Assembly (NCBI GenBank): GCA_040143965.1
Contig: JASJQH010006897.1
Span: forward strand, 1 to 47,463
Direction of reading: 5' to 3'
Length of the DNA: 47,463 bases
From: Basidiobolus ranarum
Taxonomy: Eukaryota
The notes below the pieces were generated by a model. That model searched no databases. It was not told where the DNA came from and was given only the letters and a program-made list of their open reading frames with translations. A program made the position numbers and the translations under genes. Shown piece after piece: positions 1-47,463 of this stretch; the stretch's first letter is position 1, and each line of letters begins with the position of its first letter.

Positions 1-2193
1 GAAATATATTACATCTCCTCCTGCGTATGCTCAGTTTTACCAAGAATTGAATTTGGGTCCTCCTTGGATGGAAGAAGAAGTGGATACTCTTCGCACCAAA
101 GCCCAGGTAATTTTTGAACTATTCACACGCTCTGCTCCATATTCACACGCTCTGCTCCATATTCACCATCCATCACCTTGAACTAGGCCTATCTTTGTCA
201 ACATATTTTTCACCCGAATTTGGCTATTTCGGATGCGACGTCCGAGCTAACGGATATGTCCCAGTGGTTTAAATTAGAACCATCGGATATTGTTGCCGAA
301 TGTCTCAAGTACCGTTTAAATGATCATGTAAACATGGGACTATCCTCTAGTGATGCACAGAAATTCTTTCAAACCCAAGTGGACACCACCTCCAATTTAA
401 TCAAGAAACAAACATTATTAACGTCCACCGATAATATTGCCTCTTTAAATGTTGATGATGAAGAATGGCCTCCAAACGTATCTAATCCTCTTTCACTTAC
501 TGATGAAACTCAAGAATCGGAACCTGAAAAGGACCCAAAACGACACACTTCTCTGGTGGATATCTTCAAGATTCATAAAGCACTCAAGCAAGGAATGGAA
601 ATCACCAATTGGGATCCATGGGTAACATATGACCTTGATATGTATCAAACCATTACCCCCACCTCTCTAACTAAATCACCATCAATCCATGTAGCAAATG
701 TTGGAGACTACCCAATATTCCACCGAATATAATAACTTCTCGCTAAAATATGGATTCTCCGAAGCTGACCTCACAGATGAAGAAAAGTTAAAATTCCTTC
801 AAAGAGAAATTTTACTACTTAAAAATGAAATCAATTTCGAAACTTACTTAAAACAACAATATATGCAACAGATGGGAAGACTTCATCGTGATCGAATGGT
901 TGAAAGTACTCTTGAATCCGAAAGACAAACTATGGTCGGTTCCCTACTCTTATCTATGTCTTCATCCACTCCCTTCCATTCCAAGGGTTATAACCTTATT
1001 TACTAAATAGTACAATACCTGTCGGTCGCTACAAAACGAAGTACGAGTACTAAAAGATACACTCAATCGACAACGGGCAGAAGCTGGTGCCACTAAATCT
1101 AAGCATGTTAATTGGGAGAATGAGTTGAATAGCAAACTACGCAGATATCGGGATGAACGAAAGAAATGGAATGCCGAATCTGTTCATCTGAACCAAAAGA
1201 TCAAAGAAGTCGAGGTATGTACTCAGACCATTTCAACCCTACATCTCATCTATATGTATTGTATAGTAATTCGTATACCATAGGACATTAATTCACAACA
1301 ACTTCAACAACTTGAAGGGGTGAATTCTAGGTAAAATAGATAGAGAATGTCTATGTGTATTCTTTAGTGTATTCATCTTATCCATGTTGTAGAATCTTTC
1401 AATTGGAAAACCAAATCATGATACAAGACACTATGGTTCGAGAGATCCAAGAATATGAAAAGCGTATCGAACAACTTACTGGACAACTTTCACTTTGGTA
1501 GCTATTCCCCTCCCCAACCCCTCATGTCCTCTAATCAAACTGAATTTCCCGTGGTAATTGTGTAGGGAAGAGGATCGTCACTCAATGAAGATACAAGCTC
1601 AACAGATTGAAACTTTAATTGGTCAATGGAAAGTACTGGAAACTGCTTTAATGTCGTCAGAAAGCACTATTAAATCACTGAATGATAAAGCCAGGTTAGT
1701 CTCGTCCTTGCCCTCCTTCCCCTTCCTCAAGCTAACATACATGTAGTGAGCAAGAGCGTAAGATCAATGAGTTAGAACAGAGCAAAGCTGTTCTAAGTAC
1801 TGAAGCAGAAAAGGAGCTGCTAAAAAGCAAGCTGGTTAGTTCAGCAGTATGACATCTTGAATGTACTTCCCAACTCACCAATATCCATAGCATGACATAC
1901 TGGAGACACAAACATTCAAGATCAACAACGAACTTCAAGAAAAGAAGATTTCTTTGGAAAATATGCTAAATAAGAATGTTTCTTTGGAGGTGAGTGATCT
2001 ACACACATCCACACAATGAACTCACCATACTCAATCATTTTATATCAAGGAAACTATCCTGCAACTTAAGGCTGACCTGGAACTCGCCAAGGAGAAGCAA
2101 CACAGTCGTAATGTTCCACACTCTGAACAGCCCATTCAGACACAACAAACACTTCCACCAGAACTCGAGGAATTTATGTATCAAACTTCCTGA
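1..2193 (+). CDS. TSC1: Hamartin (TSC1), 3' portion; multi-exon, 5' end lies outside the window
   Basis: Spliced translation gives HIFHPNL..SELTD..WFKLEPSDIVAEC and LQREILLLKNEINFETYLKQQYMQQMGRLHR (fungal hamartin motifs), then coiled-coil exons. GT-AG introns join the ORF-track fragments (e.g. 622-694). Last exon 2050-2193 ends in TGA. Confidence 0.85.
120..166 (+). repeat. 20-nt tandem duplication (TATTCACACGCTCTGCTCCA x2.3) inside a TSC1 intron
   Basis: Exact direct copies at 120-139 and 140-159 plus a partial copy at 160-166. Confidence 0.95.
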
Positions 2194-2412
2194 ATATTCA
2201 TTCTCTCACGCGACATTCCGTATCTCTGTACATACCACACTACATATTTACGAGCTCATCTGTGTGATTGAACACCAACTCAATAAAAGTCAATAGAGAG
2301 GAGAATGTTATTTCTACAGTCAACATTTATTTACAGCTAAAAGAATCATAGATAACAATTGAATGTCAATCGACTCGAAGGAATTAGAAACCATAGATAA
2401 CATTCATAGACT

Positions 2413-3444
2413 CTAAAAAGAACACGTAAACTCCTCATACTTTGGTGGATGAAGCACCGCATGATCGTATGTTGGAAGTGAATCATCCAGATTCTTCAAA
2501 TTCGCCGAGAAAATTCGAACTGGTAAATGTAGCGTGAGATATTGACGATCACCCGAAGAATCCACCAGGTCTAATCGAATAGATATATAATGCTTAAGTC
2601 TCACATAGTCCGTACTGGAATCCCCATCAATCAATTGAGAGTTATTCGGGATTTTAAGCTCTAAGAGCTGTTCACCATCTCTGATACCACCTTTCCAAGG
2701 GGTATTCAACCTACTGACTCGGTGAACATGCATCTTGGACCAATTCTTCAAGGCGGTCCTATATTTTGTTGCCTCCATAAGACGAAGGTGAACTCTTTTC
2801 ATTTGTACACCCGTTCTCAATGGGATCACCCCGACAGTGATCGGTATAGTATCCCCTATAGTATAGGAGGTAGTGGGGATAAGTACGTAGAACTGGCATT
2901 GATCAGGCAGTTCCCCAGCCCTATGTGTAGGTTGTTGCCACTCAAATGAGGAGGGAGATAAGGTGCGCTCCACCTGAATACACCTTTCAACACGTAACAT
3001 CGAACGAATCCCCTGTCGCTTGACACAACCCCCAAGAAGGTAGGAGATACTACCACGCTTAGCACGTATACTCTCAGGAACATCCCCATTTAAAGCTATT
3101 TCAAATTCGTATTTATAGACACCTCTTTGAAACAACCGAAAATCCCCCTCTGGCAAATCCAAATAAGTTTGTTGATAACTAGTGAAAGAATCCCGATAGA
3201 ATTTACCAGCTTACAGGAAAACCCAGATTAGAATGAAATAAAAGTGAATTAGATGAAATCCATATTTACCACTGATCAATGCGTTTCCGTTGAAATTTAA
3301 CTCGATACGGTTGATTCTGGAGGTACGTTTAATAGTTAAAATCATACATCCGCGTAATACGCATCCAGCAGACTCCTCACTAGTTCCTCTTAATACGATA
3401 TGATCGTTCTCCAGTTGAATCTCCAACGAATCCCTACTCCACAT
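2413..3444 (-). CDS. Alpha-arrestin (ART/Rod1/CreD-like ubiquitin ligase adaptor), 2 exons
   Basis: ATG at 3444 (MWSRDSLEIQLENDHIVLRG..SAGCVLRG); phase-1 GT-AG intron 3269-3210; arrestin N/C motifs (YKYEFEIALNGDVPES, GSISYLL, GDTIPI); C-terminal PY motifs LPTY and PPKY. Confidence 0.85.
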
Positions 3445-4323
3445 TTCTTCAAAACCAATGTCAGAGTAAAAGAAGTACTGATAAAACCCACCGATTACTA
3501 AATTACCGAGAAACACCAACATCTCATTTATATCTTGAATTCTTACTTCATCCGTTGTGCTATTTGACAATAGAAATTCACTAAATCCCTCCCCCCTTCA
3601 TTGTTATTTGTTTCTCTAGAAACAATGGTTTAACAATGTTTATTTGTATTCAAGAAATGAAAATGTTCTCTAACAACGAGTGTTTTAAACGATCGCTATA
3701 GATGAAACCAATCATTCACCCATTTCACATCAGAAGAAAAAAATTGAATGGATGGTAGGATAAAAATGAAATCTGAAAATAAATCTCTGGAAATCAGAAC
3801 CTCTTACCTTCTTCTCTCGCTCTCTTTTCTGGTGGAAACTCAGGTAAATTGAATATTGATTTTATACATGACCTTCTGCCCTTTTGTGATGAACAAAATA
3901 TATTGTCGTTAAACCTGATCCACTGATTTCGGTTGAAGATCGATACTAAGACGTCCTGAAAATTCCCTCTTTAACTTGGTTTCATGAACTTTTTAATGGC
4001 TTACTAAAATGTTCTTTTAGTGGTAGGTTTCTCCTCCCCAACGGGTGATAGATAAACTATGAAATAAAACTCAATATAACTATATATATATGTTTCAAGT
4101 CAATCACAGATCGGATTGGGTTATTATTAAGAAAGTACTATCTATACATGAAAATCAAGAACATCAAAAATATCTCAAGATACGAAGCAATTCGACAACT
4201 AAAAGTTCAAAAGTTGACCTTCGATGAGGCGGAGAATAGTCAAGTTTAGTAGCTGAACGTATGCGGATTAACCCATATTGAATGCAAAATCCCTCCAGTA
4301 CGAGGAAAGTGGTCAAGTATATC

Positions 4324-5228
4324 TTAACGAAATTCAAAAGAAGGGGCTCCTCTCTGGGGAACATGCTTCAGTGTTAATTGCTGGAACCACTCAGAATTCT
4401 AGAAAGAAAGGCAGTTAGATGTATTGTACAATCCATTAAAATGATGTTGGGTCAATTTACCTGATGATAATAATATCCGGTGATTGTACCAGTAGATACT
4501 TGAAAACAAATATAATAGAACCCTGCAAAGCTAGCGCCGTGAATGGACCGAACACGATGATCGGGAACCAAAAAATGTTCCTTCCAACGCATGAAAATGA
4601 AATCTTGGTTTTTAAAGTCGTAGTGAAAGTTATCTTTGTTGAAGGTTTTAGAGTATTGTTTAAACGCAGGGAATTTGGACTGAAAGTAATTAATAAAGAA
4701 AGTTTAGTAAAGTATTTTGAACTGCTACAGATGCATAAAAGATAAATACCCAATGTTGACGATCAATAAGCTCATCAGCCTCCCATTTTCTTGTTAAAAA
4801 AGGGTGTTTAGGTCCAATTATTTCGGCATCAAAAAAAGTAGTTAGTTCGGGATAATCATCGGTCAGACCCTTGATATGTAAATAGCCACAAAGATATGAC
4901 TCGCTCAAATCAACATGCTTTAGCAAAAAAAAAGAAATCAGAAAACGTTTGAGAAACTCGGCTATGTGCATGTGCAAATATGTATATATGTAGATAAACA
5001 TACCTGAATGTCTACAGTAACCTCATAGCCACTTTTTCCACTCATTTGTTCCCCTCTAAATTTACTACCAGAATATAGAGTACAAGTGCCGCTGGGAGTT
5101 AGTCTAATGGAGGAGAGATCAGTTGCAAAATTGGATTTCTTCAAAGGTCCATCTGACATCGCTTTGAAGTTGGAGGATTTTTGACTTTCCTTCTGGGAGT
5201 AAGGAGAGAATTTAGATGTGGCAGGCAT
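4324..5228 (-). CDS. GID4: GID/CTLH E3 ligase substrate receptor Gid4/Vid24, 4 exons
   Basis: Spliced product contains [83 protein letters not shown] and [16 protein letters not shown], and ends SFEFR*. Confidence 0.93.
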
Positions 5229-6539
5229 TGTTTAGAAAATAGTAAAGTTAAGTCTGATTTGAATAAAGATATGTTTTGAAAGAAAGTTAGAAAGGATGTG
5301 ACGGTTAGAAAATCAGGACTAAGTCCAAAGAAAACGGGCAACCTGATATAAAATAATATTTTTAGAAAAGGGTTTTGATTGGATTCAGTAATAATGAATC
5401 AATCGGCATATAGTCAAGTGATCATGTAGCCTCTCATTTCATTTTGAAATACCATAGCAACACAGTGGTTCAAGGAGATGATTCGCTCATTGTAGTTTGC
5501 CTACAGTTCGTAAAACGCCAAGGGCAAAAGCTCAGACAACAGATGGTATTCCTAATAAAATTCATATGCAACTTTACCACTCCAGGACTCGTGCGCTGTA
5601 TTGCGGACATTTTTTGGACCTGGAATGTATCCCATTGTTCAGAAATACCTCCTTCTCTATCCTGGGATATAACTTGTGTTTCAACTCCGTCACAAAACGG
5701 CCTATTATACGTCTCCAATCAGAAACGCATGTAACGTTGCCTCAAAAGTCAACTCTATTTGAAATACATAGTATACCACTACACTCATCAGATGATGTAT
5801 TTGAACTACATGAGGTTAGGGGCTAGTCGTTATTTTAGTAAGGTGCCGTAATTCGTTGAAAGGTATTTAATCACCAATCCAGTGACTATCGTTAGCGCTA
5901 CTCAATGTTGGGGCTACTGGGGTTAGGGTTGCGTTGGAGTTACTCAGTACCCTAATATCGCCTAATCTTGCAGCCCACAGATATTTAGAGTCAACAGGTT
6001 ACATTTAGGTATGGATATTAGGTTCAATATATGCGCTTTCGAATATATTAAATTAATGTTACCGAAGTATATATATAACAATATAATGCTTGGTTTGCCT
6101 CGACTCCGCCTAAAGGCTAATGTTTGAAATCCGGAAAGGAAGAGGATAATCGAAGAACCTGTATTAACTGGCTATCGATATATATTTATTAAAATTGGTT
6201 TCAGTCATTGAAGTAGCCATACATCATCTCCACTTGGGTGAAAGCAAAGAGGTCAAAAATGGATCCATTTAGATGTCTTCTTATTCTATTGTACTACTTT
6301 AAGATATCAATGATAGTGGGGTCAGTATCGATATTGTATCAAGGATACCAAGGTGTTACTAATTAATTCTCAGTATTGGGTATCTGGATTGGTATTGGGA
6401 GGCAAAGAGTACTGTTTAATATGATACAGGTTGCCACAAAGAATATGTGAGATAAGTGGATGACATACATACAGTGAACAAGATTAAAGTGAAAAGAAAA
6501 GAAGCAAACCAAAATAATGTGCAGGTACAGAGCCGTAAT

Positions 6540-7937
6540 TCAAAATGGAGTAAACTGAGCAATTTTTGGTGCTATCATGCTTTCGACCATGCTTTGTGTC
6601 AATTTGAGAGTGTGAAGATTCAACTTGATAGTGTGAAGATTTTTATGCTGCGCCAACATCAAGACTACTTTTTCAGTGACTGGCACTCTTCCGAAATCTA
6701 GATAATTAAGTGACTTGCACTCTGTTACCAAACGGCACAGCATTTCGTCTACTGTGTTCACTTCTGTTTCTCCACAGTTGCCCAGGACGAGAGTACTCAA
6801 TCCTGAGCAGTTAGAAAGGTGGCGTATGTCTGCTACAGTATAAGGAAGTCCACGAATATCCAAGTATCGCAATTGACGGCAATATCTTGCTATAATTGGT
6901 ACTACATTCTCAACTACGTTATTAGAATTTTGAGCAATAACAAGTTTCTTCAAATTTGCCCCCAATCGCTCCATTAAGTAGGTAATTCCCACCATAGTTA
7001 CCGATGTTAAAGAGAGATCAATCTCTTCTAATAACAAACAGTTGCGTGCTATTTCTAAAATACATTCATCATCTACACATTTGCAACAAGAGAATTCAAG
7101 TATACGAAGGTTTGGTAACTGTGAGATCCGTAATATGGCTTCCTTATTGTCGCTAGTAAAGAAAAGCCCACAGGATTGAAAGCTAAACCGAAGCTCTGTG
7201 CAGCTGAATCGATGATATTCAATTAATGTATTGATTGTTTCGCTAACAGACCGAATCCCACGATCACATACTAAAAACAATTCTTTCAAGCTCTGTGGGA
7301 TTTGAGCAGAGATAACCTTGGCAATGGCCGCATCTTCCAGGTAGTGTGCCCGAATTCTCAATCTATGAATATTGTGGCAGGCACGAGCAATAACTGATGC
7401 TTGAGCTATATCAAAATCCTCAATGTGTAAACATATGCTCTTCAAGGAAGGGTAGGAAATACCGAGAGGAAAAACGTCGGCTAAGCTCAATATTTCAACA
7501 AATACCAGCTTCTCCAGGATCGTAGAGCAATTGTCTCTAACTAGTTTCCATAATTTATGTGTCACTTTATGGCCTGTCGTAAGACTAAAGTCACCATGCC
7601 AAGGGGCCATATACCGAAGATCCAGAACTTTAAGAAGTGGTAGGTAATTTGTATAGCCTTCAGTTCCTCGGCTGCCGATAAATTCTTGTTCATTTTTTGG
7701 AAAGGTCGCGACACTTGAACTCACTAAAGTTCTAATAAGTTGTTTGATTCTGTACTCATCAGGGGTTGCATATTTGCCGTACTTTGGTAGCGGTAGGAAA
7801 CCCCAGGGGTTACGATAAAGAAGTCGGATAACAGCTTGTCTCCAAGAATGGGAAACCTTTGAGCAATTGTGTAATGCAGGACGGCAATCCCCAAAGTAGC
7901 TAAAGATTTGCTCAAGACACTCAGAAGGCAACTGCAT
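6540..7937 (-). CDS. F-box / leucine-rich repeat (RNI-like) protein, intronless
   Basis: N-terminal F-box LPSECLEQIFSYF..LHNCSKVSHSW..LYRNP; cysteine-containing LRRs (LEEIDLSLTSVT, LRYLDIRG, LNYLDFG). ATG at 7937 is preferred over the ORF-track TTG at 7955. Confidence 0.8.
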   Translation of the reverse strand: MQLPSECLEQIFSYFGDCRPALHNCSKVSHSWRQAVIRLLYRNPWGFLPLPKYGKYATPDEYRIKQLIRTLVSSSVATFPKNEQEFIGSRGTEGYTNYLPLLKVLDLRYMAPWHGDFSLTTGHKVTHKLWKLVRDNCSTILEKLVFVEILSLADVFPLGISYPSLKSICLHIEDFDIAQASVIARACHNIHRLRIRAHYLEDAAIAKVISAQIPQSLKELFLVCDRGIRSVSETINTLIEYHRFSCTELRFSFQSCGLFFTSDNKEAILRISQLPNLRILEFSCCKCVDDECILEIARNCLLLEEIDLSLTSVTMVGITYLMERLGANLKKLVIAQNSNNVVENVVPIIARYCRQLRYLDIRGLPYTVADIRHLSNCSGLSTLVLGNCGETEVNTVDEMLCRLVTECKSLNYLDFGRVPVTEKVVLMLAQHKNLHTIKLNLHTLKLTQSMVESMIAPKIAQFTPF

Positions 7938-8760
7938 GTTTCCAATATAGAACAAGCAGAGTGTGATAGGTAAAAAGGGTATTTCTTAAAAAGCAACGTC
8001 TCTTAAGAAAGTGTCTAAAATATGATACTTAAAATATCTTTGCGGGGGATGGGTGGCTTTATAAACTAAGCAATCCAAATCAGAAACAAATGTAACAGAG
8101 TACTGACGAATGCTAAAATCATGGAGTTGGGTACTGTTCAGAATAGGAATATTATCATGTCCTGCAGAACCATATAGACTAATCTCCGTTTGATTGTGTA
8201 TCGGTACAAGAGTAACCAATGTTCCGTCCCCAGTAGGGCTTTATGTATCGCTTGAAGCCATTGTGTTCGATAAGGCTGGTTATATACTGTTACCAAATCT
8301 GATACTAACTGGTAGTCTCAGTGACTTCTACTTTTGGTAAGCTGTAATATTAGATGGTTGAAGGAGGTCTAGGTCTTATCAGTCAGGTAAGGATTAGGGT
8401 CAGCAAGATCTAGGCTAAGTTAAGTATTTGTTTACGCAAACTGTATATATCTTCATTATCAAATTGATACTAGATCTTATCACATCAATCCTAGCTATCG
8501 CATTACTAAATCTTATCGCTATCTTATCAATAGATAACTTTTACGTCCTCTTCAAAAAAAACTTCATTGAAGATTTATTGAGGTCCACAGAGGCATTCTT
8601 GTGTGCATACAAATCCATTTGGATGAGCTAAAAAAACTGACGGACGTAGGTGAAATAAAATAAAATATACGCGTGAATGAATGAATGAATAAATGTAAAT
8701 AAACTCTATTTCTACCAAAAATATCTGAGAGGCCAGTTTCAAAGAATCCGTCAATAGTTA

Positions 8761-9357
8761 CTATAGTTCCGATAGGAATTTCTTGATTCCAGCTGGAAGT
8801 AGTTTATGCTCTATAGAATGTATTCTTTCTTCCAAGTCTTCAAGACTATCTTCTGGTAGAATAGGTATCTCTTGAGTAAGAATAGGAAGTCCTCTATCAA
8901 CTGCTGGGATAACTTTATGCACCATGGCGCCAGTATGCGTGATAGTTCCTTCTTTGAAAGCTTGATAAGCTCTTTCAATAGCATGAGCACCATCAAATTG
9001 ACCTGGTAAAGCTGGATGAAGATTAATCACATTCTCGGAGAAGTGTTGAAGAAAGTCGGCACTGAGAATATGCATCCAACCGGCAAGAACAATCAAGTCT
9101 GGTTTGTATTCCAAAATCTTCTTGGCCAAGTCAATGTCGTATTCAACACGAGTCTTTCCAGCTTCTTTATAAGGCTTTAGCGGAAACACAACAGTAGGAA
9201 TGCTAGCATTGGACGCTCTAGTCAAGCCGTAGGCGTTGGAGCGGTTTGATATAACCACAGAAATCTCAGCCTTTATCTCTCCGTTAGCAACATTGTCAAT
9301 GATGGCTTGGAGGTTGGAGCCATTACCAGATATCAAGATAACAATTTTGGGCACCAT
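8761..9357 (-). CDS. ADE8: Phosphoribosylglycinamide formyltransferase (monofunctional GAR transformylase)
   Basis: ISGNGSNLQA phosphate-binding loop, LAGWMHIL, INLHPALP, TGAMVHKV..VDRG and ERIHSIEH motifs. Confidence 0.95.
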   Translation of the reverse strand: MVPKIVILISGNGSNLQAIIDNVANGEIKAEISVVISNRSNAYGLTRASNASIPTVVFPLKPYKEAGKTRVEYDIDLAKKILEYKPDLIVLAGWMHILSADFLQHFSENVINLHPALPGQFDGAHAIERAYQAFKEGTITHTGAMVHKVIPAVDRGLPILTQEIPILPEDSLEDLEERIHSIEHKLLPAGIKKFLSEL

Positions 9358-9831
9358 TGGATAAGATAAAGATAGGCTTCAAATGCCAGAGGTTTTAATG
9401 AGCATACAAATGATTCATGTGCATGTGATTGGTGGTGTCTCCGAGTCACACCTGTTTTAGTCTTTCTACAGGGAGGTAGTTGATTGAAAATTTTGCTCAG
9501 ACTCGTTTGTGCTTATTTATTGATTGATCAGGCTGCGTGGCAGAATAAAGGGAACAGAGAAATTTATACAAACTAGGGAGTATATTGGCAACATTAAACG
9601 AATGTACCATGGAAATAAAGTGCAAAAAAGAAACGCCAGGTTTAGAAGAAAATAAGCCAAATAATAATCAGAGAAACTGGTACGCTTTGTTGAAAGCGAA
9701 GATGTGTGGAAAGGGCTAATTCATCAAACTGGCCTAATATCGCTCTCATACCCATGAGCTTTATTAAACCAGCCAAATATGATGAACAACTCTTATCCTA
9801 GAAAAAAGATATATGCTATCGTTAATAAATA

Positions 9832-10827
9832 TTAAGGTGGCCACAACATATTATTACGCAAGGAAGGAACAAAAATCCAGTCCTGGCGTAAAATCTTTAC
9901 GGACTCAAGAGCTTTGTAAAAAAGCGTCAAGGGCTTAACCGGGATGTCCTCATCTATGTTCTTACGGAATCCGGGGTATTCAGGTGAATGGTTCAAAAGA
10001 ATGGGGCTGAGACCAAAACTGAAGATCCAAATTAGTATCCACCATACCAGGGAAATATTGTAGCTGTTGAGGCATACAGGAAGATCCGTCGAACGAAAAG
10101 ATGGGCCGTAAAGATTCCTCTTGAATGTTGGTAGCCTCCGCTGCTGAGAATCAAAGCAAGGTTGTCTATTGACAACTCTCGAAAATGACTTGGTGAGCAC
10201 TGCTGACTCGCCAAAGCTACCAACAAGGAAATTTGACATCACGGGTTGTTGTGAAACAGGATTAGCATGAAACTGCGATTGGAACTGCGCTAACTGGGCA
10301 GTAAGAGCCTCCAGTTTCTTAGCAAGATTTAGTTTCTCATCTTCTACTCTTTGTAAACGCATTGACAAAGTATTGTTTTGCTCTTGAAGAACATTATTAG
10401 AATCTTCGAGTTCTGAGATGTAAAGACGTTTACGATCACGAGACTCTTGAGCAGCCGCTCTATTTCTAATGACTCTGTCCTTGGCACGTGCATCCTTATC
10501 AATGACTTCACTCTTGCGTTTTCGACCAGCTTTACTAGCTGTTCTAACCGCCGGCTCAGGGGAGGTTTGTTCAGAAGAGACTGATGAACTGCGAGCTTTG
10601 AAACTTCTAGGTGAAAGCGAGCCATCCCGTGAAACACCGTTCTCAGTCCCAAAATCTGTGACGTGAGCAGGTGGAGTCAATGGAAGAGTGTTTAATCTAG
10701 AGTCGGAGAAAAACGAAGATTCTTTCATGAAAGAGTAGGTTTGAGGAAACTCTGTCTTGCTAACCGTCGTCACATCTTCTGGCAAAAAAGTACCAAACAA
10801 GTTGGGCATCAAAGAATTTGCTGACAT
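9832..10827 (-). CDS. HAC1: Unfolded protein response bZIP factor HAC1/XBP1 (unspliced 331 aa, stop at 9832; spliced 262 aa, stop at 9980)
   Basis: Basic region DRVIRNRAAAQESRDRKR..SELE plus leucine zipper resembles HacA/XBP1; GESA motif at the Ire1 5' cleavage site. The start at ATG 10827 is inferred; the 72 codons upstream in the ORF track probably cover promoter/5'UTR (CCAAT- and TATA-like motifs). Confidence 0.88.
   Translation of the reverse strand: MSANSLMPNLFGTFLPEDVTTVSKTEFPQTYSFMKESSFFSDSRLNTLPLTPPAHVTDFGTENGVSRDGSLSPRSFKARSSSVSSEQTSPEPAVRTASKAGRKRKSEVIDKDARAKDRVIRNRAAAQESRDRKRLYISELEDSNNVLQEQNNTLSMRLQRVEDEKLNLAKKLEALTAQLAQFQSQFHANPVSQQPVMSNFLVGSFGESAVLTKSFSRVVNRQPCFDSQQRRLPTFKRNLYGPSFRSTDLPVCLNSYNISLVWWILIWIFSFGLSPILLNHSPEYPGFRKNIDEDIPVKPLTLFYKALESVKILRQDWIFVPSLRNNMLWPP
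10144..10202 (-). other. Ire1-cleaved non-spliceosomal intron, 59 nt
   Basis: 5' hairpin TTGGCGAGT[CAG|CAGT]GCTCACCAA and 3' hairpin TTCT[CAG|CAGC]GGAG, both with 7-nt CNGCNGN loops; length is 2 mod 3; no GT donor. Confidence 0.88.
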
Positions 10828-11286
10828 GGAAGATGTGACGACGTTAGTAGGGCGCGTGGGAGAAGGCACTGGGGTATGAGTAGCAAATGAGTAACTCTGC
10901 TGAATGGTGTGTGGAAAAAGAGAATTGAAGGAAGGAAGGTAGTTGTGTTCATTTGCAGATTGGTATACATATAAAAGAATTGAAGGCGGTGATTGGTAAA
11001 TAGCTTTTACTACCCCGAGTCCCCCTTGTAGCGAGCACATCATATTTCATCGCTATCCAGGCAGTAATAAAATCCCTAATCTAGTACAAATTTTCAGGTC
11101 CACCAATAATATCAAGAGAAGAAATTTGTAGAATTCTATCCACACTTCTCGTACTGTATATATATAATCATGATTGAGTAAAATAGATGTGATTGCTTAT
11201 CGCACAAACCATCTCTTTATATATAATTGTTCAAGCAAATTTATGCAGATTTTAGAGAGCTTGCTTAATAGAAATTACATGGTTTC

Positions 11287-12355
11287 TTAGTGGGTTTTTT
11301 CCGTCTTGGTTAAGGATATGAGACCATCGCGAATGACGGTGTATCCATTTCCCACAAATGCTGGGATTTTAGGGTTAGCGGTAGGTGGGAGCATCCACTT
11401 ATCCATGCGGTTACGAAGTTCTCCGAAAACATTACGAATATGTGGTGATGTTGCATAACGAAGTCTGAGGAAGTTTCCGTAAAAGAGGACAGCCAAGGGA
11501 GATATATTGAACCTAAATTGAAAGTTAGCATTGATTTTATACATACAGGTGACTAAGGATGATTACGTTAGAGCCTCAGTAAGAATAATTGACATTACGC
11601 CAAGAACCTCAATGTAAGATATAATGCCCATGCATTTCTCATAATAGACATCCTTGAATCGTTTAATGGTATCAGATGCTTGTTGGAAAATGCTTCGAGG
11701 CTGACCAGGGACTGGTGGCTGGGCGACAGATGGGACGAACGTAGGTAAAATTGCAGTACGAATAAAATCCACCACATGGAAAGAGGAGTATACACCGAAT
11801 GGAATCAGGGTAACTGAGATAGATGTTATAAGTTTTGTTTCTTTGGAATAGACAACTGCCATTTAACTTACTGAAGACTGGGGAGGAAAGCAACCAGATT
11901 ATAGCCATAATGAAGTACTGAGCGTTTTCGTCGCCAATAATTTTTTGAACAAGGGAGCCGTTAATCTGAGGGATCTATATTGTTCAGGGAATGTCGGTAA
12001 TCGTGTATAAACCATGTTTTATAAAACGAAATAAAATCTTACGCCATGCGTTTTCCACAATGTTATTCCATAGCTAAGTAGTGCGCCCAAGTAGGCAATG
12101 TAATACCACGGTTTCGAGTTGTCGTAGCTGAATGGTCTTTTCAAGAGGTAGACCAAACTGGATATTGTGACAATAACATGGCCAAACCACCATGCGAATC
12201 GAGCATTCTGTCAAGTAAATTATATGTTAGAAATCTGGTTTAATCGAATACCCAAAGTTCCTCTTTATTATTACCATCGTTAGAAGCTTGATTCTTTCGA
12301 CAAGAGGCTTTGTCAGAGCAGTACTAGGCTTCGCCTGGGTTGTGTTGGTAGACAT
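11287..12355 (-). CDS. POM33: ER / nuclear pore membrane protein Pom33/Per33/TMEM33, 5 exons
   Basis: Spliced: FAWWFGH..AYLGALLSYGI..DENAQYFIMAIIWL..TLIPFGVYSSFHV..YGNFLRLRY (TMEM33/Pom33 family motifs); four GT-AG introns. Confidence 0.9.
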
Positions 12356-12550
12356 GATGCGAGAGAAGTGAAATAGGAAGAATGAATGTGATATTGTAGA
12401 GCAGAACTCGCTGTTAATAAAGAGATTTCGACGTCCAGTGACGAAATATATTAAATACTCGATCAAATAAGGCTTGGTATTGGACGTCAGCATAACTTAG
12501 TTTACCAGCACAGTCATTCTATGTTTTAATTTTGAGTCTAACCGTATTCT

Positions 12551-12587
12551 ATCTCCACCCATTTCCGCCCATATCCGCCTATATCCG
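12551..12587. repeat. Degenerate 10-nt-period repeat (ATCTCCACCC/ATTTCCGCCC/ATATCCGCCT/ATATCCG)
   Basis: Four phased copies about 200 bp upstream of the POM33 ATG. Confidence 0.6.
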
Positions 12588-13335
12588 AGGATTAATCATC
12601 ACCAAGGTAAAATATACGCAGTCTCACTATGTTCCTCTGCATGAAGAATTCGAAACAATCTGCACTTTGCAAAACATGTCTTAACATTGACTCAGCATTT
12701 TACTCATATTCCATCTATCTCTGATTAAACTCAATATTATGTAGGCAATTACATATATACTGTACACTTGAGTCAATATATCCAGCAAATACTTAATAGA
12801 TGCAAAGGGAAGTGTATATAATCAGTAGTGCTAAATTCTAAGGAACAGCATAATTTCATCTACCACCATACCTTCAACTTTTCTTCACTTATTACCATAT
12901 ATCAGACTTCTTTCCACCTGTAGCATCTGCCTTAATATTAATTGTTCCTCCTACTATTTTGACACGCTTGACTCTGTCAGTCATAAGGTTGTATGGGTAG
13001 AGTTATTAAACTGCTTTCAGTTAAACTAATTTGCTTAGTGATTTACTCAAGTTCAGGAAAGATATTAGTAATATCTCTCACAATATAGTCCATCTAAATC
13101 ATTCATTGACATGTATATTTTTGATCTTCTTTCGCCAGATATAAATTATTAGAGATTAATTTCTGCATTGACAATTACCCAAGTTACACCGATAAGCAAG
13201 CCTACATAAACAATTATTTAAGTATAATCGAATGAAGGCCAAACAATTTAGCGATAATTCGGCGCTAATTAGTACTCGAATGCATCCCAGCAGAACGTAT
13301 CTCAGCCTATAACTTCTAGTTATGGAACAGACTGG

Positions 13336-13366
13336 GGATAGGGTATGGATAGGGTAGGGATAGGGT
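13336..13366 (+). repeat. 11-nt G-rich tandem repeat (GGATAGGGTAK x ~3)
   Basis: GGATAGGGTAT GGATAGGGTAG GGATAGGGT, read directly from the sequence. Confidence 0.75.
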
Positions 13367-14989
13367 TCTTGATTCCACAAAGTATTTCATACATATCGGT
13401 GTAACATTCCACAACAAAACCATTCCAGCAATATGGAAGTCATATGGAAACAATATGGGATTTCCAGGCTATTAGGTTTTGTATTCTCAGATTTTGAACT
13501 TTATATTGGAACACAAGCTCTTCAAGAAACGATAATGGAATGAATGTTAATGAGGAATCTTCTATATTTAGAAATTTGGTCATAACTTCTTGGAGTAATT
13601 GCTTAGACCAAACTAGGATCGATTATCCTGTCTAACAAATACCATATCGGTTCATTTTGGAATGCAAACATGTATTGATATCGCTTGATCTTGACTTGGC
13701 TCCCGAAATGGGAATATCTTGATAATGGCCAATGGCTATGGGGTACCCTTGCTCGCTGACCAAGTCAAGGCTTAAATTTGTTTTGCATTACACCTATTGG
13801 CAACTCCTCAAACTTTTATCTTTTGTGAGGTCATAGTAATTTAATGTCTGTTGACCAATCATGTATGCCAAGAGTTGCAAAAAGTGGATAATTGAGTCCC
13901 GTATTGGGAAAGTGACACTGGCTTGAAGAATGATACCCATTCCCTGATCAGCTGGAAGATGTTAAATTAGAAAGAGCTCCCCCACCGTTCAAATTTTCAT
14001 GACCTCCCCAACTCTGGGTGCCGAGCTCTGGGCATTTTCATACTGGAGAAGCCATGACTCACAAACATAGGCGTTTGTTTGTAAGATGACAGTAACTCCA
14101 CTTGAGAAAGCAAACGCTCGCTTACCCCATCCTAGCCGCAATATTTACCCCCTTCTCTCTACTCGATAAGCAGTTGCATGGGCATCGGGTCACGGTTTGA
14201 GGTACGTCCTAAAGTTAAATAAACATCAAAAGGACTTAGATCTCTTTGTCAGATCGATTAGTTGTATGGCTTAGGGTTAAGATTGTGCCGGTTTTAGTTA
14301 TGCCCATTGGCTATCACATAGGATATTTAACCCGATTTTCTATGGAAAGATATTCCAGAAAGGGGCTAAAGGGTCAAATAGGGGCCAAAATACTCTATCT
14401 GATTTAAAAAACGATGTTCTCACAAGGGTTAGGTTTAATCCAGACAAACTCGACCAATAAAGAAATATCGATAGTTGATAACTATATGGCTGTTAATATA
14501 TATATACATGTACATATATATGGATTTGCCATTCGTATGTTGGCCATTACCATGATTTCTCTATTTGGACATACCCAGTGACAATTCGATATTCGAATAC
14601 TGATTCGTCAGGTGTCCTTCATTGAGAATATACATATATATATACACTCTTGTGGCAATTTCCTTTTTGGATAGACCGTTTATCGATGGCCTAAATTGTA
14701 ATCCGGAAGTAGATTTAGTCAATTAAGATTCCTAAGAAATCATCGAAATACTAGTTACTTTATATCTTATTAAGTTTCACAAACAAGGGCCGAGTGTTAG
14801 TAAATATATCACCTATATAAGCGTCTCCAGACTCTAGAGAGTATTTTGTCTTCAAACTCGACCTGCATTTTATATCCGAAAGTTTTACTCTCCCTGGCAA
14901 TTCCTTTATTGTCTTTCACTTGAGCAGTGAATAGTAATCTTTGTTTGGGCCTTCCGTCTTCACTTTTTCTTCGCACCTAATCTTCGAAT

Positions 14990-17900
14990 ATGTCTTCCGA
15001 CAACAACACAGGTGCTCTATCTGCCATTAACAACGAGGACGATCCTATGTCCACTGCTACTCATCATAGTAGAGTTGTTTTCCAAGACCTGGAGAAGCCT
15101 TCTCGTAACCAAGAGTTCAATGCTATTCCAGCTGGTACTCCCCAGGAGAAAGAGTCCTCTACTCCTAAAGTAGTCAAGGAAGCTCCCAAAGGCAAAAAAG
15201 ATCTTGATATCACTGAGCATTTGATGACTATCGATCAAATTTCCCAAAAATACAACACTTTTGTCAATACAACCAAGCCTGCTGAGAGTACTGGTATATC
15301 TCTAGACCAAGCTGCCAAAGGCTTGGTAGAATACGGCCATAATATTCTTACTCCTCCCAAAACCAAGCACCCTATTATTCTTTACTTGGAATGTGTTGCC
15401 GGCCTTTTCAATCTCCTGTTGATTCTTGCTGGTATCCTTCAGTATGTCCTTTTGGCTATTGATCCTGTAGAGAATCAAGCCAATATCTACCTTGGTGCCA
15501 TTCTCATCCTAGTCGCCCTTCTCAATGCCTTCATTGAATTCTTCCAAATGATCAAGAGTGCTGCCATCTTGGCTTCTTTCCTGAATATGATCCCTGCTAA
15601 GTGCTTTGCCATCCGTGAAGGTAAACTGAGCCAAATGTCTGCTTCCGAGCTCATCCCTGGTGATGTTGTTTTCACTCGCATGGGTGATAAAATCCCTGCC
15701 GATCTTTTAATTTTCCACGCATCTGACATGAAGGTTGATAACTCTTCCCTTACTGGTGAATCTGAGCCTCAAGCTCGTATCCCCTTCAATGATCAACGTA
15801 ATCCTCTGGAGGCCACTAATCTTGCATTCAATGGTACTCTTGTGGTTGCCGGAGAAGGTTATGGTATTGTTGTTCGTACTGGTGACAACACAGTGTTGGG
15901 ACAAATTGCCGGTCTTACTCAAGGTGAAAAGAAACGTAAGAGTCCTTTGTCTCTCGAAATCGATAACTTCGTGAAAACTATCGCCATTGTAGCTGCCATC
16001 ACCGCCATCATCTTCTTTATTGTTGGTCAAGTTCTCTATGGAAATATTTCTTTCACTCTTAATTTCGCTATTGGTGTGTTTGTTGCTTTTGTTCCTGAAG
16101 GTCTCCCTGCTACGGTCACCATGCTGTTGACCATTGCTGCTAAGAGAATGGCCGCTTCCAATGTATTGGTGAAGGATTTGAAGGGTGTTGAAACCTTGGG
16201 TGCCATCACTCTATTGGCTACCGACAAGACTGGTACTCTTACTAGAAACCAAATGACAGTAACCAACGTTTGGAGTGGTTTGGTCATGTATACTGCATTT
16301 CCTTCCAGTGGTAATCCTGAATTGCCATTAACCGGTGATGCTCCAGGTGTAGATGAGGTTATGCACAATGCTTCTCTTAACTCCAGAGCTAAGTTTGACC
16401 GTGTTGATGTACCCATGGAGGAACGTCAAATTCTTGGTGATGCCACCGAATCTGGACTTGTTCGTTTTGCCGCAAAGAATCTCCCCGATTTTGATAACAT
16501 TGGCACTAAATATCCCAAGGTATTCGAAATCCCCTTCAACTCTGACAACAAGTGGGCCATGACTATTCACGAGAAGAGTCACGCCAATGGAGACTTCACC
16601 TTATATATTAAAGGTGCCCCTGAGCGTATTTTGCGCCTGTGCAGTACCATCTTGATCAACGGTGAAGCAATTCCTTTAACTCAAGAACACAAAGATTTGT
16701 ACGATCAAACCTACGCATACATGGCTGGTAAAGGACATCGTGTCCTAGCTTTTGCTCAACTCCTCTTGCCAAGAGATCAATATCCTTTAGGCATGGAATT
16801 TAGCAAGGAGAATAAGAATTATCCTACTACTGAACTTTGCTTCGTTGGTTTGTCGTCTCTCGAAGATCCCCCTAAGCACGGTGTACGTGAGGCCATTGGT
16901 AGCTGTCGTTCAGCTGGTATCCAAGTCATGATGGTAACTGGTGATCACCCTCTTACTGCTGAAGCCATCGGTAGAAAGATCAACATTATGTTGTCAGAGA
17001 CTAAGGAAATGGTTGCAAAGAGAACTGGACGTCCTATTGAAAGTATCCAAGAACATGAATACTCTGCAATTGTTATTCATGGTGAACAAATTGATTCTTT
17101 GACCGAAGAAGACTGGGATATTATCTTTTCCAAGAATGAAATCATTTTTGCCCGTACCTCCCCTAAGCACAAGTTGGAAATCGTGAGACATGCTCAAGCC
17201 ATGGGTCATATTGTTGGTGTCACTGGTGACGGTGTTAACGATTCCCCCGCTCTAAAGAAGGCTGATCTTGGTATTGCCATGAACCAATCAGGATCCGACG
17301 TATCTAAAGAAGCCGCTGCCATGATTTTGTTGGATGATAACTTCGCCTCTACTGTCAAAGGTATTGGAGAAGGTCGTCTCATCTTCACCAACTTGAAGAA
17401 GTCTATCCAATACACTATCACACACAGTACTCCTGAAATTCTTCCTAACCTGTTATATATTATTGTACCACTTCCACTTCCTTTGTCAGCCATTTTAATT
17501 TTGGTAATCGATCTTGGTTTCGAACTCTTTGCTGCTTTATCATATGCCTGGGAAATGCCTGAAACCAAGGCTGGTCTCATGAAGCTACCTCCTCGTAAAC
17601 CTGTTACTGTACGCTCTATTGCACGCCTTAGAAGACAAATGTCAAGACGCCCTCAATCGCATATGGATGTAGAGTCTGGCCACGAATCCAAACCTTCAAG
17701 ATTCACTCTTTTCAAATACAGCGTTTCCCAAAAATTCACTGCCCAATATTGGTCAGAGATGTTTGAAGAGACTGATGATGAAGTTTTGGTTGATGCCGGT
17801 GTCCTTTCATGGGGTTATATCGAAGCAGGTTTGATCGAATTTGTAGGCGCTATTCTCTCCTATTTCCTTGTACTCTGGTTTGAATTCGGCATTTCACCTA

Positions 17901-18394
17901 GTGAAGCACGTTTAATGCAAAAGGGTAATTGCTTCCAGAAAGAATCTGAATCTTGGACTCTTCCCAATGGCACTGTACTAGATAATGGCCGACAGAAGGA
18001 GGCTTTGAGTCAGGCTCAAAGTATCTACTACCTATCTGTGATGATCATGCAATGCTTCAACTTGTTCGCTTGCAAATGTCGCATTCGTCTTCCTTTCGGT
18101 AAATATATGTTCAAAAACAAGATGTCATTCATCGGTTTGGCCATTGGTGCTGCTATCGCCCTCCTAGTGGTATACGTACCTCCTTTCAACGTAGTGTTTG
18201 GTACTTCTTACCAACTCAGCCCTAAATGGTGGTTAGTTTCTATTGGATTTGGTATTCTATTATTCTTCTACTCCTGTGTTCGCAGAATTATCGCTAGAAA
18301 GAGAAAGCCCATCTCCTGGAATCCTGATATCGTTGGTCTTCAAATGTATCCTACAGTTAGAACCGTTAAGTCTACTGGTACAAATGGAAAATAA
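14990..18394 (+). CDS. P-type cation ATPase related to the Na,K-ATPase alpha subunit (fungal ACU / P2C-like K+/Na+ pump), intronless
   Basis: DNSSLTGESEPQ, PEGLPATVT, DKTGTLT (phosphorylation site), KGAPERIL, VTGDHPLTA and TGDGVNDSPALKKAD motifs; about 10 TM segments. Confidence 0.92.
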   Translation: MSSDNNTGALSAINNEDDPMSTATHHSRVVFQDLEKPSRNQEFNAIPAGTPQEKESSTPKVVKEAPKGKKDLDITEHLMTIDQISQKYNTFVNTTKPAESTGISLDQAAKGLVEYGHNILTPPKTKHPIILYLECVAGLFNLLLILAGILQYVLLAIDPVENQANIYLGAILILVALLNAFIEFFQMIKSAAILASFLNMIPAKCFAIREGKLSQMSASELIPGDVVFTRMGDKIPADLLIFHASDMKVDNSSLTGESEPQARIPFNDQRNPLEATNLAFNGTLVVAGEGYGIVVRTGDNTVLGQIAGLTQGEKKRKSPLSLEIDNFVKTIAIVAAITAIIFFIVGQVLYGNISFTLNFAIGVFVAFVPEGLPATVTMLLTIAAKRMAASNVLVKDLKGVETLGAITLLATDKTGTLTRNQMTVTNVWSGLVMYTAFPSSGNPELPLTGDAPGVDEVMHNASLNSRAKFDRVDVPMEERQILGDATESGLVRFAAKNLPDFDNIGTKYPKVFEIPFNSDNKWAMTIHEKSHANGDFTLYIKGAPERILRLCSTILINGEAIPLTQEHKDLYDQTYAYMAGKGHRVLAFAQLLLPRDQYPLGMEFSKENKNYPTTELCFVGLSSLEDPPKHGVREAIGSCRSAGIQVMMVTGDHPLTAEAIGRKINIMLSETKEMVAKRTGRPIESIQEHEYSAIVIHGEQIDSLTEEDWDIIFSKNEIIFARTSPKHKLEIVRHAQAMGHIVGVTGDGVNDSPALKKADLGIAMNQSGSDVSKEAAAMILLDDNFASTVKGIGEGRLIFTNLKKSIQYTITHSTPEILPNLLYIIVPLPLPLSAILILVIDLGFELFAALSYAWEMPETKAGLMKLPPRKPVTVRSIARLRRQMSRRPQSHMDVESGHESKPSRFTLFKYSVSQKFTAQYWSEMFEETDDEVLVDAGVLSWGYIEAGLIEFVGAILSYFLVLWFEFGISPSEARLMQKGNCFQKESESWTLPNGTVLDNGRQKEALSQAQSIYYLSVMIMQCFNLFACKCRIRLPFGKYMFKNKMSFIGLAIGAAIALLVVYVPPFNVVFGTSYQLSPKWWLVSIGFGILLFFYSCVRRIIARKRKPISWNPDIVGLQMYPTVRTVKSTGTNGK

Positions 18395-18944
18395 CTCAGG
18401 AAAATAACCAAAAACACCACGTTCACTCGCCCACATTACTCCCCGCACCAATCATGTAGTACACAATTCATACACTTCATCATTGGTTCGCATTTGACAT
18501 CATTCCCGATTTTTCATAGTTTACCTAATTACCCATGTAATTTTATAATCGATATTATTTATAAAGAGAATATTCTAATTCATATATACTTTTATCCGTT
18601 TACTTCCGACTACTAAATGTAGTATTGTGTTCTATTGTATCAAATACCCAATGGCGTTAGTAATGGACTCAGGTAACCTTACACTAGCGTAATTGCTGTT
18701 ACTCACATTTTGGTCCCATATTTAGCATCAGCGTTATCTAACAAGTTGGAGAGCTGTTTAGATTGAGATAACCAGGTAGGAATTAGTAGAATTTTTCATC
18801 CTAGAATGTAAGATTCCCGTAAGCATTATCTAATATTATATATTCTAAATATAGATGTAGTATAGGGTGATAGGGGATGGTAGACACAGCTACTTGTGTT
18901 CGTTTGGTGGCTTTTGTTAACAACTCTTTTGATAGGATAACAAT

Positions 18945-21704
18945 ATGGAAGAGAATCCCGCATTCAATATCATTTCTAACTTGGAAACTCCAGAGTCATG
19001 TTTAGAGCTACGCATTTCTTGCAAGTAAAGTGTACTCAGTTTTTTGTATGGAAAAGAAGACAGAGATTGAAGAGTAATAAAACCCTTTTATTTTTAAAAG
19101 AAATCTAGCAAAGATGGACCTTTGTTTCCCTTCAGACCCTATAGTGGTCTGTCAAGCCTTTAAAAACGGAAGTTGGCAGGAAATTGGTCGTACTGAATAC
19201 ATTCACAATGACTCCAACCCGAAATTTACCACTTCTTTCAAGCTTGAATACCGCTTTACTGATGCACTACCCTTGAAGTTAGTTATTTTTGTCTCTTGTA
19301 TTATGACTAAAAATCACTGACTTTCATCAACGTCAGGTTTAAGGTCTATGACTTTGACAAGCGTGCTGAATCACTTGAGAAAACTGATTATATTGGGTCT
19401 CTTGAGACTAGTTTATCAGAGATTGGTGTTTATTTTAAGTTATTACTCTTTTGTTAGGATAGGTACTTACTATTCACAGTTAACGCCCCTAGTCACATAC
19501 TAGAGAGCGCTTTGAAGAATCCAAAAATTTCCAATCCTGGGTTTATTCGAGTCGTAGCTGAAGAGGCTATAGATTATAAGGACGTGCTCAAGTAGGTTCG
19601 ATCTTTTTAATTATCCTAGCTTATCAGTTGTTAATGGTAACCTTCACGAATCAAGCTTTCATTTGAGCGGAAAGGATTTGAAGAAACCAGTTAGTACTTA
19701 AGAATTGGCCATTCCAATCAAAAGTTAGAATTTAATGTGCTATCATAGGGAATTCTCTCTCGTTGTAAATTTTTCTATCGAATTAGTCGATTCCAAGATG
19801 GTTACAATTATCTTTTGATCCCTTTACTAATGGTAAGCACCTAAGATATGTTTGGAATTTTAGATGGTAGCTATGCCTTGGTATATCAAAGTGAGGTCCA
19901 ACACAGAAGTACCAGTCCGGGTTGGGCTCCAGCATCTGGTTAGTGATAATCTTGTTCATCGCGGTATAACATATATCTTAACTATAGCCCTTCACTTCTC
20001 CAGTGCCGATTGTCCATATCTGCAACAGAGATTATGAAAGGCCCCTGCTTATTGAAGTGATGGATTGGAGCAGACTTGGCAGTAAGACCTAACACCTTTG
20101 TGACATTTCTTATTTCTTGGTGGCTTAATGCTATTGATATTCGATAGAGCATTCCTTGGTTGGCTATTGTAGTACCACTATCCACGATCTTACCGCTGCT
20201 ATTGGTTCAGAGTTGCTTCTTACCAACTCGCACGACAAAAAAGGCGGACTCCCAGGAAAAGTATTCGTTAGTGCATGCAGGATTGAAAAAAGTGATACGT
20301 AAGGTTAATCTTTAGATGTCACGCTAGATAATCCTTTTTAGATAACAGTCTTCCATAGTTTTCTCGATTACTTGCATTCTGGTGCCCACTTGAGTATGAC
20401 TGTTGCCATCGACCTGTCCAAATCCAATGGTGCGTTCTATTAATCATTCCCGAAAGTAATAAGCTTAATTTTGATGATATTATCAGGTGATTTTGGGAAC
20501 CCTTCTTCGTTACATTTCCTTTCAGATACACAGTACAACTGCTATCAAGATGCCATATTATCACTTGGTAATTTATACAATAGTGTTATGGTGTTGTATC
20601 ACTAATTAACATACCTTACTGTAGGCGGTGTCTTGGAGCCTTATGATTCCGATCGGAAATTTCCTGTAAGTTAGAGCCAATATCAGGCAAACCAATGTCA
20701 GCCACTAGATTACAATTATTGTATATTGCACAGGTTTATGGATTTGGTGCTAGCCTACCTGACGGCTCTAACCCTCCCTTCTTTGCATTGAATGGAAATG
20801 CCACTCAGGTACACTATTCCTATTAATGGATACTCTTGGTATCAACTAACAATTGATGCTTCAGCCGGAAGTTATCGGAGCTAGAGGTATCTTCAATAGC
20901 TACAAAGATGCAGTTAGTAGTATCACTCCAACAGAGCCTACACAGGTAGCTCCCGTAAGTGAATTCCTCAACATTACTCGATCGACAGAATATTTGATTA
21001 ACCACGTATTAGATAATCAACTTGGTTTGTGACAAGATCGTCAAGTCCCTTGCCACTCCTTCCGTCGGAGGTGCGCAAAATTACCATGTTTTAGTCATTA
21101 TTTCTGATGTATGTACCTTATTTTGTAATTTTATACTCGCATACATTTAAGACGAAAATATAGGGACAAATTGATGATATGGAGGATGCAGTGAGAGCTG
21201 TCCTGCGTGGATCCAAGCTTCCCTTGAGTATAGTTATGGTAGGGGTTGGAAATGGAAACTTTGATAAAATGGATGTGTTGGACGCTGACGAGAATGTTCT
21301 GGAGGTAAGTTTACAGGTAAATGGCGAATTTTCAAAAGTATGCACTGAACACCTTCTGATATATAGATTCACGGCGAGGTGGCAGAAAGGTACATTAATT
21401 CTTTTAGAATCCAAGTAAGAATTCGTATCATTGAACATCTTTAACACCAGGGATATTGTACAATTTGTACCTATGCGTGATTTTAAGAGTGGTGATCCCA
21501 ATAAGCTGGCAAGTGAGGTTGGTTTCTTTTAACCCGTAATATTATCATCCCTCCCCTTGGTTAATTATTTGTATATGGTCTGGTGTATACCGAAAATATT
21601 AGGTACTACGAGAGATACCTTCTCAGTACTTGGAATACATGAGAAGTCATAACATCAAGCCTGTCCCTGTAGACCTAAAGAAGGCTAATTGGAGGCTTTA
21701 TTAG
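18945..21704 (+). CDS. Copine (C2A-C2B-vWA phospholipid-binding protein), 19 exons
   Basis: Manual splicing gives LELRISCKNLAKMD..SDP..EIGRTE..NPKF, VYDFD, FLDYL..VAIDLSKSNGD..SLH, YDSDRKFPVYGFGA, YHVLVIISDGQIDDM, LPLSIVMVGVG, RDIVQFVP and EVLREIPSQ. All introns are GT-AG; an extra upstream exon cannot be excluded. Confidence 0.92.
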
Positions 21705-22037
21705 AGAGAAATTTCTGGTATATCGGTTCTTTATCTGCATAACTGAAAGTTAGCTAACATCACAATAAAGTTTGAGCTGATTACATTAATTTATTGCTAC
21801 CACATATATTCGTTCGGATTCCATCAGTCAGTAATGTATCGAAGCTTATGGATGAAAATAGAGATCGTATCATTGGTGGAGATGTCCAGTATTTGTTTAG
21901 TCAGAAAGTACGATTAACTTCCAATTGCTTACAAATTGATCGAAATAAAAAAAAATATTAAAGCGAGTTGTAGCTAAATTTCTCTTGACTTACCGAGTAA
22001 ATTCCTTGTACATACTTTTTTTCTTAGTATTGGTAAA

Positions 22038-24566
22038 ATGAGTATCGCACAACAGGAGTGGGCCATCCTTTTAGGAAACGAAATCGAAAACGTTCAAGAA
22101 CCTTTAGATTCCCTTGTAAGCAACCTTATTAAGGGAAATTATAAAGAGGTTTTAACTTCGGAAGGAGCAAAGTTATTCTTTGGAACCGATGCATCCCTCG
22201 AGCAACTTGGTGAAAATGCCCAATTCTTGGCGAATGGTGATCTTGCCTCCTATATTACCATTAGAGTAGATCAATACATGAAGGAACATGTTGAGGATTC
22301 TGTACTTGGAACCAAAAAGCAATTGGAACTTTTATGTTATGGTATTGCTTGTTTGAACTCTTTCGTTCAAGCTGGCTGGACTGGGCCGCTTCTTTCCTTA
22401 GAGGCCCACGAGATTTTACCTCTTGGCTGCCGCGATCAACTTCCAGCATATAATAAGGCCGCATTACAAGCTTTATCCAGCGACAGTGAGGATGTTTATC
22501 ATTTAACACCTCAGCTGCTTTATCTGTGGTATGCTGTAACTTTATTAGCTAAAGTCGGTAAAGTCTATTTTACCAATCTAAGCTCAGCGGAGTGGTGGGG
22601 TTATCGTGCCCTGTTTATTCAGCAAAAGATTCTCGATAATGGATCAGCTACTTTGCACGATGAGATTTATGCATTCCTTGACGCAATCGAAAATAAGTTA
22701 CCTTCTGACGACGCTGTACTCAATGCTAAGCTATGTGCCAGATATCGTGTTGAACAAGGTATCGTCTCCCATTATTATCGCCACGACCAAAAGGCTTTTG
22801 ATCGCTTCAAACAAGCTCAAGAGGTTACTGGCTTGAAATGGGAGTTGACAGGTGCGCTTGGTAAACGTACCAAGTTCCAGACCTTTGATGTGTCACAACT
22901 TGTATTGTTGGCTAAGAGTGCCGAAGAGGAGACTAACACTACTGGCAGTGCTCCTGAGACACTGGCTTTGAATGATGACACTCTTCTGGAATCAATTGAA
23001 TTCACCAATCCTGATGAGGCTACAGGAAAACAAGGCAATCTCAAGGTCATAGATCAATGCATTCTCTTGGCTTTCTGCTTAAATGTGAAGAACTCTAACC
23101 CTGCCAATGGTATCACCAACGAACAAATGTTCCCATATGTTACTCGTGTACTTGAAAACCCAAACAACTGGATGGTGCACACTATGGGGCTTGTACTCCG
23201 CACAAGATTGGAGTCCAATAAGTCACGTACAGTTGAGCGCTCTGCTTTCCAGTTACAAGCATTGGTGGATCAAATCCCCTTGGAGGAATCAAGCGTCACT
23301 GAAAGATTAGAATACTTCTATGCTCTTGATATTCCTTCCAAATGGGAATTAGAAAAGGAGCTGGCCGAAAGATTCATGTCTTTGGGAGTAATCCGTAGTG
23401 CGTTAGAGATCTTTGAAAGGTTGGAATTATGGGAAGAGATCATCCAATGCTACGGAATGTTGGAGAAGGTCGAGAAAGCAGAAACCATCATTCAGGAGAG
23501 ATTATCAATTGAACCCAACTCACCCAAATTATATTGTATTTTGGGTGATCTAAAGAAAGAGCCAGCTCAATGGGAAAAGGCTTGGGAGATCTCTGGAGGA
23601 CGCTATGCTCGTGCTATGCGCTCTCTTGGTAGTTACTACTTTAAACATGGCCAATTTGCTAAAGCAATGAAATCTTACCAAAATGCTTTGGTTATCAATC
23701 CTTTGTTTGAAAATTCTTGGTTCATCTGTGGTTGTTCCGCTATGCAAATCGAGGAGTGGGACGTGTCTATTCAAGCTTTTACTCGTTGCGTTTCTTTAGA
23801 TAACGAAAATGGTGAAGCCTGGAACAATCTTGCATCCGTTTACTTGCGCCAACACAAAAAGATCGAAGCCTATCAAGCTCTTCAACAAGGTCTTCGACTC
23901 AAATTTGACAGTTGGAAGATTTGGACTAATTACCTGTACGTATGCGTTGATATTGGAAGCTTCAGCGAGGCGATTCGAGCCTATCAACGTGTTATCGATC
24001 TACGTTGGGAGAAGGATGGTGAAAGCTGCGTTGACGTTGAAGTATTGAGAATTATCGTGAGCGCCTGCACTAGAGATGTGAATGATTTCTTCAATCAACC
24101 AGTGTCGAAGTTGGCCAACCGTATTGAATCCTTGTTGATAGATACCATTACCTCTAGAATTACACAGAACCTATTCGTTTGGAATATCGTTGCTGATTTC
24201 TACTTCTGGAAGGGTGACTACGGTAAATGTCTTGATTGCCATATCAAGGCTTATCGTACCGTGTTACATCAACAATCTTTGGAGACCGATGAGAAGGTAT
24301 TCAAGAGTGTGGCCGAGGCTGCCTTGGATTTGGTTGATTGGTATCGCAATCTAGGTTCTAAGTCTGTGTGTGTTCCTATCGATGCCGAATGCGACGATGG
24401 AGTTGTACCCAAGAAGAGAATTGATGGGGAAGTTGTTTGTAAAGACTGGAAATATCAAGCTAAAATGTTACTTAGAAGTTTGATTGGCCGTACAAGGGAT
24501 ATGTTCGAAGGCACGGAGACCCATGACCGACTTGTTGAAGAGTTGAAGGAATTGAATTCAGCATAA
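22038..24566 (+). CDS. EMW1: TPR protein Emw1/TTC27, intronless
   Basis: LTGALGKRTKFQ, LALNDDTLLE, NWMVHTMGLVLRTRLE..RTVERS and multiple TPR repeats (EAWNNLAS, WKIWTNY). Confidence 0.9.
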   Translation: MSIAQQEWAILLGNEIENVQEPLDSLVSNLIKGNYKEVLTSEGAKLFFGTDASLEQLGENAQFLANGDLASYITIRVDQYMKEHVEDSVLGTKKQLELLCYGIACLNSFVQAGWTGPLLSLEAHEILPLGCRDQLPAYNKAALQALSSDSEDVYHLTPQLLYLWYAVTLLAKVGKVYFTNLSSAEWWGYRALFIQQKILDNGSATLHDEIYAFLDAIENKLPSDDAVLNAKLCARYRVEQGIVSHYYRHDQKAFDRFKQAQEVTGLKWELTGALGKRTKFQTFDVSQLVLLAKSAEEETNTTGSAPETLALNDDTLLESIEFTNPDEATGKQGNLKVIDQCILLAFCLNVKNSNPANGITNEQMFPYVTRVLENPNNWMVHTMGLVLRTRLESNKSRTVERSAFQLQALVDQIPLEESSVTERLEYFYALDIPSKWELEKELAERFMSLGVIRSALEIFERLELWEEIIQCYGMLEKVEKAETIIQERLSIEPNSPKLYCILGDLKKEPAQWEKAWEISGGRYARAMRSLGSYYFKHGQFAKAMKSYQNALVINPLFENSWFICGCSAMQIEEWDVSIQAFTRCVSLDNENGEAWNNLASVYLRQHKKIEAYQALQQGLRLKFDSWKIWTNYLYVCVDIGSFSEAIRAYQRVIDLRWEKDGESCVDVEVLRIIVSACTRDVNDFFNQPVSKLANRIESLLIDTITSRITQNLFVWNIVADFYFWKGDYGKCLDCHIKAYRTVLHQQSLETDEKVFKSVAEAALDLVDWYRNLGSKSVCVPIDAECDDGVVPKKRIDGEVVCKDWKYQAKMLLRSLIGRTRDMFEGTETHDRLVEELKELNSA

Positions 24567-24942
24567 ATAGTTGAATGCTAACATGACCTACGCTTACTAT
24601 TTGCGTTTCTTTTTCATTCGTGGAAGTTAGTTTAGAGGGATGGTAATTTTTGTCTTTTCATTTTGTAGCATTGAGAAGAGTATGAGTCTCCCGTATTACT
24701 GTACATTATTAAGCATTCGAAAAAGGAATCTTTATTAATCTTCATAACAATAAACATTTCTTGCTTTTATGAGTAAAACGAATCAGATTTGTTGGTTTTA
24801 GGTTTATCCATAGCATGGTGACTGTCTTTGCTGATTATCATGTCATATGATTGGCATATATCAACAGGCCATCCATTCAAAAACGAAATTTGAGAACTAT
24901 TACATGTGTTTCATGTCGAGTTTCTAATAAAGCGGTGAAGTT

Positions 24943-27900
24943 ATGAATGTTGTACGACTAGGGCATCTTAAAGGCGTATCAAGAAGTTCAGTGCATTCAA
25001 TATGCGATTCTCACTTTGGCTTCAGGTTTCCGCCCCGCTACATTTACCTAAAAATTCGATTGAAAAGTGATACCACAAAGTCCAAAATCTCAGGTAATAT
25101 CCAAATTACTAGAGTACTATCTGATTTTTCTTTCTTTGCATATATGTCATTCGAAAGTTCATACTGATGGGTTCGAATTTTGAAGAGGTCCCTCGAAATG
25201 AGCTTGGTATTCAAATGCTGAATCCTCATCTGAAGCAACAAATTTTTCCAGAAGCGAAGTGTTCAGTCCCCGAGATAAAGGTTGCCATTGCCGTCGAACA
25301 TTTGAAACGTCAAAATATTTGGGGAAATGAGGCACCATCGGTTCCAAATTCAAGTTTCAATCTACCGCCTTTGATGGGAGCAAATATCGAAGAGCACTTT
25401 AAGTTGTTGGGGCAAGAGCAATCTGAACCATATCTAACTTATGCAAAATTCTGGGCCAAGTCTGCAAGTTTACCACCAAGACCAACTGATTGGAAATTTG
25501 TTTCCGGTTGGACCAAATACTGCCCAGATGGAAATGTGACACCTGTAGAGTACCCTCAGGATAGTTTGGTTATTTTTGATATCGAAACATTAGTATCTGA
25601 AAGCGATTACCCTTTGTTTGCTATAGCTGTGGGTTCATCAGGTTGGTACGCCTGGATATCTCCAAGACTAACCGGTGAGAGTGGGGATATTAATCATCTT
25701 ATTCCTATGGGAGATACTGCTAAAGTTATTGTTGGACATAATGTTGGTTTTGACCGGGCAAGAATCTTAGAAGAATATCACAGACAGGGTTCGAAAAATG
25801 TATACCTAGATACTATGTCTTTTCACATCGCAGTAGGAGGCTTATCCAGTCACCAAAGGCTCAATGCTAAAGGGATGGAGAAGAAAGATGAAGAAAATTT
25901 GAAGAACGAACAAACTGGCATGGGCTCTATTAATCGATTATCTGAAGTGGCAAAACTCTATTGTGGAATCGAACTTGATAAATCTCCGAGGGATCTCTTG
26001 ATTAACGGAAATATTGAAGAGATCCGAAATGAGATCTCCTCACTGATGAATTACTGCGCAAATGATACTGCAGCAACCCATGAGGTGTTTAAGAAGGTAT
26101 TTCCAAGATTCCTTCAAAAATGCCCACACCCAGTCTCATTCGCTGGGATAATTCACATGGGCAGCTCATTTTTAACAGTAAATAGAAGTTGGGATAGTTA
26201 CATTGAGAGATCCGAGAAGACTTACAATGATATGTCAACGAGCATCGAAAAGAAACTCAAAGACCTAGCTTCATCTGCCCTGAAGACTTTGGATGATAAT
26301 TCCTATTCAGACGACGACTGGCTGAAACATCTCGACTGGACTGTTGTACCATTAAAAATGACCAAGCCTAAGTATAAGAAAGATGGAACTTATGCCAAGA
26401 ATGGCGAGCCCCGTCCATATAGTCATCAGTTACTCCCTGGTTTTCCTGAATGGTACAAGTCTTGTTACGATCAGAAAACAAATGATCTACGTATTACTAC
26501 ACGTTCTCGTATTACCCCCTATTTGCTGAAGTTGCAGTGGCGGGGCTATCCTGTGTATTATTCGAAAGGAAATGGTTGGACGTTTCGTGTCCCAAAAGAT
26601 GTGGACATTGGCGGCAGTGTTAAACCATGTAGCTTCACAGAGGACACATCAGATCCTAACTACGAGGAATTTCCTGTTTGTGATGCAAATGGGAAATACT
26701 ACCGTATTCCTCACAAAGATGGTGAACAAGCCAAATGTGGTAACCCTTTAAGCAAAGGGTACATCAATGCCTTTGAAGGTAGAACTTTATCATCGGAGTA
26801 TCCGGCTGCAAGGGAAGCTTTAAATATGAATGCTATGTGTTCTTATTGGATCAGTACTCGAGATCGTATTCGTTCTCAATTTGTCGTTTGGAGCCAAGAG
26901 AAAGAGAAGGTTGGCAACTTGGGATTTGCAGAGCAAGAGCCGGCTAACGAAGTTGGAATAATTCTGCCACAGATCGCGACAATGGGAACAATCACTCGCA
27001 GGGCTGTAGAACCTACTTGGTTGACTGCAAGCAATGCTAAAAAGAACCGCATTGGATCCGAATTAAAATCAATGGTCAAAGCACCTCTCGGATATTTGAT
27101 AGTAGGTGCAGACGTAGATTCTGAAGAGCTCTGGATCTCTAGCCTAATAGGTGATGGCCAATTTGGACTTCACGGTGCTACAGCTTTCGGATGGATGACT
27201 CTCCAAGGAACGAAATCTCAAGGAACAGACCTTCATTCGAAAACTGCTTCTATAATGGGTATCAACCGTGATCAAGCAAAGATATTTAATTATGGCCGTA
27301 TTTATGGGGCTGGTTTGAGATTTGCAACACAGCTGTTGTTGCAATGTAATCCCGATATGGAGGAGAAAACCGCGATCGATCGCTCCACTGCCCTGTATAA
27401 TGCCACCAAAGGTGTCAAAGAGAAGAGTTTGGAGTATTTTGGAAATCCTTTCTGGCATGGAGGGAGCGAAAGCTATATGTTTAATTGCTTAGAAAAAATC
27501 GCCACATCTATGAGTCCTACTACACCAGCACTTAACTGTACCATTCCCGATACTTTACTCCCTAAGAACGTTGATAATCAGGTATTTAATCTGTCACCGA
27601 CAATTACATTAGCTTACTTTAACGAGTATTAGTTTATGAAATCAAGAATCAATTGGGTGGTTCAATCTTCTGGTGTAGACTATCTCCATTTACTCCTCGT
27701 CTCAATGAAGCATTTGATAGACAAATACGATATCGACGCACGTTTCATGATCTCGGTTCATGATGAAATTCGGTACTTGGTAAAGGAAGAAGATCAATAT
27801 AGAGCAGCGCTCGCCATGCAAATCAGTAATCTCTGGACTCGTTCTCTTTTCAGTTATAAAGTTGGGATACAAGATTTACCACAGGTAACTCTATCTTAAT

Positions 27901-28300
27901 ATTCTAGCCAACTGTACTCTGATTTGGAAGTGTTTGTTTTTAGTCAGTGGCATTCTTCTCGTGTGTTGATATAGATCGTGTTCTTCGCAAGGAACCAAAT
28001 ATGGACTGTGTAACACCCTCTAATCCTGAGCCAGTATCACATGGACGTCAATATACTATAGAGGATATTCTCAAAGTGACAAACCATGGGCAACTCAGCA
28101 AGACCAATCAAGAAGTCGTCGAGAAGAACCGCTCAGATATCCCTTCACGCATTAACTTACAGTTTGAAGAGTATTTCGATGAGAAATATTTGGAAGCTCA
28201 AATGTATACAGACATTAGTGACATCCAAAGGGTATTATCTGGACAGCCTAATACATTTATCGAAGAAAACCTTCGTGAGACTAAAAGATATTCAATCTAA
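24943..28300 (+). CDS. MIP1: Mitochondrial DNA polymerase gamma catalytic subunit, 4 exons
   Basis: Exon 1 (24943-25093) is an R/S-rich presequence-like segment joined in frame through intron 25094-25185. Exo I FDIET, Exo [14 protein letters not shown], Exo III YCAND; Pol [11 protein letters not shown], Pol [14 protein letters not shown], Pol C SVHDEIRY. Further introns at 27582-27632 and 27884-27943. Confidence 0.96.
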
Positions 28301-28802
28301 ACTGTTCAGAAGACACAATCACATCTGGATGCTTAGTTACCCTTTCGACCCTACATCCTCAGACTAATCCAGAACATCACGACAACCAACCACTCTAAAC
28401 GAATTCATTTATTTATCCGCCCCGTTACAGATTAAACCCCTTCAAAAGTTGAATCAAGTTAATTGATAGGATTGAGACAATTGTTACAAAAGAATCATTA
28501 TCTGTAGGTGCTATTTTATTTTATCACCTCAAGGGGAGACTATTAAAGCTAAATTCCGCTAGGCTTAGCTCGATTTCTTTCGTAAAATACATATCCAGAA
28601 TCTCGCGTTAGCCCAGAACTCAGCCATTAAGTTCATAACACTTCTCAGAGTCTAGATTTTCAACAATTTCTGGTATCTTTATTTCCAAATATTCTTTGGG
28701 TGTGATTCCTTTCTAGTTGAAAGAGATCTACTAAAGCTAGGCCTCACAACTGGTTGATTTTTAGCAATTTTACCAGATCCTGCACCATAAAAAAGCATCG
28801 AT

Positions 28803-29807
28803 ATGGCTCCACCATTCTATCGTCCCTCTGGAGACTTTTCTGAACTCGAAACAATAGCACAATGGATTAATATTGCATCATTAGCTACCTGTAGCTTTGT
28901 GGCAGTGAATTTCACTCTAGTGTTTATCACTCGACGTCATTTAGTTGATCGATTTTCTGGCCGCATGATACTTAGATTCTGCATAGCCGATGCCTTGGTT
29001 GCTGTCAGTAGCCTACTAAGCGGAAAGTTTACCACAACTCCCGGATGTACTATCTTTAATGGGCTTGGTCAATTTGGCACGCTTATTTCAACACTATTGA
29101 CAGTTGTTCTGGTTAATAACCTACGGGTGGTGTTGGTTGGAGGAAAACGTAATGCACCTAGTCATGAACGAGTGTATGTAATAATATCTATATTAATCTC
29201 GCTACTTGTGACACTGCCACCGACTGCATTTGGCTGGGTTAATGGAGTATGCGTTGGCTACGAAGTGATCAGTTCATTCCCGATGAACCTAGTGTCCATT
29301 TACCTCACATATTTCCTCTGGATCGCAGTAGCTATAATATATTCGATAGTTGCTATACCACTTATTTTGATGCGTCGTCGTAAAAGATCTCGTTTGTTAC
29401 CAGTCACCAATGCTAGCTCAGATTCTTTGAAACTTGGTCTTATAGAAAAATCTAGCAAAGGATCTCTGTCTATAGCCGAACAAGAAATTCGTGGCACCGT
29501 GCGTAGAGGGATATGCTACGCCTGTGCACTGCTCGTAACCCAACTACCAGCCCTAATATTTGTCACCCTTCATGCCATATCTATATACGCACCAGAACCG
29601 AAGCCCTTGATATATATTATGTACACTACAACTCCAATGTTAGGACTACTTCATTTCATTATCTTTCTCTTTGATCCAATCTTTCGGTACACATTTCCGT
29701 TTAGGAACAAGGAAAGTCTTGGGGAACAAGCGTGGCTGTTGGTAGGCGACGTAGCTAGCTTGGAGATGCCCTCAGCAGATAGTATGCAGGTAATGAAGCT
29801 AATTTAG
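28803..29807 (+). CDS. Seven-transmembrane GPCR-like protein (cAMP receptor-like / Git3-like class), intronless
   Basis: Seven hydrophobic segments, TM2 IADAL, Cys at the top of TM3 and in ECL2, basic ICL3 (RRRKRSR), TM7 GLLHFIIFLFDP. Confidence 0.7.
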   Translation: MAPPFYRPSGDFSELETIAQWINIASLATCSFVAVNFTLVFITRRHLVDRFSGRMILRFCIADALVAVSSLLSGKFTTTPGCTIFNGLGQFGTLISTLLTVVLVNNLRVVLVGGKRNAPSHERVYVIISILISLLVTLPPTAFGWVNGVCVGYEVISSFPMNLVSIYLTYFLWIAVAIIYSIVAIPLILMRRRKRSRLLPVTNASSDSLKLGLIEKSSKGSLSIAEQEIRGTVRRGICYACALLVTQLPALIFVTLHAISIYAPEPKPLIYIMYTTTPMLGLLHFIIFLFDPIFRYTFPFRNKESLGEQAWLLVGDVASLEMPSADSMQVMKLI

Positions 29808-30067
29808 TTCATCTGTTTCTTTCATTCATCATGTCTATACTTTTTACAAAATCCACATGTCATCCTGGCTTATTTCTTGCTGTTTATTGATTCATACACT
29901 CGGACCGCTCGAGAAAGATAAGCCACATTCCAATCCCACTTCATATATATTATAGCATTAAAAAGAATACAAAAATGGATACTTACTTGATCATTCTTGA
30001 GACCTCGATCTTTTCCTTACCATGCAAACGCCCATCTTACTTGAATAGCATAGAATTGAACTATTAG

Positions 30068-31047
30068 CTATCTCTGCACTTGATCAGTGAGTTGGACTTT
30101 GTCGCTCCACCCATACCACCTACTTCCAAACTCCAATATCGTTTGAGCTAGATCGTGGATGAATCCACCCCTATTTTTTACGTCGAACCGTATACTTGCC
30201 GGCAATTCTACTTGCAAAGTATCTAATCTATCAACTTTCCAATATTTGTACGTGCTGTAGCCACCTCGATAATACTTTCCACCATTGGGTGAGGTGTATT
30301 GAGATGACGGGACTGCTTTGTATCCCAGAGAGGATAAAAGCCCACCAAATGAACTTTTACCGCGAATTAGATCGGTTATTTTGTTGCTTGGATGCTTGTC
30401 TAGCAAATGGCTAAGACTGAATGGGCCGCTGTATGAGTTCAACCCATTATCAGGAAGATCTAGTTGAGTGCTATTAATGAGATACCCCAATTCAATACAA
30501 TTCTCTGGGTGCCTGTGTCCTGGAGATTTTGATTAGCGTTCTGGTCAAGTACAATCTATGAGAGAAACTTACCATGAATATCCAAGTAAAGTCCAGTTCC
30601 AAATATTCTGTTGACTTCCTCACTGGCTTTTGAAACTTTCTTGTGATACTCCATATAAACAGTGGCAGCTTTTAAACTATCATATGCTTCTTTCCCCGGT
30701 TCTCTATTTACATCCACTTTTGCTCTTCCCAAGTGGCAAATTACAAGGTATGGTCTTTTCCCCAAAGTTCCTAGATAATCGACTAGTTGTCGGGCAATCT
30801 CTTGCGTCTGTAAATCTCCAAGTAACTTAATATTCGGAGATTTCTTTCTTTCTGGAATGTTGACTGGCATTAAATAACCACCATGTGGAGCAGTAATGAT
30901 GATTGGAAAGTTTCCGGGTATAAACTCGACATAATTGCTTCTGTTTCGAAAAGTTGGTTGGGTAGAAATGGCTTCATATTCGCTTGGTACATAGGTGTTA
31001 TTTAAAAAACTGGCAGTTAATAAAAACTGGGAAAACAGCTGCCTCAT
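30068..31047 (-). CDS. N-formylglutamate amidohydrolase-like zinc hydrolase, 2 exons
   Basis: PIIITAPHGG, DLQT, RAKVDVNR, EYH, LDIHG|HRH (intron 30572-30520), IELGY, YRGGYST and QVELP motifs. Confidence 0.72.
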
Positions 31048-31580
31048 TGCTTTGTTGTGAGAAACGCGCCCTACGGGTGTCTACCTCGCTCTTGATAGTT
31101 ATGGTTCTATTGATAATATGTGGCTTATGTGGCTATTTTAATGTAATAATTCATGTGTCAAAGCGTTAGTCACAACAACTACTGATCAAATTGCTCGATT
31201 AATGTAAATCAAAGAGTGAAATCATTTTATTATTATTCGAAACTTGGATTTTTTGAATTATATTTTACTTTCATGTTTAAAATAGCTTTTTCTCAATTCC
31301 ATTCATAAATGTTGAAAAAAGATTTCGAAGCTCTTTGAGCATACATCTATTATTGATTTTGGATTTTTTTTCCTCAAGTTCTATGATTTTTTTTGTAATC
31401 TGATCGCAGAAAAGAAAAAAAAGTTTGCTTTGAAAGGGGGGATAGGTAATGATTTTGAATGGAATGGAGGGGGATATTCAATCGAAAGATAGTGTAGATT
31501 GACTCTTGCACCTCACGGGTTTCTTTTTCGAACAAACAGTCGTCGTTTGGTGATCACCTAGTTGCTTAAATTATTTCAAT

Positions 31581-32983
31581 ATGACCCAACTAAAGAATGA
31601 GAGATTAGCTGCTACTGCTTTGGACGTTGAAGGAAGCAAGCCTATTGAAACTGTGCAACTTGATGCTTTGGTACGTTTCTTTGTAGATTTTGGAGTTTGA
31701 CGAGGTTCCCTTTTTTTCTTCTATTTTTTAACGTTTCCCAAACGTATTTTCTATTTAGGTTGCTTTAAAGATCCTTAAGCATTCTCGTGAGAATCACCCT
31801 TCTCCTGTCACCGGTTCCCTTTTGGGTCTTGATGTCAACGGTTTTTTGGAAGTTTCTAACTGCTTCCCATTCCCTTCTTCTTATAGCAACGATGATGCTG
31901 ATGGTAGAAATCTATTATATTAATTTTATCTAGTGAGCGATTCGTTAATCTTTCATATATAGGTGAGCAATACCAACTTGACATGATGAGATGTCTTCGT
32001 GACGTTAATGTCGATAATAACTCTGTTGGATGGTATCAATCTACCTACAGAGGTGCCTTCATGAACCAATCTTTGATCGAAAGACAATATAACTATCAAG
32101 TTAGCTTCGGAAACAAGAGTGTTGTTATCATCCACGGTAATTCTATTAATCTGCTCCTCTATTATTAAAGTGAGCAATCAGTACTAACTTATTTTCCAGA
32201 TGTTGATCGTGCTACCCAAGGTAACGTCTCTCTTCGTGCTTTCAGATTGAGCGAGGCTTTCATGCAAGCCTATAAGGAGAAGAAGTTCACCTCCGAAAAG
32301 TAAGTGATATATATTTTTATGGGTTTATTAAGCACAGAATCTGATACCATATATCTTTTAGCTTGCCTCAATTGAAGTTGAGCTATGATAACATCTTGGA
32401 AGAACTTCCAGTTACCATTCGTAACTCTCACCTTGTTAATGCTATGCTTCATGAAATGGAGGATGTTGATGTTGTCCCTACCGAGACTTTCAGCTCCGAA
32501 TATTTGAAAGAATTCACTGATAAGATTGCCCCTCTTACTCCCAACTTTGACATTCTTGAATTGAGCTTGAATCCTTACGTCGAAAAGAACTTGGAATGCT
32601 TGATCGATAGCATTGAAGAGCATGCTTCCGAACAGGGTAATTTCCAATACTGGCAGCGTAGCGTTGCTAGAGAACAAGTCAAGATCCAACAACACTTGTC
32701 TAAGAGAGTAAGTAGGATTACCTAAGTTAATTGGGAATCAAGAGTACTAACATTGGAATGATTTCCACTTGTTTAGAAAGCTGAAAATGCCGCACGTGTT
32801 GCCGCTGGACAAAAGCCCCTACCTGAAGAAGATATCAACACTTTGTTCAAACTTCCTCAAGAACCATCTAGATTGGAATCTATGTTGATCACCAGCCAAA
32901 TTAACGAATACTGCAAACAAGTTAACCAGTTCTCTGGACCTGCTCTTGGTAAATTATTCTCCGCTGGTGAACTTCAAAAGTAA
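31581..32983 (+). CDS. EIF3H: Translation initiation factor eIF3 subunit H (MPN domain), multi-exon
   Basis: VQLDALVALKILKH..VTGSLLGLD..LEVSNCFPFP, MMRCLRDVNVDNNSVGWYQS, ELPVTIRNSHL, ENAAR..PLPEED and EPSRLESMLI. Confidence 0.93.
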
Positions 32984-33876
32984 TTCCGCTACATGGAGAA
33001 ATGAAATATCTTATTCATAATTGACTTCACTGTCCCTTCTCTCGCCCTCACCCTCACCCCACCCTCTCAATCTGTTACCTTTTTACAAAGAAAAATATAT
33101 CAACAAATTTTCACTCAAAAATCATCGTTTTTTCAATCAGCTTATTATTGATAACAAACCGATCAATTCGTCAGATGACCGGAATGAGTGGCTGTCAATA
33201 AGTATCCCATCACAAGAGAATATTCGTGAGCTAGCGAACTACTTGATTTGATTTAATCAAGAAATTGAAATTATTGCCAGAATAATTGATGATCATTATA
33301 TCCTGAACAATTGCCCAGGCTTATCGATCACTGGATCATCCTGGTGACGGTCTCAGTACCTCACTAATATGTTGATCTACATCGACTTCATGCAGATTGG
33401 CCTACTTTAGTCGAATCTATTTATTCCTTGGGTATTTTTAACTCATGGATCAGTATAGTTGAGGGTGTGCTAAATATTCAATGTTTGAAGTGTTCCTATT
33501 TGTAAATGATATGGTACATCCGTCGAGGATCTGTTTTTGATGTTACCGAAAGCGAAGTACTAGCAGATATTTGTTTTTGGAATTGGACATACAAATGAAA
33601 AAGAGGTCTCTGTTCAATTTTGTTCCTACTTTTTACCTTGTTCAGACCAATATTCCTTGTTCCGAATAATTCTTGAAAGATATCAGTAAAAAGCGAACTG
33701 TCTATACGAACTTACTCTCTTTAACTTTTCTTATCTTTGTCTTGTTTTTTTTTATGCCCAACCGCTTCTCATCTTGTTCAACTTTTTGAATACTCCTTTA
33801 TATTCCCACTGATTATTGTAGAAAAGCTAGATATAAAAAAAGTTTAATACCAGTTACTCCTCTTCATTAATTAGTC

Positions 33877-36361
33877 ATGACAAATTACAAAGAAAGGTTA
33901 GTTATTTGATAACTTACCATCTTTTCGAGTGCTCAGACTTACCTTGTTACTACATAGACTCCAAATTTTCCTCGATATAACCAAGGTCAATGCTGGTTCT
34001 TCAATTGTTGACATGGAACAACTACGAAAGTTATGCTTTCAAGGTAAATTAGCATATAACCCAACATTTTCAAGTTCAGCATTAATATTGTACTTTATTG
34101 TAGGTATCCCTGATGAGCAAGGAATTCGACCAACTTGTTGGAAGGTATTTACCATAACTTGGTATATTTTATTGTCATATATTAAACTTTACTTGTTCAT
34201 AGCTTCTTCTTGGTTACCTCCCACCTGATAAAACTCAATGGAGTAAAATTCTAACCGAGAATCGCATATGTTATTACGTGAGTTTAGAAATGAAGCGACT
34301 TTACGTGTAACTTATGAGAAAAGCTGCTAATATATTGCTTAGAATTTTGTAAAGGACCTGACTGTTGATCCCGGGGAAGAAGAGGAAGAGTCAGTTGCAC
34401 CGACTGGTAGTGATCATGTAATTATATTCACTTCATATATCATTTATATCTGCTTTTCATGAAATCCTTACATTTCTTCTCTCCTCAAGCCTTTAAGTAA
34501 CGCACCGGATAGTAAGTGGAATACTTACTTTAAAGATAACGCTACTTTGGAACAGATCGATAAAGATGTTCGTCGTACTTTACCGGATTTTGCTTTCTTT
34601 CAACAACCAGTGAATCCATCTTCCTTTTCCCCACTTTCCCCTTGTTATGCTGAACAGTTGAAATCATCTCCTACTAAGCGTAAAAATCCTTCCTTAATCG
34701 AACCTATCGTCGGTAGACGCGCTCTATTTAAACGCTTACAAACCATCAATAAGAATTTCGGAGCTCGTAGTCGAAATGCTAACAAAAGGCCATCCAAGCC
34801 TATCCGAAAGATCTCCATGAATATCGCCGTGACTCCATCACCCAAGGAATTCTTAGAAAGAATGAATTCCCAAGATAGCAGTTCTGATGAAGAGGCATGT
34901 GACCTTCACTGGGAAGCTATCGAGCGATTACTTTTTATCTATGCCAAGCTAAATCCAGGTGTTGGGTATGTTCAGGGGATGAATGAGATTTTGGGGCCCA
35001 TTTATTATACAATGGCTAACGATTCGGATGAGGAAGCTCGAGGTAATTCATTTAGTTTGTCATGGATCAAGCTCAAAGAGCAATTTGTTAAATGGGATTT
35101 ATTTATGTAGCTCATGCGGAGGCGGATTCCTTCTTTGTTTTCACTCTTTTAATGTCTAACATTAGGGATCATTTTGTCCGATCTTTAGACAATAGTGCTG
35201 ACTCTGGGATCAATGCTTCGATGAAGAGAATGAATGAATCACTGAAGGAGATGGACCAGGAACTGTGGCAGAATTTGGTATTACACCACCGCATCCTCTC
35301 ACATTCTTCAAATTTAACTAACCACCGGGTGTTCATAGGAAGATAAAAATATCATCCCAACCTATTATGCTTTCAGGTGGCTGACTGTCATGTGTACACA
35401 GGAGTTTAGTCTTCCCGAGGTGATCCGGCTCTGGGATTCAATCCTGGCTGACCAAGATCGTAGTAATGGCAATGGCGATGGGCTAGGATTTCTCATTGAC
35501 TTTTGTTGCGCCATGGTCATGTAAGTAGATCCTTTGTAGAGGTTGAATACATGGAATCATCTGACCTTGTCTTGCTTTGTAGTTGTATTCGATCGGAGAT
35601 TCTCTCAGCATCGTTTGTAAATAGCATCAAATTACTGCAGGTTTGTTGCAATCCCATTATTGTTATCTACAGCATGGCTAACTCACCCTATTTTCATTCA
35701 GAATTTCCCCATTTCTGAGATTCATTTGGTACTTCAAAAAGCATACGAACTACGAAAGATACAACAAATTCGTTTGGAGACGCAAAAGATGCAAGAGGAA
35801 ACGTTACGTCGAATTCAAGAGAATCCCAATCTGTTGGAGCCTTATGGATTTTTCCCCTTGTCACCTACTTCCTCTGACAGTGATCTAGATTTCGATGAGA
35901 AATTAAACAAGAACGGTGATTACGCGGTGCCCAAGTCTAGAGGCTATCTCACGGATGAAAGTGACGATGACGATGATTTGATCATATTTAACTCTTTACC
36001 AAGAAATATTCATGAGTCAGCTAATCCCCCCACTGCCCTGCCAAGAACCCCACCACGTTCACCAACGTCAAGCGTTCGATTGAGTGGATTGTACCAGGTG
36101 GTTGGAGGACATACTCCCAAAAGAGATGCAAATGGCCTGGAGGAGGTTGGGCTTAAAGGTGGTGTTGATAGAGAATATATTTCTTCGGATAACACTGCTT
36201 CCGAAAATAAGGGATTTCAATTTCTCCGATCCAAAGTTAACCTGTTTACCAAATCCAACACCAATAATGATACTCCAGTCAGCACTGGCTCGGTAGCATC
36301 CAAATTGAGTCAAAGTGGTAGACGGTTCGCGGCATTTTGGAAGGAGCGTAGAGCTAATTAA
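33877..36361 (+). CDS. TBC1D13: Rab-GAP TBC domain protein, TBC1D13-like, about 10 exons
   Basis: LRKLCFQGIPDEQGIRPTCWKLLLGYLP, DHPLS, QIDKDVRRT (R finger), AKLNPGVGYVQGMNEILGPIYY (Q finger), AEADSFFVF and FRWLTVMCTQEFSLPEVIRLWDS. Confidence 0.88.
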
Positions 36362-37041
36362 TTTCATTTTAATCATTAATCATCCTAGTAATGGTCGGTT
36401 GGGTTCATCTGCCACGAGAGGAATCTTATATAGTGTTGTTTTTCTTTCTTATCCTTAGTCCTATACATTAATCTACCGAAATAACTGTCATTCCTCCTTG
36501 AATTCTACTCAAAAATCCTCAAATATATTCCCAATCATCTCCTCACCTTTGTCCTTATCAATCCACCCCCTCTATGGTTCAATAGAGGATTTCTCTGTCA
36601 TTATTCATTGATTTTGTTTTGATTCTTCCACATCATTCTTATTCATATACATAATTTCTTTACAATAAAATCTAAAGTTCGCTTGAATAGGGGTTGGATA
36701 TACGTATGTTAGTGTTGAATTTGATTCATCGTTAGGACTTGGTTGGTAAGCCAGGCATATTCACTCACTAGTGGTAGGTTTGAAAAATGATCCAGTCATT
36801 CTGATTTATAAAATATTATCCGTTGATAGCAACCGAAGGAATACCATTCAATGTGGGAAATAGTTAAGAGTAAACGGAAAGCCTAGTAAGTCAACCTTTT
36901 GATGAAGTATATGATATATATATCGTTCTATCGCCTTAAAACAAATGTCAGACGAGGTTGGATAAACGATGAAGGAAATCTGCGTATATGGTACATAAAG
37001 TCATCTAAAACGATGGAAGTTGGTGAGAAAATCACTCTGGA

Positions 37042-37863
37042 TTAGGATAGAATGTTGGGTGTTAACTCTAGCCGAATTGTCTCATTTCTATATTCAGGAT
37101 CAACAATCATTCTCTCAAAGCTTTCTACTTTCTGTAATCTACTCTCGAATTCGGAAACATTCTCTCTGCTGGATGTCTTCTCTGTGTATATCTGGTTCGA
37201 TCCACCTTTAGTAGTAAGAAATTTTTTTCTACCAAATAAAGGACCAATTAGACCAGAGGCTCTATTTTGATTTCGGAATTTCTTGGATGTGTGGACTTGA
37301 TTCATTTGGTTTCGTTTTAACAAGGATCCAGTGATAAATATAGACTTTTTAGGCTTTGAATCTTCTAAATAAGTATTCTGTGCACGCTCATACTCACAAG
37401 GGCATCTTTTCTTTGGACTTTTGGGAGTGATAAAGCAACTTTCGCAATGTTTGTCGTTGGAACTGGGTGGATTTTCTACTGGAGTTAACTCGTTGAAATC
37501 ACTACAAAGTTTATCGAATACGCTAGCGTCAATCTGAAATTCTTTTAATTCAGACTTGTTGGTATTGAGTACTGGTCTTTTCAACCAAGAAGACGTTTGA
37601 TTCGACCAAGTATGATGTGAGGGAGTGTCCTCCGTATTTCTAAGAATGTGTGTCACTCGAACATTTTCAAGTTCTGGTGTACCGAGTGATACTCGCTCCC
37701 AGGTTGAAGTGTCTGAGTTGGTTAGAGAAACACCCGAATCGGAACATTCATCATTGGGTGAGGTTTCTTGTTGATTCTTGGTGGTGAACTTGGGGAATTT
37801 TTTTGTAAGTAGTTTACGAAATGACCGGGAGATAGATTGAGTGAACTTGTTGGACGAAGACAT
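37042..37863 (-). CDS. Hypothetical S/T/K-rich, largely disordered protein
   Basis: Long uninterrupted ORF; ATG at 37863 (MSSSNKFTQ) is preferred over the TTG start; structured-looking C-terminus FERMI..ETIRLELTP. Confidence 0.6.
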   Translation of the reverse strand: MSSSNKFTQSISRSFRKLLTKKFPKFTTKNQQETSPNDECSDSGVSLTNSDTSTWERVSLGTPELENVRVTHILRNTEDTPSHHTWSNQTSSWLKRPVLNTNKSELKEFQIDASVFDKLCSDFNELTPVENPPSSNDKHCESCFITPKSPKKRCPCEYERAQNTYLEDSKPKKSIFITGSLLKRNQMNQVHTSKKFRNQNRASGLIGPLFGRKKFLTTKGGSNQIYTEKTSSRENVSEFESRLQKVESFERMIVDPEYRNETIRLELTPNILS

Positions 37864-38511
37864 GTTGCAACGTGAGCAGAGTGTTTCAGTCAAGTTAAAA
37901 CACGACTGGTGATATTCTAGAGTGGCTAAGGTAAAATTGGGTTGTATAATGTGTGCTATAATAAAGTCAATCAAGATACTTGCGAAGAAATAGAGAATAG
38001 TTTTAAAGTTATGCAGAGTAATCGGGTGGCTATCATTATAAGGAAAGTGTGAGTTACGCTAATAGGCAATTACCAAAGCTCCCCGAACCATCAATTCTAA
38101 ATAACCCTTGTAAATATCATGAAGTACCATTGTGGAGATCGGCATGTATCCCAATTTTGACATCAATCAAAGAGCTTTGATGATTGGATTTTTAGGGGGC
38201 TATGGTAATGTATGTTTAGTTTATCTAGTTAGTTTGGAAAAGATGCAAGGGCCAGTAGAGTCTCTGTGTAGAGTTGAAGGAAAGTCATCCGTTTATAGGT
38301 TGCATACGGTTTCTTTGTCAATCTTCTGGTCCACTAAGAAAGCGAAGAATTAATACTGCCATTGATGCATTAATATAACTCAAAGAGCAGACCGCATACA
38401 AACAAAGGCACCTTTGCATACATCAAAGCGGTTTTGCATACACGATCAATGCTGATGAATAATTTCACCATTGGGCAATAATAAGACAATACTGATCTAT
38501 TTTGATTTTGA

Positions 38512-38527
38512 TAACCCTAACCCTAAC
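38512..38527 (+). repeat. Short interstitial telomere-type repeat TAACCCTAACCCTAAC
   Basis: About 2.7 copies of CCCTAA in intergenic DNA. Confidence 0.65.
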
Positions 38528-38969
38528 ATCAACACTCCATTGTTCACCTTTTTTAGTAAGTAGCATGGAATCCAATTGGTCCCATCCGTTTCATATTTTA
38601 CCCATAAATTCAGGCTTTAATCCTGACATATGCGCACTATTGTAGAAACCATATATGGGAGGTTGTTAGTCAATAGAAGAGAAATATCTCATACATCCTC
38701 AAAATCAATGTTTATCGAGAAGTTGAGGGTAAGTTCCAACATTTATTTGGAGTTGTTCTGGTTTATATTGGAATGGTAAGGTATATGTCAACACTAATGT
38801 GAGAAAAATTGGAGGAATGGGTTAAAAGAAGGATGGGGGTGAGGTAATGTTGCTCTATGGAGTATAATAATGCTTCAAAATTATTAAATGATGGTTTCAT
38901 TTTGCTTAGTTCAATAATGGTGAATAGATGCTGGATAAAGTACATGAGAAATGGTATTTTGGATTTTGT

Positions 38970-40421
38970 TTAAGCATTGCTCCCCATAGGTCGCTCAACG
39001 ACTATACTGTCTGGTTGGCCATAATGGTGAGGCACAGGCATATGCTGTTCTGCATGGTGCTTTTCGTTATACGGGATCGCTACAACGTCATGTTGGTGTT
39101 GGTTGGAAGTTGACGGTGCTAAAGAATAAGACTCTAATGACTGTTCCGTCTCAAGCTGAGTCCTTTTCAGCATAACTTCATTGGGGTCGGTATCTACTCC
39201 TTGACGGGTTCCCCAAGCTGTAACATGTAGCGTGAATAAGGCGTACAACTTCATAATGGCAAAATAATAGTTGAAGAAAAGGAATGCGGGTACATATATG
39301 ATATCTTGTGGTCGACGCCAGAAATGAGGTAGAAGTTTAACAACACGAGTTAAGAGTAGCCAAGTAAAATATGACACAATAACTACCCACAAGGGCAGAT
39401 GGTAGAGTCCTTTTGCAGCTTTGACACAGAGTATAGCGACCAATACTGGCCCCGCTAACAAGGATATGGGATTAAAGAATTTATCCAACATGGTGTATGC
39501 TACATATGGAAATCGATGCCAAATCACCCGTTCTGTAATTAGGGAGCGAATATCGGAGCGCCAGGTATTACGAGTCCAACGTAAAACTTGTTTCAGGAAT
39601 CTCCAATTGTTTTTAAAAGTAGAAAGAAGCTCAGCCTCGGGACATACTTGGACGTATGTATTCCAGTTGTGTCGTACCATCCATCGGGTCAAGAATTTAT
39701 CATCTCCAGAATTCAATTGGTACTTGCCCAACCAAAAGTCGTTGGTAAAGTTGTGTATGAATGCTGGATCCTTCAAAATACATGTACGATAGGCAGCAGT
39801 ACGTCCAGAAAGACAGCAAACACCACCGTCAATGTGAGTTGATGCCGCTACTTCAATATTCCGCTGTGTCAAGCGAAATCCAGCCAAAACTTCCCAGACC
39901 GTTTGATGCTTTCCCACTGGTTTTACCGTTTGCGATGTGCCCACACCGCCCATCTTCCGATCTTCAAAGCAAGCCAGCATGTACTCTAAACATGTGGGCG
40001 GCCAAATAGCATCGTCATCTGCAAACACTAGAATTTCGGTAGTGGTATATCGGATTCCTTCTACCATCTGAACTCGCTTATTTGCTTTTGGTACAGTAAA
40101 GACCCGAATCCTAGTAGGGTCTACTGAGTTGGCTAATTGTTGTAAAGGTTCAAGCATTTTATCCTCTGTAATGATCAAAATCTCCTTAGGATTGTTTGCT
40201 AACCACGAATGTGCTGCTTCTTTGAACTCTTCTCCCGCATCGATTGTGGGTACAATGATGGTCACATCCTGTTCAGCTCGATACGTGGGGTTTTGTAGAG
40301 GTCTCTTGGGCTCATACACAAAATAGGCCGCAAGTTTGATAAAATACCACAAGTATCTGTATAAACCGATGATCCCGAACGGGATAAATACTGGAAAGAA
40401 ATCTGCTGTAAGATACAACAT
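38970..40421 (-). CDS. Processive GT2 polysaccharide synthase (Cps1 / hyaluronan synthase-like), intronless
   Basis: N-terminal TM, KR..M motif, ADDD (DxD), CLSGRTAAYR, SGDDKFLT, QVLRW (QxxRW), C-terminal TMs and WGTR. Confidence 0.85.
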   Translation of the reverse strand: MLYLTADFFPVFIPFGIIGLYRYLWYFIKLAAYFVYEPKRPLQNPTYRAEQDVTIIVPTIDAGEEFKEAAHSWLANNPKEILIITEDKMLEPLQQLANSVDPTRIRVFTVPKANKRVQMVEGIRYTTTEILVFADDDAIWPPTCLEYMLACFEDRKMGGVGTSQTVKPVGKHQTVWEVLAGFRLTQRNIEVAASTHIDGGVCCLSGRTAAYRTCILKDPAFIHNFTNDFWLGKYQLNSGDDKFLTRWMVRHNWNTYVQVCPEAELLSTFKNNWRFLKQVLRWTRNTWRSDIRSLITERVIWHRFPYVAYTMLDKFFNPISLLAGPVLVAILCVKAAKGLYHLPLWVVIVSYFTWLLLTRVVKLLPHFWRRPQDIIYVPAFLFFNYYFAIMKLYALFTLHVTAWGTRQGVDTDPNEVMLKRTQLETEQSLESYSLAPSTSNQHQHDVVAIPYNEKHHAEQHMPVPHHYGQPDSIVVERPMGSNA

Positions 40422-41748
40422 GCTATGCCACTCTCTTAATACTTGCTGGTAGGGTCAGTCAATGGAGCAGGTGTCTTGTTCAAAGAATTCTTTTGCTTTG
40501 CTTAAAATTCCAATCAAGGAGTGGTAAAGTTGATCAATGATTGAATTAGGTGGAAAGCATAAAGAGACCGAAATTTGGAGAGTATAGCCCAAAGAAGTGT
40601 AAAAGAGGCAGAAGACTTATCCAATTGTGGAATAGATGTAGGGGGCAGGAGGTAGATATAAGACTCAAAGAGAAGATCAACTCGTAACACCATTCGCTCA
40701 TGCAGGAGGTGGACATGTACTATAATGTCTTTTCGACACAATGCCATTTTATTAATGACTTCCTGAGATCACCACTGAAATTACTATTTCGCTCTCTAGT
40801 GTGAGTGAGAGGATATAATGAGTGTGGATATGATCCTCCCAATAAACCGGTTCTCACATCACGAAATGACGTTATCTTTCCTTAACATAGTAAAATCATC
40901 CAGGTGTTCGGGTTGGTTATGCAGTGTTTATCGAGAGGATTGAGGTAATCTTAAAGCCATGTACGATTTACATAGGATAACGCACATTAAGCGCACTAAA
41001 TGGCTTACACCCATTCAATGCATTATACCCATTGTATGTAGACGCCGTATCCGATACAACTGTTGGTCAGTTTAATCCCTATCTCCCCACGACTAGTTGA
41101 TTGTTTAGTGACGAAGGTGACGAGCATTACTTCAATAATTGGCCGGGTAATTCCATGAAACGTGCGCAGTTCGAACCCCTGGCCATCTGCCAGCTACTCT
41201 GTACAGATTCTATTTTACAAATACATTGCATCCTACTGAACAGTTTCACGTGGGCATACTTGGGAATTCATCCCGTGGTTTGCTCTTCATATCGTCGACA
41301 CACAATAGTATGGGGTAACACATTTATTTATCTATCGAATTCATACATCTCCATTCTTCTACAGTATTCTCGAGGTTTATTATTCCAATTCCGTAGAGGC
41401 GAGAAAGGTATCCAGAAGGTGAACCAAATAACATGAGTATTATTGGTGAAAGTTCAGATTTTTGCTTAGAGCGTGAATTATATAAAACCTTTTGTGTATG
41501 CAAAGACGAGGGAAAAAGAAATAAGCTCCATGATAATGGCGTAGAAACAAATATGGTCAGGTAAATTTGTACGCAAGTATTATTGGGGGAATACGAAGAA
41601 AGTATATATGATTAGGTTCCAGTAGAGAACAATATGAATTCAATGGATGTATATAATTCGGATAAATCATGTCGAAGCAAACAGAACAGATGAATTGCTT
41701 GGGTGAATAAAATGATGGAATAAAATGATGCTTTGGTATCGCGATTGT

Positions 41749-44700
41749 TTAGGGCTTCTTGGATAAGCGTTTTGGTATTCTAGGCCCGAAGCTAGGACTA
41801 CTCGTAGCAGATCGAGGAAGCTCTGAGTTCTTACCCAATGCTAGATTTCCCGTAGATCCGTTTCTATCATGGTTCAATGAAGCAAGCCCAGCAGCTAAGC
41901 TTCGGCTATTTCCGGTAGTGACACGATTACGACGCCGAGATTGGCTACCAGAGCGTGAGGTAGATTGTACTGCTACATTGCATAACTACTAAGCACATAT
42001 CTAAGCGAATGAGAGAATCTCCAGTATTACTTACATTGATTACGGCTCTTCTCATGCTTATATTGAACAACTCGAAAGTGAGAAAGAAGCTCCGGGAATT
42101 TTAAAACCTCAGCCTGGGTTGGAGCAGGCTTTGAGGAGTTTCGACGGGGCTCTGTAGGCTTCGATTCACTTCAAAGTAAAATGATCAGAAAGAGATCAGG
42201 GCTGATCGATATGTAACTTGGAAATAAAATACATTTTTTGGGGAACAAGATGAAGAAAGCCAAGTGAATTTACACTACTAAGACGGTTTCTAAGCGTAGC
42301 AAATGCACCACTCTGCGGTAGCAGCATCAAGACACCATACAGGCATTTGAATAGATAGGGGTATTTTTCAGGCTCCAAAAGTTGAAGCCGAAGGTCTATA
42401 TAAGGTCGATCTATTTAGAAATGTCTAAAGACAAGGATGAAGTATACTGGCTTACAAGTAAAAACTGGAGACTCTAGTAATTGCACTAGTTTATCGATCT
42501 GAATCAAAAAAGTCACGGTGATCTCTAAATCAGCACTGGAGGTATTGAGGAGTTAAGGATTCATATGCGGTTGCTTAGACATAGTCTCAAAACACTTCAA
42601 CCAAAAAGGATACAATATCTGAAGTAAGCTTGCGGCATGCTCATATACTTGCGCTAGGAGACACAAAGAGAATGTGGCTACGGCGTTATGACACCATGAT
42701 TTGTAAAGAGCAACAAAGAGCACTTGGTTTTCCTAGTTCAAGAATCATGTTAAAATGATTGCAACCCTTTGGTTTGGAGAGATTTACTAGAGCCAAACTT
42801 ACTTTACTATCCAAATGCTTCAAGCGGCGTCTAAGATCAGCCAACTCCGGTGATGTGATAAGGATGGTATTCAATGTTTGTACCATAATTCCAGCGAATT
42901 CCAAGTCCTAAACTTCATTAGCCACAGAGGAAAATCATCAAATGATAGATTCAACTCACCTCATCTTTCTCTAAGATTTCAGCAAAAGTTCGATAGATTC
43001 GTTCTGGATCCAAACTCAAACACAGTTGGCGAATGATTAGACTTCCGCGAGTGTCAAGAAGACGGCGATCAGTGCTCAGCAAAGACAGCAGCTTTTCCAT
43101 GAATCGAGTGAAATATTCGCCATCGGATGTTGACGAAATCTGAGCTAGAAGCTGCAAATCTCTTCGGACGACCTATTAGTTAATAACATCGTTAATACGA
43201 ATCATCTTTGATAGATATTCATGTTATATCCTCACCTCTTCAGAAGAATCAGACAAGGTTTTCAATAGAGCGGGAAACGTAACGTCCTCAGATGCATGGA
43301 TCTACACAATCATAGGTTAATTCCATATGCTTCCAGAGAAACCATGCCAATTTTTCCAGTTTCTACCTTGTGAGGTGCTTTCTTGTGAAGCATCAACAAC
43401 CACTCGAGACTAGCAACCCGTGTCTCTTCGTGCTCATTCAGAAATTGGAGAGTAAGTGCATTGACAGTAGCTTGATAATCAAAAGGATCTTCTTCGGTTA
43501 TTTCAATGATACTACTTATTTCATAATTCAACTCAGACTCTGGATTCTCGGCAATCTTACTGGGAGGTTCTTTCTTCATTTTGGTAGAAGCAGGGAGTGA
43601 GCGGTTGGACATCGAAGATAGTCGACCGCTAGGGACCTCGGTGGACTTTGGTTGAGCATCCGGTTCGGGATAAGTCAGAGTAGGAATATCGAGAACCAAC
43701 TTAAAAAGATTTGTGTTTGCCTGGATCGCTATAAGTCGAATAGGTGAAAATGCAAGTCAAGGAGTTCATGGTCAATTGAATGGTCAAGACAGCACTACTA
43801 TTCTATTTGAACAAAAGGATATCATCGATTTGATGTGCAAGGCATGGAAGAACTGCACTAATTAAAGTGGGGGCGAAGGCAATCATAACATCCTTGGCTA
43901 ATACGATGAATTCATTGATCCAACGCAAGGCGGTAGCTTGAATCTCCTCCTCTATGATGTATGAAGTTAGAAAGGTGCATTCTTTACTCTACAACCTATT
44001 GTATATAGTCTGCTTACCTGATGAAACTAAATGAGGCTTCAATATTTCAACAATTCGAGCATAATCGACTGTGACTCCTTGACCGGGAACCCAGACACCT
44101 TTGCCCTTCCCTTCACCATGATTAACGGAGAGTGTCTCCCAGTCATGAAGGGTGGAATCATTGAAAGTAATAAGAGTTTTATCGTCAACATCCTTAGGCT
44201 CTATAGTCAAGGGAGTCTCATCGTCAATCTCCGATTTGTCCGCAAGACTTTGCGCCTCCATATGCTTGATTAGCGCCATCGTTTGCTTCTGCTGGTCACG
44301 GACTTCCGCTGCTTCAGATATCTCTCTTAGGAAATCTCCTAGCAGAGTCGATGTGGCAACACGAACATCGGGGTTGGTATCACTTAGGAACTTGATCAGC
44401 CCATCCAGAAATTCTGGAAGGTAACTGACTAGTTCAAGATCTGGAATAGAATCTAATACTGTAATCCATGAGACTAAGAAGTGTCTGGTAAATGGATTTA
44501 GAGTGTAAATGCGTTCAGAAAGAAGGGGTATAAAACGAGGAAGAGAAAAAGTCGAGGATCTTGTGGGTACAAGGTCTCCGGGTTCTATTGCACCCGAGCC
44601 TTGCATACCAATAGTTGATTGTTCGGAAACAACATCTTTCACTAGGCGATCCAGAGTGTTTGCAGCAGTCTTGACTGCAAGTTCAGTATCTGTTGCTAAC

Positions 44701-45341
44701 TAAAATAAGAATAAACAAAAATACACATGCAAATGAATGAGATCCCTGTGAGAAATTCAGCGAAACGATGATAAAATGAATGAGTTACCTTGCTCAAGGC
44801 ATCAAATATCTCGTTGAAGAAACGTAGTATCTCTCCTTTAGAAACCTTTGCGATATTGTACATACTTTCACAAGATTGATATCTGACTTTCCACTCTTGG
44901 TCAGAAAAACAAGCCAGTACAGGTGGTACTATATCATCCAAATAGCCAACCACATCCTGAATTAAGTTGATTAGTTAGTATTGAACTGAGGCTTTAACAC
45001 CTTCTATAATATGATGAGGTTAATGATTTTACCGAGCCAAGTGCAATTGCAGCTGCCGCAAGTCCAATAAGACCGCCATTTCGGGAGTTTGGTGCTAAAG
45101 AATAGGCAAAATCTTGAACTAATGCTTGAAGGATTAGTTTTATACTCTCTCTGTCATCCAAAGCCACATAATCACGAACAATTCTATGATTCAAATTGTT
45201 TGTTTAGTCTTTCGTAGACGAATATATATAGTCACAATAGTCCTACCTTTCGACCTCTAAAGCAGCTGTCTTCCTCTTATCATAGATTTTATCATTCAAG
45301 CCACGAATAATCTGTGGAGTTAGCGGATGAAAGTCTGACAT
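41749..45341 (-). CDS. VAC14: PI(3,5)P2 regulatory scaffold Vac14, 14 exons
   Basis: [93 protein letters not shown] and [15 protein letters not shown]. The last-exon acceptor is somewhat uncertain. Confidence 0.95.
42536..42613 (-). other. U12-type (minor spliceosome) GT-AG intron in VAC14, 78 nt
   Basis: Donor GTATCCTTTTT; branch site TCCTTAAC (42559-42552) close to the CAG acceptor; removal restores LLQIF-ADLEITV. Confidence 0.93.
43744..43822 (-). other. U12-type AT-AC intron in VAC14, 79 nt
   Basis: Donor ATATCCTTTT; branch site TCCTTGAC (43763-43756); terminal CAC; removal restores [22 protein letters not shown]. Confidence 0.93.
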
Positions 45342-45743
45342 TGTTTGAGACTATTTCACTCACGCAAGTGTCTGCTTAGAGAACAGTAAAACGAGAAAGA
45401 TATTCAATGAATTATTACTGATTAATTTATGACCAATATGATTGCCTAATTTTAATGAGGGTGATTATGTGACGAGGTTTTGGTTACTATCATAAATTCC
45501 CATCTAACATCGTTTTATAAATATCATGGAGTTTAAATCTGATTGAATACAGATAAATAAGTATGCACAAACAGTATTTCCCTATGCAGCAAATCCTTGA
45601 GAGTCATGCGAGTAGTTCAACACACTATAACAGCCTAGAAAGTCAACTATATTAGGCTTGAACCCTTAGCTTTTGAGTCTACACCTTCAACATTAACTTT
45701 CCAAGTTATGTTATATTTATAAAGTATCTTTTCTACAAATATT

Positions 45744-47309
45744 ATGTCTTCCGAATACGTACCCGTTTCTACAGAAACCTTAGATGATCCTATTCTAGAA
45801 TCTGAAGCTCAAGACTTAAATTTATTACCAAGCGAATCTAATGAAGAGGCAGACCTTCCACGTACTATGGGCGTTTTTACTGGTGCCTCAATGGTAATAG
45901 GATTAATGGTAGGGTCTGGAATTCTTTCCACTCCAGCCTTAGTATTAAGTTTGGTTGGCTCACCCGGGGCTGCACTTCTGCTCTGGATTCTTGGTGCTAT
46001 AGTTACTTTAGGGGGGGCTATGGCCTATGTGGAAATGGGAGTGATGTGGCCTCAAAATGGAGGTACACAGCATTACTTGGCACATGCATACCCTAAACCC
46101 AAAGCCTTACTATCATATGCGTTTATTTGGTGTATCTTATTTGCAGCTCGACCAGCCTCTATTGCAGCGAATGCCCCCGTATTTGGCAAGTTCGTCTTAT
46201 TTGCGATATATGGCAGTCCTAGTGAAAATAGAACCGCATCGTATGAGTGGCTATCCAGGTTCATTGGATTAATTGCTATTACATTTTTGCTAGTTTTAAA
46301 CTCATTTTCAGTCAAAGCAGCTCAACGCTTTCACGCTTCTTTGACACTGATCAAAATCGTGGTATTGATGGTGATTTGTGTATCTGGTGTGCTGGCACTT
46401 GTGGGAGTTATTAATGTTCCAGATGAAGCTAAACAAAACTGGTCCCACCCATTTGCAAATACAAATATTAACCTGGGATCTACTGCATCCGCTTTGCAGA
46501 AAGTCTTCTGGGGCTATAGTGGGTGGACCAACTTGAGTTACAGTCTGGGAGAGTTACGTGATCCAAGCAAGAATTTGCCTAGAGCTGCTACTTTGGGTGT
46601 TGGACTTGTGTCGACTTTGTATATTCTAGCGAACGTAGCGTTTTTTGCCGTTGTACCCGTTGCACTCGCCTTAGAATCCAAAGAGATTTTAGCTGCCGAA
46701 TTTACGTACATAATATTTGGTGATTTCGCCGGGAGGATTGTTTTGCCATCATTGATTGCCGTTTCTATGTTTGGTTCGCTCAGCGCTCAAATATACGTTG
46801 GGGCACGAACTGCTATGAGCGCAGCAAAAAGTCATTTCCTTCCCTACTCTGAGCATATATCTCGCTTACACCCAACATATGGGACTCCAGTGGCCGCCTT
46901 ACTTCTCAATTACTGTATAGTTCTGTTCTATTTGCTTGGCCCACCGCCTGGAGATACCTTTGATTTCCTTATTGGGTTTGTTCAATATCCTACTTGGTTC
47001 TTTTATGGAATGTCCGTAGCTGGATGTCTGCTACTTCAACGTATACAGTCCTATCACCCTAGAAGAACATTTAGAGCAAGCAAAGTGTTGGCCATTCCTT
47101 TCATCATTACATGTATTTTCTTGACAATCTTCCCCTTCTTCCCTCCTACAGTATCCAAGCCAAATACTTCTTATCCATACTGGTTGTCACCGGTGATGGG
47201 ACTCTTGGTTATAGCCATTAGTATGGTTATGTGGTATCTGAGGATGGTATGGTGGCCAAAGAGAACCCATCAGGATACTAGAGCATGGTACAAATGGTTG
47301 AATGAATAG
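45744..47309 (+). CDS. APC superfamily LAT-type amino acid permease (Mup1-like), intronless
   Basis: TM1 GLMVGSGILSTP, YVEMG..P.NGG..YL, TM6 WGYSGW, ELRDPSKNLPR and about 12 TM segments. Confidence 0.9.
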   Translation: MSSEYVPVSTETLDDPILESEAQDLNLLPSESNEEADLPRTMGVFTGASMVIGLMVGSGILSTPALVLSLVGSPGAALLLWILGAIVTLGGAMAYVEMGVMWPQNGGTQHYLAHAYPKPKALLSYAFIWCILFAARPASIAANAPVFGKFVLFAIYGSPSENRTASYEWLSRFIGLIAITFLLVLNSFSVKAAQRFHASLTLIKIVVLMVICVSGVLALVGVINVPDEAKQNWSHPFANTNINLGSTASALQKVFWGYSGWTNLSYSLGELRDPSKNLPRAATLGVGLVSTLYILANVAFFAVVPVALALESKEILAAEFTYIIFGDFAGRIVLPSLIAVSMFGSLSAQIYVGARTAMSAAKSHFLPYSEHISRLHPTYGTPVAALLLNYCIVLFYLLGPPPGDTFDFLIGFVQYPTWFFYGMSVAGCLLLQRIQSYHPRRTFRASKVLAIPFIITCIFLTIFPFFPPTVSKPNTSYPYWLSPVMGLLVIAISMVMWYLRMVWWPKRTHQDTRAWYKWLNE

Positions 47310-47463
47310 TGATTTATTTTATATAAAGCTTCTCATCAAATAATGAATGAGTGCAAGTATAAGCGATTTATGGGATTTTATTGCTTCATAGATTAGATAT
47401 TCACTCAGAGCCTCCCGTTCACATCGATTTTAGATGGATCATTCAGTTTGTTGCTTGATCTTC

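Follow-up and report, generated by a model that had tools for sequence, protein, structure and literature searches.

The minus-strand gene at positions 10827-9835 of the window (the whole 47,463-nt stretch of Basidiobolus ranarum DNA that was analysed) appears from its sequence to encode a bZIP factor of Hac1/XBP1 type that regulates the unfolded protein response of Basidiobolus (Zoopagomycota), and its mRNA very probably contains a genuine Ire1-type intron of the Hac1/XBP1 kind, a putative element of 59 nt. The analysis shows the arrangement in the sequence, its rarity by statistical measures, the open spliced frame and, in the proteins, conservation of the segments encoded by the hairpins. 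Cleavage, ligation, dependence on stress and an activation function of the spliced product are what we infer from this arrangement. The Ire1-type interpretation had been put forward in a preliminary description of this DNA, and it is supported by the host bZIP gene, the position of the site past the zipper, the RNA architecture, the open spliced frame, the zipping of the exons and the conservation in relatives.

9835..10827, minus strand: coding sequence, before splicing, of the bZIP (Hac1/XBP1-like) gene; the start agrees with that annotated for B. meristosporus P0002, 71% identical
10312..10494, minus strand: bZIP domain (basic region and leucine zipper), residues 112-172; Pfam bZIP_1 and bZIP_2
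10144..10202, minus strand: predicted Ire1-type intron, 59 nt, between the two loop cuts

The unspliced gene has 331 codons and ends at a TAA stop (9834-9832). Its bZIP domain is evident from the matches to Pfam bZIP_1 (E 8.5e-09, score 35.8 bits, the cutoff being 27.6) and bZIP_2 (E 8.9e-08). The best of 25 database matches is the B. meristosporus protein P0002, in which 71% of the residues are identical across 99% of the length, and the nearest named relative beyond Basidiobolus is the 'bZIP transcription factor HacA' of Rhizophagus clarus. Because Pfam holds no Hac1-specific profile, orthology to Hac1 rests on the best matches and on the intron itself. Basidiobolus has several copies of the gene, 3 of them in B. 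meristosporus among the matches, and the paralogues show 32-43% identity. Further Pfam families recorded on some of the homologues, a DUF and coiled-coil noise, are of no help for orthology.

The candidate site follows shortly after the leucine zipper, where two 7-nt loops, CAGCAGT (10205-10199) and CAGCAGC (10146-10140), are found on the minus strand. Both fit CNG|CNGN, the class being defined by CxGxxG in two 7-nt loops with a flanking stem (PMC11077094, PMC4687415). The positions of the two loops and the excision of 59 nt (10202-10144), as first described, were reread and recomputed and are correct. A scan for pairs of CNGCNGN loops with at least 4 closing pairs, lying 15-900 nt apart at a distance not divisible by 3, was run over both strands of the window; 8 such loops were recorded, and the one qualifying pair is that of the intron. 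When the window was dinucleotide-shuffled (n = 200), any qualifying loop pair appeared in 3% of the shuffles, with a mean of 0.035. An alternative 3' site, CAGCGGA at 10143, was discarded, its closing stem being absent.

10190..10214, minus strand: 5' splice-site hairpin; stem 10214-10206 / 10198-10190, loop CAGCAGU, predicted cut after G10203
10136..10150, minus strand: 3' splice-site hairpin; stem 10150-10147 / 10139-10136, loop CAGCAGC, predicted cut after G10144
10216..10224, minus strand: exon-exon stem S1, 5' arm, GUUGGUAGC; perfect pairing with 10135-10127
10127..10135, minus strand: exon-exon stem S1, 3' arm, GCUACCAAC; extendable by GGAG 10139-10136 (ES1-like zipper)
10161..10176, minus strand: hairpin inside the intron, stem of 6 bp, loop AAUA; -6.7 kcal/mol, probably incidental

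Folding of the region had been named as a check in the preliminary description: the 106-nt region reaches -40.6 kcal/mol as compared to -25.4 ± 3.3 kcal/mol for its shuffles (z -4.64), and none of the 200 shuffles equals it. The S1 helix, formed by 10224-10216 with 10135-10127, has an ensemble pair probability of 1.0. The exon-exon pairing is real, and with 9 perfect pairs it is longer than had been claimed; the sequence GGAGGCTAC earlier named for it does pair, its end at 10131 lying one base past the claimed lower bound. The 5' stem (S2), TTGGCGAGT/GCTCACCAA, also stands as described, apart from one C.A mismatch: 8 of its 9 positions are paired, including one closing G.U. The 5' hairpin by itself has a free energy of -9.3 kcal/mol, and the pair probability is 0.77 for the second pair from the loop and 0.25 for the closing G.U. 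In the folding model, S2 appears stable enough for presentation of the 5' loop.

The 3' stem (S3), TTCT/GGAG, pairs as stated earlier and is marginal, as evident from its 4 pairs, of which 2 are G.U, a free energy of -1.6 kcal/mol alone and a closing-pair probability of 0.013. The 3' hairpin is occupied at ~1% in the unconstrained ensemble, where extension of the exon-exon stem prevails. This extension of S1 by GGAG (10139-10136) costs the 3' hairpin, and the assignment of GGAG to both the 3' stem and the exon-exon pairing, as originally proposed, combines mutually exclusive uses. When all three helices are enforced, the fold has -34.9 kcal/mol, which is 5.7 kcal/mol above the MFE of -40.6. 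The extra internal hairpin, GTTGTC-AATA-GACAAC, is indeed perfect, yet a comparable hairpin occurs in 272 of 5000 shuffled introns, and it is not significant; it is absent from the paralogues with an inferred 47-nt intron, and the peptide that it encodes is not kept in the Basidiobolus paralogues. 'Complete RNA architecture' was an overstatement, in view of the marginal 3' hairpin and the non-significant internal one.

With the intron removed, the exons are predicted to zip up: the exon-exon duplex has -28.7 kcal/mol as compared to -14.4 ± 3.2 kcal/mol for shuffles, and 0 of 300 shuffles is as good. In the predicted spliced fold the stem is extended, a 9-nt loop contains the junction and the last bases of the motif are paired, leaving the motif outside a 7-mer loop.

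A match to the Rfam HAC1/XBP1 model, which had been named as a check, was not obtained: RF04247, the Hac1/Xbp1 intron family of Metazoa in Rfam 15 (PMC11701678), has no match on either strand of 9700-10700 at E up to 10. Such a miss would be expected for a 59-nt intron compared to a metazoan model of short introns, and the present intron is not placed in RF04247. Four other Rfam matches in 9700-10700 (mir-234, a TrxA thermometer, a CRISPR repeat and a Kv1.4 IRES) are noise.

9983..10143, minus strand: 3' exon in the spliced frame; 54-residue C-terminus including the junction codon, stop TGA 9982-9980

The excised 59 nt are 2 mod 3, and the 5' cut falls in codon 209. The spliced protein has 262 aa, and its 54-residue tail contains 7 acidic, 1 basic and 8 aromatic residues. 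The 56-codon stop-free run of the spliced frame is its longest within the gene (the other runs have at most 21 codons), and of the comparable alternative-frame positions across the window, just 0.7% are open for at least 53 codons. With the 56-aa spliced-frame ORF as query, no spliced-form protein was found among longer database proteins, and an exhaustive search of 1.84 billion representatives returned one 955-aa match (five weak stretches), judged irrelevant. Comparison of the spliced tail to the spliced-type C-termini of Mucor and Helicostylum gave a BLASTP E of 0.17 and no alignment. A Leu-Asp...Phe...Trp pattern, seen by eye as common to spliced tails, received no statistical support.

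In the mechanism proposed, the mRNA would form a bifurcated stem-loop, in which the S1 helix bears two arms, each showing CAG|CAG(U/C) in a 7-nt loop. Upon ER stress, Ire1 would cut after G10203 and G10144 and free the 59-nt intron, while the exon ends would remain paired, zip further and be joined by tRNA ligase. The resulting +2 frame shift would swap the basic, hydrophobic C-terminus of 123 residues for the acidic, aromatic one of 54 residues, a presumed activation domain, and the 262-aa product would be the active factor.

9994..10050, minus strand: residues 260-278 of the unspliced frame, strongly hydrophobic, LVWWILIWIFSFGLSPILL; conserved in the paralogues
9835..9978, minus strand: unspliced-only tail, residues 284-331; ends Trp-Pro-Pro (TGG CCA CCT, 9843-9835), then TAA

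The C-terminus that splicing would replace has features of its own. Residues 260-278 show a mean Kyte-Doolittle hydropathy of 2.13 over 19 residues and end 53 residues from the C-terminus; the segment is located downstream of the intron, would be lost on splicing, and its DNA is dual-coded with the spliced-frame tail. As judged by protein alignment, the unspliced frame is conserved as a protein past the spliced-frame stop, where residues 284-331 are identical to P0002 at 34 of 48 positions (17 of the last 20); in the dual-coded part, conservation cannot be credited to either frame singly. BLASTP with the tail alone gave E values of 1e-13 to P0003 and 2e-09 to P0004, both alignments reaching the C-terminal end. 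The distance from the end of the hydrophobic segment to the stop is 53 residues in the window copy (P0001), 51 in P0003 and 46 in P0004; in P0002 the best-scoring hydropathy window is shifted, giving 62 residues. Trp-Pro-Pro-stop is present in 3 of the 5 Basidiobolus proteins with a complete C-terminus, namely P0001, P0002 and P0003 (the partial P0024 being excluded), while P0004 ends in Pro-Thr and P0005 lacks the tail and has a different C-terminus.

A database search with the tail only returned P0002 as the sole match; the tail showed no similarity to Endogone (E 15), and solved structures gave 0 matches at E up to 10. By architecture only, a hydrophobic segment stands 58 residues before ...Arg-Pro-Pro-stop in Endogone, the Rhizophagus HacA ends in ...Tyr-Pro-Pro-stop, and long hydrophobic unspliced tails are found in Mortierellaceae and two chytrids.

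These features suggest how the unspliced mRNA might reach the membrane on which Ire1 acts. With about even chances, the unspliced mRNA is translated and the conserved hydrophobic segment guides ribosome, nascent chain and mRNA as one complex to the ER membrane, as happens with XBP1u and plant bZIP60u. That Basidiobolus has adopted for its Hac1 mRNA the animal and plant solution (a hydrophobic segment, with slow Trp-Pro-Pro-stop termination keeping the complex at the membrane until the Ire1 cut) and not the yeast one is suggested more tentatively, at somewhat below even chances, and it is a little more doubtful that slow termination at the conserved Pro-Pro-stop, ~50 residues downstream, assists the delivery. 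A yeast-type translational block by intron-5'UTR pairing was considered and rejected, upstream pairing not being above that of shuffles: against the 303 nt upstream of the ATG, taken as a stand-in for the 5'UTR, the best duplex of the intron has -24.0 kcal/mol, weaker than that of shuffled introns (-29.1 ± 3.7), and 92% of 200 shuffled introns pair with these 303 nt at least as well.

The same tail may be read otherwise with a real intron, as a membrane anchor that excludes the factor from the nucleus or as a negative regulator of the spliced form. The hydropathy of 2.13 over 19 residues is nearer to that of a transmembrane helix than to the 'mildly hydrophobic' HR2 of XBP1u (PMC6624018), and plant bZIP60u is membrane-associated via its transmembrane domain (PMC11077094, PMC4891664). 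Arabidopsis bZIP60u, reportedly held out of the nucleus, provides a precedent. A pure anchor, however, leaves the ~50-residue spacing to the conserved Trp-Pro-Pro-stop unexplained. The roles of anchor and delivery are moreover compatible, as the plant arrangement also serves stalling-assisted splicing (PMC11077094). On balance, an anchor or negative regulator is unlikely, although it is the most probable of the alternatives.

Conservation of the intron borders was judged at the protein level in four Basidiobolus relatives (P0002, P0003, P0004 and P0005). The 5' hairpin encodes FGESAVLTK, and residues 204-212 are 8/9 identical in all 4 paralogues; the SQQRR encoded by the 3' hairpin is kept or conservatively changed, P0004 having SLQRK in its place, which still permits CUG|CAG. 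The residues encoded by the spacer between them are conserved only at 4/12, 1/12, 1/12 and 1/12 positions, and the spacer is 4 codons shorter in three paralogues. The inferred intron lengths are 59 nt in P0002 and 47 nt in P0003, P0004 and P0005, all of them 2 mod 3 because both motifs lie in one frame. The loops and stems may be conserved in the relatives, as far as the proteins indicate. In metagenome contigs searched for related loci, 595 pattern matches gave 0 confirmed ones, and no match came from a metagenome scan with a degenerate version of the peptide encoded by the 5' hairpin.

This conservation may also be viewed as protein-driven or coincidental, FGESAVLTK and SQQRR being needed by the protein, the mRNA never being cut by Ire1 and the 331-aa protein being the sole product. 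Ser(UCN)-Ala-[Val/Ala/Gly/Asp/Glu] always encodes CNGCNGN, so that selection on the protein would suffice to maintain the 5' motif; moreover, conservation of the unspliced frame clearly extends to the last residues, and the intron has a weak 3' hairpin and no Rfam match. Such a view fails, however, to explain jointly the two motifs in 7-nt loops, the 9-bp exon-exon helix (z -4.64) and the 2 mod 3 spacing. Nor does it account for an exceptionally open alternative frame (0.7%) precisely there, for a poorly conserved spacer of variable length between two well-conserved short peptides, or for a Mucor gene model with the corresponding SA|AE junction, and it is considered highly improbable. Least probable of all is that the Ire1 substrate architecture is real but belongs to a paralogue that has become redundant or been retired, with low expression or only a minor part in the unfolded protein response. 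In its favour, there are multiple Basidiobolus paralogues at 32-43% identity, and P0005, in which the C-terminal tail and some of the basic region are gone, demonstrates that copies can decay. P0001 and P0002, in contrast, have the basic region and zipper intact (77 of 88 residues identical) and retain both hairpin peptides, the tail and the hydrophobic segment, with the spliced frame open and no sign of decay.

The putative Ire1-type intron closely resembles that of metazoan XBP1 in its organization. Known for XBP1 and predicted for Basidiobolus are an S1 helix with two short exon-intron arms, 7-mer loops cut after the third base, an intron of 2 mod 3, and a zipping of the cleaved exons that takes the restored motif out of its 7-mer loop (PMC4687415). 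The 3' loop CAGCAGC departs from the metazoan C(C/U)G|CAGC consensus at position 2 only. The Basidiobolus intron differs in its length (59 nt as compared to 26), in having A rather than C/U at loop position 2, in a 5' loop that ends in U and in leaving the Rfam model unmatched; further, the post-cleavage loops of XBP1 are 5- or 6-mers (PMC4687415), as against the predicted 9-nt loop. The hydrophobic region of XBP1u lies 52 residues before the end of the ORF (PMC6624018), as compared to 53 in Basidiobolus. Unlike XBP1u, however, the Basidiobolus tail resembles no solved chain and ends in Pro-Pro-stop, not in an XBP1u-type arrest peptide.

Among fungi, HXL1 of Cryptococcus neoformans has an intron of comparable size (56 nt as compared to 59), with both introns being 2 mod 3 and having CAG and stem-loops at their borders (PMC3154848). 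Complementarity of the intron to the 5'UTR is not reported for HXL1 (PMC3154848), and none was found in Basidiobolus. The Ire1-dependent intron of HXL1 has been proven experimentally, whereas that of Basidiobolus is predicted from sequence; HXL1 is very divergent from Hac1/XBP1, whereas the Basidiobolus protein matches HacA-named and Mucoromycota relatives directly; and a counterpart of the hydrophobic segment and Pro-Pro-stop tail of Basidiobolus is not known to be reported for HXL1.

HAC1 of Saccharomyces cerevisiae is more distant in its mode of action, having a 252-nt intron that pairs with the 5'UTR and blocks translation, and a bipartite 3'UTR element that delivers the mRNA (PMC11077094, PMC6222058). 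Basidiobolus, in contrast, has a short intron, no unusual pairing with the 5'UTR and an unspliced frame conserved as protein.

A closer likeness in the unspliced tail is seen in plant bZIP60u and SmbZIP50u of Selaginella moellendorffii, where a hydrophobic region is lost on splicing and the ORF ends ~50 residues further on (PMC11077094). The Selaginella ORF closes with two Pro codons, and this Pro-Pro-stop leads to stalling at the termination step, which contributes to cytoplasmic splicing (PMC11077094). The Trp-Pro-Pro-stop of Basidiobolus, 53 residues past the hydrophobic segment, resembles this Pro-Pro-stop by architecture. The plant intron differs in being 23 nt long (PMC11077094), and the tails are likened with no claim of sequence homology.

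This likeness bears on a contrast drawn in the literature, in which fungi are represented by yeast, with an untranslated mRNA and a targeting element in the 3'UTR, while animals and plants have a translated unspliced protein with a hydrophobic region and ribosome stalling (PMC11077094, PMC4891664). Co-translational ER targeting in the style of XBP1u/bZIP60u has no description in a fungus among the literature matches listed, and the literature on the unfolded protein response of Basidiobolus gave nothing relevant. A fungus with a hydrophobic segment, a ~50-residue spacer and Pro-Pro-stop makes the origin of both mechanisms directly testable. If the reading holds, targeting by the nascent chain would go back to a common ancestor of fungi and animals, perhaps of plants as well, and Mucorales and Dikarya would have lost it, with short unspliced products and RNA-based mechanisms in its place.

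The intron itself would be a Zoopagomycota example of a well-known class, and its length falls inside the 19 to 848 nt documented for Ire1 introns of fungi (PMC6222058). The earlier expectation that gene predictors miss it is borne out, as the annotated proteins of both B. meristosporus and B. ranarum read straight through; public Basidiobolus models give the unspliced protein only, which is an annotation problem.

The bZIP domains closest to that of Basidiobolus belong to Mucorales, which are likewise early-diverging fungi. In Rhizopus arrhizus, an unannotated non-canonical intron has been found by RNA-seq in a Hac1 candidate (bioRxiv 10.1101/2023.11.16.567474). The Mucor 5' tripeptide Ser-Ala-Arg cannot encode G at loop position 6, and the unspliced Mucor product has 184 aa and stops 11 residues past the junction Ala with no hydrophobic tail, whereas the Basidiobolus protein continues for 122 residues. 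The Mucor model P0016 reads ...DSAAEVA, with the same SA|AE junction as the predicted ...ESA|AEA... of Basidiobolus, while P0020 ends shortly after ...DSA; the three Mucor models (P0016, P0019 and P0020) give three different C-termini for apparently one gene, which adds to the annotation problem.

The gene under study, with its RNA elements and neighbours, occupies the following positions.

Features of the locus (coordinates, strand, description)
10827-9835, minus: bZIP ORF, uninterrupted, 331 codons, stop TAA at 9834-9832
residues 112-172 of the ORF, minus: bZIP domain (Pfam bZIP_1, E 8.5e-09)
10224-10216 with 10135-10127, minus: exon-exon stem S1, 9 perfect pairs
10205-10199, minus: 5' loop CAGCAGU, closed by a stem of 9 positions, one of them a C.A mismatch
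10202-10144, minus: predicted intron, 59 nt, cut after base 3 of each loop
10176-10161, minus: perfect 6-bp hairpin inside the intron
10146-10140, minus: 3' loop CAGCAGC, closed by UUCU/GGAG
residues 260-278, unspliced frame (9835-10143 tail), minus: hydrophobic segment, mean hydropathy 2.13
11290-11862, minus: TMEM33/Pom33 gene, upstream neighbour of the bZIP gene
8764-9357, minus: GART-type formyltransferase gene (Pfam Formyl_trans_N, E 2.6e-50), adjoining the bZIP gene downstream on the same strand

A search of a 5.8-billion-protein collection (E up to 0.001) returned 25 proteins, the top match being a Basidiobolus meristosporus protein (P0002) with 71% identity over 99% of the length. Other B. 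meristosporus and B. ranarum paralogues form a second tier (identity 35-40% by BLASTP, 32-43% by multiple alignment), and a third holds bZIP proteins of Mortierellaceae, Endogone, Mucorales and chytrids, together with the Rhizophagus clarus 'bZIP transcription factor HacA'. The matches place the window in a Basidiobolus species (Zoopagomycota). Because its matches are Basidiobolus paralogues, early-diverging fungal bZIP proteins and R. clarus HacA, the window gene is assigned by sequence similarity to the Hac1/XBP1-type bZIP factors. The predicted element within it is very probably a genuine Ire1-type intron of a Basidiobolus Hac1/XBP1 orthologue, an element of known kind, and it is missing from public gene models.

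The loops, their stems and the internal hairpin were all located where the preliminary description had placed them, with 59 nt between the cuts. A scan of the whole window, plus and minus strands alike, gave 8 CNGCNGN loops with a closing stem of 4 or more consecutive pairs; the two of the bZIP gene are the sole pair spaced 15-900 nt apart at a distance not divisible by three. When the window was shuffled 200 times with its dinucleotides preserved, such pairs averaged 0.035 per shuffle and turned up in 3% of the shuffles. Of the 8 loops, the one with the strongest stem lies at about 27322-27344 (plus strand), where a perfect 8-bp inverted repeat encloses the heptamer (ttgcaaca-CAGCTGT-tgttgcaa); it lacks a partner site.

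Folding of the 106-nt region gave −40.6 kcal/mol as compared to −25.4 ± 3.3 for shuffled sequences (z −4.64, 0/200 as good). The exon-exon pairing is also present, its extent having been understated; S1 has a pair probability of 1.0 in the predicted ensemble. The 5' arm is reasonably stable on its own in the predicted fold (−9.3 kcal/mol), and the 3' arm is marginal, with four pairs (two of them G.U), −1.6 kcal/mol on its own and a closing-pair probability of 0.013. The GGAG of the 3' arm can also pair so as to lengthen S1; the two uses, which had been assumed together, are mutually exclusive, and a fold forced to contain all three helices reaches −34.9 kcal/mol, which is 5.7 kcal/mol less favourable than the minimum. 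When the intron is removed in silico, the exons form an extended stem with a duplex energy of −28.7 kcal/mol (shuffled −14.4 ± 3.2, 0/300 as good), and the restored motif lies in a predicted 9-nt loop with its final bases paired.

The XBP1 RNA, as outlined in an excerpt of PMC4687415, is a 'bifurcated stem-loop' built from an exon-exon stem (S1) and a pair of short arms between exon and intron (S2 and S3), with 7-mer loops C(C/U)G|CAGC; once these are cut, a longer exon-exon stem, ES1, expels the intron and the restored motif leaves the 7-mer loop. Similarly, the exons of the window gene are predicted to zip up after intron removal, and the motif ends outside a 7-mer loop. Since this predicted zipper behaves as described for XBP1, the competition for GGAG looks like part of an XBP1-style mechanism. 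The internal hairpin has no evidential value, because 272/5000 shuffled introns also form a perfect hairpin of 6 bp and paralogues do not preserve the peptide encoded by the internal one. The metazoan Hac1/Xbp1 family of Rfam 15, RF04247 (PMC11701678), was unmatched even at E 10, and the intron is therefore not assigned to it. Excerpted sources give HAC1 introns in fungi as 19 to 848 nt (PMC6222058), Cryptococcus HXL1 as having an intron of 56 nt bordered on each side by CAG (PMC3154848), and a Rhizopus arrhizus Hac1 candidate as having an unannotated non-canonical intron in RNA-seq (bioRxiv 10.1101/2023.11.16.567474). A literature search on Basidiobolus and the unfolded protein response found nothing relevant, and an earlier survey may list other early-diverging fungi.

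Splicing in silico yields a product of 262 aa, comprising residues 1-208 and a 54-residue tail ending at TGA 9982-9980. Of the tail residues, 7 are acidic, 1 is basic and 8 are aromatic; the unspliced continuation from the junction codon has 8 acidic and 15 basic among 123 residues. Along the gene the spliced frame has stop-free runs of 0-21 codons, except for a 56-codon run starting at the 3' splice site; at least 53 open codons follow only 0.7% of corresponding alternative-frame positions in all window ORFs of at least 200 codons. The spliced tail had no detectable relatives among longer proteins, one irrelevant match among 1.84 billion representatives, and E 0.17 or no alignment with Mucor and Helicostylum C-termini; these results weigh little, since gene-model databases are unlikely to contain spliced forms.

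Conservation was followed in a multiple alignment of 6 of the 25 matches (the window protein, P0002-P0005 and the partial P0024), identities being counted against the four full-length relatives.

Identity to the window protein (P0002; P0003; P0004; P0005)
Residues 204-212, over 5' hairpin: 8/9; 8/9; 8/9; 8/9
Residues 225-230, over 3' hairpin: 5/6; 4/6; 3/6; 4/6
12 spacer residues between hairpins: 4/12; 1/12; 1/12; 1/12

Conserved hairpin peptides with a free spacer would be the pattern expected of two constrained hairpins, as far as a protein-level proxy can tell, the amino acids fixing only some stem pairs. P0003, P0004 and P0005 have a spacer with four codons fewer. Every copy reads both motifs in one frame, the phase being 1 at the 5' cut and 0 at the 3' cut; the introns would therefore measure 59 nt in P0002 and 47 nt in the remaining three, each length being 2 mod 3. 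The 3' site of P0004 reads Ser-Leu-Gln-Arg-Lys, which still permits CUG|CAG. P0005, from B. meristosporus, lacks five basic-region residues and the C-terminal Trp-Pro-Pro tail but retains the two hairpin-coding peptides, and may represent a copy in decay or one that has specialised.

For relatives outside the genus, 17 of the 25 matches were examined. Mortierellaceae retain ...Gln-Ser-Ala-Val-Leu-Ala... and ...Ser-Arg-Gln-Gln-Lys..., and Endogone retains ...Glu-Ser-Ala-Ala-Leu-Ala... and ...Ser-Gln-Gln-Arg-Lys.... A 184-aa model of Mucor lusitanicus ends 11 residues past ...Asp-Ser-Ala, and a 252-aa model reads ...Asp-Ser-Ala-Ala-Glu-Val... as compared to ...Glu-Ser-Ala-Ala-Glu-Ala... at the predicted window junction. 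The Mucor models P0016, P0019 and P0020 share the ...Asp-Ser-Ala point and have three C-termini (184-aa unspliced-type, 252-aa spliced-type and 258-aa hybrid), which looks like annotation confusion from an Ire1-type intron. At the Mucor 5' site the tripeptide is Ser-Ala-Arg, which is unable to encode G at loop position 6.

In the window, as in P0002-P0004, no stop interrupts the unspliced frame over 123 codons. Its tail alone matches P0003 (E 1e-13) and P0004 (E 2e-09), the alignments reaching the last residues; past the stop of the spliced frame, in the 48 residues coded in a single frame, identity to P0002 is 34/48, and within the final 20 it is 17/20. This conservation in paralogues, including the part free of dual coding, indicates selection on the unspliced protein. 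A yeast-type translational block is unlikely, as the intron shows no unusual complementarity to the 303 nt preceding the ATG.

The residues between the end of the hydrophobic segment and the stop number 53 (window protein), 51 (P0003) and 46 (P0004). Among the 5 Basidiobolus proteins whose C-terminus is complete, 3 end in Trp-Pro-Pro-stop, P0004 has Pro-Thr at its end, and the tail is missing from P0005. Human XBP1u has its hydrophobic region, HR2, 52 residues ahead of the pause site (PMC6624018). Plant bZIP60u orthologues, in an excerpt of PMC11077094, stall about 50 residues past a hydrophobic region, and in Selaginella Pro-Pro-stop causes stalling, which contributes to splicing. The Basidiobolus hydrophobic segment, spacer of ~50 residues and Trp-Pro-Pro-stop resemble these modules as so described. 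By architecture only, Endogone has a hydrophobic segment 58 residues ahead of ...Pro-Pro-stop, the C-terminus of Rhizophagus HacA is ...Pro-Pro-stop, hydrophobic segments occur in the long unspliced tails of Mortierellaceae and two chytrids, and Mucorales lack such a segment. The unspliced tail shows no similarity to Endogone (E 15) or to solved chains, and the resemblance is thus architectural, not sequence-based. Between the two chytrid homologues (within the further matches P0007, P0013, P0009-P0012, P0017 and P0021) the hydrophobic stretch is near-identical.

Conservation and geometry make it conceivable, at slightly under an even chance, that this module brings the mRNA to Ire1 by membrane targeting; a role for termination stalling in that delivery is more doubtful. 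If true, delivery of a fungal Hac1 mRNA by an XBP1u/bZIP60u-like module would be a more novel possibility than the intron itself. Literature searches on a fungal hydrophobic-segment/stalling module, and on such an intron in Mucoromycota, gave no description of the fungal module among the matches listed.

The upstream TMEM33/Pom33 gene consists of two neighbouring same-frame ORFs with one stop between them (11565-11563), covering successive parts of the profile (positions 100-168, then 175-235). The stop likely sits in a short spliceosomal intron, a broken gene being a possible alternative reading.
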